The notes under the pieces are model-generated. The model saw nothing but the letters and a program-made list of their open reading frames with translations, searched no databases and was not told the DNA's origin. 64,000 nt of DNA from an uncultured Actinomycetes bacterium (GTDB lineage: Bacteria; Actinomycetota; Acidimicrobiia; IMCC26256; PALSA-610): positions 644,588 to 708,587 of the forward strand of contig CAVUFH010000003.1 in assembly GCA_963740835.1 (NCBI GenBank), written 5' to 3'. This document shows, in pieces, positions 1-64,000 of the stretch. The number at the start of each line of letters is the position of its first letter. Positions within the stretch are counted from its first letter, which is position 1. A program made the translations under genes and the position numbers.

Positions 1-529
1 TGAAGAACACCTTCCACGGATCGACGTCGACGATGTCTCCGTTCTTGTTCAGCGTGAACCCGGCCGGTTCGTTCATCCACGCGTTCGCGGCGACCACCGA
101 GAGTGTGCCGCCGATGCCCGCGATCACGATGGGCACCCCGGTCCAGAAGTGGGTCCACGGCTTGAGCCGCCTCCAACCGAAGATGTAGATGGCGATGAAG
201 ATGGCTTCGGTGAAGAAGAAGAGGCCTTCGACCGCGAAGGGGATCCCGAACGCGGCGCCCCACTGGCCCATGAACTTGGGCCAGAGCAGACCGAACTCGA
301 AGGTCAGCACCGTACCCGTCACGGCGCCCACCGCGAAGGTGACCGCCATGTACTTGGCCCACCGCTGCGCGAGGAGCAGCGCGTCGTTGTCGCCCTTCTT
401 GATGGCGCGGTAGTTGGCGATCAGCGCCATGCACGCCCACGACACTCCCAGCGGCACCAGGATGATGTGGAAGGCGAGCGTGAACGCCATCTGCGCACGC
501 GCCCACGGGACCGGGTCCACGGCGAGCAT
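1..529 (-). CDS. cydA: Cytochrome bd ubiquinol oxidase subunit I, N-terminal ~176 aa. The gene continues beyond the window start
   Basis: Reverse-strand translation from ATG (complement of 527-529) reads MLAVDPVPWARAQMAFTLAFHIILVPLGVSWACMALIANY...FAVEGLFFFTEAIFIAIYIFGWRRLKPWTHFWTGVPIVIAGIGG. This is a typical CydA N-terminus and Q-loop region. It is absent from the ORF track because it runs off the window edge. Confidence 0.75.
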   Translation of the reverse strand, partial: MLAVDPVPWARAQMAFTLAFHIILVPLGVSWACMALIANYRAIKKGDNDALLLAQRWAKYMAVTFAVGAVTGTVLTFEFGLLWPKFMGQWGAAFGIPFAVEGLFFFTEAIFIAIYIFGWRRLKPWTHFWTGVPIVIAGIGGTLSVVAANAWMNEPAGFTLNKNGDIVDVDPWKVFF

Positions 530-673
530 CGGTCGTCCTCCGATCCGGGGATCCTGCGATTCTGCACAGTGTGCCCCGACCAGTCGTCATCCCGTTCGGA
601 TGAATCCAGCTGGGCACTCGACATCACCCGATCAGGGCGATGTTCGTGAGCGTCGGTCGGTCAGAATGTCCTG

Positions 674-1372
674 ATGGGCGAGGCCGGACTCTCTGCAGCC
701 GAGGTCGGCAAGGGGATCTCGGAACACCGGCACCACACGGAGAACGGCGAGGCCCGAGGGCAGGATCGCGTCATCACGATCATCGAAGCGACCCTACTGG
801 CCGTCGTGGCGCTGCTCGCGGCGTGGTCCGGGTTCGCGTCCTCGAAGTGGAGCACGGAGTCGCGCCTCGACCTCGCCGAGGCATCGTCCGCGCGTACCGA
901 GGCGAACCGCGCCGACGACGCGGCAGGTGAGATCAAGGACTTCGACGCGTCGACGTTCAACGCCTGGTTTTCCGCGTACCTCCTTGGGAACCAGAGGGCG
1001 GTCGCACTCGCGGAGCGCCGGTTCCGGCCGGAGTTCAAGGTCGCGTTCGATGCGTGGGAAGCGACGAATCCGGAGACCAATCCTGACGCACCTCCGGGAC
1101 CCACCTTCATGCCGGAGTACCGGGAGCCCGGCGCGGAGGAGGCCGTAGCGCTCGACCGCCGCGCCACGCGGAAATTCGAGGAGGGCCAGGAAGCGGCGGC
1201 CAACGCCGATGACTATGTGCGTACCACCGTCTACCTCGCGACGGTGCTGTTCCTGGTCGGGATCAGCGGCCACTTCCGCGTCCGCGGCGCGCGCATCGGT
1301 CTCGTCGTCGTGGGCGTCATCGTCCTCGGCATCGCCGGGGTGACGCTTGCCACCTTGCCCGGTCTGCCGTGA
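674..1372 (+). CDS. Conserved hypothetical membrane protein
   Basis: 232-aa ORF with protein-like composition, a hydrophobic N-terminal segment (ATLLAVVALLAAWSGFASS) and a C-terminal TM segment. It ends 4 bp inside the next gene. Confidence 0.55.
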   Translation: MGEAGLSAAEVGKGISEHRHHTENGEARGQDRVITIIEATLLAVVALLAAWSGFASSKWSTESRLDLAEASSARTEANRADDAAGEIKDFDASTFNAWFSAYLLGNQRAVALAERRFRPEFKVAFDAWEATNPETNPDAPPGPTFMPEYREPGAEEAVALDRRATRKFEEGQEAAANADDYVRTTVYLATVLFLVGISGHFRVRGARIGLVVVGVIVLGIAGVTLATLPGLP

Positions 1373-2052
1373 GCGCCGACGATCCGACCGACGGCGACGA
1401 GGCCGACGACGAACTGATCGCCGAAGCCCGCTGGCCGATGGCCGCTGCAGTGCTCGCGACGATGGTGCTCACGATCCTGTTGCCGAACAACTTCCGGCAC
1501 CTCCCGGTGTGGCTGGTGCCGGTGCTCGAGGGCGGCCTGCTGCTCGCGGTGGTCCTCGGCGATCCCGGCAAGATCGATCGCCGGTCCCGGTCCTTGCGAG
1601 TCGTATCGATCGGGCTCGTATCACTGCTCGTCCTCAGCGCGCTGTGGGCGACGGCGCTACTGACCGTGGCGCTCATCGAAGGCAACCAGGCGACGAACTC
1701 GGCCGGTGAACTGCTACGGGTCGGTGGCATCGTGTGGCTGTCGAACAACATCGCATTCGCGCTGCTGTTCTGGGAACTGGACGGCGGCGGCGCGGCCGCC
1801 CGCGCTCATCGCCTGCCGAAGTACCCCGATTTCGCCTTTCCGCAGCAGCTGAACCCGGACGTCGCGCCCCCGAACTGGCGGCCCCGGTTCGTCGACTACC
1901 TGTACCTGGGCTTCACCAACGCCACCGCCTTCAGCCCCACCGACGCGATGCCGCTCGCGCCCTGGGCCAAGATCACGATGGCGGTCCAGTCGCTCGCGTC
2001 CCTCCTCATCCTCGGCCTCGTCATCGCCCGGGCTGTGAACATCTTCACCTGA
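1369..2052 (+). CDS. Conserved integral membrane protein, possibly DUF1345-like
   Basis: 227-aa ORF with 4-5 predicted TM helices (MAAAVLATMVLTILL, VWLVPVLEGGLLLAVVLG, VSLLVLSALWATALLTV, IVWLSNNIAFALLFWEL). Its start overlaps the previous stop. Confidence 0.55.
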   Translation: MSADDPTDGDEADDELIAEARWPMAAAVLATMVLTILLPNNFRHLPVWLVPVLEGGLLLAVVLGDPGKIDRRSRSLRVVSIGLVSLLVLSALWATALLTVALIEGNQATNSAGELLRVGGIVWLSNNIAFALLFWELDGGGAAARAHRLPKYPDFAFPQQLNPDVAPPNWRPRFVDYLYLGFTNATAFSPTDAMPLAPWAKITMAVQSLASLLILGLVIARAVNIFT

Positions 2053-2323
2053 CCGGGGCGGGGACCGGCCGCGGTGCACGTTCATCCCCTTCGGGTGATG
2101 CTCGGTCGGCGCCCTGGCGACATCCTGGGGACATGCGAGATTTGCTTCTTCGCAGAGATCGCATCTGTGTGCGAGCGTCGCACCATCACCGACGCCGGGA
2201 CGGTGCGGCTGGCATCATTGCCCGAACAAGCCGAGGACGCTGCACGCACGCGGCGACTCGGGTGAGACTCATGCCAACGAATGAGGCCAGTGCAATGCGG
2301 GCCTCGAGAAACAGGAGAGATAC

Positions 2324-2722
2324 GTGACACTCGCTTCCGACTTCGGTACCGGCCAGGTCTTCTGGTCGATCCTGTGGTTCACGATGTTCTTCATCTGGAT
2401 CTGGCTGTTGATCATCGTCTTCAGTGACATCTTCCGCAGCCACGACCTCGGCGGCTTCGCCAAGGCGCTTTGGGTGATCGGCATCATCATCGTCCCGTAC
2501 CTCGGCGTGTTCATCTACTTGATCGCGCGGGGCCACAAGATGCAGGAGCACGCGATGGCCGCGGCCCAGGCGCAGGATGCCGCTGCGAAGCAGTACATCC
2601 AGAGTGCGGTCGGGAGTTCGACGAGCACCGCCGACGAGCTCGCGCGTTTGGCCGACCTCAAGGACCGCGGCGTGATCGACGACGCCGAGTTCCAGCGGTT
2701 GAAGGCGAAGGCGCTCGCCTGA
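2324..2722 (+). CDS. PLDc_N-domain membrane protein with C-terminal SHOCT domain
   Basis: GTG start preceded by AGGAGA. The N-terminus has two TM helices with the cardiolipin-synthase N-terminal-like motif (WSILWFTMFFIWIWLLIIVFSDIF...WVIGIIIVPYLGVFIYL). The C-terminus reads ELARLADLKDRGVIDDAEFQRLKAKAL, which is a SHOCT oligomerisation motif. Confidence 0.7.
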   Translation: MTLASDFGTGQVFWSILWFTMFFIWIWLLIIVFSDIFRSHDLGGFAKALWVIGIIIVPYLGVFIYLIARGHKMQEHAMAAAQAQDAAAKQYIQSAVGSSTSTADELARLADLKDRGVIDDAEFQRLKAKALA

Positions 2723-2860
2723 GGTTGCGCTTGGAAGCCGGATTGCGCGTCACGGCGGCTGCCCGGAGCGGCAGCCGCCGTTGCGCGTCCGATCCTTGAC
2801 GCGTGCGCTCCTAATACGGCAATCGACGAGGAGGGCAGGCCGGGAAGCGAGGACGAAGGA

Positions 2861-4198
2861 GTGACGACTTCCACGAACCCACCGGAACCGGCGGCGCCGC
2901 CCGATCCCGTCGAGCTGCTCAGGAGCAACAGCTATCTCGGGTTGCTCGTGCTGGGCGCAATCATCGGGGTCCCGATCGCCACCGTGGCGTACTTCTTCTT
3001 GAAGCTCGTCGCCGAGGCGCAGCAGTACATCTTCACCACGCTTCCGAACGACCTCGGTTTCGACGGCGCGCCGGCTTGGTGGCCGGCCCCGTTCCTTGCG
3101 CTCAGCGGGCTCCTCGTCGCGCTCGCGATCAAGTACCTCCCGGGAACCGGTGGCCACTCTCCGGCCGACGGATTCAAGCCCAGCGGCGCGGTCCCGCCGA
3201 CCGAGCTCCCGGGCATCGTGCTGGCCGCCTTCGTCACCCTGAGCCTCGGGGTCGTGCTCGGCCCGGAAGCGCCACTCATCGCGATCGGCAGCGGTCTCGG
3301 TGTCCTGGCGATCCATCTCCTCAAGCGGGACGCGCCGCAGATGGCCGTCGTTGTCGTGGCGGTGGCCGGGAGCTTCGCCGCGATCTCGACCCTTCTCGGT
3401 TCGCCGATCGTCGGCGCCTTCCTGCTGATGGAAGTGGCGGGCTTGGGAGGCCCGCTCCTGGGCGTCGTGCTCGTGCCTGGCCTGCTCGCGGCCGGTGTGG
3501 GTTCGCTCATCTTCGTGGGGCTCGACGCCTGGACCGGCTTCGGGACGTTTTCGCTCTCCGTGCCCAACATCCCGCCCGCGAGCTCCCCAACGGGAGCCGA
3601 GTTCCTCTGGGCGATCGCGATCGGCGTCGCAGCCGCGGTGGTCGGCGCCGGGATCAAGCGAATGGCCCTCATGATCCGGCCTGTGGTCGAACGGCAGAGC
3701 CTGGTGCGCACGCCACTCGCGGGATTGGCGATCGGTGGGCTCGCGTTCGTCTTCGTCGAGGGCTCGGATCGCAACGTTTCGTTCATGCTCTTCTCCGGAC
3801 AGGACTCGCTGCCGTCGCTCATCGAGAATGCGTCCGGTTGGACGGTCGGCGCCCTCCTGCTTCTCATCATCTGCAAAGGACTCGCCTACGGCATCTCGCT
3901 GAGCAGCTTCCGCGGCGGTCCCGTCTTCCCAGGGCTGTTCATCGGTGCCGCCGGCGGCATCGCGCTGTCCCACCTGGCCGGCCTGCCGATGATCGCGGGC
4001 GCGGCCATGGGCATGGGTGCGCTGATGACGGCCATGCTCGGTCTCCCGCTCACGTCGGTCATGCTCACGACGCTGTTTCTCCAAGCCGATGGCCTCACGC
4101 TCATGCCCGTCGTGATCGTCGCCGTCGCGATCTCTTACGTCGCGTCCGCGCGGCTGGCTCCGAAGATGCCACCAACCGCCGAGCCGGCACCGGCGTGA
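2861..4198 (+). CDS. Voltage-gated ClC-type chloride channel
   Basis: 445-aa polytopic membrane protein. The GPEAPLIAIGSGLG and GxFxP-like segments match ClC selectivity-filter regions. Confidence 0.75.
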   Translation: MTTSTNPPEPAAPPDPVELLRSNSYLGLLVLGAIIGVPIATVAYFFLKLVAEAQQYIFTTLPNDLGFDGAPAWWPAPFLALSGLLVALAIKYLPGTGGHSPADGFKPSGAVPPTELPGIVLAAFVTLSLGVVLGPEAPLIAIGSGLGVLAIHLLKRDAPQMAVVVVAVAGSFAAISTLLGSPIVGAFLLMEVAGLGGPLLGVVLVPGLLAAGVGSLIFVGLDAWTGFGTFSLSVPNIPPASSPTGAEFLWAIAIGVAAAVVGAGIKRMALMIRPVVERQSLVRTPLAGLAIGGLAFVFVEGSDRNVSFMLFSGQDSLPSLIENASGWTVGALLLLIICKGLAYGISLSSFRGGPVFPGLFIGAAGGIALSHLAGLPMIAGAAMGMGALMTAMLGLPLTSVMLTTLFLQADGLTLMPVVIVAVAISYVASARLAPKMPPTAEPAPA

Positions 4199-4242
4199 CC
4201 GCGAGGGTGACACTGTTTCAGTCAGCCGACTAAAACTCGGCG

Positions 4243-5766
4243 ATGGCTCATGATCCCGTTGTCGCCGAAACCGTCCGCGCGGCCGAGCACCTCGAACCTC
4301 GCTTCGTCCTCGCAGACCAGGAGCAGCGCGCCGGCGCGTGCCTGAACGCGTACCGCGGCGCGGCCGGCAAACGGCCGAACGTGCTGGTGATCCTGTTCGA
4401 CGACGTCGGCTGGGGCGACTTCGGCTGTTACGGCGGCGGCGCCGCGGTGGGCGCGCCCACCCCCAACATCGACAAGCTCGCGCGCCGCGGGCTCCTCCTG
4501 ACGAGCTGCTACTCCGAGCCGTCGTGCACGCCCTCCCGCGCGTCGCTGATGACCGGCCGCCTACCGATGCGGCACGGACTGCTGCGGCCCCCGATGTACG
4601 GCCAGCCCGGCGGCCTCGCGGGCGAGGTCACACTCGCGCAGCTCCTGCACGACGCGGGCTACGTGACGCAGGCCGTCGGCAAGTGGCACATGGGTGAGAA
4701 CCGGGAGTCGCAAGCGCAGCATGTCGGCTTCGACGATTTCTACGGGTTCCTGTCGGTTTCCGACATGTACACCGAGTGGCGGGACGCGAACTTCTTCCCG
4801 GAGATCGTCTACAGCGCGGAGCGCACCGAGTGGGTGCGGAACCTTCCGTTCAACAAGTGCTTCGTGCACGCGCGGCGCGGCGAGGACGCCGAGAACGTCG
4901 AAGAGGTGACGATCCCGGTCCTCTCGCTGCTCGACGACAAGTGGACCGACTACTCGCGGGCGTTCATCCGCGAACGTGCGGGCAAGGAGGAACCGTGGTT
5001 CCTCTACCACTGCACGCGCGGCGCGCACTTCGACAACTACCCGCACGAGCGGTTTCTCGGGAAGTCGCCGGCGAAGCACCCGTACAAGGACACGATCCTC
5101 GAGCTCGACGACATCGTCGGGCGGCTCGTGGCCGAGCTCGAGGCGACCGGGCAGCTCGATGACACGCTGATCTTCCTCTCCTCCGACAACGGTCCCGAGA
5201 TGGAGACGTGGCCGGACGCGGCCTATTCGCCGTTCCGCTGCGCCAAAGGCAGCACATGGGAAGGCGGCCAGCGCGTGCCCGCGATCGTCGCGTGGCCGGG
5301 GATGATCGAACCCGATCGCGTCAGCGACGGGCTGTTCTCGCAGATGGATCTGTTCAACACGATCCTGCAGCTCGCCGCGGCCGCGGATCGCATCCCGACC
5401 GACCGCTACATCGACGGCGTGGACCAGACGTCGTTCCTGCTCGACCCCGAAGGCGTGTCGAACCGCAAGTTCCTCTACTACTGGCTCGTCAATGTGTTCT
5501 CCGCGCTGCGCGTCGGCGAGTGGAAGTTCATGGTCGCGTCCACCTCGGACGACGACCGTGACTGCCTGAACCTCGGCGGCTTCACCGGCGTCACCCAGCG
5601 CTACACACACGGGCGGCTCTACAACCTCTACCTCGATCCCAAGGAGAGCCGCAGCTACATGATCCGCAAGCTCGCGTACATCGACACGTTCACGGACGGC
5701 ATCCGGCAGCACTTCGTGACCTTCGGCAAATACCCACCGAAGCAACCGATCGCAGCGATGAGTTGA
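4243..5766 (+). CDS. Arylsulfatase (formylglycine-dependent type I sulfatase)
   Basis: CTPSRASLMTGR (C-x-P-x-R sulfatase signature) and GKWHMG motifs. The N-terminus shows the DD...GWGD metal-binding pattern. 507 aa. Confidence 0.85.
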   Translation: MAHDPVVAETVRAAEHLEPRFVLADQEQRAGACLNAYRGAAGKRPNVLVILFDDVGWGDFGCYGGGAAVGAPTPNIDKLARRGLLLTSCYSEPSCTPSRASLMTGRLPMRHGLLRPPMYGQPGGLAGEVTLAQLLHDAGYVTQAVGKWHMGENRESQAQHVGFDDFYGFLSVSDMYTEWRDANFFPEIVYSAERTEWVRNLPFNKCFVHARRGEDAENVEEVTIPVLSLLDDKWTDYSRAFIRERAGKEEPWFLYHCTRGAHFDNYPHERFLGKSPAKHPYKDTILELDDIVGRLVAELEATGQLDDTLIFLSSDNGPEMETWPDAAYSPFRCAKGSTWEGGQRVPAIVAWPGMIEPDRVSDGLFSQMDLFNTILQLAAAADRIPTDRYIDGVDQTSFLLDPEGVSNRKFLYYWLVNVFSALRVGEWKFMVASTSDDDRDCLNLGGFTGVTQRYTHGRLYNLYLDPKESRSYMIRKLAYIDTFTDGIRQHFVTFGKYPPKQPIAAMS

Positions 5767-5794
5767 GTGTGAACGCGGGCCAGTGTGCGTCTGC

Positions 5795-6979
5795 TCAGGT
5801 GATCGCCGGGACCGTTCGGGCGCGAGTGACCACGAAACCGAAGCCGCCCATCACGAGTGCGACGATGGCCGCGAGGCCGAAGAGCGTCGACAGATGGGTG
5901 CCGGCGTCCTGCAACGGCCCTGCGCCGAACGCAGCGATCCCGTAGCCGATCTGGTAGCACGCGATGACACCGCCGGCGACGGCCGCGCCCATCGCGGTGA
6001 GCTCTTCCTGCCCGAAGCTGATGGTCAGCGGGAGCAACGCCGAGCAGCACAGCCCGGCCAGGCCGAACGTGAAGATCGCGAGCGCGGGCTTGTCGTCTGG
6101 GAGCTGGGAGATCGAGACGAAGACGACGGCGAGCAGGACGGGGAGCACGCGGTAGGTGACGCGCATCGGCACCCAGCGCTGCAGTGCCGCGAACCCGACG
6201 CGGCCGAGGGTGACGGACGCCCAGAACGTCGTCAGGGCGAGCGATGCCATCGTGGTGGACGCGCCGAGGTCCTTCATGTCGATGGACGCCCAGTTTCCGT
6301 TCATCGTCTCGCAGATGCCGTAGCAGACCGCGAACCCGGCGTAGATCCAGAACCGGCCGGGGATCGGTGCACGCCTGGCGCCGGCGACGTGCGCCGGCCG
6401 CGCGACCTCGAGGGGGAGCCGCATGCTGGCGCCGAGCACGAGCGCGAGCGTGGTTCCGGCGACGATCGGCAGGCCCCACCAGAAGTCGAGCCCGATGAAC
6501 ACTGCGACGAGCAGCGGGGCGAGCGCGGTGCCGACCCCCAGCAACGCGTTCAGCACGAGTACCGACGAGTCCACCTTCCCTGGGTTGAACGCCGCGGTGA
6601 ACGTGTTGAGCGCGGGAACCGTGAAGCCGAAGCCCACCCCGAGCGAGAACGTGGCGCAGAGCAGGAGTGCGTAGGCGATGCCCTCGTCGTGTTCGAAGAT
6701 CGCGCTGATGACGAGGAGCGTCATCGAGGTGACGTTCGCCAGCATGCCGACGAGGTACACCTTGCGCGTCCCCACGCGCCGCGCCCACGACGCCCCGAGG
6801 ATCGACGCCGCGACCGCGGCGATCGCCTGCGGCACGAACATCGCGCCGTACGCACTGCTCGTCAGGCCGTACTCGGTGGGGCTCGTGAAGACCGTGCTCG
6901 CGGCGGGAAAGGTGACGAGCGCGACCCCCTGCGCGACCGCCGCGATCAGGACGACGCGCGCTTCGGTGCGAGATGCCAT
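5795..6979 (-). CDS. MFS transporter
   Basis: 394 aa with about 12 predicted TM helices and MFS-like loop motifs. Confidence 0.8.
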   Translation of the reverse strand: MASRTEARVVLIAAVAQGVALVTFPAASTVFTSPTEYGLTSSAYGAMFVPQAIAAVAASILGASWARRVGTRKVYLVGMLANVTSMTLLVISAIFEHDEGIAYALLLCATFSLGVGFGFTVPALNTFTAAFNPGKVDSSVLVLNALLGVGTALAPLLVAVFIGLDFWWGLPIVAGTTLALVLGASMRLPLEVARPAHVAGARRAPIPGRFWIYAGFAVCYGICETMNGNWASIDMKDLGASTTMASLALTTFWASVTLGRVGFAALQRWVPMRVTYRVLPVLLAVVFVSISQLPDDKPALAIFTFGLAGLCCSALLPLTISFGQEELTAMGAAVAGGVIACYQIGYGIAAFGAGPLQDAGTHLSTLFGLAAIVALVMGGFGFVVTRARTVPAIT

Positions 6980-7011
6980 GCTCCCCCGTTCCGGCTCGCA
7001 GGCGGTCGCCG

Positions 7012-8565
7012 TCAGCCGAGACGGGACTGCAGGTGTTCGCCCACGCGGATCGCGTTCGCCATTGCGGTGAGCGCCGGGTTCACCGCGCCGATGCTCGGGA
7101 AGAAGCTGGTGTCCACCACGTAGAGGTTGTCGACCTCGTGCGCCTTGCAGTTCGGGTCGAGCACGGAGGTCTCGGGGTCGGAGCCGAAGCGGGCGGTGCC
7201 GGATTGGTGCGCACAGCCCACGATCGCGATCGACATGTCCATGTAGAAGTTCTTGTCGAGCACGTGGTGGTCGGCGAGGCCGGTGTGGTTCAGGATCTTC
7301 TTCAGCTCGTGGTAGAGCCGGTCAGCTTCCTTGTCGTTCGTCATCTCGTACGCGATCGCGATGTCGCCATCGGGGCGCACAGTGACCCGGTTGTCGGGCT
7401 TCGGCAGGTCTTCGGTCGTCAGCCAGAAGTCGACCGCGTGGTGCGCGACATCGTCGAGGCTCCAGTGCGGTGCGAGCTTCGTCAGGTGCGGCTCTTCACC
7501 CTTCATCGCGGCCGCGTTCGACTTGCCGACCATCTGGATGTTGCCGATCGGGTACTGGTAGTCGTCCGTACCGAAGTAGAAGTCGTTCAGGCCGAGCGTC
7601 TTCTGGAAGACAGTGTCGTTGCGTTCCTTCGACAGCGCGACGACCGCCTTGCTGTTGTGGAACATGAAGTTGCGCCCGACCTGATCCGAGCCGTTGGCGA
7701 GCCCGTTCGGGTGCCGGTCGTTCGCCGATGCGAGCAGGATCCGCGCGCTGTTCGACGCGCCTGCCGCGAGCACCACGATGTCGGCTTCGTAGACCTCGCG
7801 TGTGCCGCCGCGCTCGACGACCACGCCGGTGACATCACGGCCGGATGCTTTGGTCTCGAGTGCGGTGACCCTGGCGTCGACGAGCAGCGTGACGTTCGGT
7901 TCGTCCAGGATCGGACGTACCGCGATTGTCTCCGCGTCGGACTTGGCGTGCACGAGGCACGGGTAGCCGTCGCACCACGTACACCGGATGCACACGCTCT
8001 TGGGCCGCTCGGCCTCGTCGAACAAGATGCCGCACGGCGCGTGGAACGGCTTGTAGCCGGCGCGCTCGAGGTCGTCGGAGAGCTGCTGAATGCGCGGCTC
8101 GTGCGAAACCGCCGGCCACGGGTACTGCTTGCTCCACAGACCCTCGGTGGGGTCTTCGCCGTGGTTGCCGCGCACCTCGTAGAGCCACTCGGCCTTGGTG
8201 TAGTACGGCTCGAAGTCGTCGTAGCTCACCGGCCACGCGGGCGAGATGCCGTCGACGTGTTTCAGTTCGCCGAAGTCCTGCGGTCGGAGCCGGTACAGCG
8301 CGGCACCGTAGAGCTTGGTCGCGCCACCGACGAAGTAGTGCACCTGCGGCTGGAACGCCTTGCCGTCGGCGTCGTGCCACGTCTCGTCCGAGATGTAGCG
8401 CCCGTCGATGAACACGGGTTCGGGTGTCCAGTTCTCCATCTCGCGCGGAAGGAAGTTGCCCCGCTCGAGGAGCAGGATCTGCTTGCCGGACGGCGCCAGC
8501 GTGTGCGCGAGGGTGCCGCCACCCGCGCCGGTGCCGATGATGATGACGTCGTAGCGCTCGGCCAT
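7012..8565 (-). CDS. GMC-family FAD-dependent oxidoreductase
   Basis: N-terminal DVIIIGTGAGGGTLAHTL Rossmann motif with the GMC domain organisation. 517 aa. Confidence 0.85.
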   Translation of the reverse strand: MAERYDVIIIGTGAGGGTLAHTLAPSGKQILLLERGNFLPREMENWTPEPVFIDGRYISDETWHDADGKAFQPQVHYFVGGATKLYGAALYRLRPQDFGELKHVDGISPAWPVSYDDFEPYYTKAEWLYEVRGNHGEDPTEGLWSKQYPWPAVSHEPRIQQLSDDLERAGYKPFHAPCGILFDEAERPKSVCIRCTWCDGYPCLVHAKSDAETIAVRPILDEPNVTLLVDARVTALETKASGRDVTGVVVERGGTREVYEADIVVLAAGASNSARILLASANDRHPNGLANGSDQVGRNFMFHNSKAVVALSKERNDTVFQKTLGLNDFYFGTDDYQYPIGNIQMVGKSNAAAMKGEEPHLTKLAPHWSLDDVAHHAVDFWLTTEDLPKPDNRVTVRPDGDIAIAYEMTNDKEADRLYHELKKILNHTGLADHHVLDKNFYMDMSIAIVGCAHQSGTARFGSDPETSVLDPNCKAHEVDNLYVVDTSFFPSIGAVNPALTAMANAIRVGEHLQSRLG

Positions 8566-8579
8566 TGGGTCCTCGATCC

Positions 8580-9347
8580 CTAGAGCCCGGGGCTGCTGTG
8601 CATGATCCCGCCGTCGGCGAAGACCGTCGTCGCGGTGAGGTAGGAGGCACCGTCGGATGCGAGGAACGCAACCACGTTGCCGATCTCGGCTGGTTCGGCC
8701 ATGCGCGCGAGCGGGATCGCGGCGTCGAGCACCTTCATCTTCGCCGGGTCGTCCATCGTCGACTTGTTGATCGGGGTCGCGACGGCGCCGGGGCCGACGC
8801 CGACCACGCGCACGCCTTGCGGCCCGAGCTCGACGCCCGCGGTGCGGGTCAACATGCGCATGCCGCCCTTGGACAGGCAGTACGGCGTGTTGCCGGGCAT
8901 GGGCCAGTCCTCGTGCACGGAGGTGACGTTGATGATGGCGCCGCCACTGCCCTGGGCGATCATCTGCTTGGCCGCGATCTGGGTGCCGAAGAAGGCGCTC
9001 TTGAGGTTGATCGCCATCACCTTCTCGTACTGCGCTTCGGTCGTGTCGAGGATCGACGTGCGCGTCTCGACGCCCGCGTTGTTGACCATCACGTCGACCC
9101 GGCCGAAGCCCTTGACCGCCGCGTCGACGAGCCGCTGCAGGTCCTCGACCTTGCTCACGTCGGCCTCCACGCCGATGGCCTTGTCGCCCAGCTTCGCGAC
9201 CTCGCGTTCCAGGTCCTCGGTCGCCTGCTGGTCGGCGACGTAGTCGATGACGACGTTGGCGCCCTCGCGCGCGAGGGCGAGCGTGATGGCTTTGCCGATC
9301 CCGCTGTTGCCGCCGGTGACGATGGCGATCTTGCCCTTCAGTGTCAT
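8580..9347 (-). CDS. Short-chain dehydrogenase/reductase (SDR)
   Basis: TGGNSGIGKA cofactor motif, NNAG, and YxxxK catalytic region (YCLSKGG). 255 aa. Confidence 0.85.
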   Translation of the reverse strand: MTLKGKIAIVTGGNSGIGKAITLALAREGANVVIDYVADQQATEDLEREVAKLGDKAIGVEADVSKVEDLQRLVDAAVKGFGRVDVMVNNAGVETRTSILDTTEAQYEKVMAINLKSAFFGTQIAAKQMIAQGSGGAIINVTSVHEDWPMPGNTPYCLSKGGMRMLTRTAGVELGPQGVRVVGVGPGAVATPINKSTMDDPAKMKVLDAAIPLARMAEPAEIGNVVAFLASDGASYLTATTVFADGGIMHSSPGL

Positions 9348-9428
9348 GTGGGTTCCTCCGGCAGGGTCCGGCGCGAACGCGCGCCTCGGACCGACCCGCC
9401 GACCTTATGGCGCGGCCGCCCCGGGTGA

Positions 9429-9447
9429 ATCATGCCGATGGCATGAT
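9429..9447. promoter_or_regulatory. Perfect 8-3-8 palindrome (ATCATGCC-GAT-GGCATGAT) in a divergent intergenic region. Candidate operator
   Basis: Read directly from the sequence. It lies between the divergently transcribed SDR (-) and GH15 (+) genes, about 70 bp upstream of the GH15 start. Confidence 0.35.
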
Positions 9448-9516
9448 GTTCACGGGCCGCTGAACGCATGAAATTGCGGTCGCCCCCCAGAGGACCCCCA
9501 ACACCAGAGGTGCGGC

Positions 9517-11361
9517 ATGGCCGACACGTATCCCGCCATCGCCGACCACGGCCTGATCGGCGACCTCCAGACCTGCGCGCTCGTCACCACTGGAGGCGCG
9601 ATCGACTGGTTCTGCGCCCCTCGCTTCGACTCCCCGAGCATCTTCGGATCGCTGCTCGACCAGCAGAAGGGCGGCCAGTTCTCCATCACCCCGGCCGGCA
9701 CCGACTACACGACGAAGCAGCTCTACTTCCCCGACACCGGGGTGCTCATCACCCGGTTCATGGCCGAATGCGGGGTGGCCGAGATCCACGACTTCATGCC
9801 GATCGAGAACCCCGGGCAGCCCTCGGAGCGGCACCGCATCGTGCGCATGGTGAAGGTGCCCCGCGGCGAGGTGCAGCTCACGATGGAGGTGGCACCGCGC
9901 TTCGACTACGGGCGGGCCGCGCACACGCTCGAATCGACCGAGCACGGCGCGGTGTTCACGAGCGGCAAGACGACGCTCACGCTGCACTCGACGGTGCCGC
10001 TGGGGACGCGCGAGAACGACGTCGTCGGCGAGTTCACACTGCGGACGGGTGACGTCGGTGGCTTCATCCTCGAGTCCGCGTCGGGGACTCTTCCGCGACA
10101 CGTCGACGCGGAAGAGCTCGACGGCTGCTTCGTTTCCACGGTCGCCGCGTGGCGCGGCTGGCTCGCGGGCTCGACCTATCACGGCCGCTGGCGCGACATG
10201 GTGAACCGCGCCGCGATCACGTTGAAGCTGCTCACCTACGCGCCGACCGGCGCGCCCGTCGCCGCCGCGACAACCGGCCTGCCCGAGCAAGTGGGCGGTG
10301 AGCGCAACTGGGACTACCGCTACACGTGGTTGCGCGACGCGTCGTTCACGGTGCAGGCGCTCGACCGGCTCGGGTTCAAATACGACGCGATCGCCTTCCT
10401 GACCTGGCTGCGCGACCGCGTCGAGAAGACGAAGATGGACGAGAACGGTCCGCTGCGGATCATGTACCGCGTCGATGGCACCGAGGATCTCGAGGAGTAC
10501 TCCCTCGACAACTTCGAGGGCTACATGGGTTCGTCGCCCGTCCGCATCGGCAACGGCGCGTCGTCGCAGCTCCAGCTGGACACGTACGGCGAGATGATGG
10601 ACGCGATCTGGCATGCCGAGCGCGAGCAGGCCGCGATCGGGCAGCGGGGTTGGAAGGACCTCAGCGGCATGATCGACTGGCTCTGCGACAACTGGGACCA
10701 GCCCGAGGAAGGGATCTGGGAGACGCGCGGCGGTCGCCAGCCGTTCGTGTACGGCCGGATGATGTGCTGGGTCGCGCTCGACCGCGCCATCCGCATGGCC
10801 ACCCAGACCGGTGCGCGTCCCGCGCCGCTCGAGAGGTGGACGAAGGTGCGCGACCAGATCAACGAGCAGATCGTCGCGCAAGGTTGGAACGAAGAGATCA
10901 AGGGGTTGGTGCAGCACTACGGGAGCGACGTGCTCGACGCGTCGGTGCTCGCGGCGCTGCGGCTGCACTATCTCGTGCCGACCGACGCGATCTGGCTCGG
11001 AACGCTCGCCGCGATCGAGGACAAGCTCGTGTCCGACAGCCTGGTGTACCGGTACAACCCGGAAGCGTCGCCCGACGGTTTGCAGGGCTCCGAGGGCACG
11101 TTCTCGATGTGCACGTTCTGGTACGTCGACGCGTTGACGCGCACCGGCCGGCTCGACGACGCGCGCCTGGTGTTCGAGAAGATGCTGACGTACGCGAACC
11201 ACCTCGGCTTGTACGGCGAGGAGCTCGCGCAGACCGGCGAGCAACTCGGCAACTTCCCGCAGGCGTTCACGCACTTGTCGCTCATCACCGCCGCGGTCGA
11301 TCTCGACGCGGCGTTGAACCGGCGCGCCGCCGCGGGTCACGCGGCGCAGGCGACGACGTAG
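9517..11361 (+). CDS. Glycoside hydrolase family 15 protein (glucoamylase/trehalase-like)
   Basis: 614 aa. N-terminal beta-sandwich plus (alpha/alpha)6 catalytic domain motifs (GLPEQVGGERNWDYRYTWLRDASF, TFWYVDAL, GLYGEEL). Confidence 0.85.
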   Translation: MADTYPAIADHGLIGDLQTCALVTTGGAIDWFCAPRFDSPSIFGSLLDQQKGGQFSITPAGTDYTTKQLYFPDTGVLITRFMAECGVAEIHDFMPIENPGQPSERHRIVRMVKVPRGEVQLTMEVAPRFDYGRAAHTLESTEHGAVFTSGKTTLTLHSTVPLGTRENDVVGEFTLRTGDVGGFILESASGTLPRHVDAEELDGCFVSTVAAWRGWLAGSTYHGRWRDMVNRAAITLKLLTYAPTGAPVAAATTGLPEQVGGERNWDYRYTWLRDASFTVQALDRLGFKYDAIAFLTWLRDRVEKTKMDENGPLRIMYRVDGTEDLEEYSLDNFEGYMGSSPVRIGNGASSQLQLDTYGEMMDAIWHAEREQAAIGQRGWKDLSGMIDWLCDNWDQPEEGIWETRGGRQPFVYGRMMCWVALDRAIRMATQTGARPAPLERWTKVRDQINEQIVAQGWNEEIKGLVQHYGSDVLDASVLAALRLHYLVPTDAIWLGTLAAIEDKLVSDSLVYRYNPEASPDGLQGSEGTFSMCTFWYVDALTRTGRLDDARLVFEKMLTYANHLGLYGEELAQTGEQLGNFPQAFTHLSLITAAVDLDAALNRRAAAGHAAQATT

Positions 11362-11370
11362 CCGCCGGCT

Positions 11371-12804
11371 GTGGGCGCTCGTCTTCGTCGTCACATCGGG
11401 CCGGGTCGCGGCGTCCCCGACGCGCCGCCCGGCGCGCGCCATCGGGTCGTGATCGTCGGTGGCGGCTTCGGCGGCCTGCCGGCGAGCCGGCTGCTCTCGG
11501 ACATGCCGGTTGACGTCACGCTCGTCGACCGGCGCAACCACCACCTCTTCCAGCCGCTGCTCTACCAGGTCGCGACGGGGCTGCTCTCTCCCGGCCAGAT
11601 CGCGCCGCCCCTTCGCCACATCCTGCGCAAGGCAAAGAACGTGCGCGTCGAGCTGGCGGAAGTGACGGGCTTCGATCTCGAACGGCGGGTCGTGCACGTG
11701 TCGCGCATGCCAGGCGAGGCCATTGAGATCCCTTACGACAGCCTCATCGTCGCCGGCGGCTCGGGGCAGTCGTACTTCGGTCACGACGAGTTCGCGCTCT
11801 ACGCGCCGGGCATGAAGACGATCGACGACGCACTCGAGCTCCGGCGCCGGCTACTCGGCGCGTTCGAGCTGGCCGAGACCGCGACCGACGAGGAGGAGCG
11901 CCGGCAGTGGTTGACGATCGCGCTCGTCGGCGCGGGGCCGACCGGTGTCGAGCTCGCGGGTCAGATCCGGGAGCTCGCAGCGCGTTCGCTGCGCTCCGAC
12001 TTCCGCACGTTCGAGCCCGAGACGGTGCGCGTCGTGCTGCTCGACGGTGGCAAGGAGCCGCTCGCGACGTTCGGGGACGACTTGTCGGCGAAGGCCGCAA
12101 AGGAGCTCGAGGGGCTCGGCGTCGAGCTGCGGATGGGCGCCCGCGTCACCAACGTCGACGCCTTCGGCGTCGATGTGCAGACCGACGCGGGAAACGAACG
12201 CATCGCGGCGCGCACGGTGGTGTGGGCCGCGGGTGTGCAGGCGTCACCGCTGGCCGCGATGCTCGCCGAGCAGACCGGCGCCGAAGTCGACCGGGCCGGT
12301 CGCATCGCGACGCTTCCCGACCTCACCCTTCCCGGGCATCCCGAGGTGTTCGCCGTCGGCGACATGGTGACGCTCGAGCATCTCCCCGGCGTCGCCGAAG
12401 TCGCGATGCAGGGCAGTCTCCACTCCGCGAACACGATCCTGCGCCGCTTGAAGGGCGAGCAGGATGCGCTGCCGTTCAAGTACCGGGACCTCGGCAGCGT
12501 CGCGGCCATCGGTCGGTTCCGCGCGATCTGCAGTGTCGGAAAGCTGCGCCTCAGCGGCTTCGCGGGTTGGGTCGTGTGGATGTTCGTCCACCTCGCGTTC
12601 TTGACCGGCTGGGGCAACCGCTTCACGACGATGCTCCGCTGGCTCCGCTGGCTCGTCGGTCGCAACCGCACCGAACGCGTGTTCAGCGTCGCGCACACGG
12701 GCGGCGACCTGAGCACGCCGGCCGAGGTGCGGGCGATCATCGAGCCGAACCAGTATCCGGGGCTCGACGCGGCCGGCGCGGAACCTCCCGGGCCGCCCGG
12801 CTGA
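11371..12804 (+). CDS. ndh: Type II NADH:quinone oxidoreductase (NDH-2)
   Basis: VVIVGGGFGGL... HHLFQPLLYQVATG and a second dinucleotide fold (IALVGAGPTGVELAG) followed by FAVGDM. The exact start is uncertain (GTG at 11371 or downstream). Confidence 0.85.
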   Translation: MGARLRRHIGPGRGVPDAPPGARHRVVIVGGGFGGLPASRLLSDMPVDVTLVDRRNHHLFQPLLYQVATGLLSPGQIAPPLRHILRKAKNVRVELAEVTGFDLERRVVHVSRMPGEAIEIPYDSLIVAGGSGQSYFGHDEFALYAPGMKTIDDALELRRRLLGAFELAETATDEEERRQWLTIALVGAGPTGVELAGQIRELAARSLRSDFRTFEPETVRVVLLDGGKEPLATFGDDLSAKAAKELEGLGVELRMGARVTNVDAFGVDVQTDAGNERIAARTVVWAAGVQASPLAAMLAEQTGAEVDRAGRIATLPDLTLPGHPEVFAVGDMVTLEHLPGVAEVAMQGSLHSANTILRRLKGEQDALPFKYRDLGSVAAIGRFRAICSVGKLRLSGFAGWVVWMFVHLAFLTGWGNRFTTMLRWLRWLVGRNRTERVFSVAHTGGDLSTPAEVRAIIEPNQYPGLDAAGAEPPGPPG

Positions 12805-12814
12805 GTCGGCCGGC

Positions 12815-12868
12815 GACTGCCGGATCGTTCACCCTGCATGGATCGTTCACCCTGCATGGATCGTTCAC
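12815..12868. repeat. 18-bp direct tandem repeat x3 (GATCGTTCACCCTGCATG, third copy has 1 mismatch), intergenic
   Basis: Read directly from the sequence. It lies between the ndh stop and the probable start of the next gene. It creates the spurious MDRSPC-MDRSPS N-terminus in the ORF track. Confidence 0.8.
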
Positions 12869-12915
12869 CCAGCATGGATGATGTGCGTTCGGCACCCACT
12901 CACGAGAATGGCGCG

Positions 12916-14967
12916 ATGCCCAAACACCGCAGTCACTCCCTCCACGGGCGCGCCGACCAGGCCGGACTCCTCGTCGCGGCGTTGAACGCACCCCTGTCGT
13001 TCCAACGCACGCTGATGCCGCGTGCGACGACGGACCAGGCGCTCGTCACCGGCCTGACCGCGTCGATGAACCATGCGATCGTTTCCCTGGTGCAAGAGAC
13101 GGTGCAGGCCGCCGCGCTCGCGGTTGCCGGGCAGGCGCGGCGGGCGAACGTCGACGAAGCGAGTTGGGGCCGCACCGTGCTCGGTGCCGACGTGCTGGCG
13201 ATCGGGGCCGGGCTCGCGTTGCAGCGTGCCTTCCGGCAGCACCATCGCGAGGTGCTGCCACACGCGGGTGCGCGCACGGGAGGCTTCGTCCTGGCGACGA
13301 CCGGAACGGCCGCGCTCCTCGCCGGGGTCCTGCAGGAGGCGTTCGCGGCCGGGGCGCGCGCCGGGGGCGCACGCTCGCGATCGTCGCGCCCGTCGCCGGC
13401 GCGCTCACTGCGGCGAACACGTGGGTGGTACGTCGTCGCGCGCGTACGGATGCGGACCTTCCGCCCGAGGACGTGCAAGCGTCGCTGGCCAAGTCGCTCG
13501 CATACGGCGCCGCGATCGCGGGTGGGCTCACTGCCTTCGGTGCTGTCGAGCGCAAGTTCGCCGACGTGCTCTCGAGCGCGGTGGCGCGCGTCCTCCCTGG
13601 CAACGACGAGGTCTGGCGCCCGCTCGCACATGCCGTGTCACTCGCCGCGTTCGGTGCGCTCACGCGCGTCGTCATGCAGCAGGCATTCCATCGCATCGAG
13701 AACGTGCAGGAATCGGTGGAGGCGGCATTCGACATCGCGCCGCCATCGGAGCTCGTCAGCGGGAGCTACGAGAGCAACGTCCCGTTCGCGACGTTGTCGC
13801 GCGGGTCGCCGGTTCGTGTGGATGACGACAGCTGAACGCGTGATCGAAGAAGTGATGGAGCAGCCCGCGGCCGCGCAGCCCATCCGTGCGTACGTGGGGT
13901 TGGAGAGCGCGGCGACCGAGGAAGCGCGCGTCGACCTCGCGTTGCAGGAGCTCGAGCGCACGGGCGCGTTCGACCGGAGCTGGTTGATGGTCGCGTCGCC
14001 GACCGGCACCGGCTACGTCAACTACGCCGCCGCATCGATCCTCGAATTCCTCTCGCGTGGCGATTGCGCGACGGTTGCGATGCAGTACTCGGCCCGGCCG
14101 TCACCGCTGTCGTTGGACCGTGTCGCCGAAGGGCGCGATCACGCGCGCTTGCTCTTCGCCGCGCTGCGCGACCGATTGGCGAAGTGTCCCGAAGGCAAGC
14201 GGCCGAAGCTCGTGCTCTTCGGCGAGAGCCTTGGTGCGTGGACGAGTCAGGATGCATTCGTGGATCGCGGCACCCAGGGCCTCGTCGAGGACGGGATCGA
14301 CTACGCGATCTGGATCGGGACGCCGCATTTCAGCAAGTGGAAGGAGCAGGTGCTCTTCGACGACCAGCCGAACATCGACCGGAGCCTCATCGGGGTGTGC
14401 AACGACATCGGCGAGTGGGAGGCGCTCCACGCGGAGGCGCGCGCACGCATCCGGTACATGATGATCACGCACAACGATGACGGTGTGGCCGTGTTCGGGC
14501 CCGAGCTCGCGGTGCAGGCGCCGGAGTGGCTCGGAGCCCCCGAGACGCGGCCGGCTTCCGTCCCGAGGGGCATGCGCTGGGTCCCGACCACCACCTTCTT
14601 CCAGGTGCTCGTCGACATGAAGAACGCCGCGAACGTCGTGCCCGGAGTGTTCGCCGCTCGCGGCCACGACTACCGCGCGGATCTGCTCCCCTTTTTCAGT
14701 CGCGTGCTCGGCTTCGATACGTCACCCGAACAGGTGGAGCGGGTCGGGAAGTGGCTCGAAGGGCGGGAGCTGTTGCGTACACAGTGGATGAAGTCTCACG
14801 GCTCGGTCGAGCGCAGCCTGGCGGCCAGTGTGCTCGAGCGACTCATCCAGGAACAGCGGGCGGCCGGCCAAGACACCAATGAACGGCTGATCGAGCTCGT
14901 GCGCACCATCGCGTTCGAGGAGTTCGGCGCAGGTACGGGCGCCACCGGAGGAGGAACGAATCCTTGA
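12916..14967 (+). CDS. Alpha/beta-hydrolase family membrane protein (Abhydrolase_9_N + Abhydrolase_9 architecture). The reading frame is interrupted twice
   Basis: The C-terminal catalytic domain carries GESLGAW (GxSxG). The N-terminal polytopic membrane domain is split across frames. Frame +1 runs 12916 to about 13365, frame +3 runs about 13366-13835, and frame +1 resumes from about 13820. The junctions sit at GGGGG (13363-13367) and near 13815-13830. Confidence 0.6.
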   Translation: MPKHRSHSLHGRADQAGLLVAALNAPLSFQRTLMPRATTDQALVTGLTASMNHAIVSLVQETVQAAALAVAGQARRANVDEASWGRTVLGADVLAIGAGLALQRAFRQHHREVLPHAGARTGGFVLATTGTAALLAGVLQEAFAAGARAGGARSRSSRPSPARSLRRTRGWYVVARVRMRTFRPRTCKRRWPSRSHTAPRSRVGSLPSVLSSASSPTCSRARWRASSLATTRSGARSHMPCHSPRSVRSRASSCSRHSIASRTCRNRWRRHSTSRRHRSSSAGATRATSRSRRCRAGRRFVWMTTAERVIEEVMEQPAAAQPIRAYVGLESAATEEARVDLALQELERTGAFDRSWLMVASPTGTGYVNYAAASILEFLSRGDCATVAMQYSARPSPLSLDRVAEGRDHARLLFAALRDRLAKCPEGKRPKLVLFGESLGAWTSQDAFVDRGTQGLVEDGIDYAIWIGTPHFSKWKEQVLFDDQPNIDRSLIGVCNDIGEWEALHAEARARIRYMMITHNDDGVAVFGPELAVQAPEWLGAPETRPASVPRGMRWVPTTTFFQVLVDMKNAANVVPGVFAARGHDYRADLLPFFSRVLGFDTSPEQVERVGKWLEGRELLRTQWMKSHGSVERSLAASVLERLIQEQRAAGQDTNERLIELVRTIAFEEFGAGTGATGGGTNP

Positions 14968-15836
14968 CCGACGACCTGAAGGCTCCCCGCACGCGCTGGG
15001 TCGCGCTGCTCGCGCTCGCGGTTGCCCTGACGCTCACTACGGCCGCGTGCGGTGGCGACGACGACGACAGCAGCAGTTCCGGGTCGAATCCCGGTGAGGT
15101 CGAGACGACGCCTGCCTCCGCGAGCGACCTCTCCAGTCAGCACTGGCAGTTGAAGTCCTTCGTCGTCGGGTCCGGGGGCACGCTCTCGATCGGGTCCGAA
15201 GCCTCACCCGCGACCGCCGCGTTCGACGCCGGAACGACCACCGGGTCGACCGGGTGCAACAACTACACGGTCACGTACGAGCTCGGGAGCAACGGCGCGA
15301 TCAAGTTCGGGCCGGTTGCCGCTACGAAGGCGCTGTGCCCGGGCGATCTCAACGAGCAGGAGCAAGGCCTCATCAACGGGTACGGCGCGGCGCGCCGGGC
15401 CGTGATCAACGACGGCGCGCTCCAGCTGCTCGGCGCCGGCGGTAACCCGCTGCTGATCTTCTCGCCCGTGAAGGGCCAGGAGCTCGAAGGCGTCGACTGG
15501 CGGTTGATCAACTTCCGCACCCCCACGGCGGTGACCTCGTCGATCGCCGGTGCCGATGTGACCGCCACGTTCGCCGACGGCAAGGTCTCGGGCAACGCCG
15601 GCTGCAACAACTACTCCGCGACCTACACCGGTGGGAACGATACGAGCGGTCCGTTGACGATCGGCGCGATCGCGCTCCAGCAGAAGGCCTGCACTTCGCC
15701 CGAAGGCGTCATGCAACAGGAGCAGGGCTACGCCGCCGCACTCGCGACCGTCGTGAAGTTCGAAACCCTCGGCAACAAGCTCACGCTGTTGAACGCGCAA
15801 GGCCAGGACGCCGCCACCTACCAAGCCGAAGGCTGA
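14964..15836 (+). CDS. Lipoprotein with two tandem META (HslJ-like) domains
   Basis: TTG start after GGAGGA. The signal peptide plus lipobox reads LTLTTAAC. Two repeated modules each hold the GCNNY(T/S) motif characteristic of META/DUF306 domains. Confidence 0.7.
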
Positions 15837-15855
15837 ACGCGATCGCGCCCGCGGT

Positions 15856-16500
15856 GTGACGGAACCTGCTTACCTGCGCGCGACTCGCGTGGCGTACGAC
15901 ACGGTCGCGGTCGACTACGCCGCGCAGCTGCGCGCCGAGCTCGACAGCAAGCCGTTGGACCGCGCGGTGCTCGACGCGTTCGCGGAGCTCGTACGGGCAT
16001 CCGGCGGCGGGTTGGTCGCGGATCTCGGATGTGGCCCCGGTCGCGTGACGGCGTACCTGTGTTCGCGCGGCTTGACGGCGTTCGGTGTCGACCTCTCGCC
16101 GGCGATGGTGGCGGAGGCGCGGCGCGCGCACCCGGACCTTCGCTTCGAAGTCGGATCGATGACGGCGCTCGACCGGGACGGCGGCTCGCTCGCCGGCATC
16201 GTCGCGTGGTACTCGATCATCCACACCCCGCCCGACGATCTCCCTGCGCTGTTCGCCGAGCTCGCTCGAGTGCTCGCGCCCGGCGGTTACGCCCTGGTCG
16301 CGTTTCAAGTCGGTGACGCCCGCGTGCATCTGGAGCAGGCGTACGGACACTCGGTGTCGCTCGACGCGTACCGGCACTCACCGAAGGTCGTCGCCGAGCT
16401 GCTGCGCAACGCCGGGCTGCCCGAGTGCGCGCGCCTGTTGCGCGCACCGGACGAACTCGAGAAGACCCCGCAGGCGTTCCTGATGGTGCGAAAGCCCTGA
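15856..16500 (+). CDS. Class I SAM-dependent methyltransferase
   Basis: [13 protein letters not shown] motif I followed by the acidic motif II. 214 aa. Confidence 0.8.
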
Positions 16501-16502
16501 AC

Positions 16503-18930
16503 CTATGGCGACGCGGCGAGGAAGTCGTCGACGTTGAGGGTGACGGGTGCGTTCGTGGCCGCGCTCGAGACGTACGCCTCGAGCGCGGCTGATCCCGCGC
16601 GCTGCAGCGCGGCGGAGCTGTCGGTTGCGGTGACGGTCCACGTGGTCGGCTCGGTCGCGGTGGACAACCACGCGCGCGGAGATGCGGGTCGGGTTCTTGC
16701 CGGTCACGACCCCGCGCACGCGCAGGGTCGCGCCCGTCGACCAGTTCGGGATCGTGACCTCCGAAGCCAGTAGCGTCTCCGCGCCGCCCGTTCGCCGCGA
16801 GATGGAGATGGTCGTGCTCGTGGTCGTGATCCGCCGGATGCGGACCGCGTACTGGACGTTGCTCGAGACCCGCCGGACGAGCACAGAGCAGTATTGCCCG
16901 GAGCCGGTCGGGTTCTTGTTCGCGTTGAAGGTCACCCACACGTTGCCGTCGGTGAACTGCGGCGTGAGTGCAGCCGTGTAGGTAGTGCCGGCTGCGAGCG
17001 TGATGGTGCCGCGGGTGCCGCTGACGGCGTAGCCGGTCGCGGGCGTCGTCTGCCATGCGCCACCGACATCGGCGCTCGCCCAACTCGCGGGGATCGTTCG
17101 CGCGAACGCGTCCGACGCGTACGTCGTGACCGCGGGCGGCGCGGTCGTCGTCGTGGTGGAGGTCGGCGCGTCGGTGGTCGTCGTCGGCGGTTCGGTGCTC
17201 GCGGTCGTCGTCGGTGCTTCGGTCGTCGTGGGTGGCACGGTCGTCGTGGGTGGCACGGTCGTCGTGGTCGAGGTCGTCGTGGTCGTCGTCGTGGTCGGCG
17301 GCGACGAAGGGAAGGGCGGGTTCGCCGCGAGGTCGTCCACGCCGAAGGTCACCGGTGCGTTCGTGGCGCTGCTCGAGAGGTACGCCATCACGCCGATGGA
17401 ACCCGCGCCCTGCAATCCGGCGGCCGCGTCCGTGGTCGTGACGGTGAAGGACACGGGCGCCGCCGCACCCGATGTCCAGGCGCGGGCGTTGAGTTGGGTT
17501 GGCGCCGCGCCGCTGACGTCCAACTGCACGCGGATCGGTGCTCCGGGAGTCACGACGACGCCGGGGACACGCACCTCGGGCCCGATCTCGATCTCGCTGC
17601 TCGTGCCGGCCAGCTTCGTGATCGCGAGGTAGGCCGTGCTCCCCGCGAGCCGCAGCCGCGCGCGGTACTCCATGTTCGGCGCCGCGTGCCGCGCGACGAG
17701 GAACGCGCTCTCGCCGCGTCCCGTACCGGGTTTGTCGGTGGTGAAGTCGGCGAGCAGGCTCACGTCCCGCGGTGCCGCCGCCGGGAGATACGCGGCGCGG
17801 AACTGGCCTGCAGCCGAGATGATGATTGACGCACGCAAGCCGCCGACACTGAAGCTCGAGACGCCCGACTGCGGCTGCCATGCGCCTCCGACTTCCGCGC
17901 TCCCGAGTCCGACCGGCACGGACCTCGTGAACGAGTCCACTGCGATCGGTCCGTCGGGCACGGGCGGCGCGGTCGTCGTCGGGTCGGGGTTGGTGCGCAG
18001 GCCCGCGGTGCACGTGCCGGTGCCGTGATCGGTGAACGTCTTCCCGGCGACCGGGTGGAAGTCCCAGTCGTAGCCGGTCGGCGAGAGTGTCAGCGAGATC
18101 ACGCCGTATGTGTCCGCGCGCAAGACCTCGCTCGTCGGCCAGCGCGCGGTGCCGGTGGGCGGCGGTCGCAGCGGCGCACCGCCGGTGCCGACGGTGAACG
18201 CGCGCATGCCGGTCGGGTCGGGCGTTCCGATCCGGTTCATCGGCGCGAAGCGTTCGTAGTAGTGCTCGTGACCGTTCAGCACGACGTCGACGCCGCCGTC
18301 GTAGAGCGTGTTCCACGCGTCCGCGACCGACGCGACGCCGGGGGCGTACTCGCCCGAGCTGAACCGTGGGTGATGCCACATCGCCGCCGCGCACACGGTC
18401 GGATGCGCCGCGAGGTCGCTGCGTAGCCAAGTCAGCTGCTCGGAGTTGGGCGACATGTCGACGTTGCTGTTCAGCACGATGATGTGCCAGCCCGCCTGGT
18501 CGTAGCTGTACCAACCCTTGCCGCGCGGTCCTGCGGCATCTCCGAAGTAGTCGTAGTACGGGCGCCCGCTCTCGGTGACGTATTCGTGGTTGCCGGCGAC
18601 TGGACGCGTACGCGGCTTGAGGTGGCCCCACGTGGGGTCGTAGCACGATGCGTAGTCGGCGTCGGAACCGTCGGGATAGGCGTTGTCACCGAGGGTCATC
18701 ACGGTGCCGTCGATCCCGTCGAGCACCGCCGCGGTTGCCGCCGACGCGCTGCTCCCGCACACGCCGATGTCACCCGCGCCGACGAGCACATCCGGACCGG
18801 CCGCGTCCGAGCTCTCCGTCGACATCCACACGATCGCCGATACCGTCGCACAGACGAAGGCCAGCAACGCGCCGAGCAACGCGCGCCGCGACCATCCTTG
18901 CGAGTCCCACGCTCGCGACATCGGCTCCAC
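16503..18930 (-). CDS. Secreted calcineurin-like metallophosphoesterase with Thr/Pro linker and duplicated C-terminal beta-rich modules. There is a C-terminal frameshift
   Basis: Signal peptide, GDxG...GDNAY...GNHE...GHEHYYER metallophosphatase motifs, and a PTTTTTTTT... linker. The C-terminal module is repeated (…NARAWTSGAAAPVSFTVTTTDAAAG… versus …SARAWLSTATEPTTWTVTATDSSAA…). The second copy is only in-frame after a -1 shift in the CGCGCGCG run near 16671-16680. The true stop is TAG at complement 16503-16505. Confidence 0.7.
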
Positions 18931-19022
18931 CCCCGCGTGGCTGCGGCGAACCTAACGCAACGACAACCGTGTCGCCACCGCGCTTCGCTCCGCGACCCAG
19001 TTCCTGGATGACGGGAGTTGCG

Positions 19023-20796
19023 TCATCCTGTGGCGCGTTGCGTCGCGGCTCGGTTGGTGCCGGCGCGTTCGGTTGCGCCTTCGATGAGCGCGGGATCCAC
19101 GTCGAGCGGCTCGGCCGGCTCGAAGCCCTCGACCGGGCGCATCGCCTGCTCGACTTCGGGTGCAGCCTTGATGTTCGGGATGAGGAGCGAGATGAACCCA
19201 CCGATCGTGATCATCACGAACGCGAACACGAGTGCCATGCGCGTGCCGTTCACCACGCCGTGTTCCACCGCCGACTGGATCACGTTCACGACCGCGCGGC
19301 TGGCGCCCGCGGGCGGCCGGTAGTTCGCGCCGAGTGCGTGGATTCCGGCGATTGCGTCGGTCTTCGTGCCGGCGGGCAACCGCGACCCGTTGAGCTGTGT
19401 CGTTGATCGATTGATCGTCTGCGTGGTGAGGATCGCACCGATGACGGCGACACCGAGCGCGGCGCCGACCTGGCGCACGGTCGTGTTGGCGCCGCTCGCG
19501 ACACCAGAGCTCTCCTTCGGGATCTCGGACAGCACGACGTTGGTGAGCTGCGCCAGCGCGAACCCGATCCCGATCCCATAGAACGCGAGGCCGGGGAAGA
19601 GCTCCAGGGCGGTGATGTCGACGGAGACGGCGCGGAAGATCAACACGATGCCGATCGCGTACGCGAGGAAACCGATGCGCACGACGACCGTCGTGCCGAG
19701 GTAGCGGATCAAGCGCCCGCCGAGCTGCGCGCCGATGATGACGAAGATCCCGGTGGGCAATTGCCACCAACCGTTCTGCACCGCGGTGAGGTGGCGACCG
19801 TCCTGCAGGAACACGGGGAGCACGAACGTGATGCCGAGCTGACCCATCGCGACGATGAGGCCGGTGAGCAACCCGTAACGGTACGTGCGCAGCCGCAGGT
19901 GCTTGAATTCGAACAACGGGTCGCGCTCGTGGCGCTCCTTCCACCGCTCGAGGAAGTAGAAGCCGGTGAGGATGGCGACCGATGTGAGGAAGATGATCGG
20001 GATGATCGAGATGGGCTTTGTTGCCGGCCAAAGGTCATGGCCGGCGATGGAGAAGTCCTTGATCGGCTTCCACCACCCGTAGATCGCGCCTTCGCTCAAC
20101 GCGAACACGAGGAGGAACATCCCGGCCGCGATGAGCCCGGCGCCGGGGACGTCGAGCACGATCTTGCGGCCGGCGACGCGGCGGACCTTCATGAACAGGA
20201 CGGCGCCGACGATCGCGAGCGGGGCGATGATCACGTTGATGCCGAACGCCCACCGCCACGAGTAGTTGGTGGTCAGGAACCCGCCGACCACCGGCCCGAC
20301 GGCGACCGCGACCCCGGCGGTGGCGCCCCACGCCGCGAACGCGGTCGCCCGTTCCCGGCCGCGGAACGTGCCGGAAAGGATCGCGAGCGTTGCCGGCAGC
20401 ATCAACGAGGCGCCGATGCCTTCGATGATCGCTTCGCCGAGGATGAGCTGGGGCACGCCTTGCGACAGCGCAGCGATGAGGGATCCGACGCCGAACAGCG
20501 CAGCGCCGATGATGAAGACCCGACGGTGGCCGTAGACGTCGCCGAGCCGGCCACCGATGATGAGCAGCGTCGCGAAGGTCGAGCGCGTAGCCGGTGATGA
20601 CCCATTCGAGGCTCGACAGCGACGTGTCGAACTCTCGGAGGATCGTCGGGATCGCCACGTTCAGCACCGTGTTGTCGAGCACGACGATGAATGCGGACAC
20701 GATCGTGATCGCGAGCGTCACCCACCGCGTCGGGTCGGTCGAGACCGCGTCGAAGTCGTCGGCCTCGGCGAAGTCGGGTGTGTCGATCGAGCTCAT
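19023..20796 (-). CDS. DHA2-family MFS drug:H+ antiporter (EmrB/QacA-like, 14 TM), interrupted by a frameshift near 20580
   Basis: N-terminus MSSIDTPDFAEA...WVTLAITIVSAFIVVLDNTVLNVAIPTILREF...EWVITGYAL. It then continues in another frame as TFATLLIIGGRLGDVYGHRRVFIIGAALFG...QGVPQLILGEAIIEG. One extra base sits at about 20578-20582. The stop is at 19023. Confidence 0.7.
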
Positions 20797-21461
20797 CGGG
20801 CCGGGTGCGGATTCTTCACCCGGTCGAGCTGTGGGAAATCGAGCGGCGTGCCGGGGAGCTCGGTCGCGTTGAGCGGGCGCAACCCGTCGAGGATGATCGT
20901 CAGGTAGCGCTGCCGGAGGACGGGTTGCAGGTCGCCCGCGAGCGCGGTCGTGTGGGCTACGCCGGAGAACAGCATCGCGATGTCGGCCGGGCCGATGTCG
21001 GAGCGCACGGCGCCGGCTCGCTGCGCGTTGGCGACGAGCGCGGTGATCGCCTGGCGCAACGCTTCGCGCGTCGGTTGCGCGGACACGGGGAGGTCGAGCG
21101 CGGTCGCCATCTGCTCCGCGAGCGCGCGGTGACGGGCCTGGAACGCGGCGAGCGCGAGGAAGAACGTCTCGAACGCGGCACCGGGGTCAGGCTGGGTCAG
21201 CGCGGCGCGTGCGTCGGCGAGCAACGACTCGTACATGGCCTCGAGCACCGCTTCGACCAGCGCCTGCTTCGTGGGGAAGTGACGGCACACGGTGCCGACG
21301 CCGACCCCCGCGCGCCGGGCAACTTCTTCGACCTGGGCTTTCAGGCCCATCTCGGCGAACACGTCCTCGGCCGCCGCGAGCACCCGCTCCCGGTTGCGGC
21401 GCGCGTCGCTGCGCATCGGCCGATCAGTGGTGCTGGTGTTCGTGCGTGCGTCCGCAGTCAT
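20793..21461 (-). CDS. TetR-family transcriptional regulator, translationally coupled to the DHA2 pump
   Basis: The HTH reads RRAGVGVGTVCRHFPTKQALVEAV. The stop overlaps the pump's start by 4 bp. Confidence 0.8.
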   Translation of the reverse strand: MTADARTNTSTTDRPMRSDARRNRERVLAAAEDVFAEMGLKAQVEEVARRAGVGVGTVCRHFPTKQALVEAVLEAMYESLLADARAALTQPDPGAAFETFFLALAAFQARHRALAEQMATALDLPVSAQPTREALRQAITALVANAQRAGAVRSDIGPADIAMLFSGVAHTTALAGDLQPVLRQRYLTIILDGLRPLNATELPGTPLDFPQLDRVKNPHPAR

Positions 21462-21848
21462 GGCGGCTCCCGCCGTAACGGAATGGTGCTTCCGATTGTA
21501 GCAGACAAACCGGAATCGCCATTCCACTTTTGCGGCGACGAGGTGCTGGGCCGGTGCGCTCCGGCGGCGCCGGGTCAGGCGTTGAACCCCGGCGGTACGC
21601 CGAGCGCGGCGTCGAACACGGTGTGCACGTCGGTGACGCGCGGTTCGCTCGGATCGAACCCGGTCTGGATCAGCGACATCAGCATCGACAGCACGATCGT
21701 CAGCAAGCCGCCTGCCATGCGGTCGAGATCGTCGTCGGTGGGCACGCGGCTCACACGACGGCCCGGCCGGAGCGATCCAGGCCGCGCACGCGTTGCCAGC
21801 GCGCGGTGCTCAGGTCCAGCCGTGCGGGTGTGGCCTTGGCTGCGCGGT

Positions 21849-22504
21849 TCAGCGAGGGTCGTCCCGGTCGAGGTTCCAGTGGCGCGCCACCTGTCCGAGC
21901 CAGGCGTCGTCACCGCGGGGAAGGATGGCGAACCGGCTCACCGTGTGCTGACCGCCGTCGTAGTCTCCGTAGAGCAGATCGACGGTCAGGGGCTGGCGGC
22001 CCTTGATGGCCGTCGCCACTTCGTCCCACCCAGCCTCGTCGCGATCGCGGATCACCCCCTGCCAGAAGCCGATCTCGTTGGCCGGGATGTACCGATCTCG
22101 TTGGCCGGGATGTAGAGGTCACGCGTCAATCGCCGGAAGTGGCGGGTGTCGGCGAGGTCGGGCTCGTCCCGGTGCCGCTCGGGATAGAGGTTCCACCGGT
22201 CGAGCACGGCGATGCCGTTGCCGGAGTTCCGCACCGAGATCGCGAGATAGATGTTGCCGTCCTCGACTTCCGCGCTGGCGAACCCACCCTTGAGCGCGAC
22301 CCAGTGATCGTCGATGAACCCCACCTTCTGCACGGGGTCGTCGAACCGCGACGGGATGAGCAACGGACGCAAGCCGGCCTGCAGCGACCGTTCGGCGGCG
22401 CGCGCCGTACGGTTCGCAGAACGCACCGACGCGAACGTCGCGGTCGCGAGGACGAGCGTGCCGGTCGCGGTGGCGAGCGACGAGATGGTCACCCAGTCAG
22501 CCAT
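21849..22504 (-). pseudogene. Membrane-anchored hypothetical protein disrupted by a 23-bp tandem duplication
   Basis: ORFs 22052..22510 and 21849..22055 are parts of one gene (…RDLYIPANEIG | FWQGVIRDRDEAGWDEV…). The unit CCGATCTCGTTGGCCGGGATGTA occurs twice back-to-back at 22058-22103, shifting the frame. Confidence 0.5.
22058..22103. repeat. Perfect 23-bp direct tandem duplication inside a CDS
   Basis: Read directly from the sequence. The length is not a multiple of 3, so it shifts the frame. Confidence 0.85.
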
Positions 22505-22545
22505 GAACAAACGCTACGCGATGTGCGATTTGGGCGCGCGCTCGC

Positions 22546-25500
22546 TCATTGCAACGCGCGCCGCCGGCGCCGGAACGCGCTCGCGCACACGGCGCCGAGT
22601 CCGAGCATGGCGAAGGCGCCGAACACGAGGGGTCTCGGTGCTGCGCCGGTGAACGGCAGCCCGCTCTCGTCCGTGCTCCCGCCACCACCGGGCTCAGCCG
22701 GCGTCGTCGCGTCGACGGTCACGGTCGCGCCCTCGACGCTCGTGCCCGGATCGATGGCGACGCCCGCGACGGTGGCGCCGTTGGTGAAGGGTCCGGCCTG
22801 GTCGACGCGCGTGTCGACGAACACGGAGGTGCCGGTGTTCGCGGCGAGTGCGCCGAGCTGACACACGACGGCCTGGCCGGTGATCGTGCACTCCGGTGAC
22901 GCGGTGAGCGGTGTCAGGCCGGTGGGCACGTTGTCGGTGACGACGACGTCACCGGCCGCGCCCGGTCCGGCGTTCTGTACGGAGATCGTGAAGCGCACGG
23001 TGTCCCCGACGGCAGGTGCGGTGCTGCTGACCGTCTTGGTGACCGTGACGCGGGCGAGCATCGGCGTGACGGTCACACTCGCGGTGTCGTTGTCGGGAAC
23101 GACATCGGGTGGGCCGGTGCCGGACACCGTTGCCGTGTTCGTCGTCGGCGCGGCCGCGGTGACGGTCGCGACGACAGTCAGCGTGGCGGTGCCGCCCGGC
23201 AGGACATCGCCGATCGTCCACACGCCGGTGGCGGCGTCGTAGGTGCCGACGGACGCGGTCGCGGACACGAAGGTCAGCCCGGTGGGCAGCGGATCGTCGA
23301 CGACGACGTCCTGCGCGGTGTCGGGCCCGTTGTTGCCGACGCCGATGCTGAATGTCACGTTGCTGCCGAGCGCGGGCGCAGGGACGTCGACGATCTTGCT
23401 GATCGACAGATCTGCGCCGGGGACGATGAGCGTCGCCGACGCCTCGTTGTTCGAGAGGTCCGGGTCGGGCAAATCGGCGGTGAACACGATCGTGCGGTTG
23501 ATGACCGTCAACGGGGTCGTGATCAACACGTCGACCGTGATCGTCGCGGTCGCGCCGGACGCGAGGTCACCGACCGTCCACACCCGGCTGTCGGGATCGA
23601 ACGTTCCCTGTGTCGTGACGACCGCTGTGAAGGTGGCCGGGGTGCGGTTGGTCTCAAGCAGCTGGATGTTGGTGTCGTCGTCGGGACCGTTGTTCGTCAC
23701 GGTCACCGTGTACGTCGCGGTGTCGCCGATCTGTGCGGTCGTCGGCGACACCGACTTCGTCACACTCAGGTCCGCTTCCGCCTGCACTTGCACGGACGCG
23801 CTGGCCGCGTTGTTCTGATCGTTGGTGTCGGTCTCGTTCAGGGCTGACAGCGCGACCGCGTTCGTGTACGTGCCCGCGCCACCGTTCGCGAGCGCGGTGA
23901 GGATCAGGGTCGGGGTCGCGCCGACCGGGACCGTGCCGACGGACCACCGGCCGGTGCTGCTGTCGTAGGTTCCTTGGCTCGGTGTCGCGGACACGAAGTC
24001 GAGACCGGCCGGCAGCACATCGGTGAAGACGACACCGGTCGCCGGGTTCGGGCCCGCGTTCGACGCGGTGAGCGTAAAGCTCACCGTTGTCGTGCGGGGC
24101 GCGACCAGGCCGGTGTTCAGCTCCTTCGTGATCCCTACGTCCACCGGAGGCGGTGGCACGGGCGCGATCTGGATCCCTGCAGACGCCGCGTTGTTGTCGC
24201 CGTTCGGGTCCGTGATTCCGGGATCGGTGACCTTCACGCCGTTGGCCTGGAACCCGACGGCCGTCGCGGTCGTGAACAGCTCGAGCCGCACCGAGATGCC
24301 CGGCGCGAGCGCGCCGATGGTCCACACACCCGTGGCGGCGTCGTACGTACCGACCTCGGGGTTGGCGCTGACGAACTGGAGGCCACTCGTCAACGCGTCG
24401 TTCACCACGACATTGGGTGACGTATCAGGTCCCGAGTTCGTCGCGGAGACGACGAACGAGACCGTGTCACCGACCAACGCGTTGTCGGGCGGGCGCACGA
24501 TCTTGGCGACACCGAGGTCCGCGAGTGGTGGCGTGATGTTGACGTTCGCGGTGGCCACGTCGTTGTTCGGGTTGACGTCGGTCGGTGAGACCGATGCCAG
24601 TGCGGCGGTGTTGATGACGAAGCCGGGGGACACTGCGAGCTCGACGATCTGGATGGTGGCCGATCCCGGGAACGAGAGATCGCCCACCGTCCACACGCCG
24701 GAATCGGGGTCGTACGAGCCGGTACCGGTCGCGCTCACGAACGCGGCGCCGATCGGGATCGGGTCGCGCACGGTGATGCCTGTGGCGGGGAACGGCCCTT
24801 CGTTGTTGACGGTCACCGTGCTCGTGAACGTCTGGCCGACGCGCACCTCGGCGGTGTCGACCGATTTCAACACCGCGATGTCGGTGGTGGGGACGACCGG
24901 ATTGACCGTGGTCGATCCGGTCTCGTTACTCGGGTTGAGGTCGGGTTGGTCGCGCGTCGTCACGGTCGCGCTGTTGACGACCGCGTTGGCTGAGTCGATC
25001 CGATCGGTGATCGTGAGCGTCGCGGATCCGTTGACGGCCAGCGCGGGGATGCTCCACGTTCCCGCTGTCGAATCGTACGTGCCGACCGACGGCACCGCGG
25101 AGATGAAGGTCGCGCCGATCGGTGTCGGGTCGCTCACGACGATGTTGCGCGCCTCGCTCGGGCCTGCGTTGCTCACCGTCACGGTGTAGACGACGTTGCT
25201 GCCAACGACTGGAGTCTGGTTGTCGACCGTCTTCGCGAGTGCGAGGTCGGCTGCGACCGGGATGCTCGCGGTGGCGGGCGGCGACACTGGCTTCTGCCCG
25301 ATCGGCGTCGTGCCGACGGCGGTCGCGGTGTTGGTGATGAACCCGTTCGCGGCGATGTCCTGGAGCCGGATCGCGTACGTGCCGGTACACGTGACGGACG
25401 TGCCCGGCGCGAGGCTCGTCGTCGGGCACGACACCGCGGCGACGCGGTTGTCAGTGACCGCGACGTTGGCGAGGTCGGAACCGCCTGTGTTGGTGACCAC

Positions 25501-26895
25501 ATACGAGTACGACACGTTCTGCCCGACGCGGTACGGCCCGGCCGTCGTCGAGGCCTTGGTCAGGCCGATCGACGAGGTGAGCGGCACGGTCACCGACGAC
25601 GGCCCGGAGGTCACCGGGAGGTTGCCGGGATCGCGCGCCGGCCGTGGCCGTGTTGGTGACGCTGCCCGCCGCGGTATCGGTCGCGGTCACGGTATGGACC
25701 CCGGTGCACACGACGGTGCTCGCCGGATTCGGCGCGGGCGGCAGCGTGGTGGCCGGGCAGGTGATGCCCGTCGCGCTCGGGTCGGTGATCGCGAGGCCCG
25801 TGAGCGTCTCCGCACCCGCGTTGGTGACCACGAACTGATACGGGATCGTGGAGCCGACCGTGAGGACCGGGGGCAGTTGCGTCGCCCGGCTCACTTGCTT
25901 CACCAGGTTGAGCGACGCGAGCGGTAGCACCGTGCCGACGAGCGCGTTCCGCAGGAGGTGCACGTCGGTGGAGCCGCCCGTCGAGCCGGAGAAGCCGAAC
26001 TTGTACGTCGAAGGCGTTCCCGGCGGCGCAGGGAGGTTCTGGATCACGTTCTGGAAGCCGGAACCGAAGTCGATCTGCACGTTGATCAACGGCGACGCGC
26101 CGGGCGAGATCGTCAGGTGGACGATGCGCTTCGCGTTGTTCAACGCGGTACCGGCGAGCCGGCCCGGCAGCGTCGATGTCGGCCGGTTCGGGTTGGACGC
26201 GGGATCGGTCGTGCTCGCGAGGTAGCAGTACCCGACGGTGCCCGAACCGGGCCCGCGCACGACGACGGTGTTCGGCGCGATCGGGCCGTTGTCGGTGGAC
26301 GGTGAGCGCTGCCCGGGCGGGCATCCGTTCCCGCGGCCTTCGCCGTCGTCGTAGAAGTTGCCGAACACGTCGAACCCGATCCCGACATACCCCCCGAGGA
26401 TGCCGGGCTCGCTGTTGCGTTGCGCGTAGCCGAGGCTGCCGCCGAGCCCGCCGGTCGCGGTGAGCTGCGTCGCGCCGTCGACGAGGAAGAACGTGATGCC
26501 GTCGGCGCCGCTCCCGCCGTACTGGTAGATCTCGAATGTCGCGTCGATGCCTGCACTCGCGGGGATCGGGCGGTTGTAGAAGACCGCGCCCGCCTTGTTG
26601 TTCGCGGCGTCGGTGAACTGCAGGTATCCGGGTGTCGTGCCGCGCGGTGGGACCGGACCCGACTGCGAACTCGGGCATGCAGCCAGTTGCGCGGTGCTCG
26701 ACGTCGCGCCGGTGAGGCACGTCGAACCCGTGCCGCGGATCAAGGGATCCGACACGGTCGCGCCGGTGAAGGGTTCGTTGACGAGCACCGTCGCCGGCGC
26801 GGCGCTCGCCGCAGTGGTGCCGACGACCCAGGTGAGGGACGTGGCGAGGAACGCGACGACCGGCAGTGTCACGAAGACCCGCCGGATTGTCCGCA
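22546..26895 (-). CDS. Giant LPXTG cell-wall-anchored surface protein. The layout is signal peptide, L-type lectin/ConA-like domain, about 9 DUF11 repeats, then an LPFTG sorting signal. There is a frameshift near 25645
   Basis: The C-terminus reads ...ESGLPFTGAAPRPLVFGAFAMLGLGAVCASAFRRRRRALQ, which is an LPXTG motif, a hydrophobic stretch and a basic tail. The repeated ~100-aa units match the DUF11 repeat pattern (e.g. DLALAKTVDNQTPVVGSNVVYTVTVSNAGPS). The N-terminus has the lectin-like segment GITFFLVDG. The two ORFs, 22546..25614 and 25451..27235, join after removing one base from the GCGCGCG run near 25641-25650. Confidence 0.8.
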
Positions 26896-26958
26896 CGGAC
26901 GAACCGTAACCGTTACGCGTGCATTGCGAAACCGGACCGTACTGAGGGTCTGATCCGG

Positions 26959-27771
26959 TCAGGTCGCCGATGCGCACGCTCGCGGCTCGTAGATCGCGGT
27001 GTGATCGGTCTGCATCACGATGCGCGCCACCGCCGCTTCGCCGGCGGTCACGATCACGTCGAGCGTGACGAACTTGTGGCCGCGCCGCTCCCAGACGCGC
27101 GTGACCTGCGCGCGAGTGCGGACTTGTTCGCCGTCGTGCACACGTGCGAAGAGCCGTACATCGCTGCCGACGTGTATCCACGGACCGAGCATCACGTTCG
27201 CGGCGAGGATGCGGTTGGCGCGGCGCAACAACCAACCCGGGTGCGCGACACCGTCCTCGCGGTAGACAGGAAGCGTCTCGCTGATTCCGTCGACGTATTC
27301 GACGGCACGCCGGGCGTCGAACCGCGTCGTGATCGCGCCGAGTGTCGTGCCCGGGGCCAGGCTCTCTGCGGAGGCGGGCGGGCGAGGATCCGGGAGCGGT
27401 GGCGGTGGCTCGTCAACGTGCTCGGGTGGCGTTCCGGCGCCGGCGCGCGCCGTCGCGATCGCGCACCGCGCGTCCCGCTCGTCGCGCACCGCGAGCGCGA
27501 GGGTGCCGTCCGAGTCGGACGACTCGCGCGTGACGGTGGTCTCCTTGCCGTCGTAGACCGGGTGCTCGAAACGCACGGTGATCGCGCCGTCCGCGAGCCA
27601 CTCGTTCCCGAAGTGCTCGACCACGGGGTGCGTCGCGTACGCGTAGACGTCCACGCCGGGTACCAGTCCGCCGGCGAAGCCGTATCGGCGCGCCACGGTG
27701 TCGTCGTGGATCTTGTTGGTGGATGTGGTCGCGAGGTTGTGGGCGCGCACTCGGTAGCAGACGGTCACGGC
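26959..27771 (-). CDS. MaoC-like (hot-dog fold) dehydratase, double hot-dog
   Basis: About 270 aa with the two-half hot-dog pattern and DDTVARRYGFAGGLVPGV. The start is approximate. Confidence 0.55.
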   Translation of the reverse strand, partial: AVTVCYRVRAHNLATTSTNKIHDDTVARRYGFAGGLVPGVDVYAYATHPVVEHFGNEWLADGAITVRFEHPVYDGKETTVTRESSDSDGTLALAVRDERDARCAIATARAGAGTPPEHVDEPPPPLPDPRPPASAESLAPGTTLGAITTRFDARRAVEYVDGISETLPVYREDGVAHPGWLLRRANRILAANVMLGPWIHVGSDVRLFARVHDGEQVRTRAQVTRVWERRGHKFVTLDVIVTAGEAAVARIVMQTDHTAIYEPRACASAT

Positions 27772-27835
27772 CTGATGATTCCACGTCGCAAGCCGGGCCG
27801 GGCCCCGGAGGCACCGACTCGTAGGATGCGCCTTC

Positions 27836-28678
27836 GTGGCAGTGCTGCTGGGCGTACTGGTTGCGCTGTCGTTCGGGACCGGCGACTTCTTCGGCGGGCG
27901 CGCATCGGGGCAGGCATCCGTCGTCGGCACGCTCGTGGTCTCCCAGGCGTGCGCGTTCGTCGGCGCGGTCCTCCTGGTGGTCCTGACGGCGGGTACGGTC
28001 GCGTCGCACGACGTCGCGCTCGGCGTGCTCGCCGGTCTCGTGAACGTGCTGGGACTCGGTCTGCTCTACGGTGCGCTTGCCCGCTTCGTGATCGGCGTCG
28101 TCGCGCCGATCACCGCGGTGGTGGCGTCGCTCGTCCCGGTCACGTGGGGGCTGCTGCACGGCGAGCGACCATCGGTGCTCGCCCTCTGTGGCGTGGCGCT
28201 GGCGATCGTCGCGGGCGCATTGATCGCGCGCGATCCCAGCGAACGTTCGGGTGGTTGGGCCGCCGGCGCGCTCGTCGCCGCGGTCGCCGGTGTCGCGCTC
28301 GGAACCTCGCTCGTGCTGTTCGCGGAAACCGGCGCCGACTCGGGCATGTGGCCGGTCTTCGCGGCGCGCACCGCGGCGACCACCGCGGTGTGGGGGTTCG
28401 CGCTCGTGCTGGTGATCCGCCGGCGCCCGGCACGGGTCCCGCGCGGGGGCACCGTCGGGCTCGCGATCGCCGCGGGCGCTCTCGATGTCGGCGCGACCGC
28501 GATGCTGGTGCTCGCGGTGCGGCGCGGTCTGATCGTGCTCGTCGCGCCGATCGCCTCGCTCGCGCCCGGATTCACCGTGCTGCTCGCATGGGTCGTGCTC
28601 GGTGAGCAACTCGGCCGCGTACAGCGCATCGGGCTGTGCTGCGCGCTCGCCGGGCTCGTGCTCGTGTCGACCGGCTGA
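27836..28678 (+). CDS. EamA/DMT-family transporter
   Basis: 280 aa with 10 TM helices and two EamA-like halves. Confidence 0.8.
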   Translation: MAVLLGVLVALSFGTGDFFGGRASGQASVVGTLVVSQACAFVGAVLLVVLTAGTVASHDVALGVLAGLVNVLGLGLLYGALARFVIGVVAPITAVVASLVPVTWGLLHGERPSVLALCGVALAIVAGALIARDPSERSGGWAAGALVAAVAGVALGTSLVLFAETGADSGMWPVFAARTAATTAVWGFALVLVIRRRPARVPRGGTVGLAIAAGALDVGATAMLVLAVRRGLIVLVAPIASLAPGFTVLLAWVVLGEQLGRVQRIGLCCALAGLVLVSTG

Positions 28679-29007
28679 CGCCGATCCACCTGTAGGCATT
28701 TGGGCGCGCGACCGACATCATGATCGACGCGCCCGCGACGATCGTGTGGGAGCACGACGACGGAGTGCGCAGCGTGCTCGACATCACGCTCGCGCGCGAC
28801 ATGTACTTCCACTCCGACTCCTACACGGGCGACGAACGGGTCGAGGTGACCGGGACGGCGTCGGTGTGGTCGCGATCAACTATCGCGCAACCATGTCGGC
28901 CGCAACGTCGTCGAGGTCTTCACGGTGCGCGACGGTGTCGCGACGAGCGGTACCGCGCTGTACGGACCGGAGCCGTAGCCGTAGCCGTATTGGGCGTCCG
29001 CGACCGA

Positions 29008-29640
29008 TCAGTATTCGTCGGCGCGGTGCACGAGCCCGTCGAGCATCTGTTCGAGCATCGTTCGCAGTCGGGCACGGAGCTCGACGGTGGGGACCCCGAG
29101 CTGGCGGGCCGCGGACTCGCCGTAGATCGCGACCGCGATCGAAGTCGCGAGGCTGAACACGTGCGCGGCGTCGATATCGATTCCGGCCGGCAGCGCGCCG
29201 GTGTCGATCTCGGCCTGGTATTGCGCACGTGTCGCTTGGATGAACGGCAACGGCGTGTAGTCGGGGTCGTCATCGAGCGCGAGCAGCGCGGTCAACGCGA
29301 GTCGCGGCCGCGATCCAATCACGTCGAACATGCGCACCCGCCGGGCGACGAACGGCAACGCACCCGCGTCGACGAGCGCGACCTGCATCCACGCGAGCTC
29401 GCGCGTGAGCGCGGCCCGCAACAGACCCTGCCGCGAACCGAACAGGTGGTAGATGTTCGCCGGCGTCACCCCGACGCGATCGGCCACCTCCCGCAGGTTG
29501 AGCCCCGCGAGCACGCCGCGCTCGGTGAGCAGGTCGAGCGCGGCGTCCATGAGTGCGTCCCCGGTCGACGACGGCGTCGCGCCGGCCGTCCCGTTCCCGA
29601 TCTCTTTCCCGATCTCGTCCACGGGTCGCCAGGCTGCCAC
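29008..29640 (-). CDS. TetR-family transcriptional regulator
   Basis: HTH region LNLREVADRVGVTPANIYHLFGSRQGLL. 210 aa. Confidence 0.8.
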   Translation of the reverse strand: MAAWRPVDEIGKEIGNGTAGATPSSTGDALMDAALDLLTERGVLAGLNLREVADRVGVTPANIYHLFGSRQGLLRAALTRELAWMQVALVDAGALPFVARRVRMFDVIGSRPRLALTALLALDDDPDYTPLPFIQATRAQYQAEIDTGALPAGIDIDAAHVFSLATSIAVAIYGESAARQLGVPTVELRARLRTMLEQMLDGLVHRADEY

Positions 29641-29681
29641 AGCGGTTGCACAGGTACTAACGAATCGTTAGCGTCCACGCC

Positions 29682-30852
29682 ATGCGTGCATCTCGGGTTG
29701 CTCGTTCGGCCGTGGTCCTCGCGCTGGTGGTGCTCGCGGCGGCGTGCACACTGCCGCTGTCGACGCCGGGGAGCACCGCGTCGATCCAGTTCCTGAGCAG
29801 CGAGACGCTCGACGGCTGGCACTACGACTACTACCGGAACACCGCGTATCCGTGCGCCATCTCCGGTTACCAGACGTTCGCGATCGGGACCAAGGTCGGG
29901 TCGTCGCCCACGGTCGCGCGCCCGCTGTGGGCGTTCATGCACGGTGGCGGCGCGGGCTACTTCGACGCCAACGGCAACCCGCAGCCGACCGCGGGCCAGA
30001 AGAAGGAGGAGCCGATCACCCGGCTCGTCGACGAAGCGGTCGGGCAGAAGGGCCTGCTCTTGCTGATCCGCAACGACCCGGCTGGGTTCAGAACCGTTTC
30101 GGTCTCGTACTGCAGCCACGACGTGTACGCCGGTGTGAACAGCCCAGATCCGCACAACCCGAACACGACGCCCGACGGCCAACCCCGGACCACGAACGGC
30201 GTGCTCGCGACGAAGGCCGCGATCGCGTACGCGCAGAGCAAGTACCCGACCACGAAGGTGTTCCTGCACGGGACGAGCGCGGGTTCGGCGGGAACGTTCG
30301 GCGTGGCGTGGTCGATGGAGCAGCAAGGTGTCCCGCCCGCGGGCATCGTGGCCGACGCCAGCCTCGTGAACGCCGAAGGGATGAGCGCGGCGTTCGCGCA
30401 GGGTCTCTGCACCGACGACAACGATCCCGCAGCGCGTGGGCGCGATCGCAGCGCGGGTGCATCCCGACCTCGCGAACGTCGCCAACGAGCCGGACAAGCT
30501 CGTGGCGAGTGGTCGGCTGACGGTGCCGATCATGCACGTGTGGAACCACGGCGACCAGAACACGTGCGGCTCCCCGCCGATGAGCTGCCCACTCCGCGAC
30601 GGCTCCGTCGTGACGATCGGCCTCACCGACTGTCTGCACGAGCCGATGCGCCTCGCGATCGCCGCGCAGGGGCCGGCGAGCAGGTCACTGAACCTGCCGG
30701 TCTGCGTCGACGCCAAGTCCGACCCGGTGAAGGACTGCTCGATGCACGTCACGACACCGCGGGTCGGCACCGTCAACACCGACCCCGCGTCGCCCGCGGA
30801 CTACGAAGGCGCGATCCTGACCTGGGTGCACGCCCGCCTCGCCGACGCGTAG
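29682..30852 (+). CDS. Secreted lipoprotein, alpha/beta-hydrolase-like (esterase-like G-T-S-A-G motif), interrupted by a frameshift near 30425
   Basis: Signal peptide plus lipobox LAAAC. Motifs WAFMHGGGAGYF and HGTSAGSAG. The frame switches after ...GLCTDDND to continue ...IPQRVGAIAARVHPDLANVANEP... (ORF 30436..30852). Confidence 0.55.
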
Positions 30853-30905
30853 GGAGGGCGTATCCTCACGGGTGACGTTGGGACACGACGCGACGCCCGA
30901 ACGGC

Positions 30906-33041
30906 GTGCCCGGACGCCCGTCCACCGCGGAGGTGGGCGTCCTTACAAGTGAGGCCCCCGTGTCGTTCATCGGAATCATCCTCGTCGTCGTCGTTGTCGG
31001 ATTTCTCGTCATCACGATCTTCTCGTCGTTCAACTCGATCGGCGCCACCGAAGTGGGGCTCGTCACCAAGCGCTTCTCGCTGAAGAAGCTCGGTGAGGAC
31101 AACCCGGTGGCGTTCCGCGGTGAGGCGGGCTACCAGGCGGAACTGCTCATGCCCGGCCTCCGCTTCAAGCTCTGGCCGCTGTACGGCGTGAAGAAGTTCC
31201 CGTGGGTGCAGGTGCCCGCGGGCCACATCGGGGTGGTGATCGCGCAAGCGGGCGCGCCGCTCCCGATCGGTGCCAAGAGCGGCACGTACAAGTCTGAGTT
31301 CGCGAACTTCTCCGACCTGCGCGCGTTCGTCGACAACGGCGGTCAGAAGGGTGTGCAGCGCCCGGTGCTGCCTCCGGGCACGCTGTTGCCGATCCACCCG
31401 GTCGCGTTCCTCGTGATCACAACCGGCAAGGTTTACGGCCAGTCGGTGTCGCCCGAGATGGTGCAGCGGGCCAAGACGACGGGTGGGGTCCTACAGCCGG
31501 AGTCCTTCGGGCTCGCGCCGGAGCAGCTGCAAGTGGTGGTGATTGCGCCGAATGGTCCGCAGGACATGATCGGCATCGTCACCACCCTCGACGGCAAGCC
31601 GCTGCCGTCCGGTGACATCGCGAACCGGCTCGGCGAGTTCGCTGACGTCATCGCGATGGAGACCGATCCCGCGATCACCGACTCGCAGATCATCGAGTTG
31701 CTGCTCGGCAGCAAGAACGAGCTGCACAACAACTTCCAGGACTTCCAGGCGTTCGTCGAGGGTGGCGGCCGCATCGGTCTGCAGCATGACCCGTTGCTCT
31801 ACGGCGCGTACCTGCTGAATCCGTTCCTCGTGCGCGTCGAGATGGTGCCCATGCTCGTCGTGAACCAGGGGCAGGTCGCGGTGGTCAAGGCCTACGTCGG
31901 CTTACCCACGCTCGACACCTCGGGTGCGGAGTTCAAGTTCGGCTCGATCGTGCGCCCGGGTCACCGCGGGATCTGGCAGGAGCCGTTGCGCACCGGCAAG
32001 TACCCGATCAACCCGCGCGTGTACGCAGCCGAGATCGTGCCGACGTCGATCCTGACGCTCAACTGGGCCGACGTCGTGTCGCAGGCGCACAACCTCGACG
32101 CGAATCTCTCGCCGATCGAAGCCAAGAGCCGCGAAGGGTTCGTGTTCAAGATCGATCTGCAGGTGCAGATCCACGTGCCCGACACCCGCGCGCCGAAGGT
32201 GATCTCGATGGTCGGCACCATGCAGAACCTCGTCAACGAGGTGCTGCAGTCGGCGGTCGGCAACCACTTCCGCAATACGTTGCAGAGCCTCGAAGCGGTG
32301 CGCTTCATCGAGACCCGCCAGCAGGTGCAGCTCTCCGCGTTCGAAGCGATCAGTGCATACCTCGCGGCATACGACGTCGAGACGCGCGGTGTCTACATCC
32401 AGGACGTGCAGTTCCCCCAAGAGCTCGTCGAGGTGCTGACGCAGCGCGAGATCGCGAACCAGGAGAAGGCCACGTTCGCCGAGAAGGAGCGGGCCGAGAT
32501 CACGCGCATCGAGATGGAACGGGCGCGTGGCACGGCGAACATGCAGGCACAGCTCGCGCAGTCACAGGTGACGATCGACATCGCCGCCAACGCCGCGCAA
32601 GCGCGCGAGGCGGAGGCGCGCGGCCAAGCCGCATATGTCGAGCTCACCGGACGGGCCGAGGCGACGAAGGTCGAGGCGGTGGGCCTCGCCGAAGCGGCCG
32701 CGGTCAAGGCGCTGGGCTTGGCGCGCGCGGCCGGCTTCGAAGCGCAGACGCAAGCGCTCGGCCAGATGCCGACCGCCATCGTCGCGGTCGCCAACGCGGT
32801 CTCCGACGGTCACATCACCGTCGTGCCCGAGGTCCTCGTGACCGGCGGCAACGGCGGCGGCGCGTTCGAAGGGCTCGCGGCCACGCTGATGCGCACCTTT
32901 GGCAATGGGGCGAACGCGAAGGGCGGCAACGGTGCGGCGCCGCCCACGATCGTGGTCCCCGAGCCGGGTGGCACGGTCGTCGCGGACGCAGAACCGGGCG
33001 AGACCGTCGTCGTGGAGGAAGCGCCCGAAACGCGAGCATGA
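30906..33041 (+). CDS. SPFH/band-7 (flotillin-like) membrane protein with a long C-terminal coiled-coil and Gly-rich tail
   Basis: N-terminal TM helix (IGIILVVVVVGFLVITIF), SPFH domain, an Ala/Glu/Arg-rich heptad region, and a GGNGGGAFEG tail. An alternative GTG start exists at 30960. Confidence 0.75.
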   Translation: MPGRPSTAEVGVLTSEAPVSFIGIILVVVVVGFLVITIFSSFNSIGATEVGLVTKRFSLKKLGEDNPVAFRGEAGYQAELLMPGLRFKLWPLYGVKKFPWVQVPAGHIGVVIAQAGAPLPIGAKSGTYKSEFANFSDLRAFVDNGGQKGVQRPVLPPGTLLPIHPVAFLVITTGKVYGQSVSPEMVQRAKTTGGVLQPESFGLAPEQLQVVVIAPNGPQDMIGIVTTLDGKPLPSGDIANRLGEFADVIAMETDPAITDSQIIELLLGSKNELHNNFQDFQAFVEGGGRIGLQHDPLLYGAYLLNPFLVRVEMVPMLVVNQGQVAVVKAYVGLPTLDTSGAEFKFGSIVRPGHRGIWQEPLRTGKYPINPRVYAAEIVPTSILTLNWADVVSQAHNLDANLSPIEAKSREGFVFKIDLQVQIHVPDTRAPKVISMVGTMQNLVNEVLQSAVGNHFRNTLQSLEAVRFIETRQQVQLSAFEAISAYLAAYDVETRGVYIQDVQFPQELVEVLTQREIANQEKATFAEKERAEITRIEMERARGTANMQAQLAQSQVTIDIAANAAQAREAEARGQAAYVELTGRAEATKVEAVGLAEAAAVKALGLARAAGFEAQTQALGQMPTAIVAVANAVSDGHITVVPEVLVTGGNGGGAFEGLAATLMRTFGNGANAKGGNGAAPPTIVVPEPGGTVVADAEPGETVVVEEAPETRA

Positions 33042-33080
33042 GCGTGGCGGCCGGCGTCCGCCGGTCGCTACGTTCGCTGC

Positions 33081-34349
33081 ATGGACTTCGAGCTCCCGCG
33101 TGAGCTGAGCGACTACCTGGTCGTGCTGGACGACTTCATCGAACGGGAGATCAGGCCGCTCGAGGAAGCCGACGACAACATCCGCTTCTTCGATCATCGC
33201 CGCGAGGACGCGCGCACGGATTGGGAACGCGGCGGGTTGCCGAACGCGGAGTGGGAAGCATTGCTGCGGGAGGCACGGCGCCGCGCCGACGCCGCCGGTC
33301 ATTACCGCTACCCGTTCCCCAAGCAGTACGGAGGCCAGGACGGCACCAACCTCGGGATGGCCGTCATCCGTGAACACCTCGCCCGCAAGGGACTCGGGCT
33401 GCACTGCGATCTGCAGAACGAGCACATGATCGTCGGCAACAACGTCGGTCTGTTGCTGATGATCAACTACGGCACCGAGGAGCAGAAGGCCGAGTGGATC
33501 GAGGTGCTTGCCGAAGGTCGTGGTGGATTCGCCTTCGGCATCACCGAACCCGCGCACGGTTCGGACGCGACGCACATGGAGACGGTCGCGGTCCGTGACG
33601 GCGACGAGTGGGTCATCAACGGCGAGAAGACATGGAACACCGGCATCCACGCGGCGCCGTACGACCTCATCTTCGCCCGGACGAGCGGCGTCGCCGGCGA
33701 CGGGCACGGGATCACCGCGTTCCTCGTTCCGACCGACAGCCCCGGCTTCGAGATCCTCGAGTTCCTGTGGACGTTCAACATGCCGACCGACCACGCGCAC
33801 ATCCGCCTCACCGATGTGCGGGTGCCGCACGCAGCCATCTTCGGCGGAGAGGGGCGCGGGCTCGGGGTCGTGCAGCACTTCTTCAACGAGAACCGCATCC
33901 GGCAAGCCGCGTCGAGCCTCGGTGCCGCGCAGTTCTGCATCGACCGGAGCGTCGAGTACGCCAAGCAGCGCGCGCCGTTCGGCATGCCGCTCGCGTCGAA
34001 TCAGGCGATCCAGTTCCCGCTCGTCGAGCTGCACACCCAGTGCGAGATGCTGCGGGCGTTGATTCACAAGACCGCGTGGGCGATGGACACCTCCGGTGCG
34101 TTCTCCGTGTCCGACAAGGTGTCGATGTGCAACTACTGGGCGAACCGGCTCTGCTGTGAGGCCGCCGACCGCGCCATGCAGGTGCACGGCGGACTCGGTT
34201 ATTCGCGGCACACGCCGTTCGAGCACATCTACCGGCACCACCGCCGCTATCGAATCACCGAGGGCAGCGAGGAGATACAGATGCGTCGAGTCGCCGGCTA
34301 CCTCTTCGGCTTCATGAAGCAGCAGGCACCGAAGGGGGTGGATGCATGA
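33081..34349 (+). CDS. Acyl-CoA dehydrogenase family protein
   Basis: 422 aa with the typical three-domain ACAD pattern (GSDA...WITNG-like WVINGEKTWNTG, C-terminal helices). Confidence 0.85.
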   Translation: MDFELPRELSDYLVVLDDFIEREIRPLEEADDNIRFFDHRREDARTDWERGGLPNAEWEALLREARRRADAAGHYRYPFPKQYGGQDGTNLGMAVIREHLARKGLGLHCDLQNEHMIVGNNVGLLLMINYGTEEQKAEWIEVLAEGRGGFAFGITEPAHGSDATHMETVAVRDGDEWVINGEKTWNTGIHAAPYDLIFARTSGVAGDGHGITAFLVPTDSPGFEILEFLWTFNMPTDHAHIRLTDVRVPHAAIFGGEGRGLGVVQHFFNENRIRQAASSLGAAQFCIDRSVEYAKQRAPFGMPLASNQAIQFPLVELHTQCEMLRALIHKTAWAMDTSGAFSVSDKVSMCNYWANRLCCEAADRAMQVHGGLGYSRHTPFEHIYRHHRRYRITEGSEEIQMRRVAGYLFGFMKQQAPKGVDA

Positions 34350-34434
34350 GCGAGCGCAAACGATGCGATGAGTACCGCGCCGAGCAGCGAGTGTGGCCCG
34401 AGCGGCCCGGCGCGCCGCGCCAGGAGCGGAGATC

Positions 34435-36387
34435 ATGAGCGACAGCGACGCGTCGAGTCCGTTCGTTGCCGCGATCGAACCGATCACGGCCGCGGACGGC
34501 GAGATCCGCGCCTTCCTCGCGGACGCCGAGATCCCGCCGCTGCTCCCCGCGATCGCCTACGCGACCGGCGACATGTCGCTGCTGAAGCCGGAGCTGCGAC
34601 CCGACCCGATGCTCGTCGGGATGCCGCAGGGCGGGCTGACCGAGGACCAGCAATCGGAAGCACGCGAGCTCGCCCTCGCCGCACTCGTCGCGTTCCGGGA
34701 CGCCGGGTGCCGGCCCGCGCCGCCGCCCGCCGACGACCAGCTGCTCGAGATCATGCGCTACGCGGTGGGCGGCGCGGAGATGACCGACTATCTGCCGCTG
34801 CTCGAGGAGGAGCTCGCCTATCGCGGCGAGGACCGCCGCGCGCCGAGCTGGAAGGCCGACGACATCGCCCCGGGCGTCGACTTCGTCGTGCTGATCATCG
34901 GTGCCGGCATGTCGGGGCTGCTGGCCGGGCACCGGTTGCAACAGTCCGGCGTCCCGTTCGTCATCCTCGAGAAGAACGACGACGTCGGCGGTACTTGGCT
35001 GGAGAACACCTATCCCGGTTGCCGCGTCGACAACCCGAACCACAACTACAGCTACGCGTTCGCGCAACGGCACGACTGGCCGCTCCACTTCTCGACACAG
35101 GACGTGTTGCTCGACTACTTCCGCCGCTGCGCGGACACGTTCCAGTTGCGCGAGCACATCCGGTTCGCGACCGAAGTCGTCGCCGCCGACTGGTCCGACG
35201 CAGCGCGCGCGTGGTCGGTGCGCGTCCGCGATCGTGAGGGCGACGAAGCGACGATCACGGTGAACGCGGTCGTGAGTGCGGTCGGCCAACTGAACCGCCC
35301 GTCGTTCCCCGACATCCCTGGGCGTGACTCCTATGCGGGCGTATCGTTCCACTCGGCGCAGTGGAACCACGACGTCGATCTCGGTGGCAAGCGCGTCGCC
35401 GTCATCGGCACGGGCGCGAGCGCCGTGCAGTTCATCCCCGAGATCGCGCCCGGCGTCGGTGATCTCCTCGTGTTCCAGCGCACGCCGCCGTGGTTCGGTC
35501 CGACCCCCGACTACCACGACCGTGTGTCGCCCGGTCTGCAGTGGCTCTACGGGCACGTGCCTTCGTACAGCGAGTGGAACCGGTTCTGGATCTTCTGGCG
35601 CATGGGTGACGGCGCGCTCGAGGGCGTGCGCGTCGATCCCGAATGGGAGCCGAAGGGCGCGGCGGTCAGCGCCGCGAACGACCTCGTGCGCATGGTGCTG
35701 ACCGGCTACCTCGGCATGGAGTTCGCCGATCGTCCCGACCTGCTCGAGCGCGTCGTCCCGGCGTACCCGCCCGGTGCGAAGCGCCTGTTGCGGGACAACG
35801 GGGTGTGGGCGCGGACGCTGAAGCGCGACAACGTGCAGTTGGTGACCAACGAGATTCGCGAGATCACGGTGAACGGCATCGTCACCGGCGACGGCGTCGA
35901 GCACCCCGTCGACGTGATCATCTACGGCACCGGCTTCCAGGCGTCGAAGTTCCTCACGCCCATGAAGGTGACCGGCCGCGCCGGCATCGACTTGCACGAG
36001 CAATGGGCCGGCGACGCGCGTGCCTACCTCGGTGTCACGATCCCCGGCTTCCCCAACCTGTTCTGCCTCTACGGCCCGAACACGAACATCGTCATCAACG
36101 GCAGCATCGTCTACTTCTCCGAGTGCGGCGTTCGCTACATCATGGGGTTGCTCGAGCAGACGCTCGTGGACGGCCACCGCGCGGTCGACGTCCGCAAGGA
36201 CGTGCACGATGAGTTCAACGAACGCGTCGACGCGCAGAACAAGCTGATGGCGTGGGGCTGGTCGGATGTGAACAGCTGGTACAAGAACGAGCACGGTCAC
36301 GTCGCGCAGAACTGGCCGTTCACCCTGCTCGAATACTGGCAGCGAACCTTGCGCGTCGACCCCGACGACTACGAGTTCCTCGACTGA
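34435..36387 (+). CDS. Flavin-containing / Baeyer-Villiger-type monooxygenase with an N-terminal extension
   Basis: Two dinucleotide folds (IIGAGMSGL; IGTGASAVQ) and the BVMO fingerprint YAGVSFHSAQWNHD (FxGxxxHxxxW[PD]-like). The start is taken at MSDSDASS. Confidence 0.75.
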   Translation: MSDSDASSPFVAAIEPITAADGEIRAFLADAEIPPLLPAIAYATGDMSLLKPELRPDPMLVGMPQGGLTEDQQSEARELALAALVAFRDAGCRPAPPPADDQLLEIMRYAVGGAEMTDYLPLLEEELAYRGEDRRAPSWKADDIAPGVDFVVLIIGAGMSGLLAGHRLQQSGVPFVILEKNDDVGGTWLENTYPGCRVDNPNHNYSYAFAQRHDWPLHFSTQDVLLDYFRRCADTFQLREHIRFATEVVAADWSDAARAWSVRVRDREGDEATITVNAVVSAVGQLNRPSFPDIPGRDSYAGVSFHSAQWNHDVDLGGKRVAVIGTGASAVQFIPEIAPGVGDLLVFQRTPPWFGPTPDYHDRVSPGLQWLYGHVPSYSEWNRFWIFWRMGDGALEGVRVDPEWEPKGAAVSAANDLVRMVLTGYLGMEFADRPDLLERVVPAYPPGAKRLLRDNGVWARTLKRDNVQLVTNEIREITVNGIVTGDGVEHPVDVIIYGTGFQASKFLTPMKVTGRAGIDLHEQWAGDARAYLGVTIPGFPNLFCLYGPNTNIVINGSIVYFSECGVRYIMGLLEQTLVDGHRAVDVRKDVHDEFNERVDAQNKLMAWGWSDVNSWYKNEHGHVAQNWPFTLLEYWQRTLRVDPDDYEFLD

Positions 36388-36438
36388 GGGTTTTGGCGAC
36401 AGATGGCGACCGGATCGGTCGCCGATTGTCGCCAAAAC

Positions 36439-37599
36439 CTACGCGGTGATGCGGAAGAGGTCGCGGGCGTTGCCGCCGAGGAACGCGTCGCGGTGCGAGC
36501 CGGGAAGCGACGCGACAAGGCCGTCGAGATCGTGGACGTACGCCGGCGTGTGGTCCGCGTGCGGGAAGTCCGACGCCCACATGAAGCGGTCACCGAAGCG
36601 TTCGACGAGCGCCGCGATCGTGCGCTCGTCCGGGTCGCACGAGATCCAACAGCGATCGCGGAAGTAATCGCTCGGTCGGTGCTCGAGCGGAACCCGTGTG
36701 CCGATGAACGTGTGGCCGTAGACCGCGTCGATGCGGTCGAGCCAGTAGCCGATCCAACCGCCGCCGGACTCGAGCACGATCACGCGCAGCCGGGGAAACT
36801 TGTCGAAGACGCCGTAGTCGAACAGCGTCGTGAATTGCTGCCGCACGCCGTCAGAGGCGGTGACCGATGCGAGCAGGCGCAGCTGCTTGACGTTCTCCCA
36901 CGGACCCATGCGCGCGCCTTTCGTCCATTGCGGCTCGAACGTCGGATGGATCGCGAACGGCACGTCGAGGTCCTGGGCGGCGGCGAAGACGGCGTCGTTG
37001 GCGGGATGTCCGAGCGGGCGACGGTCGTGCGTGAACGGCGCGACGTACGCGCCGCGCGCACCTTCGGCGACGGCGCGTTCCAGTTCCCGAGCGGCCGCGA
37101 CCGGATCCGCGAGCGAGAGGTGCGCGGTCGGAACGAGGCGCGGGCTGCCGGCGCAGAACTCGCAGATCCAGCGGTTGTACGCGCGGGTGTACGCCTGTGC
37201 GAGCTCGGGGTCGTCGAGCTCGGCTTCCCAGAGGAGCCCGACCGTCGTGTACAGCACGACCGCGTCGATGCCCTCGGCGTCGAGCACTTCCAACCGCTCG
37301 GACGGATCCATGCTCCCGTACGGGGCTTCGCGCAGGTAGGTGCGTTCCGGGTCGAGTTGCATCGCGCGCAGATCGGGATCACCCATTGCGCCGAGCGTCG
37401 ACGGGAAGCCCTTGCGGCTCATGATCGACGGTTTGCCACCGATTTCGAGCGCCTCGAGCCCGGCGGCGTCGCGCACGAGGCGCAGCGCCCGATCCCGGTA
37501 CTGCGGTTCCAGGTACGACTCCCAGAGATCGGGCGGTTCGAGGATGTGCCCGTCGGCGTCGACGGCACCGGCGAACGACAGCTGCTCGGTGACGTGCAT
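36439..37599 (-). CDS. Amidohydrolase-2 family metal-dependent hydrolase (ACMSD-like)
   Basis: N-terminal DADGHILEP motif and a C-terminal WASDFPHxD-like motif. Confidence 0.75.
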   Translation of the reverse strand: MHVTEQLSFAGAVDADGHILEPPDLWESYLEPQYRDRALRLVRDAAGLEALEIGGKPSIMSRKGFPSTLGAMGDPDLRAMQLDPERTYLREAPYGSMDPSERLEVLDAEGIDAVVLYTTVGLLWEAELDDPELAQAYTRAYNRWICEFCAGSPRLVPTAHLSLADPVAAARELERAVAEGARGAYVAPFTHDRRPLGHPANDAVFAAAQDLDVPFAIHPTFEPQWTKGARMGPWENVKQLRLLASVTASDGVRQQFTTLFDYGVFDKFPRLRVIVLESGGGWIGYWLDRIDAVYGHTFIGTRVPLEHRPSDYFRDRCWISCDPDERTIAALVERFGDRFMWASDFPHADHTPAYVHDLDGLVASLPGSHRDAFLGGNARDLFRITA

Positions 37600-37666
37600 C
37601 GGCTTGGCCACGACACCTTCGTATCCGCTCGTCGGTCGGCGCGCCACCCCCCGTTGGCACGGTCCT

Positions 37667-39409
37667 CTACGCGTGGCTCTTGGCCCGCGCCGGCGCGGCT
37701 TCCTCGCGGCCGTCGCAGTCGGCGGGCGCGCCGTCACGGTTCTTGTCCAACGGCAGGAACGCCTCCGCGCTGAGCGCGGCGATCGCGACGGGGACGATCT
37801 CGGTGAGCGAGCCGAAGAGCAGGTAGCGCGGCACCCAGCGCGGGTGGAACTTCGCGTTGAACGACAGCAGCGACTCGATCTGGAAGTAGGGGCTTAGCCG
37901 GCGCAACGCCCACGCCTCCGCGGCCTCGGCGGCCGACAACTTGGCGTCCTCGCACAGGATCTCCCGGGCGACTGCGAAGTTGAGCGACACCTCGTCGATG
38001 CCGTGAGCGCGTGCCCACGTGATCGTCTCGACGATCATCCGTTCGTTTACGCCGTTGACGCCCACGTTGTCGCGGCGCATCGCGTCGAGCGACAGCGCGT
38101 GGCCGGCCTTGCACGGGATGTAGCGCTGGAACGCGAACGGCGCGCCGGTCGCGTCGCGCGCGACCAATACGAGCGCGTCCGGATGCCGGCCTTCGAGCAG
38201 GCCGTCGAGCGCCATCGAGAAGCCGCGCTCGGCCTGTTCGCCGCGGTGACGGTCCGCGATGCCGATCAGCGCCCGGCGCAGGGTCGGGTCGAGCGCGCCC
38301 TCCCGATAGACCTCGCAGGTGATCCCGTGGTTGATCGTGCGGTTCGTCGCCTGGCGGACCGGCCGCATGTCACGACCGTCGAGGGTGAACGTCGCGGTAT
38401 CGATGATCGCTTCGTCGCCGAGGTAGAGCTCGCGCAGGCGGCCGGCTTCGTACGCGTCGAGCCGGTCGCGGCGAGCGCCGAGCACCGCGACCCGCCAGCC
38501 CTGCCCTTCGCAGAGGTCGTAGAACATCCGGAAGGCGTCCGCGAACGATTCGGGATCGCCGACCGGGTCGCCCGACATGAGTCCGACACCGCGCACGTAG
38601 CGGTACGCGACGGCCGCGCGCCCGTCTGCGGAGAACACGTAGTGCTTGTCGTGGCGCAGCGCGAACGCGTCGAGCGTGTCACCGTCGGGCCGGTTCATGA
38701 GGTTGCGGACCCGCTCACGCGCGAGCGGATCGGCGACCGTCCGCTCCGCGACCGGAGCGAGCACGATCAACAAGAGGAGGATCACGCCGGCGATCCCGAC
38801 GACCGTGATCGAGGCGGGGAACCACTGCCCGAACCGACCGTGCATCTGCAGCCCGCCGCTCAGACCGATGAGTCGCGCCGCGACATCCTGGATCGCGTTG
38901 GTCACCGTCAGCGGCTGGACGACGGCGGAGCGCCGCAGGAGCAGCCCGGCGAGACCGTACGCGAACATCAGGCCGACGACGACGGGGACCGTGCGCGCGA
39001 TGGAGTGCAAGCGCGCGGGCGCGACCGGAACCGTGAAGAGTTGGCGCCAGCGTACGAGCGTCACCGCGGCGATGAGCGCGATGATCGCCTCTTCGATGTC
39101 GAGACCCTTGACGATGTGGGTGACGGTCGAGACGACCAGGAGGACGAGCGCCATCCGGTACGCGAGCTTGCGCCGGTGCACGAGCCCGCGGCCGATGAGC
39201 AGCAGCGCGAGGCCGACGAGCGCGGTCGCGCCGGCCGCGGTCTCGCGCACTGAGGGCGTGACGTAGCCGGAGATCAACTCGAAGCGATGGTCGACCGCGG
39301 GTGTGAGCGCGGAGCCGATGTCGATGAGACCGACCGCAGCGACGAAGCACCCGAGCAACCGGGCCCGCGTGCGGGCGTCGATGCGGGATCTCGCCATCGG
39401 ATGAAGCAA
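37667..39409 (-). CDS. Membrane protein with C-terminal DUF2156 (aminoacyl-phosphatidylglycerol synthase / MprF C-terminal-like) domain
   Basis: About 6 N-terminal TM helices followed by a roughly 300-aa soluble domain whose pattern resembles the lysyl-PG synthase C-domain. No N-terminal flippase-sized domain is present. Confidence 0.6.
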   Translation of the reverse strand: MLHPMARSRIDARTRARLLGCFVAAVGLIDIGSALTPAVDHRFELISGYVTPSVRETAAGATALVGLALLLIGRGLVHRRKLAYRMALVLLVVSTVTHIVKGLDIEEAIIALIAAVTLVRWRQLFTVPVAPARLHSIARTVPVVVGLMFAYGLAGLLLRRSAVVQPLTVTNAIQDVAARLIGLSGGLQMHGRFGQWFPASITVVGIAGVILLLLIVLAPVAERTVADPLARERVRNLMNRPDGDTLDAFALRHDKHYVFSADGRAAVAYRYVRGVGLMSGDPVGDPESFADAFRMFYDLCEGQGWRVAVLGARRDRLDAYEAGRLRELYLGDEAIIDTATFTLDGRDMRPVRQATNRTINHGITCEVYREGALDPTLRRALIGIADRHRGEQAERGFSMALDGLLEGRHPDALVLVARDATGAPFAFQRYIPCKAGHALSLDAMRRDNVGVNGVNERMIVETITWARAHGIDEVSLNFAVAREILCEDAKLSAAEAAEAWALRRLSPYFQIESLLSFNAKFHPRWVPRYLLFGSLTEIVPVAIAALSAEAFLPLDKNRDGAPADCDGREEAAPARAKSHA

Positions 39410-39511
39410 ACCGACCTCAGAACGTGCGCCGGGACCAGCCCCGATGTCAGGGACGGTACTGCGCTTCCCCTATCGGCCTCGATCAGCGGAAGTCGCGGGT
39501 CTGAGGACGCC

Positions 39512-40849
39512 TCACGTGCCGGCGTCGACGATCGGGCGTCCGGCGACGACGCGCATGGGCGCGATGTGGAGGTACCGGCTGCTCGGGTAGCCGACGTTCG
39601 GCTGCGAGTACGCGTGGAACGCGACCTGCAATTGCCCGGCGGCGTCCCGGAACACCTCGGCGCCGCCCGGCCCGGCCAGCTTCGACGCCGAACTGAGCAC
39701 CCGGTTCTCGGGCGGTTTGGTGCACGGGCCGGAGGGGCCGGCGCAGATCGCGTAGGCGGTCGTGTACGCCGGCGACTGCCAGTCGGCGGCTGAATAAAGG
39801 AGAACATAGGTGCCACCGGCGAGCACGAGCGACGGCCCTTCGACGTTGCGCCGTTCGAATGCGCGGTCGGCGGCGAGCAAGCGGTGCGGCGCACCGGTGA
39901 CGCCGCGACCGTCCGCCGTCAGCTCCTGCGACCACAGCGCGGCGCCGGTCCCTTCCTCCTTCCAGAGGATGTAGGCGCGACCGTCGGCATCGACGAACGG
40001 GCTCGGGTCGATGTCGCCACCACCGGCGCACAGGATCGGTCCCCACGAGTCGTCGACGAAGGGCCCGGCCGGCGACTTCGACACGGCGCGCGTGATGCAT
40101 TGACCGTTGGTGATGTTGTTGCGCGTCGTGTAGTAGAGGACGAACGACCCGTTGCGCGCGAGTACCGAGGGCGCCCACGTGGTCCCGGGCCGAGCCCATC
40201 CCGGCAGTACCGGGAGCGCGTTGCCGACGAGCTGCCACGTCATCAGATCCTTCGAACTGATCACCTGGACGTCGCCGGCGCCGGAGTTCGTCGAGTACGC
40301 GTAGTACGTGTCACCGGCGCGCAGCACGAACGGATCGGGGAAGTCGTACGGGAACCGCGCACCCGTTGCGTAGGCAAGCGTGCGGGTGCAGGAGTCGGCC
40401 GAGAACCGGAGTGCCGAGACCGCCGTCGCCGCGTCACCTGCGCGGTTGGCAGCGACCGCGCTCGAGACGCCGGCGAGGCACACGTTGGTCTGGGTTGCGT
40501 TCGTCGCGAGAAGGAAGCGGTCCGTGTTCGCCTGCTCGAGCGAGCTCTGCACCGAGGCGATGTCGGCGCGGGTGTTCTGCGTGACGGCGTCCATCCAGGT
40601 GCGCGCCGCGGTCGCCGCCACGATCTCGGAACGGGTGGCGGCGATCGCCTTCTCGGTCAGCCCACTGACGTCTCGCGCGTCGTCGACACTCGCAGCCGAC
40701 CTCGCGAGCGTGGCGCGCGCGGCCGCGAGGTCGACGCGGTGGTCGTGCAGGCGCGTACCGGCGCGGCCGTACTGAACGCCGAAGGTCACCGCGGCCGCGA
40801 TCATGAGCATCGCCGCGATCGCGATTGCGATGACGGCACGCGCCCTCAC
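39512..40849 (-). CDS. Membrane-anchored glycoside hydrolase family 43 protein
   Basis: The catalytic region carries DPF (FPDPFVLRAGDTYYAYST) and later Asp/Glu motifs. The N-terminus has a TM helix and a coiled-coil. The GTG start overlaps the upstream gene's stop (GTGA). Confidence 0.75.
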   Translation of the reverse strand: MRARAVIAIAIAAMLMIAAAVTFGVQYGRAGTRLHDHRVDLAAARATLARSAASVDDARDVSGLTEKAIAATRSEIVAATAARTWMDAVTQNTRADIASVQSSLEQANTDRFLLATNATQTNVCLAGVSSAVAANRAGDAATAVSALRFSADSCTRTLAYATGARFPYDFPDPFVLRAGDTYYAYSTNSGAGDVQVISSKDLMTWQLVGNALPVLPGWARPGTTWAPSVLARNGSFVLYYTTRNNITNGQCITRAVSKSPAGPFVDDSWGPILCAGGGDIDPSPFVDADGRAYILWKEEGTGAALWSQELTADGRGVTGAPHRLLAADRAFERRNVEGPSLVLAGGTYVLLYSAADWQSPAYTTAYAICAGPSGPCTKPPENRVLSSASKLAGPGGAEVFRDAAGQLQVAFHAYSQPNVGYPSSRYLHIAPMRVVAGRPIVDAGT

Positions 40850-41388
40850 AACGAAGCTCCGACCCGCGCGCAGGTGCCTTCGGCGCGTTGCACGGTGCGG
40901 GCCAGGCCTCCGAAATCGCCGACGCCGGCCTGGTTCAACGCTTGGGCGACGCCGAGCAGACACTGGCCGAGGACGTCGAGTTGCGCGCGCCGCGCCTCCA
41001 GATCCGTGGTGGCGGCTGCGAGATCCGTCTGCAAGCCGGTGAGCTCCGCGCCCGCGGCGACGAGCGCCTTCGCGACGGCATCGCGTTCACGTTTGCTGCC
41101 CCCGAGCGCGGCACGCGTCGCAACGAGCGCCGCCTGCGCGGCCGTGAGCCCGCGCCGGGCGAGCGCGAGATCGGCGCGGCTGCGCGCGATGTCGAGTCGC
41201 GTTGCATCTACGGCTGCGCTCGTGCGGTCGATCGCGTCGCGCCGCGCGATCCATGCGTGCGCCCCGACGCCGGCCGCGGCACAGACGACGGCGATGGTCG
41301 CGACGATGGCGACCGATCGCCGCCCGGCCCGGGATCGCAGCCGGTGCCGCGTCCGGACGGTCGCGGCGGCCGCGAGTGTGTCGATGCT
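40846..41388 (-). CDS. Hypothetical membrane-anchored coiled-coil protein, paralogous to the N-terminal stalk of the adjacent GH43
   Basis: TM helix AIVATIAVVCAAAGVGAHAWIA followed by an Ala/Arg/Leu-rich coiled region. The same architecture and composition are seen in the GH43 N-terminal 170 aa. Confidence 0.45.
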   Translation of the reverse strand, partial: SIDTLAAAATVRTRHRLRSRAGRRSVAIVATIAVVCAAAGVGAHAWIARRDAIDRTSAAVDATRLDIARSRADLALARRGLTAAQAALVATRAALGGSKRERDAVAKALVAAGAELTGLQTDLAAATTDLEARRAQLDVLGQCLLGVAQALNQAGVGDFGGLARTVQRAEGTCARVGASL

Positions 41389-41663
41389 CACGTCCCTCCC
41401 CACCGCCGGTGCGACGCCGAGCCCTACAACCACTTGCCACCCTACGGACGGGCCGGGTGTGCGAACAGTCCCTACCGGCACTTTCGAGTGGCCGGCGGGT
41501 GAACAACCCGCGGTCGCGCGCCAGCTGCGGGCGAGCAAGCCACCGACCCACGATCGCGCGAGCCACGCGCGGCGATTGCGTTGGATCCCGCCACGCCGAG
41601 GTTCCTGCTCCGCATGGCGCTCGCGACGCGACGCGCCCGCCGGAACCATGCTGAGATGGCGCG

Positions 41664-43070
41664 ATGGGCCACCGCCTGAACCCGCTTCTGCCCCCGCTGC
41701 TCCGTCCGCTCGCGAGCGACGAGTACGCCCCGATGCCGTACACGGCGCGGGACGACAAGGTCCTGGCGCGGTACGCCGCGGCCGCGCCCGACACTGCGCG
41801 TCGGCTCGGTCTCGCGACCGCGGGCTACCTCGCCGATCGGCGCACGACGGCGGCATCGCTGCGCGCGATCAACGCCGCGCACGAAGACACGTTCTACGAC
41901 GTGCCCGACGCCGCGACCCTGGACCTCGAGGCGGCCGACGCGGCGTTCCGCACCGATGCGCCGGTCATCGACGTGCAGACCCACCTCGTCGATCCCGGGC
42001 GGTGGGATCTCCCGGCGGCGAGCGCGCTCGAAGGGTTCCTGCGGGTGGTCGACCCCGATCGGTGGCCGGGTCCGGTCGATCCGCGGGCGATTGACGCCGC
42101 CGCGTGGGCGAGCCTCGTGTTCGGTACGAGCGAGACGGCCATCGCGTTGCTCACGTCGACGCCGGGCACCGCCACGACCAACGTGCTCACCAACCCGCAG
42201 ATCGCGACCGCACGAGACGTCATCGATCGGTACGCGGGAACCGGCCGCGTGCTGACGCACGCGATCGTGCACCCGAATGTGCCGGGCGAGCTGGACACGA
42301 TGAGCGAGACGAGCGCGAGGCTGGGGCCGTCCGGGTGGAAGGTGTACACGCTGTGGGGCCCGCCGACCGCAGCGTCGCCCACCGGCGGTTGGTTCCTGGA
42401 CGACGAAGCGATCGGCTTCCCGTTCCTCGAACGCGTGCGCGCGCTCGGCCCGCGCGTTGTCGCCGCGCACAAGGGGCTCGGCGGTCCGGTGCCCGACGCC
42501 GCGGTTGCCGCGGCCTCGCCGCGCGACATCGGGCCCGCTGCCGCCGCCTTCCCCGATCTCACGTTCGTCGTGTACCACTCCGGCTACGAGCGCGATCCGC
42601 ACGGTGAGGAAGGCGCGTACCGCGTGGGCGGTCGTGCCAAAGGCGTGGATCGACTCGTGCAGAGCGTGACCGACGCGGGCATCGGTCCCGAGGGCAACGT
42701 CTATGCCGAGCTCGGGAGTACGTGGTTCTTGATGTTGCGCCGGCCGCGCGAAGCCGCGCACGTGCTGGGCAAGTTGCTCCGCGCGCTCGGCCCGCATCGG
42801 ATCCTGTGGGGTACGGACTCGGTCTGGTACGGGTCGCCGCAACCGCTCATCGATGCCTTCCGCGCGTTCCGGATCCCGGAATCGATGCAGGAGCGGTACG
42901 GGTATCCCGCGCTGACGCGCGCGATGAAGGAACGGATCCTCGGCCGGAACGCGCGTGCGGTCTACGAAGTCGACGACGAGACCGTGTCGCGTGCCGCGGC
43001 CGCCGGCCCCGACTGGGTCACCAACGGTGCGGTCGCGCTCGCGCGCGGACTCTCGGCCAACGTGGGCTGA
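41664..43070 (+). CDS. Amidohydrolase-2 family protein
   Basis: DVQTHL ... HxxxD-like patterns and WGTDSVW near the C-terminus. 468 aa. Confidence 0.7.
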   Translation: MGHRLNPLLPPLLRPLASDEYAPMPYTARDDKVLARYAAAAPDTARRLGLATAGYLADRRTTAASLRAINAAHEDTFYDVPDAATLDLEAADAAFRTDAPVIDVQTHLVDPGRWDLPAASALEGFLRVVDPDRWPGPVDPRAIDAAAWASLVFGTSETAIALLTSTPGTATTNVLTNPQIATARDVIDRYAGTGRVLTHAIVHPNVPGELDTMSETSARLGPSGWKVYTLWGPPTAASPTGGWFLDDEAIGFPFLERVRALGPRVVAAHKGLGGPVPDAAVAAASPRDIGPAAAAFPDLTFVVYHSGYERDPHGEEGAYRVGGRAKGVDRLVQSVTDAGIGPEGNVYAELGSTWFLMLRRPREAAHVLGKLLRALGPHRILWGTDSVWYGSPQPLIDAFRAFRIPESMQERYGYPALTRAMKERILGRNARAVYEVDDETVSRAAAAGPDWVTNGAVALARGLSANVG

Positions 43071-43591
43071 GGTTCTTCGTCAGGATTTGCAACCTCGGCT
43101 TCGGCCTCGGCGTCCGCCGGCGCGGGCCCGCGCTTGTCGGGCCACAGCGCGAACGTCACCGCGATCCCGGCCAGCAGCGTGAGGAGGACCGGCAGGAGGA
43201 TCAGACCGCGCGTCGGGATCTCGCCGACGTCGACGATGGGCTTGCCGACCAAGTGCGCGCGATCCGGTGTGACGTCGTCCGTGTCGTTCTTGTTGTCGCC
43301 CTGGAACAGGTATGTCCCGTCCGGGAGGATCCGCTTGATGCGGTGGACGACGAGCATTCCCTCGCCGGGCTGGCCGTCGGGGATGCGGTAGATCGCGATG
43401 TCGCCGACCTCGTAGTCGCCGGACTTGCGCGCGTAGAGGAGGTCGCCCTGCTCGTACGTCGGCTTCATCGACTCGCCGCGCACCACGACGAACAGCGCCT
43501 GCCCGCCGAATCGCGTCGGCCACAGCGCGAACGCGAGCCCGCCCAGAATCACGATCGAGAAGAAAAGCCCGAGCACCCGACGAGCCGTCAC
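42962..43591 (-). CDS. SipW/archaeal-type (Ser-His) signal peptidase I
   Basis: N-terminal TM helix, RGESMKPT (catalytic Ser box), and GDLL...VVHRI (His box, not the Lys of P-type SPases). The C-terminal TM helix is LILLPVLLTLLAGIAV. It overlaps the convergent amidohydrolase by about 108 bp. Confidence 0.7.
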   Translation of the reverse strand: MTARRVLGLFFSIVILGGLAFALWPTRFGGQALFVVVRGESMKPTYEQGDLLYARKSGDYEVGDIAIYRIPDGQPGEGMLVVHRIKRILPDGTYLFQGDNKNDTDDVTPDRAHLVGKPIVDVGEIPTRGLILLPVLLTLLAGIAVTFALWPDKRGPAPADAEAEAEVANPDEEPQPTLAESPRASATAPLVTQSGPAAAARDTVSSSTS

Positions 43592-43613
43592 TGCGAATCT
43601 CCCGGCCCGGCCC

Positions 43614-44360
43614 TCATGGGTTGTCCAGGTGGAAGTCGTCGAAGCGCAGGCCGTTGCTCAACCACTGGTACGGACCGGCGCGCTGGTGCGTCGCGTTCTT
43701 GAAGAGGGTCTGCTCGGCCGCGGTGAGCGTGTAGGTGACGACCTGCACGCCGTTGATGTACGCGGTGAGCGCGCCGGTGCTGAGCGATGACAGGGTCAAC
43801 GTGATCGACGCGGGCGCGGTGGCGATGCCACCCGGATAGAGGTTGCTGATGACGTTGACCTCGGTCCAGGCACCGCCGCTGAACTTCCACAGCTCCATCG
43901 AGCCATTGGCGGTGTTGGTCCACTCGGCCGTGAGGAACTCGGTGCCGGCCGCGTTGCGGTTGATCGTGAGGCCGACGTCGAACGTGGTCGCGCCATTGCG
44001 GAAGATCGTGGCGGACACCGTGCGGCTCGGCGCGCCGGCGTCGATCACGAGCGACGAGTTCAAGGTCGTCGACTGCGCGCCATTGCTCTGGATGGTCCAC
44101 GTGCCGCCGGCCGGGTTCACTGACCACGTCTTCGCGCCGCCGTCGGTGACGGTGCCGTTGAGGTTGGTGCCGTTGGTGCCGTCGAAGTTCTCCCACGCGA
44201 CGACCGTCGGCGCGCCAGTGCTCGCCGCCATGGTCAGCGCGGTCAGCTTCGCGGTCGTGATGCCGCCGATGGGAGCTGCGGACGCGACACCGCCGCCGAC
44301 GGCGAGCGTCAGCGCGGTGACGAGGGAGATGGTGGCGAGAGACTTGCCCGCAGGCAGCAT
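43614..44360 (-). CDS. Secreted beta-rich protein, a putative SipW substrate
   Basis: Signal peptide LVTALTLAVGGGVASAA followed by PIGGITTAKL. The Asn/Thr/Gly-rich mature part is beta-rich in composition. Confidence 0.6.
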   Translation of the reverse strand: MLPAGKSLATISLVTALTLAVGGGVASAAPIGGITTAKLTALTMAASTGAPTVVAWENFDGTNGTNLNGTVTDGGAKTWSVNPAGGTWTIQSNGAQSTTLNSSLVIDAGAPSRTVSATIFRNGATTFDVGLTINRNAAGTEFLTAEWTNTANGSMELWKFSGGAWTEVNVISNLYPGGIATAPASITLTLSSLSTGALTAYINGVQVVTYTLTAAEQTLFKNATHQRAGPYQWLSNGLRFDDFHLDNP

Positions 44361-44438
44361 GGGGAACTCATCCCATGGCGTCGAAGATGGCGGGTCCCGG
44401 CGGGTCCGACCCCGCCGGGACTCGTTGGATCAGGTTGC

Positions 44439-44858
44439 TCAGCCGGCGATGACGACGGCCGCACCGAGCACGGCGTTGGCGTTGGCGCCGGGTGCCGTGA
44501 AGGTGACGAGCGCGGTCGTGCCTGCGATCGAGGCGACGGTGCCGCTCCCGAGGGCGACGCCCGTTCCGTCCTTCAGCGTGAGGCTGAGGGTTTTGCCGGC
44601 GCACGCCGGGGCGATGCCGGTCACGTTGACCGCCGTCGTCTGGTAACGGCCGAGCGTCGCGTCGTACGTGTTGGTGTACGCGAGCGTCACGCCGTCGAGG
44701 TCGCAGCCGCCGATCACGGCGGTGTCGGCACCGAGGCTGTTGCCCGTGATGCCACCGAGGCTCGCGGCCGAGGCGCCCACCACGCCGAGCGTCGCCGCCC
44801 CGGCGATGATCGCGGCGGCGATGCGCCGGCGACGCTTGCGGTCGGTCTTGTCAGTCAT
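44439..44858 (-). CDS. Small secreted protein, TasA/camelysin-like candidate SipW substrate
   Basis: Basic n-region (RKRRRR), hydrophobic core, then ASAAS followed by LGGITGNSLGADTA. It shares the post-signal motif with the neighbouring gene. Confidence 0.5.
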   Translation of the reverse strand: MTDKTDRKRRRRIAAAIIAGAATLGVVGASAASLGGITGNSLGADTAVIGGCDLDGVTLAYTNTYDATLGRYQTTAVNVTGIAPACAGKTLSLTLKDGTGVALGSGTVASIAGTTALVTFTAPGANANAVLGAAVVIAG

Positions 44859-45153
44859 TTCAGAGATACCCCGCGTTGGTGAGAGACGGCCCGCCACAGT
44901 CAGTCGGACTCAGGTGATTTCATCGTCGGCGGGGGCCGGGCCTTGAGCGGGTTCACGCGATGTCGAGGTCCGCAGCCGGCCCCGACCACGCTGCGCGGCC
45001 GGAATTTCGTCGGCACGCGTGGGCCCGAGGGCGATCAGGCGGGCAGCGGGTGTCGTCGCTCGAGGGGTGCGACGCCCGGATGAGTCCAACGCCCCTACCA
45101 CCGGTGCCGCCGCGCCGAGCACGCTCGATGGACAGGACGAGGGCGGGAACGCG

Positions 45154-45801
45154 ATGACGAACCGACAGTGGTGGATCGTGACCCTCGGGGTGCTCGCGGT
45201 GGTTGCGCTCGCGGCGGGCGCGGCCGCGATCTGGAGTGGTGACGACGCGCGCCACGCCGCGTCGCGCCCGACGGCGACGACGACATCGACGACGGTCGCG
45301 GCAACGACGACATCGACGACATCGACGACCGCCGCACCTACGACGACGGCTCCGATGGTGACGTCGACCGTGCCCCCGTCAACGGCCAAGCCGTCGGTGC
45401 CGATTCCGGGACCGGTCGCCGGCGTCACGACCAGTCAGGGCGGCTCGGGCGAGATCAAGCTCGATTGGGACTCCGTGTCGACGGCGACGGGCTACCGCGT
45501 CCTGCGTTCGGACCAGGCGACCGGGCCGTTCTCCGTTGCGGCCGACGTCAACGTGACCACCGGACTCGCGAGCGCGGTCCCCGGTGTCGTCAACCTGTGG
45601 TCGGACCGGGCCACCTACATCCCGGCGGGGACGCGCGTCCTGCTCGCGGCGGGTACGAAGCAGCACTTCCAGTACGTCGAGGTCGTCTCGGGCGGCGTCC
45701 AGCAGCGGTACTTCGGTGTGGTCGCGTACAACGCGGCGGGCGCCGGTCCGGCGTCTTCCGTCGTGTGCGGGTCGCCGACCGGCTTCCCTTCCTGCCGATG
45801 A
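45154..45801 (+). CDS. Membrane-anchored protein with Thr-rich linker and fibronectin-III-like domain
   Basis: TM helix WWIVTLGVLAVVALAAGAAAIW, a TTTSTTVAATTTSTTSTT linker, and an ...EIKLDWDSVSTATGYRVLRS... FN3-like pattern. Confidence 0.55.
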   Translation: MTNRQWWIVTLGVLAVVALAAGAAAIWSGDDARHAASRPTATTTSTTVAATTTSTTSTTAAPTTTAPMVTSTVPPSTAKPSVPIPGPVAGVTTSQGGSGEIKLDWDSVSTATGYRVLRSDQATGPFSVAADVNVTTGLASAVPGVVNLWSDRATYIPAGTRVLLAAGTKQHFQYVEVVSGGVQQRYFGVVAYNAAGAGPASSVVCGSPTGFPSCR

Positions 45802-45880
45802 ATCTCGCGCTCGGCCGGTGAGTCTCACCACCGGCCGCGGTCGAACGTTCAGCACGAGCCGCCGAACGAGGAGCGCCGCC

Positions 45881-46354
45881 ATGCCCCGGATCACGCCCAA
45901 CCTCTGGTTCGACACGCAGGGTTTGGAGGCGGCCGAGTTCTACGTCTCGGTGTTCCCGAACTCCCAGGTCAAGGACGTCATGTATTACAACGACGCCGGG
46001 CCGCGGGAAGCGGGTACGGTGCTCACCGTCGACTTCGTGCTCGACGGCCAGGACTACACCGCGATCAACGGCGGCCCACAGTTCACGTTCGACGAGGCGA
46101 TCTCGTTGTTGATCAACTGCGCCGACCAGGCGGAGGTCGACTACTACTGGGAGAAGCTCGGCGCGGGCGGCGAAGACGGCCCGTGCGGATGGCTGAAGGA
46201 CAAGTACGGCTTGTCGTGGCAAATCGTGCCCGTGGGCATGGTCGAGGTGCTCAACGACGCTGACCCGGCCCGGGCCGAACGCGCGATGAAGGCGATGCTC
46301 GGGATGAGGAAGCTCGACCTCGCCGCGTTGCGGGCGGCGGCCGACGGGAAGTAG
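45881..46354 (+). CDS. VOC-family protein (PhnB / 3-demethylubiquinone-9 methyltransferase-like glyoxalase fold)
   Basis: MPRITPNLWFDTQ...FYVSVFPNS...GLSWQIVP are characteristic of the PhnB-like family. Confidence 0.8.
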   Translation: MPRITPNLWFDTQGLEAAEFYVSVFPNSQVKDVMYYNDAGPREAGTVLTVDFVLDGQDYTAINGGPQFTFDEAISLLINCADQAEVDYYWEKLGAGGEDGPCGWLKDKYGLSWQIVPVGMVEVLNDADPARAERAMKAMLGMRKLDLAALRAAADGK

Positions 46355-46366
46355 CCAACCCTCGAG

Positions 46367-47944
46367 TCAATCCAACTCGGCGACGAATCCTTCCCACGCG
46401 CGTACGCGCAACGGACTCGCGAACGGCTCGTGGTCGCGATCGCGATCGGTGCCGATGAGCACCCGTCCCGCGATGCCATCGAGGATCAGCTGATCGTTCG
46501 AGAGGTTGACGACTACCACGTGGCGCTCGCCGCGTTTCCACACCCATGCGCCGGCGGGCGCAGGGAGCGCGGTGTACGCGCCCGAGTGGAGGTCGGGCGT
46601 CTGCCTGCGCAGCGCGATCAGGTCGCGTGCGAGCGCGAGCATCGACTTCGGGTCGGTCCGTTGCTGCTCGACGTTGCGTGAGGTGTCGCCGATCGGGAGC
46701 CAGGGCGCGACCCCGGGTTCGGTGAAGCCGGCGCCGGGCGCGTCGCGCCAGGGCAGCGGCGTCCGCATCGCGTCACGCCCCGCGTACGCGGGCCAGTACT
46801 TCACGCCCAACGGGTCGCGCAGGTCGGGCGGTTCGAGCGCGACGTCGCAGTGCCCGATCTCGTCGCCTTGGTACAGGACGGGTGTGCCGCGCAGGCCGAG
46901 CAGCATCAGGAGCGCGGTACGCGCGCGCTGCGGTTCGTCTTCCGCCCACCGGGTCGCGAACCGCGACATGTCGTGGTTCGAGCCGGTCCACGCGGGCCAG
47001 GCGCCCTGAGGGAGCAGTGCTTCGATGTGTTCGACGGCCTCACGCATCGGTGCGGCCTCGAATCGTGCGTTGATGAACGGGAAGTTGAACGCGAGCTGCA
47101 GCTCGTCGAGGTTCGTGCCGTAGAACGCGGCGAGCGTCGCCGCGTCGTCGACCGGTGTCTCGCCGAGCAACAGCCGGGGTGGGTCGTAGGAGTCGGCGAT
47201 CTGGCGCCAGCGCCGCAGGATCTCGTGCAGCTCGGGCCGGTTCTGGTTGTAAACGGCCCGCTGTCCGAACAGCTGCGCATCAAGGGGATCGTCCGCAGTC
47301 GCGGGCGGGTTGTCGCGCAGCGCTGCGTCCTTGATGAGGATGTTGCAGACGTCGATCCGGAAGCCGTCGACGCCGCGGTCGAACCAGAAGCGCATGATGC
47401 CCTCGAACGCGTCCCTGACGTCTTCGTTCCACCAGTTGAGATCGGGTTGTTCGCGCAAATGGTTGTGCATGTAGTACTGACCAGTGGCGGCATCGAGCGT
47501 CCACGCTGGACCGCCGAAGCCGCTCACCCAGTTGTTCGGCGGTGAGCCGTCGGGTTTCGGATCGGCCCACACATACCAGTCGCGATGGCGCGCGGTTCGC
47601 GACGATCGCGCGTCGACGAACCACGGGTGCTGCTCGCTCGTGTGGTTCGGGACGAAGTCGAGGAGCACACGGATCCCCTGCTGGTGCGCCGCGGCGACCA
47701 GCTCGTCGAAGGCGGCGAGGGTCCCCATCTCGGGTTGGACCGCGGAGTAGTCGGCGACGTCGTAGCCCCAGTCCGCGTTCGGCGAAACGGTGATCGGGCT
47801 CAACCAGATCGCGTCGACACCCAGCCACTCGAGGTGGTCGAGATGGTCGACGATTCCTTGCAGATCGCCGTAGCCATCGCCGTTCGAGTCCGCGAACGAC
47901 AACGGATAGATCTGGTACAGCACGCTCGAGGTCCACCACGACAC
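46367..47944 (-). CDS. GH13 alpha-glucosidase / oligo-1,6-glucosidase family
   Basis: YQIYPLSFADSNGDGYGDLQGI..., GFRIDV, and EIGH-like conserved regions. 525 aa. Confidence 0.85.
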   Translation of the reverse strand: MSWWTSSVLYQIYPLSFADSNGDGYGDLQGIVDHLDHLEWLGVDAIWLSPITVSPNADWGYDVADYSAVQPEMGTLAAFDELVAAAHQQGIRVLLDFVPNHTSEQHPWFVDARSSRTARHRDWYVWADPKPDGSPPNNWVSGFGGPAWTLDAATGQYYMHNHLREQPDLNWWNEDVRDAFEGIMRFWFDRGVDGFRIDVCNILIKDAALRDNPPATADDPLDAQLFGQRAVYNQNRPELHEILRRWRQIADSYDPPRLLLGETPVDDAATLAAFYGTNLDELQLAFNFPFINARFEAAPMREAVEHIEALLPQGAWPAWTGSNHDMSRFATRWAEDEPQRARTALLMLLGLRGTPVLYQGDEIGHCDVALEPPDLRDPLGVKYWPAYAGRDAMRTPLPWRDAPGAGFTEPGVAPWLPIGDTSRNVEQQRTDPKSMLALARDLIALRRQTPDLHSGAYTALPAPAGAWVWKRGERHVVVVNLSNDQLILDGIAGRVLIGTDRDRDHEPFASPLRVRAWEGFVAELD

Positions 47945-47955
47945 CGGGCGATGCT

Positions 47956-48570
47956 ATGACCACCCAGAGAAGGACAACATTGTATGCGGGTGCATATAAC
48001 GCTACCGTCGACGGCATGAGCACGACGGCAGACACCATCTGGGTCCGGCGACCGACCGCCCAACCCGCGGGCGAGGTCAGCGCACCGACGTTCCGGCTCG
48101 ACCGACCACTCGCGGGCCTGACCATCGGCCTCCGCACCGACCGCGCGTGGCGCTCGTGGCAGCTCATCGCGAGCATCTGGGAAGCGAACTTGCAGCGCGA
48201 CGGCGCGCAGACGCTCGCGGTGGAGACCGGCGCGCAGATCGGTCAGCCGGCGTCGAGCGATCGCAAGCAGATCGAGGAGTTCTCGGGCCAGGTCGACGCC
48301 GCCATCGTCGGGCTCGGCACGTGCGGCTCGTGCACCACGTTCACGATCAAGGACTCGGTCACGGTCGAAGCGCACGAGAAGCCCGTCGTCGCGGTGGTGT
48401 GTGAAGAGTTCACGGTGCACGCACACAACGTCGCCCGGCACGTCGGTCACGGCGATCTGCAGGTGCTGGTGCTGCCGTATCCGCTCGAAGCCCGCCCCAC
48501 CGAGGAGCTCGAGCAGATCGCGCGCGACTACTACCCGCAAGTGCTCGAGCGGTTGGGTGTGACCGCATGA
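47956..48570 (+). CDS. UGSC-like domain protein (Cys-type). First gene of a 4-gene coupled operon
   Basis: C-terminal GLGTCGSCTTFT motif, i.e. a G-(S/T)-C-G-S-C signature with Cys where selenoprotein members have Sec. The stop TGA sits within ATGA, shared with the next gene's start. Confidence 0.5.
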   Translation: MTTQRRTTLYAGAYNATVDGMSTTADTIWVRRPTAQPAGEVSAPTFRLDRPLAGLTIGLRTDRAWRSWQLIASIWEANLQRDGAQTLAVETGAQIGQPASSDRKQIEEFSGQVDAAIVGLGTCGSCTTFTIKDSVTVEAHEKPVVAVVCEEFTVHAHNVARHVGHGDLQVLVLPYPLEARPTEELEQIARDYYPQVLERLGVTA

Positions 48571-49617
48571 CGCTCGCCAGCGAGCGCATCGAAGTTCCGG
48601 CCGACCCGCGCGCTCTACGACCTCGCGATCGCGGAACACTGGAGCGACGGTGTTCCGCAACTGCCGGCCACCGATGACGTGATCGAAGCGCTGCTCGCGG
48701 CGTCGCCGTATCCCGCCGATCACGTCGTGTGCGTGCTCCCGCCCGTCAACGGTGTGGCGACGACCGAGCTCGTGGCGATCAACGCCGCGCTCGCCGGTGT
48801 CGAGCCCGACGCGTTTCCCTACGTGCTCGCTGCGCTCGAAGCACTGTCCGAGCCCGAGTGGAACGCGTTCGGGCTCACCACCACGACCTCGAGCGTGTTC
48901 CCGATGCTCATCGTCAACGGCCCGTCCCGTGACGATGTGGGTATCGACTACCGCGCGAGCTGCATGGGCGGTGCCGCCGGCCGGGGATCGATGACGATCG
49001 GCCGCGCGGTCGCGCTCTGCCTGCGCAACATCGGCGGCCAACGGGCCGGCGAGACGACGAAGTCAGTGTTTGGTCAGCCCGCTCGCTTCGGCTTTTGCAT
49101 CGGCGAGTGGGAGGAACGCTCGCCGTGGCCGTCGCTCGCCGAGCGCCGCGGGTTCAGCGTCGGCGACGACGTGGTGACGGTGCACGGTGGCAAGGGCACG
49201 TTCCCGATGGCCGACATCCACAACGATGACGCGCGCGATCTGCTCTACCTGATCGCGAAGAGCATGGCCTACCCGCTCGCGAACATGTTCCTCGGCAACG
49301 TCGGCAACGGCGAGGTCGTCGTCGCGTTCAACCCGATGTGGGCCGAACGGTTCGGCGCGGCGTTCCCGGATGTGGACGATCTGACGGCGTATCTGCGAGA
49401 GAACGCCTGGCAGCCGATCGATCTCTGGCCGGAGGCGAACGCGCAGATGCTGCACGACCGGCACCGCGTCGATGGGCGCGGGCGCGTTCACCTCGTCGAG
49501 CGTCCGGATCAGATCGTTCCGATCGTGTGCGGCGGCCTCGGCAGCCTGCACGCGATCGGTCTCCCGAGCTTTGGCGAGAGCACCATGCAGAGCAAGCCCG
49601 TGGTGCGTCCGGCATGA
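48567..49617 (+). CDS. Conserved hypothetical protein, the UGSC-operon partner, interrupted by a frameshift near 48608
   Basis: ATG at 48567 gives MTLASERIEVPADPRA. It continues in the +1 frame as LYDLAIAEHWSDGVPQLPATDDVIEALLAAS... (ORF 48679..49617). The shift is in a CGCGCGC run. Confidence 0.5.
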
Positions 49618-49874
49618 CGATGGACAAGGAAACCGTGGCGGCCGCCGTCGACGAGCTCGCGGGGTTCCTGCGCGCCGATGGCGCGGACCTCTTGCTGCGC
49701 GATGCCGACGAGCGGCGAGCCCGCGTGCACCTCGCGCTCGTGCTCGACGACGTGTCCTGCGCGGACTGCATCCTCCCTCCTGACGACCTCCGGGAGACCA
49801 TCAGCGCCGCGCTCGAGCGGCGCATCCCCGGTGAGTTCGAGCTCGTGCTCGACGATCCGCGCCGGGATCAGTGA
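49617..49874 (+). CDS. Small NifU/Nfu-like protein
   Basis: 85 aa. ...LALVLDDVSCADCILP... gives a Cys-x-x-Cys motif in an Nfu-like context. The ATG overlaps the previous stop. Confidence 0.5.
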   Translation, partial: TMDKETVAAAVDELAGFLRADGADLLLRDADERRARVHLALVLDDVSCADCILPPDDLRETISAALERRIPGEFELVLDDPRRDQ

Positions 49875-50362
49875 GCGCGAAGAACGCGCCGCAAGCCGAC
49901 GCGGTCGACCCCCTCCCGAGCTGGAGCGCGCTCGTCGCTGTCTACCAGTCGGTCCTCCACGACGTGGTCGCCGCGCTCGACGACGACGCGGGCATGGACT
50001 CCGGTGTGTTCTCCGCGCTCGCGTATCTGGAGCGCGCGCACCCGCCGCACCGCTTGCCGATGAGCGAACTGCAGCGGGCGATGCACCCGCGCTACAGCCA
50101 ACCCGGCTTCAGCCGGCTCGTGCAACGGATGGAAATGGAGGGTCTCGTCGAGCGCCGTCCCGATCCGACCGACCGTCGGGCCACGATCGTCGTGACCACG
50201 CGTGCCGGCCGCCGGCAGTTCACCGCCGCGAACGCGGTCTACGTCGAGGCGCTGCGTGCGTCCTACGGCCGCTACCTCGACGCGCACGAGCACGCGCGGC
50301 TCGCGTCCATCCTCACCCGCGTCAACGATCGGCGGTTGTCGAGCTTCGCGGCGGGCGAGTAG
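49871..50362 (+). CDS. MarR-family transcriptional regulator
   Basis: Winged-HTH pattern ...MSELQRAMHPRYSQPGFSRLVQRMEMEGLVERRPDPTDRRA... The start overlaps the previous stop. Confidence 0.8.
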   Translation: MSAKNAPQADAVDPLPSWSALVAVYQSVLHDVVAALDDDAGMDSGVFSALAYLERAHPPHRLPMSELQRAMHPRYSQPGFSRLVQRMEMEGLVERRPDPTDRRATIVVTTRAGRRQFTAANAVYVEALRASYGRYLDAHEHARLASILTRVNDRRLSSFAAGE

Positions 50363-50409
50363 GTTTCGGAGCCACGCTCGATAACTCGCTCGACGTCGGA
50401 TCCGGGGGG

Positions 50410-51762
50410 ATGACGATGATCAGCATCCGTCGTTGCTGGGCGATTGCCGCGGCTGCGTGCGTCGTGCTCGGTGCATGCACGAGCGAGTCGGCGGGGGACG
50501 ACGACTCCACGTCGACTGCCACGACCGCGAGCGGTTCCGGTGCCACGGCGACCGGGACCGGGACCGGGAACACCGTCGGCATCACCGTGGACACCATCAA
50601 GATCTCGTTGATCGCAACCGACCTGTCGCAACTCGCCGCGCAGCACCTCGCGCCGGAGATCGGCAACGCGGGCACGACGATGCAGGCGGTCACCGACGAC
50701 ATCAACGCCAAGGGTGGGATCGCCGGGCGCAAGGTCGAGCTGATCCCCCACGTGCTGTCGGGCGCGGATGCGATCTTGAATCCGGATGTCGGACGGCAGG
50801 CGTGCGTCCAGGCAACCGAGGACGACAAGCCGTTCGCGGTGATCATCGCCGCCGCGATACCCGCGTCCGTCGTGCAGTGCGTGGCGGACGACCATGACGT
50901 GCTGACGATCACGATGGACAGCTGGCCCGAGAGCCTGTACACGAACGCGAAGGGGCGGTTGTTCTCGCTCGCGTCGCACATCTCGATCGAGAGCTCGCGC
51001 CTCTATCGAGCCTGGCCCAGGATCCTCGACGATGCCGCGCTGTTGAAGGGCAAGAAGATCGGGATCATTCGTCAGGACGTCGCCGATCAACAGGAGGAGA
51101 CCGACCATTCTTTGAAGCCCGGCATCGCCGCGCTCGGGTACAAGGTCGCGGCGGAAGCGGTGCTGCCGTGTCCGGAAGGCTCGCAGACGTGTGATCAGCA
51201 GCAGGTGGCCATCCAGCGCATGCAGGACGCCGGGGTCGACTTCGTGTTCCTCGTCGCGCAGACGCTCGCCGGTTCCGCGACCGTCGAGGCCGCGCAGACC
51301 CTCGGTTACAAGCCCCAGTGGGCGACGGTCGGTAACAACGTGACCGACACCGTGGCGCAGTTCTACAGGAACGCGAAGGACGACTACGACGGCGCGTACG
51401 GCCTCGACATCGCGTTCACCGATCTCACTCCGGCGACGACTGCGTGCAACCGCATCGCCGTCGCCGGCGGCGTCCAGAGGTTCCCGAAGGATTCCGACGG
51501 TTACAGCTTCACCGGCGTCACGTGCATCCAGATGCGGGCACTCGCGCAGGCGATCAACGCCGTCGAGGGCACGATCGATCAGGCGTCGGTGATCGCCGCG
51601 CTCGAACACCTGGACCCGATCGTGATGATCACCGGACCGCAGGGCTCGTTGAGCAAGGAGAAGCACTACGAGGGCACCTCGGTGTTCCTGTCCCGCTACT
51701 CGGCGAAGAGCGAGCAGTTCGAGCCGGTCGACGACCGCAAGCCGATCAGCGTCGGCGGCTGA
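50410..51762 (+). CDS. ABC transporter substrate-binding lipoprotein (type-I periplasmic-binding fold, Liv-like)
   Basis: Signal peptide plus lipobox VVLGAC. Bilobal PBP1-like pattern. Upstream of the Liv-type permease/ATPase genes. Confidence 0.75.
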   Translation: MTMISIRRCWAIAAAACVVLGACTSESAGDDDSTSTATTASGSGATATGTGTGNTVGITVDTIKISLIATDLSQLAAQHLAPEIGNAGTTMQAVTDDINAKGGIAGRKVELIPHVLSGADAILNPDVGRQACVQATEDDKPFAVIIAAAIPASVVQCVADDHDVLTITMDSWPESLYTNAKGRLFSLASHISIESSRLYRAWPRILDDAALLKGKKIGIIRQDVADQQEETDHSLKPGIAALGYKVAAEAVLPCPEGSQTCDQQQVAIQRMQDAGVDFVFLVAQTLAGSATVEAAQTLGYKPQWATVGNNVTDTVAQFYRNAKDDYDGAYGLDIAFTDLTPATTACNRIAVAGGVQRFPKDSDGYSFTGVTCIQMRALAQAINAVEGTIDQASVIAALEHLDPIVMITGPQGSLSKEKHYEGTSVFLSRYSAKSEQFEPVDDRKPISVGG

Positions 51763-51768
51763 CCCGTC

Positions 51769-53946
51769 GTGGACGAGTCGCGTGACGTCGCCCGGCTCTC
51801 GGCGGCGGTGCTCGAGGCCGAGATCCGGCGGACGGAGGCATCCGTCGTGCCCGAGGTCCTGCTCGCCGACGCGGAGCTCCCGGGTGTCGACGAGGACGCG
51901 ATGTCGTTGCGCGAAGCGCTGCGCCTCGGTGGCGCGCGGACGATAACGATCCTCGGCTTGCTCGGGGCCTTGCAATTGATGGACGGCGGCGTGTTCAACG
52001 TGCTCGCGCCCGACATCCAGAAGTCGCTGCGCGTCTCCGACGCGGTGCTCGGCGCGATCGCGGGTGCGACCGGTGTGCTGTTCGTCCTCGGCGCGATTCC
52101 GATGTCGTCGCTGTCCGACCGAACGTCACGCAAGCGCCTGATCGCGATCACGATGTCGTTCTGGGCGGTGGTGATCGCGTTGACCGGCGCGGTGCAGAAC
52201 GCGTTCCAGATGTTCCTTGCCCGGTTCGGTGCCGGACTCGGCCAGTCCGCGCAGCTGCCCGTCAGCGCACCGCTGCTCGTCGATACGTATCCGATCGCAG
52301 CGCGGGCCCGTGTGTTCGCGGTGCTCGGTGGGGCACAGGCGGTCGGCACGATGTGCGCGCCGTTCCTCGCCGGTGGGATCGCCGCGCTCGCGGGTGGCGA
52401 CAACGGATGGCGTTGGGCGTTCGTGCTGCTCGGACTGCTCGCGCTGCCCATCGCACTGTCGGCGAACACGATCAAGGAACCGCGGCGGGGCCGGCACGAG
52501 ATGCGATCGGTGCTCGGCGAGGAGTTGCCGCCGGAGGAGGACGAGCTCCCGATCTCGCTCTCGGTCGCCTTTGAGCGGCTGCGGAAGATCCAGAGCTTCT
52601 ACTACTTCCTCGTCGGGATGGCCGCGCTCGGCTTCGCCCTCTTCACCGCGCCCCTGTTCCTCAACCTGTACTTCGACGACGAGCTCGGCCTCGACGCGTT
52701 CCAACGCGGCGTGATCGCGACGATCATCGCGATCCCGACTCTGCTCGCCATCGCGGTCTCGGGCCGGCGGGCGGACACGCTGTTCCGCCGCAGCCCGCCC
52801 GCGGCAATGGCGTTCGTCGGAGTGCTCATTGCGTTGTTCGGCATCGGACTGGTCGGCGCGATCTGGCTGCCGAGCATCTGGGCGGTCGTGCCCGTGCTCG
52901 CGCTGGCCACGGCGTGTGCGCAGGCCGCGTTCACGATCCTCCCCGCAGTCGTGTCGACGATCATCCCCTATCGGCTCCACGCGCGCGGCACCGCGATGAT
53001 CGGCATCTACGTGTTCCTGTTCGGTTCGTTCTTCGGTGCCGTGCTCACCGGCCTGCTGAGCGATGCGTACGGGACGCGCACCGCGCTGGCGATCATCGTG
53101 CTGCCGGCGACGTTGATCGGGGGCGCCCTGATCGCACTCGGCGCCCGGCACATCCGGCACGACATGACGATGGTCGTCGAGGAACTGCGCGAGGAGCAGG
53201 AAGAACGCACACGGATGCAGCAGTCGGACGCCGTCGTGCCCGTCCTGCAAGTCCGGAACCTCGACTTCTCTTACGGGAAGGTCCAGGTGCTGTTCGACGT
53301 CAGCTTCGACGTCCACCACGGCGAGACCCTGGCGCTGCTCGGAACCAACGGTGCCGGGAAGTCGACCCTGCTGCGCGTCATCAGCGGCCTGGGCGTGGCC
53401 GGTCGCGGCGTGGTCCGGTTGCGCGGTCGGACGGTCACGTATGCGGATCCTGATCTGCGGGTTCGGGTCGGCATCGTGCAGCTCATCGGCGGCGGCGCGA
53501 CGTTCGCGCCGCTGACCGTGCACGAGAACCTGCGTACCGCGGCGTTCCTCTACGGCCGCAAGGATCAGGAACGGCGCATCGGCAAGGCAGTCGAGCTGTT
53601 CCCGGTACTCCGCGAGCGCTTCGACACACCGGCCCGGGAGCTGTCGGGCGGTCAGCAGCAGATGCTCGCCCTGGCAATGACGCTCGTGCACGAACCCGAG
53701 GTGTTGATCATCGACGAGCTGTCGCTCGGCCTCGCGCCGGTCGTTGTCCAGCAGGTGTTCGAAGTGGTGCAACGACTGCGCGATGCCGGCATCACGATGA
53801 TCATCGTCGAGCAGTCGCTCAACGTCGCGCTCGCGATCGCGGATCGGGCGATCTTCATGGAGAAGGGTCAGATCCGCTTCGAAGGATCGACCGCAGATCT
53901 CGCCGCGCGCGACGACCTCGTGCGCGCCGTCTTCCTGGGACGCTGA
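51769..53946 (+). CDS. Fusion protein: an MFS-type permease domain (about 480 aa) fused to an ABC ATP-binding domain (LivF-like)
   Basis: A single uninterrupted ORF. The N-terminal part has 12 TM helices with MFS motif A (LSDRTSRKRL). The C-terminal part has Walker A GTNGAGKST, LSGGQQQ and Walker B IIDELSLGL. Confidence 0.7.
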   Translation: MDESRDVARLSAAVLEAEIRRTEASVVPEVLLADAELPGVDEDAMSLREALRLGGARTITILGLLGALQLMDGGVFNVLAPDIQKSLRVSDAVLGAIAGATGVLFVLGAIPMSSLSDRTSRKRLIAITMSFWAVVIALTGAVQNAFQMFLARFGAGLGQSAQLPVSAPLLVDTYPIAARARVFAVLGGAQAVGTMCAPFLAGGIAALAGGDNGWRWAFVLLGLLALPIALSANTIKEPRRGRHEMRSVLGEELPPEEDELPISLSVAFERLRKIQSFYYFLVGMAALGFALFTAPLFLNLYFDDELGLDAFQRGVIATIIAIPTLLAIAVSGRRADTLFRRSPPAAMAFVGVLIALFGIGLVGAIWLPSIWAVVPVLALATACAQAAFTILPAVVSTIIPYRLHARGTAMIGIYVFLFGSFFGAVLTGLLSDAYGTRTALAIIVLPATLIGGALIALGARHIRHDMTMVVEELREEQEERTRMQQSDAVVPVLQVRNLDFSYGKVQVLFDVSFDVHHGETLALLGTNGAGKSTLLRVISGLGVAGRGVVRLRGRTVTYADPDLRVRVGIVQLIGGGATFAPLTVHENLRTAAFLYGRKDQERRIGKAVELFPVLRERFDTPARELSGGQQQMLALAMTLVHEPEVLIIDELSLGLAPVVVQQVFEVVQRLRDAGITMIIVEQSLNVALAIADRAIFMEKGQIRFEGSTADLAARDDLVRAVFLGR

Positions 53947-53950
53947 CTCG

Positions 53951-56725
53951 ATGTTCGCGGCAGTCTTGGCGATCGGGTTGCCGAAGCAGGTCGTGTTCTC
54001 CGGCGCGATGACGGGCCTCACCTACGGCGTGATGGCAGTGGGCGTCATCCTCGTGTTCCGCTCGACCCGGGTCATCAACTTCGCGATCGGTGAGATGGGC
54101 GGCTTCGCGGCCGCGCTGCTTTACCGATTGGTCATCGACTGGAAGGCGCCGTTCTGGCTCTCCTTCCTCACGGGCATCGCCGTCGGTGCAGTCGTGGGCG
54201 CCGCGCTCGAGCTGTTGGTCGTGCGGCGGCTGTTCTCCGCGCCGCGCGTGATCCTGCTCGTCGCGCTGATCGGTGCCGCGCAGGTGCTGTTGTTCTTCCA
54301 GCTGATCCTCCCCGACGTGACGCGCGTGCGTCCGTACCCCACCGCGTTCTCGGGCCGGTGGGAGATCGGTGGGGTACTCGTGCGGGGGCAGGAGCTGACG
54401 GTGATCGTCGTCATCCCGCTCCTCGTCATCGCGCTGACGCTCTTCATGAACCGCACGAAATACGGGCTCGCGATCCGCGCGTCGGCTGCCAACGCCGACG
54501 CCGCCCGCCTCGCCGGCATCAACATCAAGCAGATGTCGACGATCGTTTGGGTGGTCTCCGGCGCGCTCGCGGCGACGGCCGCGATGCTCTTCGCGCCGCT
54601 CAATCCTGCCGGTGCTTCGGCACTCGGTGTCGGGCCGGGCATGCTGCTACGCGTCCTCGCGGCCGCGCTCATCGGCGGCATGGCATCACTGCCGCTCGCG
54701 CTCGCAGGCGGCGTCGCGATCGGAGTCGGCGAGAGCGTCATCAACTACAACTACAACGACCAGCGCGGCTTGCTCGACCTGGTGCTGTTCGTCGTCGTGC
54801 TGGTGACGTTGCTGGTCAGCGGGAGGCGGCGAGGGCTCGCGGAAGCGGACTCCGGTCGGTGGTCGTTCGCACCGCGGATCCGTCCGATCCCTGCCGCGTT
54901 GCAGTCGAAGTGGTGGGTGCGGTCGCTGCCGGCGTTCGGTGTGGGCCTCGTCGCCCTCCTCGCGCTGTTCCCCCTCGTGTTCTTGCACCTGCCGTCCCAA
55001 CGCGAGGCGTGGAGCCGCGTGCTGCTCTACGCGCTCGTCGCGCTGTCACTGACCGTGCTCACGGGCTGGGCCGGCCAACTCTCGCTCGGTCAGTTCGCGT
55101 TCGTCGGCGTCGGCGGCCTCACGACCGCTGCACTCGTCCGCAACGGCGTGGGGTTCATCCCCGGGCTGATGCTGTCGGCGTGTGTCACCGCGCTCGTTGC
55201 GATCGTCGTCGGCGCGCCCGCACTGCGGCGTCCCGGGCTCTATCTCGCGGTCACGACGTTCGCGTTCGCGGTGATGACGTCGTCGTGGTTGCTGTGGCGG
55301 AACGTCTTCCTCGACGGTCGGACCCAAGCGGAGCTGCCGCGCCAGGTCCTGCCGCTGCCGGCCGTGCTCTTCGACGAGGGCTGGTCGCTCAAAGCCCAAG
55401 GCAGCTACTACGTGATCTGCCTCATCGCGCTCGGCGTCGTCCTCCTCGCGGTCGCGCTGCTGCAACGCAGCCGGCTCGGCCGTTCGATGATCGCGGTACG
55501 CGACAACGAACGGGCCGCGGCTTCGTTCGGCATCTCGCCCGGCTTGGTGAAGATCACCGCGTTCGGTATCGGTGGGTGGATCGCCGGCTTGGCCGGCGGC
55601 TTGTTCGTCGGACTCGTGACGCGCGCGCAGCCAGGTGACTTCCCCGCCGCCGAGTCGCTGCGAGTGATCTCGATCGTGGTCATCGGCGGGTTGTCGTCGG
55701 TTGCGGGCGCGGTGCTGGGCGCACTGTGGGTCGTCGGGCTCCCGAAGCTGTTCGACGACAGTGTCGAGATCGGGCTCCTGACGAGCGGCGCGGGGTTGCT
55801 GATCCTGCTGCTCTACTTCCCGGGCGGTCTCGTGCAGGTGTTCTACAGCACCCGCGACGCGCTGTTCGCGTGGCTCGCCCGCCGCGTGCCCGATGTCGCG
55901 GAACCGATCGCGGATCGGCAGCCCCTCCCGACTCGCGCGCGTGTCGCGTCACGAGAGATCCGGCCCGAGCTCGACGCGGTGATCCGGGTCGGCGGCCTCT
56001 CGGTGTCGTTCGGGCCGCGCCTGGTGCTGGAAGGGGTGGATCTCAACGTCGGACCGGGCGAGGTCGTGGGGCTCATCGGCGCGAACGGTGCGGGCAAGTC
56101 GACGTTGATGAACGCGGTCGGAGGCTTTGTCCGCAGCACCGGAAGCGTCGAGATCCTCGGCCACGACGCGCACCGGCTCTCCGCGGCCAAGCGGGCGCGA
56201 CTCGGTCTGGGCCGATCCTTCCAAGGCGCCGAACTGTTCCAGGACCTCACCGTGCGCGAGACCGTCGGGCTCGCGGTGCCCGGCGTCCGACCGTGGCAGC
56301 GCACGGCCCGCGCCGAGGCGGACGAGGTCATCGCGTTCCTCGGACTCGGCGGGTTCGTCGATCGCTTCATCAACGAGCTCTCGACCGGGACGCGCCGGGT
56401 GGTCGAGCTCGCGTGCCTCATGGCATCGGGCGCCCAGGTGCTCTGTCTCGACGAACCGACGGCCGGCATCGCGCAACGCGAAAGCGAAGCCTTCGGTCCG
56501 CTGATGCTGCGGATCCGCGACGAGTTGCACGCCAGCATGCTGGTCATCGAACACGACATGCCGGTGATCATGGGCATCAGCGACCGCGTCTACTGCCTCG
56601 AGGCGGGCACGCTGCTGTGCGAAGGAACGCCCGACGCGATCCGCAACGACCCGCGTGTCATCGCGTCGTATCTCGGTACCGACGAGCGGGCGATCCAACG
56701 CAGTGGCGCGGCACCAGTCACCTGA
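53951..56725 (+). CDS. Fused branched-chain-amino-acid-type ABC permease-permease-ATPase (LivH-LivM-LivG)
   Basis: 924 aa. Two successive multi-TM permease domains are followed by Walker A GANGAGKST, LSTGTRR and Walker B LCLDEPTAG. Confidence 0.8.
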   Translation: MFAAVLAIGLPKQVVFSGAMTGLTYGVMAVGVILVFRSTRVINFAIGEMGGFAAALLYRLVIDWKAPFWLSFLTGIAVGAVVGAALELLVVRRLFSAPRVILLVALIGAAQVLLFFQLILPDVTRVRPYPTAFSGRWEIGGVLVRGQELTVIVVIPLLVIALTLFMNRTKYGLAIRASAANADAARLAGINIKQMSTIVWVVSGALAATAAMLFAPLNPAGASALGVGPGMLLRVLAAALIGGMASLPLALAGGVAIGVGESVINYNYNDQRGLLDLVLFVVVLVTLLVSGRRRGLAEADSGRWSFAPRIRPIPAALQSKWWVRSLPAFGVGLVALLALFPLVFLHLPSQREAWSRVLLYALVALSLTVLTGWAGQLSLGQFAFVGVGGLTTAALVRNGVGFIPGLMLSACVTALVAIVVGAPALRRPGLYLAVTTFAFAVMTSSWLLWRNVFLDGRTQAELPRQVLPLPAVLFDEGWSLKAQGSYYVICLIALGVVLLAVALLQRSRLGRSMIAVRDNERAAASFGISPGLVKITAFGIGGWIAGLAGGLFVGLVTRAQPGDFPAAESLRVISIVVIGGLSSVAGAVLGALWVVGLPKLFDDSVEIGLLTSGAGLLILLLYFPGGLVQVFYSTRDALFAWLARRVPDVAEPIADRQPLPTRARVASREIRPELDAVIRVGGLSVSFGPRLVLEGVDLNVGPGEVVGLIGANGAGKSTLMNAVGGFVRSTGSVEILGHDAHRLSAAKRARLGLGRSFQGAELFQDLTVRETVGLAVPGVRPWQRTARAEADEVIAFLGLGGFVDRFINELSTGTRRVVELACLMASGAQVLCLDEPTAGIAQRESEAFGPLMLRIRDELHASMLVIEHDMPVIMGISDRVYCLEAGTLLCEGTPDAIRNDPRVIASYLGTDERAIQRSGAAPVT

Positions 56726-56753
56726 CGCGTGGCGCGCGTTGGATGCACGCGCG

Positions 56754-57486
56754 CTACGGATGCATCATGCCGACGTGCGGGGCGACCTCTTCGGTACCGC
56801 TCCGCAGTTCGACGATCCCGTGCCAGGGCTCGCCCCGCCGCACCGCGATGCCGACCAGCACGGTCAAGACCCGCTCGCTGAAGTCGGCGGTGGCTTCGCG
56901 CGGTGTCGCGACCAGTTTCCGCAGGTTCGGCAGCGCGTCGGGCGGCTGCGTGGCGAGCAGCCGGTGGTACTCGGCGAGCGCCGGCCGGCCCGCGCGCGGA
57001 CTCCTTGGCGCGGATCTCGGCGACGGCCGCACCGAGCGCGCAGTCGCTGACGATCTCGTACGCGTCGACGGCTTCCGTCACGTTGAACCCTTGCCGGGTC
57101 AGCACGCCGACCACCGCGTCGACGTGCGCGACCATGCGCTCCACCCCGAGCGAACCGTTGAGGAACTGTCCGAGCACCGCCGGTTGGGCGACGAACGCGT
57201 CGTGGCTGTAGCGGGCCCACTCCAGCAACCACGCGGTCCAGTGCTGCCCGTGGTCGACCGGCACCTCGATCTGCGCGGCGGAGTACTCGGCCCCGAGGCG
57301 CATGAGGTCGTCGCGACCCTCCACGTGGTGGTACAGCCCGGGCACGCTCACGCCGAGGCGGTCGGCGACGGCCTTCATCGTCACGCGGTCGAGCCCGATC
57401 TCGTACGCGGCGCGGGCGATCATCGCCCGGTTGATGCGCGCGGGCCGGCCGACCTTGGGCCGGGGCGCCCCGGTGAGCTGGTCCAT
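56754..57486 (-). CDS. TetR-family transcriptional regulator, interrupted by a frameshift near 57000
   Basis: The N-terminal HTH (MKAVADRLGVSVPGLYHHV) is in one frame. The C-terminal ligand domain (…LAEYHRLLATQPPDALPNLRKLVATPREATADFSERVLTVLVGIAVRRGEPW…) is in ORF 56754..57032. The junction lies in a (CG)n/GGCCGGCCGG stretch. Confidence 0.65.
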
Positions 57487-57536
57487 GCCCCTCCCGCGTT
57501 TCCGAACAAATTCGAACGAGTTTTCGAAGAAGGTAC

Positions 57537-58820
57537 TTGAAACTCGCGCGGACGACAAGCGAGACTCGGCCCGTGCCGTCGCCCTCCGCCGAGCCGTCGC
57601 CATCGGCTGAGCTCGTCTACGACCCCTATGACGAAGCCATCGACGCTGCGCCGTACGAGGTCTGGCGGCGGCTGCGAGACGATGCGCCGCTCTACTACAA
57701 CGAGCAGTACGACTTCTACGCGCTGAGCCGGTTCGCCGACGTGCTCGCGGCCTCGCTCGAGTGGCCGACGTACAGCTCGGCGCGCGGCACCGTGCTGGAG
57801 CTGATCGACCCGAGCCCGCCGCCGAACCCACAGGACGGCGACGGCGACTCCATCGACGTCTTCGGGATGATGATCTTCATGGATCCGCCCGGCCACGACG
57901 AGCTGCGGCGGCTGGTGAGCCGCGCGTTCACGCCCCGCCGGGTCGCGGCGCTGGAGACGCGGACGCGCGACCTCTGCGCGCACTTCCTCGATCCACAGCG
58001 CGACGGTGCCGGCTTCGACTTCGTCGAGGACTTCGCCGCGAAGATCCCGGCGATGCTGATCGGCGCACTGCTCGGCGTGCCGAACGAGGACCAGGACCAG
58101 CTCCGCATCTGGGGCGACCTGTTCATGCGGTACGAGCCGCTCGGCCTCAGCGCCGAGAAGGCCGACGCGATCGCGAGCATGACCTCGTATATGGCCGCGA
58201 TGGTCGACGATCGCCGTGCACACCCGCGCGACGACATGGTCTCGGACCTGCTGGCCGCCGAGTTGGAGCGTGAGGACGGCTCCACCCGCCGGCTCACGGT
58301 TGCGGAGGTGATGGCGTTTTTCTCGCTCTTGCAGCTCGCGGGCAGCGAGACGACCGCGCGCCTCCTCGGGTGGGCCGCGGTGCTGCTCGCCCGGCATCCC
58401 GACCAACGGGCGAAGCTCCTCGCCATGCCCGCGCTCGCGTCGAACGCGGTCGAGGAGCTGCTCCGCTACGAAGCACCGTCACCGATCCAGGCGCGCTTCG
58501 TCACGCGTGACGTCGAGTGGTACGGCCAGAAGGTGCCGCAGTACTCGAAGATCGCGCTGCTCACCGGCAGCGCGGGACGCGACGAGCGCGAGTACCCGGA
58601 CGCCAATCGCTTCGACGTCGCGCGGCGCTTCGATCGCCACCTCACCTTCGGGTACGGCATCCACTTCTGCCTCGGCGCCAGCCTGGCTCGCCTCGAGGGT
58701 CGCGTCGTGCTCGAAGAGACGCTCGCCCGGTTCCCCGAGTGGGATGTCGACGAGGGTGCGGTCGAGATGGTGCGAACGTCAACCGTGCGCGGGCCCGTGC
58801 ACGTCCCGATCACGATCTGA
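57537..58820 (+). CDS. Cytochrome P450
   Basis: FGYGIHFCLGASLAR heme-binding loop, EELLRY (ExxR), and AGSETT I-helix. Confidence 0.85.
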   Translation: MKLARTTSETRPVPSPSAEPSPSAELVYDPYDEAIDAAPYEVWRRLRDDAPLYYNEQYDFYALSRFADVLAASLEWPTYSSARGTVLELIDPSPPPNPQDGDGDSIDVFGMMIFMDPPGHDELRRLVSRAFTPRRVAALETRTRDLCAHFLDPQRDGAGFDFVEDFAAKIPAMLIGALLGVPNEDQDQLRIWGDLFMRYEPLGLSAEKADAIASMTSYMAAMVDDRRAHPRDDMVSDLLAAELEREDGSTRRLTVAEVMAFFSLLQLAGSETTARLLGWAAVLLARHPDQRAKLLAMPALASNAVEELLRYEAPSPIQARFVTRDVEWYGQKVPQYSKIALLTGSAGRDEREYPDANRFDVARRFDRHLTFGYGIHFCLGASLARLEGRVVLEETLARFPEWDVDEGAVEMVRTSTVRGPVHVPITI

Positions 58821-58874
58821 AAACGACCGGCCTATCACGATCTGACCACGCTGCCTGCGCAGGGGGACCAGTCC

Positions 58875-59753
58875 ATGGAGACACTCGAAGGGCGCGTCGC
58901 CGTCGTCACCGGCGGCGCGTCGGGCATCGGGCTCGCGCTCGCCCGTGCCTTTCTGGCCCAGGGAATGAAGCTCGTCGTCGCCGACGTGGAAGCGGCGGCG
59001 CTCGACGCCGCGTGCGGCGAGCTCGCTGCGTCCGGCGACGTCCTCGGCGTCGTGACCGACGTGACCGATCCCGCGTCCGTCGACCGCCTCGCGGGCGCGA
59101 CGTTCGATCACTTCGACGCGTGCCACGTGCTGTGCAACAACGCCGGTGTCGGCGCGCCATCGTCGACGGTGTGGGAGACCACCGTGAACGACTGGCGCTG
59201 GGTGCACGGAGTCAACGTGATGGGCGTCGTCCACGGCATCCAGGCATTCGTGCCGCGCATGATCGAGGCCGGCGAACCCGGTTACGTCGTGAACACGTCG
59301 TCGGGTGACGGTGGTATCGCGCCGATGCCGTCGGCGTCGGTGTACGCGGCGAGCAAGGCGGCGGTGACGAGCCTGACCGAGTGCCTCGCGATGCAGTTCC
59401 GATCGGAAGGGACGAACCTGCGGGCCGGGATCTTCTATCCGTCGGGCGGGTTGCTCCGCACCGGGTTGTGGACGGCGGATCGCAACCGGCCCGCGGAGCT
59501 CGCGCGCGAGCGCCCGCGCGCGACCGAGGCGATGACGATCGAGAAGCTCGAAGCAATGGCGAAGCAGGGTGGCCACGAGCTCAAGTTCCAGGATCTCGAC
59601 GAGCTCGCGCAGGTCGTCGTCGACGGTATCCGCGCCGAGCGCTTCATCATGATGATCGACGTCGAGTCGATCGGCGTCACGATGCGCGAGCGCGCCGCCG
59701 CGTTCGAGCAGGGCGTGCTCCCGGATCAGCAGCACGCGGGGGTGTTGGGGTGA
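58875..59753 (+). CDS. SDR-family oxidoreductase
   Basis: TGGASGIGLA, NNAG, and YAASKAA (YxxxK). Confidence 0.85.
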   Translation: METLEGRVAVVTGGASGIGLALARAFLAQGMKLVVADVEAAALDAACGELAASGDVLGVVTDVTDPASVDRLAGATFDHFDACHVLCNNAGVGAPSSTVWETTVNDWRWVHGVNVMGVVHGIQAFVPRMIEAGEPGYVVNTSSGDGGIAPMPSASVYAASKAAVTSLTECLAMQFRSEGTNLRAGIFYPSGGLLRTGLWTADRNRPAELARERPRATEAMTIEKLEAMAKQGGHELKFQDLDELAQVVVDGIRAERFIMMIDVESIGVTMRERAAAFEQGVLPDQQHAGVLG

Positions 59754-60973
59754 CGGACCGTTACGTCGTCATCTCCGCCGACGGCCATGCCGGCCCGCCC
59801 TCGTCGGTCTACCGGGACTACCTGGACCCGGGATTCCGCGACCGCTTCGACGAGCACCAGCGGATGATGACCGAGCTGCGTGAAGCGATGGGCAACAACG
59901 ACAGCGCCTTCCGCGAGGAGTGGGAAGCGGAGACCGACGGCGACGGCGGCCTCACCGCCGCGTTCGACTCCGATGCGCGCAACGCGATCCTCGATACCGA
60001 AGGAGTCGTCGCGGAGGTGCTGTTCCCCGACGCCGACGTGTTGGGGACCGGCCGGATCGCGGCGTCGCCGTTCGGTACCGGCCTCGCAGGCGCGGCCGAC
60101 AACGCCGACGAAGCGATCGCCGGCAGTCGCGCGCACAACCGTTGGCTCGCGGATTTCGTGCGCGCGGAGCCCGATCGCCGCATCGGCGTCGCGGTGATCC
60201 CCGCGATCATCCCCGACATGGACACCGTGCTCGCGTTGGTGCGCGAAGCGAAGGAGCTCGGGCACCGCGGCATCCTCATCCCGACCCGTTGGTTCGACCG
60301 GCCCGCGTATCACGACCCCTGGTACGAACCGCTCTGGACGCTCACCGAGGAGCTCGGCCTGGTATTGCACACGCACTCGGGCGCAGGCCCGAGCGACATC
60401 GGCCTCGGCCCGGGCATGCTGCCGATCTACGCGTCGGAAGCGGGCTGGTGGGCGGCGCGTCCACTCGCGGTGTTGATATGGGGTGGCATCTTCGAACGCC
60501 ATCCCGACCTCAAGTACTCGATGGCCGAGAACGCGGCGTGGTGGGTCCCCGACCAGATCCGCAAGATGGACGAGAAGTGGGTCGGCGGCCACAACACCCG
60601 CAAGTTCGGCAACGCGTTCCGTGAAGGACTGTCGATGAAGCCGAGCGACTACCTCAACCGCAACTGCTTCTTCGGCGCGTCGACCCCGGGCGAAGACGAC
60701 ATCGAGCGCCGCTATCTGATCGGGATCGGCAACATCATGTGGGGCAACGACCTCCCGCATCCCGAGGGCACGTTCCCGTACACGCGCTACTGGATCCGGG
60801 AACGGTTCAAGGACGTCCCCGAAGCGGAGACCCGACGCATCCTCGGCCTCACCGCGGCCGCGGTGTACGGCGTCGACGTCGCTGCGCTCCGGCCCCTCGC
60901 GGAACGCATTGGCCCGACGCTCGACGAAGTGCACGGCGACACCCCGTTGCCGCGCGTCCCCGCCCGCGTCTGA
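59750..60973 (+). CDS. Amidohydrolase-2 family protein
   Basis: GTG within GTGA, overlapping the SDR stop. SADGH...LHTHSG...MWGNDLPHPEG patterns. Confidence 0.7.
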   Translation: MTDRYVVISADGHAGPPSSVYRDYLDPGFRDRFDEHQRMMTELREAMGNNDSAFREEWEAETDGDGGLTAAFDSDARNAILDTEGVVAEVLFPDADVLGTGRIAASPFGTGLAGAADNADEAIAGSRAHNRWLADFVRAEPDRRIGVAVIPAIIPDMDTVLALVREAKELGHRGILIPTRWFDRPAYHDPWYEPLWTLTEELGLVLHTHSGAGPSDIGLGPGMLPIYASEAGWWAARPLAVLIWGGIFERHPDLKYSMAENAAWWVPDQIRKMDEKWVGGHNTRKFGNAFREGLSMKPSDYLNRNCFFGASTPGEDDIERRYLIGIGNIMWGNDLPHPEGTFPYTRYWIRERFKDVPEAETRRILGLTAAAVYGVDVAALRPLAERIGPTLDEVHGDTPLPRVPARV

Positions 60974-60998
60974 GCACAGGAGCAACCCAGGAGTCATC

Positions 60999-62018
60999 AT
61001 GTCGATCAGCGAGCACGGCTACGAGACGTTCACCGGGTTCCCGATGCCGAAGGACCCGCAGGCGCTGGTGGACCGCGGCCGCCGCCCGATCGTGCGCACC
61101 GCGACGCACGAACGTCGGTTCCCGTTCCCCGTCCCGAACGGTTGGTTCATTGTCGCGGAGGCGCGGGACCTGACGCCGGGTGAAGTGCGTACGTTCCATG
61201 TGTTCGGCCGTGACGTCGTGCTGTTCCGCGGTGACGACGGCGCGCCGCACGTGGTCGACGCGTACTGCGCGCACCTCGGCGCGCACATCGGCGTCGGCGG
61301 ACGCGTCGAAGGCGACTGCATCCGCTGCCCGTTCCACGGCTGGCGCTACGACGGCGATACCGGGCAGTGTCAGGAGATCCCGTACGGGAACATGGAGCGC
61401 GTGCCGAGTCAGGCGCGCATCCGTGCGTATCCGTGCATCGAGCGCGACCAGATGATCTGGGCCTGGCACCATGGCGAACGGGGCGAACCGTTCTACGACG
61501 TGCCCGAGGTGCCGGAGCTGTTCGATCCCGACTGGCTGCCCTACGAGATCGTCGAGTTCGACGTGGCGACCTGTTGTCAGGAGATGGCGGAGAACAATGT
61601 CGACTTCGCCCACTTCATGTACGTGCACGGCAGCGACGCGATCCCCGACGACGAGTTCGTCATCGACGGCTCGTACAAGCGTACGGTCGGTGCCGACGGA
61701 AACTTCGTGCGCGAAGGGTTCGGCCTCGGGCTGGGCGTGCTGCGCATCAAGGGTTACACGACGTTCATCTCCTCGACGACGCCGATCGACGAGGAGAACG
61801 TGAAGGTCCGCTGGATCTTCACGTCGCCGGTCGCGAACGGGCCCGATGCCGCCCGGCAAGCCGCGGTCAACTTCTCGGCGGGCGTGAGCCAGGACCTGCC
61901 GATCTGGGAGAACAAGCGCTACGTCGAGCGACCGGTGCTGACCAAGAGCGAGAAGAAGCTGCTCGAGCAGCGCGAGTGGGCCAAGCAGTTCTACTCCGCC
62001 TACGAGCCGCAGCAATGA
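60999..62018 (+). CDS. Rieske [2Fe-2S] non-heme iron oxygenase, KshA-like (3-ketosteroid-9alpha-hydroxylase oxygenase-type)
   Basis: AGGAG-N6-ATG. Rieske motif CAHLGAHIG...CIRCPFHGW. Mononuclear iron ligands reside in the downstream domain (…NNVDFAHFMYVHG…). Confidence 0.7.
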   Translation: MSISEHGYETFTGFPMPKDPQALVDRGRRPIVRTATHERRFPFPVPNGWFIVAEARDLTPGEVRTFHVFGRDVVLFRGDDGAPHVVDAYCAHLGAHIGVGGRVEGDCIRCPFHGWRYDGDTGQCQEIPYGNMERVPSQARIRAYPCIERDQMIWAWHHGERGEPFYDVPEVPELFDPDWLPYEIVEFDVATCCQEMAENNVDFAHFMYVHGSDAIPDDEFVIDGSYKRTVGADGNFVREGFGLGLGVLRIKGYTTFISSTTPIDEENVKVRWIFTSPVANGPDAARQAAVNFSAGVSQDLPIWENKRYVERPVLTKSEKKLLEQREWAKQFYSAYEPQQ

Positions 62019-62737
62019 GCGCGTGGGTCGGGCAGTACTGCCTGTACGTCCGGGATCTGGAGCGCAGCGTCAAGTTCTACGAGGCGCTCGGGCTCTCGTG
62101 CACGAGCCGCACCGACCTCGACACGATCAAGGAGGCGATCGTCGAGAACCCCGACAAGGGCGGCAAGCTCCAGCTCGCGCAGAAGGTCGATGTCGATGAC
62201 GCGATCGATATGGGCAACGCGTTCTGGAAGCTGTACGTCGCCACCAACGACATCGACCAGATGTTCGCCGACGCGGTTGCGGGCGGTGGCGAAGTCGGGT
62301 CCGCGCCGGTGCGGATGGAGCAGTGGCCGATGTCGGTCGGGTTCGTCACGGATCCCGACGGCTACCTCGTCGAGCTCACCCAGCGCCATCCGTGGAAGGA
62401 CGGTGACTCGCGCACGTACGCGTGGCTCAACCAGTACTGCATCTATGTGAGCGACCTCGAGCGGACGATTGCGTTCTACGAGTTGCTCGGCCTCGAGTGC
62501 ACCAGCCGCACCGACATCCCGCACGCGAAGGAAGCCATCCTCGAGAACACCGAGCGCGGTGGCAAGATCCAGCTCGCGCAACAGCTCGACAACGACGCAC
62601 CGATCGCGATGGGCACCGCGATGTGGAAGCTGTGCATCGACACGGACGATCGCAGCGGACTCCTCTCCGACCCGGATGGCTACCAGGTCGAGCTCGTGCG
62701 ACGGCACCCCGACGTGAGCCCGGCCGCTACGGCGTGA
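62015..62737 (+). CDS. Tandem two-domain VOC (glyoxalase/bleomycin-resistance/dioxygenase) family protein
   Basis: Two repeated halves (…QYCLYVRDLERSVKFYEALGLSCTSRTD… and …QYCIYVSDLERTIAFYELLGLECTSRTD…). The ATG sits within ATGA, overlapping the oxygenase stop. Confidence 0.8.
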   Translation: MSAWVGQYCLYVRDLERSVKFYEALGLSCTSRTDLDTIKEAIVENPDKGGKLQLAQKVDVDDAIDMGNAFWKLYVATNDIDQMFADAVAGGGEVGSAPVRMEQWPMSVGFVTDPDGYLVELTQRHPWKDGDSRTYAWLNQYCIYVSDLERTIAFYELLGLECTSRTDIPHAKEAILENTERGGKIQLAQQLDNDAPIAMGTAMWKLCIDTDDRSGLLSDPDGYQVELVRRHPDVSPAATA

Positions 62738-64000
62738 CGATCGGGAACGTCGACCCTGGGGGGTCGAGGACGGCGAGCAGGCGTGGCACCGTGCCGAGGT
62801 CACCTTGGGTGCCGATGCCGTCGAAGCCCGCGCCACCGAGCAGCGCCAACAGCTGAGGCTTCGTGAGCGTGACCGTGAGATCGGCACTGCCCTCGCCGGG
62901 ATCGACGCGCCGGATGAGCACGCCGTTCGTCAACTCCGTTCGGTAGGTGTGCCCGAGGTCGGTGAACACCCAGTCGATGGTCAGGTGTTGGGCCCAAGCC
63001 TTCGGGCCGTTGACGCGGATGGCGAGGGAATCGAAGAGCTGGTCGACCGTGAGGGCCCGCACCATGTCGTTCGCTCCGGCGAGGTCGAGCGCGGCCGCGG
63101 CCACACCGTTGCGCAGTTCCTCCGCGCCTTGCAGGTAGAAGTTGCGCCACGTCCCGTTCTCGGCGCCGAAGCCGAGCGTCTCGTAGACACCGGCCAGGAT
63201 TTCGCGTGCCGCGCTGTTGTTCTCGTCTGCGAACACGACGTGGTTCAGCAGCTCGGCGGCGAAGCGCAAATCGCCGGCGTCGATGTAGCCCTGCGCCTTG
63301 GCGATCACGATGGCGGCGCCGCCGAACGCGTCGACGTATCGCGTCGCGGCTGCGACGGGCGGGTGCTGCCACAGGTGCGCGGGGTTGCCGTCGAACCAAC
63401 CGAGGTAGCGCTGGTAGATCGCCTTCACGTTGTGGCTCACCGACCCGTAGTACCCGTGCGTGTGCCACGCGGCCTCGAGTGCGGGTGGCATCTCGATCAT
63501 CTCGGCGATCTCGATGCCGGTGTAGCCCTGGTTCATGAGCCGAAGGGTCTGGTCGTGGAGGTACGCGTACAGGTCGCGCTGCTGCGAGAGGTATGTCACC
63601 ACGCGGTCCCGACCCCATATCGGCCAGTGGTGCGACGCGAACGCGACGTCGGTCTCGTCCGCGAAGAGCGTCACCGCTTCATTGAGGTAGTAGGCCCAGA
63701 TCCGTGCGTCGCGGACCACCGCGCCGCGGAGCGTCAGCAGGTTGTGCAGGTTGTGGGTTGCGTTCTCGGCCATGCACAGCACGTGCCGTTCCGGGAAGAG
63801 GAAGTTCATCTCGACCGGGCACTCGGTGCCCGGTGTCATCTGGAACCGGATCCGCACACCGTCGAGGGTCTCTTCCTGACCGGTGTGTGTGATCTCGAGT
63901 GTCGGCGTGATGACACCCACCGCGCCGAGCGAGGTGGTCTGGCCGAGGCCCGCGCCGATCTGGCCGCGCGGGCCCTTGGCGAGCTTGGCGCCGTACATGT
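62727..64000 (-). CDS. MBL-fold alkyl/aryl-sulfatase (SdsA1-like), C-terminal ~420 aa. The N-terminus lies beyond the window end
   Basis: Dimerisation and SCP2-like C-terminal regions, and the pattern ...ASHHWPIWGRD..., match type III (metallo-beta-lactamase) sulfatases. The ORF is open to the window edge. Confidence 0.7.
   Translation of the reverse strand, partial: MYGAKLAKGPRGQIGAGLGQTTSLGAVGVITPTLEITHTGQEETLDGVRIRFQMTPGTECPVEMNFLFPERHVLCMAENATHNLHNLLTLRGAVVRDARIWAYYLNEAVTLFADETDVAFASHHWPIWGRDRVVTYLSQQRDLYAYLHDQTLRLMNQGYTGIEIAEMIEMPPALEAAWHTHGYYGSVSHNVKAIYQRYLGWFDGNPAHLWQHPPVAAATRYVDAFGGAAIVIAKAQGYIDAGDLRFAAELLNHVVFADENNSAAREILAGVYETLGFGAENGTWRNFYLQGAEELRNGVAAAALDLAGANDMVRALTVDQLFDSLAIRVNGPKAWAQHLTIDWVFTDLGHTYRTELTNGVLIRRVDPGEGSADLTVTLTKPQLLALLGGAGFDGIGTQGDLGTVPRLLAVLDPPGSTFPIVTP

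Follow-up and report, generated by a model that had tools for sequence, protein, structure and literature searches.

A predicted signal peptidase of the ER/archaeal type and two putative secreted-protein families form a conserved gene cassette in Actinomycetota

Results

Gene layout

The window, by which we mean the whole 64,000-nucleotide stretch of DNA that was analyzed, comes from an uncultured actinobacterium of soil or sludge and contains three co-directional open reading frames (ORFs) on the minus strand, here called SMALL, BIG and PEP (Table 1). They lie where an earlier, sequence-only reading of this DNA had placed them, and the strings that it quoted were all recovered: GASAASLGGITGNSLGAD in SMALL, VASAAPIGGITTAKLTA in BIG, and GESMKPT and VVHRI in PEP. 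A GTG start would extend SMALL to 152 aa; its homologs are typically ≈139 aa long. In the window, the cassette is flanked by genes for a GH43 protein, an amidohydrolase, a PhnB-like protein, an alpha-amylase and a membrane Thr-rich protein. These neighbors belong to unrelated metabolism; close relatives have different ones, and none is conserved together with the cassette. A scan of both strands for sigma-70 promoters found none, and a scan for U-tract terminators found none on the minus strand and only two matches on the plus strand, which did not rise above shuffled sequences. Such a lack of matches is expected in an actinobacterium with 70% GC.

Table 1. Features of the SMALL–BIG–PEP cassette in the window.
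Feature	Residues	Position	Strand	Description
SMALL		44439-44858	-	139-aa secreted protein from ATG; presumed major subunit
SMALL signal peptide	~1-31
SMALL N-terminal extension	32-50			conserved
SMALL domain	51-139			predicted six-strand Ig-like beta-sandwich
SMALL motif, ASAASLGGITGNSLGAD	29-45	44724-44774	-	AxA, then shared LGG-I-T-x3-L-G-A-D
Stem-loop		44394-44421	-	GC-rich, perfect 11-bp stem (RNA fold), within the 78-nt SMALL–BIG spacer
BIG		43614-44360	-	248-aa secreted protein; signal peptide, shared N-terminal motif and lectin-like domain
BIG motif, ASAAPIGGITTAKLTA	26-41	44238-44285	-	AxA, then shared motif; aligns with SMALL motif
BIG domain	50-248			predicted ConA-like lectin/CBM66-like jelly roll
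PEP		42962-43591	-	209-aa membrane protein, predicted ER/archaeal-type signal peptidase I (S26B)
PEP catalytic Ser	41	43469-43471	-	codon
PEP catalytic His	83	43343-43345	-	codon
PEP catalytic Asp	99	43295-43297	-	codon
PEP catalytic Asp	105	43277-43279	-	codon
PEP membrane anchors	~5-25, ~128-150			from hydropathy; followed by a variable acidic/Pro-rich tail

The 85-nt segment around the stem-loop between SMALL and BIG had a z-score of only −1.68, which is statistically weak when the segment is taken as a whole. Strong hairpins of differing sequence recur just 3' of SMALL in other loci, 56% of them at z < −2 and with a mean z of −2.4 against mononucleotide shuffles. The stem-loop may act as an attenuator within the operon or as an mRNA stabilizer, either of which would favor expression of SMALL, and its position suggests a higher dosage of SMALL as the major subunit.

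PEP resembles ER and archaeal signal peptidases

The sequence-only reading had assigned PEP to the ER/archaeal Ser-His(-Asp) type of signal peptidase rather than to the bacterial LepB type with a Ser-Lys pair, and conservation bears this out. Among 71 homologs from the loci collected, Ser41, which lies within GESMKPT, was present in 69 (the other two had gaps), Asp99 and Asp105 in 70 each, and His83–Arg84 in all 71, so that the general base in box D is His and not Lys. All four putative catalytic residues were likewise invariant across 37 database homologs. The best solved relatives in the PDB were human SEC11A/C, whose Ser and His boxes line up with those of PEP: Ser41 matched SEC11A Ser56, and His83 matched SEC11A His96. 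The spacing of Asp99 and Asp105 in PEP (a G-D-N box, then six residues on) equals that of the Sec11 pair, D116 and D122; Sec11 reportedly has two conserved aspartates with just this arrangement. Kyte–Doolittle hydropathy in 19-residue windows exceeded 1.6 at starts 3–9 and 122–134.

Pfam matched PEP to S24 at 9e-9 and to S26 at 7e-5. The top NCBIfam match was TIGR02228 (sigpep_I_arch) with 44.0 bits, under the cut-off of 51.85, which the Cellulomonas ortholog just passed with 52.0 bits. On these comparisons, PEP belongs to a divergent subfamily of the ER/archaeal-type signal peptidase I. Against NF046067, the equivalog model for Bacillus SipW, it scored 18.7 bits versus a cut-off of 190, indicating that PEP is of the same enzyme type only and not an ortholog of SipW.

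SMALL and BIG share an N-terminal module

Both secreted proteins begin with a module whose consensus is a Sec-type signal peptide, an invariant AxA and then (A)-x-L-G-G-(I/V/L)-T-x3-L-x-A. When the two family profiles were compared with hhalign, the N-terminal 34 columns alone aligned, with 96% probability and an E-value of 4.5e-9. Six-frame translation of the window and 114 fetched loci gave 14,745 ORFs, of which 90 carried the strict pattern A.A[AS].[LIVM]GG[ILVM][TSGN], 71 belonging to the SMALL family and 19 to the BIG family, with no others; within the window, only the SMALL and BIG ORFs carried it. The profile match and the restriction of the motif to these two families show that the likeness is not due to chance. 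AxA and LGG were invariant or nearly so in the alignment of each family. For SMALL, the invariant or nearly invariant positions of this region were A29, A31, A32, L34, G35, G36, L42, G43, A44 and D45; for BIG, A28 was invariant, and A26, G32 and L39 nearly invariant. Conservation reaches ≈15–20 residues past AxA, with a strand-like alternation common to both proteins. The earlier proposal that both neighbors of the peptidase carry N-terminal signal peptides and a shared conserved motif is thus supported by the alignments, the profile comparison and the exclusivity of the motif.

By the −3/−1 rule, SMALL is probably cleaved at ASA|A. By comparison with TasA and its GGGTWA|AFND, cleavage could also fall past the motif, immediately ahead of LGAD. 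We rejected this site, since homologs often have K, R, N or D at −1 there and the upstream AxA is invariant. Twin-arginine export was also set aside: RRRR is present in the n-region of the protein in the window, but Gaiellaceae homologs have only K-R, and it is therefore not a feature of the family.

Predicted domains of SMALL and BIG

Structure prediction suggests that SMALL forms an ≈88-residue, six-strand Ig-like sandwich. Cys52 is invariant and Cys86 nearly invariant in its homologs, a pattern that suggests an extracytoplasmic disulfide. Conservation is highest in the N-terminal part of the protein, with 16 of the ≈31 invariant or nearly invariant columns within residues 25–57. Residues 25–50 had pLDDT < 50 in the AF2 monomer, a model that neither shows nor excludes an open groove. 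Comparison of the predicted structure with known pilins and matrix subunits gave no significant structural match. The SMALL family comprises 1,847 clusters at 50% identity, all unnamed. Tandem paralogs exist, and the SMALL module is also found fused to larger C-terminal domains, for example in Cellulomonas (locus L079) and in locus L060, as one would expect of major and minor subunits.

BIG gave no sequence-family match in Pfam or NCBIfam. Its model matched the ConA/CBM66-like lectin beta-jelly-roll, a predicted fold that suggests carbohydrate binding. The protein is also rich in Asn/Thr sequon-like NGT repeats.

The TasA/camelysin likeness suggested by the sequence-only reading was not supported for the two proteins. 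Pfam searches with SMALL and BIG at E ≤ 1 gave no match to PF12389 (Peptidase_M73). SMALL, BIG, their isolated N-termini, four homologs and three Cellulomonas paralogs gave no match to TIGR04088, TIGR04089 or TIGR04090 at E ≤ 10; TasA, run as a positive control, matched TIGR04088 with 38 bits (cut-off 19), as well as TIGR04090 and TIGR04089. The hhalign probability of a match to TasA was 0.1% for the SMALL profile and 0.2% for that of BIG. A TasA-like jelly roll was rejected on the models, which predict an Ig-like sandwich for SMALL and a ConA/CBM66-like fold for BIG.

Linkage and distribution

PEP was found at 67 of 68 testable SMALL genome loci, following SMALL in 64 and lying between or divergent in three. 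Conversely, SMALL and/or BIG lay directly upstream of PEP at 26 of 27 testable metagenome PEP loci. The exceptions, SMALL locus L073 and PEP locus L114, had no partner in the sequence examined. Hosts include Acidimicrobiia, Thermoleophilia and Cellulomonas, with at least one cultured Cellulomonas among them; complete genomes that have the cassette include OZ245048.1 and Cellulomonas pakistanensis NBRC 110800. In other lineages, a divergent second SMALL paralog takes the place of BIG. By these comparisons, the cassette is widely conserved, and it is unannotated. The co-occurrence anticipated by the sequence-only reading therefore holds in both directions. With a peptidase that is not LepB-type, signal peptides on both neighbors and linkage seen from either side, the association that it proposed stands.

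Its suggestion that high-GC Gram-positives have no described equivalent was overstated. NCBIfam contains TIGR04089, "alternate-type signal peptide domain-containing protein", and cassettes of this kind with SipW-like peptidases are actinobacterial by the TIGRFAMs description. In addition, TasA homologs with PF12389 have been reported in Actinobacteriota (PMC9245690). What remains of the suggestion is that this family and its motif are in no model. A literature search on SipW in Actinobacteria, the TIGR04088/89/90 accessions and "alternate-type signal peptide" found nothing specific.

Discussion

The cassette has the layout of a SipW-substrate system, in that SMALL and BIG lie beside an ER-type peptidase and have a common N-terminal motif, a functional analogy and not membership of a family. 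By this analogy, SMALL and BIG would be new, unmodelled substrate families in a system that works like SipW plus its substrates.

The tapA-sipW-tasA operon of B. subtilis likewise encodes an ER-type Ser-His peptidase with N- and C-terminal anchors together with its substrates, one major and one accessory secreted protein that share a conserved N-terminal signal region. Unlike that operon, the cassette has a peptidase that is no SipW ortholog, substrates with other folds and no similarity to TasA, and a different gene order, and its motif sits after AxA, whereas TIGR04088 recognizes GGGTxA|xFxD. In mature TasA and TapA, the N-terminus is the donor strand (PMC9674648, PMC10151520). The sipW-bsaA-bsaB-bsaC cluster of Clostridium perfringens (TIGR04090) also encodes its peptidase with several secreted paralogs, and the N-terminal loop of BsaA, disordered when modeled as a monomer, turns into a donor strand; the accessory BsaC has a VWA binding domain where BIG has a lectin (PMC11580942). 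SMALL differs from BsaA in being half the size, in its fold and in not matching TIGR04090. Cassettes of the TIGR04089 type resemble the present one in the high-GC Gram-positive host phylum and in having tandem paralogs with a GG-containing signal motif beside an ER-type peptidase. They differ in that SMALL, BIG and the Cellulomonas relatives fall outside TIGR04089 even at E ≤ 10, a model that the TasA control matches, and we therefore consider SMALL and BIG a separate, unmodelled family. In the archaeal bundling pili (AbpA/AbpB) and Sulfolobus threads, cleavage is by signal peptidase I, the highly conserved first mature residues are the donor strand, and there is a TapA-like accessory protein (PMC9245690, PMC9715654). 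These systems rely on the generic signal peptidase of archaea, without a gene dedicated to the purpose, and have larger jelly-roll or two-domain subunits to which no homology of SMALL was detected.

The explanation that we favor, with modest confidence, is that a dedicated PEP processes its cognate substrates SMALL and BIG, and that SMALL assembles by donor-strand exchange into a fiber or matrix with BIG at one end. As parts of the same explanation, we lean toward regarding the locus as a self-contained operon in the order SMALL–hairpin–BIG–PEP, and PEP as an extra peptidase dedicated to SMALL and BIG. It is synteny that points to a need for PEP; the AxA site is canonical, and a housekeeping LepB could in principle cleave both proteins. 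The operon, the type of peptidase, the common module and the cognate link are supported by sequence, conservation and synteny, and the later steps are our proposal. After export and cleavage at AxA|A, mature SMALL and BIG would start with an ≈20-residue conserved extension, unstructured in the monomer, whose L-x-A-x-T-x-V alternation would suit a beta-strand. This extension might insert into the six-strand sandwich of a neighboring SMALL, by donor-strand complementation as in TasA, BsaA and the archaeal bundling pili and threads, and the result would be a surface fiber or matrix built of SMALL. The idea stems from the observation that the segment is highly conserved yet has pLDDT < 50, as is reported of the donor strand of BsaA (PMC11580942). 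BIG, with the same extension and a lectin domain replacing the sandwich, would sit at one end of the polymer, either as a tip adhesin that binds carbohydrates or, in analogy to TapA, as a cell-wall anchor or nucleator; in other lineages, the divergent second SMALL paralog would substitute for it.

Overall, the cassette probably builds a cell-surface structure, and fiber assembly through the conserved N-terminal segment, which is disordered in the monomer model, is plausible. More speculatively, SMALL may be the ≈9-kDa Ig-like subunit of an unrecognized class of bacterial filament, polymerizing through N-terminal donor strands without chaperone-usher, sortase or type IV machinery, licensed by a dedicated ER-type peptidase, capped or anchored by BIG or a minor SMALL paralog, and widespread among the uncultured Actinomycetota of soil and wastewater (Acidimicrobiia, Thermoleophilia). 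We put this forward only tentatively.

A less probable but serious alternative is that the cassette pairs a dedicated peptidase with its substrates and makes no polymer. The module would then serve purely to let PEP recognize or sort its substrates, for instance to time their release from the membrane, and SMALL and BIG would be monomeric secreted or surface proteins, one a small binding or protective domain and the other a lectin. The synteny and motif data are just as compatible with this reading, no known filament subunit was structurally similar to SMALL, and BIG resembles soluble CBMs and lectins. However, the conserved segment extends ≈15–20 residues past AxA, more than signal peptidases usually read, and tandem SMALL paralogs and a hairpin-raised dosage of SMALL are typical of structural polymers.

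We think it unlikely that the LGG-T/S-rich segment instead serves for post-translational modification, for example O-glycosylation, or for attachment, for example to the cell envelope, with PEP as no more than the processing step. Thr/Ser residues are conserved at motif positions +3 to +6 and NGT repeats are abundant in BIG, but it is Gly, Leu and Ala, not Ser/Thr, that are invariant, and the cassette has no conserved gene for a glycosyltransferase, a sortase or another modifying enzyme. Least credible by far is incidental adjacency of a general signal peptidase, or of an S24 LexA/UmuD-like self-cleaving protein, with a motif of ordinary signal-peptide composition: PEP does score better on Pfam S24 than on S26 and reaches only 44 of 51.85 bits on TIGR02228, and the AxA site is generic, but enzymes of the S24 type are soluble, with a Ser-Lys dyad, whereas PEP combines two membrane anchors with a Ser-His-Asp pattern and finds its best solved relatives in SEC11, the synteny is two-way across several classes, and of the 14,745 ORFs scanned none outside the SMALL and BIG families carries the motif.

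Soil, sludge and aquatic settings abound in Acidimicrobiia and Thermoleophilia, most of them uncultured; to our knowledge, their cell-surface biology is essentially unknown. The cassette defines two large families of putative secreted proteins without annotation and without a Pfam or NCBIfam model, and ties them to a seemingly dedicated signal peptidase of the eukaryotic and archaeal type through a crisp candidate recognition motif. New annotation models could be built from the motif and the three profiles. The cassette offers a testable candidate for a surface fiber or matrix, or at least for a new peptidase-substrate sorting system, and would broaden the SipW paradigm beyond substrates of the TasA family.

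The cassette and its surroundings

The three genes encode two secreted proteins, SMALL and BIG, and a signal peptidase, PEP; their ORF coordinates agree exactly with those of the sequence-only reading, which had described three co-directional minus-strand genes. The SMALL–BIG spacer is 78 nt and the BIG–PEP spacer 22 nt. GC content is about 69% along the whole window, the homology evidence in the cassette region is entirely on the minus strand, and the plus-strand ORFs that overlap the cassette are the usual high-GC artefacts. Homologues place the host in Acidimicrobiia, near Microthrixaceae. Because the flanking genes (a GH43 protein, a coiled-coil membrane protein, an Amidohydro_2 enzyme, a PhnB-like protein and a GH13 alpha-amylase) are unrelated, and the gene adjoining SMALL varies even among near-identical relatives, the unit is a three-gene cassette.

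Window coordinates of the cassette and nearby features
Feature	Position	Strand	Description
SMALL	44439-44858	-	ORF, 139 aa
BIG	43614-44360	-	ORF, 248 aa
PEP	42962-43591	-	ORF, 209 aa
GC-rich stem-loop	44394-44421	-	SMALL–BIG spacer; 11-bp perfect stem, without U-tract
Amidohydro_2 gene	41664-43070	+	Convergent with PEP; Pfam domain stops at residue 435 of 468
PEP/Amidohydro_2 3' overlap	42962-43070		109 bp
GH43 glycoside hydrolase	39512-40963	-	N-terminal membrane anchor, ~150-residue Ala-rich coiled-coil-like spacer
Coiled-coil protein	40846-41460	-	Upstream of GH43 gene (higher coordinates); membrane-anchored, similar composition, without Pfam match
Membrane-anchored protein	45154-45801	+	Divergent from SMALL; long Thr/Ser/Ala-rich linker, C-terminal beta-rich domain without Pfam match

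Within the overlap with the Amidohydro_2 gene, PEP encodes a variable Ala/Glu/Pro/Ser-rich cytoplasmic tail. Since PEP is shorter in close relatives (169 aa in homologue P0191), one of the two proteins may have been called with too long a tail; alternatively, conservation of the PEP tail may reflect the gene on the opposite strand. The GH43 and coiled-coil proteins look like an unusual surface-tethered pair that appears unrelated to the cassette. The membrane-anchored protein beside SMALL is outside the conserved cassette, as an OsmC gene replaces it in the closely related loci L002 and L003. Near-identical copies of the locus on ENA long-read metagenome contigs (L001–L003) carry split or frameshifted genes, with alpha-amylase and Amidohydro_2 each broken in two and PEP spread over two frames (L001), a pattern that fits indel errors of long-read assembly and not a biological cause.

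PEP is an ER/archaeal-type signal peptidase

PEP matched Pfam S24 and S26. Its best NCBIfam model was TIGR02228 (archaeal/ER-type signal peptidase I), at 44 bits and thus under the 51.85 cut-off, and with the Bacillus SipW equivalog model it reached just 18.7 bits, where the cut-off is 190. The only significant solved relatives were human SEC11A and SEC11C (E 1e-4 to 1e-3), in whose alignment GESMKPT pairs with SGSMEPA and VVHRI with IVHRV. Among 71 locus-derived and 37 database homologues, S41, M42, H83, R84, G98-D99-N100 and D105 were invariant or nearly so. The two conserved Sec11 aspartates have a GDN-plus-6 spacing, equal to that of D99 and D105, and hydropathy places a membrane anchor at each end of the catalytic domain. 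From the best model, the SEC11 relatives, the invariant S41, H83, D99 and D105 and the two anchors, PEP is an ER/archaeal-type Ser-His-Asp signal peptidase, of the SipW type, not a SipW orthologue. The peptidase type read earlier from the SMKPT and VVHRI boxes is thereby borne out.

SMALL and BIG share an N-terminal module

Pfam and NCBIfam scans of SMALL and BIG gave zero matches, even at permissive thresholds. Both families have many members, every one unnamed; when 1.84 billion cluster representatives were searched with the SMALL profile, 1,847 relatives came up at E<=1e-3, of which 886 also passed E<=1e-10. The most conserved stretch of SMALL is G-A-S-A-A-S-L-G-G-I-T-S-x-S-L-G-A-D-x-x-V-V-x-S-C-D-x-D-G-V, and that of BIG A-x-A-A-x-L-G-G-x-T-x-A-x-L-T-A ... 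G-A-P-T-V-V-A-W-E-N-F. In a profile-profile comparison only the N-terminal 34 columns aligned (96% probability, E 4.5e-9), and the motif, written as a strict regular expression, matched 90 of 14,745 six-frame ORFs from the window and fetched loci, all of the SMALL or BIG family. The post-signal motif noticed in both proteins is therefore both shared and exclusive to their families in this set. The Cellulomonas SMALL carries LNLT instead of LGGIT.

The A-x-A is invariant and directly follows a 15–17-residue hydrophobic core, as a canonical -3/-1 site, and a site before LGAD was rejected, its -1 residue often being K, R, N or D. We therefore infer cleavage at ASA|A, so that each mature protein would carry the conserved motif at its N-terminus. 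The mature N-terminal extension shows an L-x-A-x-T-x-V alternation in both proteins.

The arrangement is conserved

One genome per GTDB species was scanned for SMALL, and six-frame ORFs of the 78 loci kept were annotated by HMM. Hosts included Acidimicrobiia, Gaiellaceae and other Thermoleophilia, Solirubrobacterales, Nocardioidaceae, Propionibacteriales, the isolate Cellulomonas pakistanensis NBRC 110800 and one Limnocylindria (Chloroflexota) MAG. PEP lay on the same strand, <=4 kb downstream of SMALL, in 64 of 68 testable loci and was otherwise positioned in 3 more, being missing at L073 alone. Starting from PEP in metagenome contigs, SMALL and/or BIG stood directly upstream in 26/27 loci with enough upstream DNA, so the co-occurrence on which the first interpretation depended holds in both directions. 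The architectures (SMALL-SMALL2-PEP, 26; SMALL-BIG-PEP, 19; SMALL-PEP, 8; SMALL-SMALL-BIG-PEP, 5; plus rarer forms) show that the core is SMALL plus PEP. BIG is restricted to Acidimicrobiia; in other hosts its place is taken by a divergent paralogue of SMALL.

SMALL paralogues retain the motif, which also occurs on larger proteins with a SMALL-like module followed by extra domains (e.g. a 361-aa Cellulomonas protein). Such fusions sit downstream of PEP in the cultured isolate (L079, 10760-12286 and 12380-12907) and in MAGs (L060, 13554-16022, minus strand), and could serve as tip or adhesin subunits. One 402-aa metagenome protein (P0166) joins a BIG-like region to a Peptidase_S24 domain; whether genuine fusion or frameshifted assembly, it confirms the adjacency of BIG and PEP.

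Strong hairpins of unrelated sequence directly follow SMALL in many distant loci (e.g. L012, L037, L040, L042, L043), and this recurrence suggests that the element may attenuate expression within the operon or stabilise the mRNA. Higher expression than downstream genes is common for major structural subunits; the hairpins are suggestive of this for SMALL, that of the window itself (z -1.68) being weak evidence.

Predicted structures and a possible fibre

AF2 models were built from alignments of 108 (SMALL) and 60 (BIG) sequences. SMALL forms a confident six-strand beta-sandwich over approximately residues 51–139 (77 residues with pLDDT >=90), and its highly conserved residues 25–50 fall below pLDDT 50. 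The BIG model (mean pLDDT 87.7) has a jelly roll over residues 50–248. TasA was absent from the matches of both, and hhalign against TasA gave a probability <1%; with the empty Pfam and NCBIfam scans, this removes the proposal that the substrates are TasA/camelysin-like.

A presumably additional ER-type signal peptidase is thus genetically tied to secreted proteins with a unique conserved N-terminal module, probably as a dedicated peptidase–substrate cassette. The most conserved part of SMALL is its mature N-terminal extension of ~20 residues, unstructured in the monomer model. This extension could act as a donor strand completing the sandwich of the adjacent SMALL, and BIG, having the extension but a lectin body, might cap or anchor the polymer. 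We regard such a fibre as possible, at somewhat under even chances. The main rival is the same cassette without polymerisation, in which the motif would serve purely for recognition or sorting. A donor-strand pilus of a new class, built from 9-kDa Ig-like subunits, is a less likely reading.

Relation to known systems

The NCBIfam library includes TIGR04089, which we take to be actinobacterial in scope. As this model exists and PF12389 homologues are reported in Actinobacteriota (PMC9245690), the concept of a dedicated peptidase with its substrates is not new for Actinobacteria, and the suggestion that high-GC Gram-positives have no described equivalent is overstated at that level. It stands for this family, motif and folds, which no model covers and on which our literature search found no paper. 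Donor strands operate in TasA (PMC9674648), TapA (PMC10151520), BsaA (PMC11580942), archaeal bundling pili (PMC9245690) and threads (PMC9715654). In its working the cassette resembles SipW paired with TasA/TapA or BsaA/B/C, yet SMALL and BIG fell outside those substrate families in every membership test. The SipW-like working scheme is thus already known; the substrate families and their motif appear to be new.
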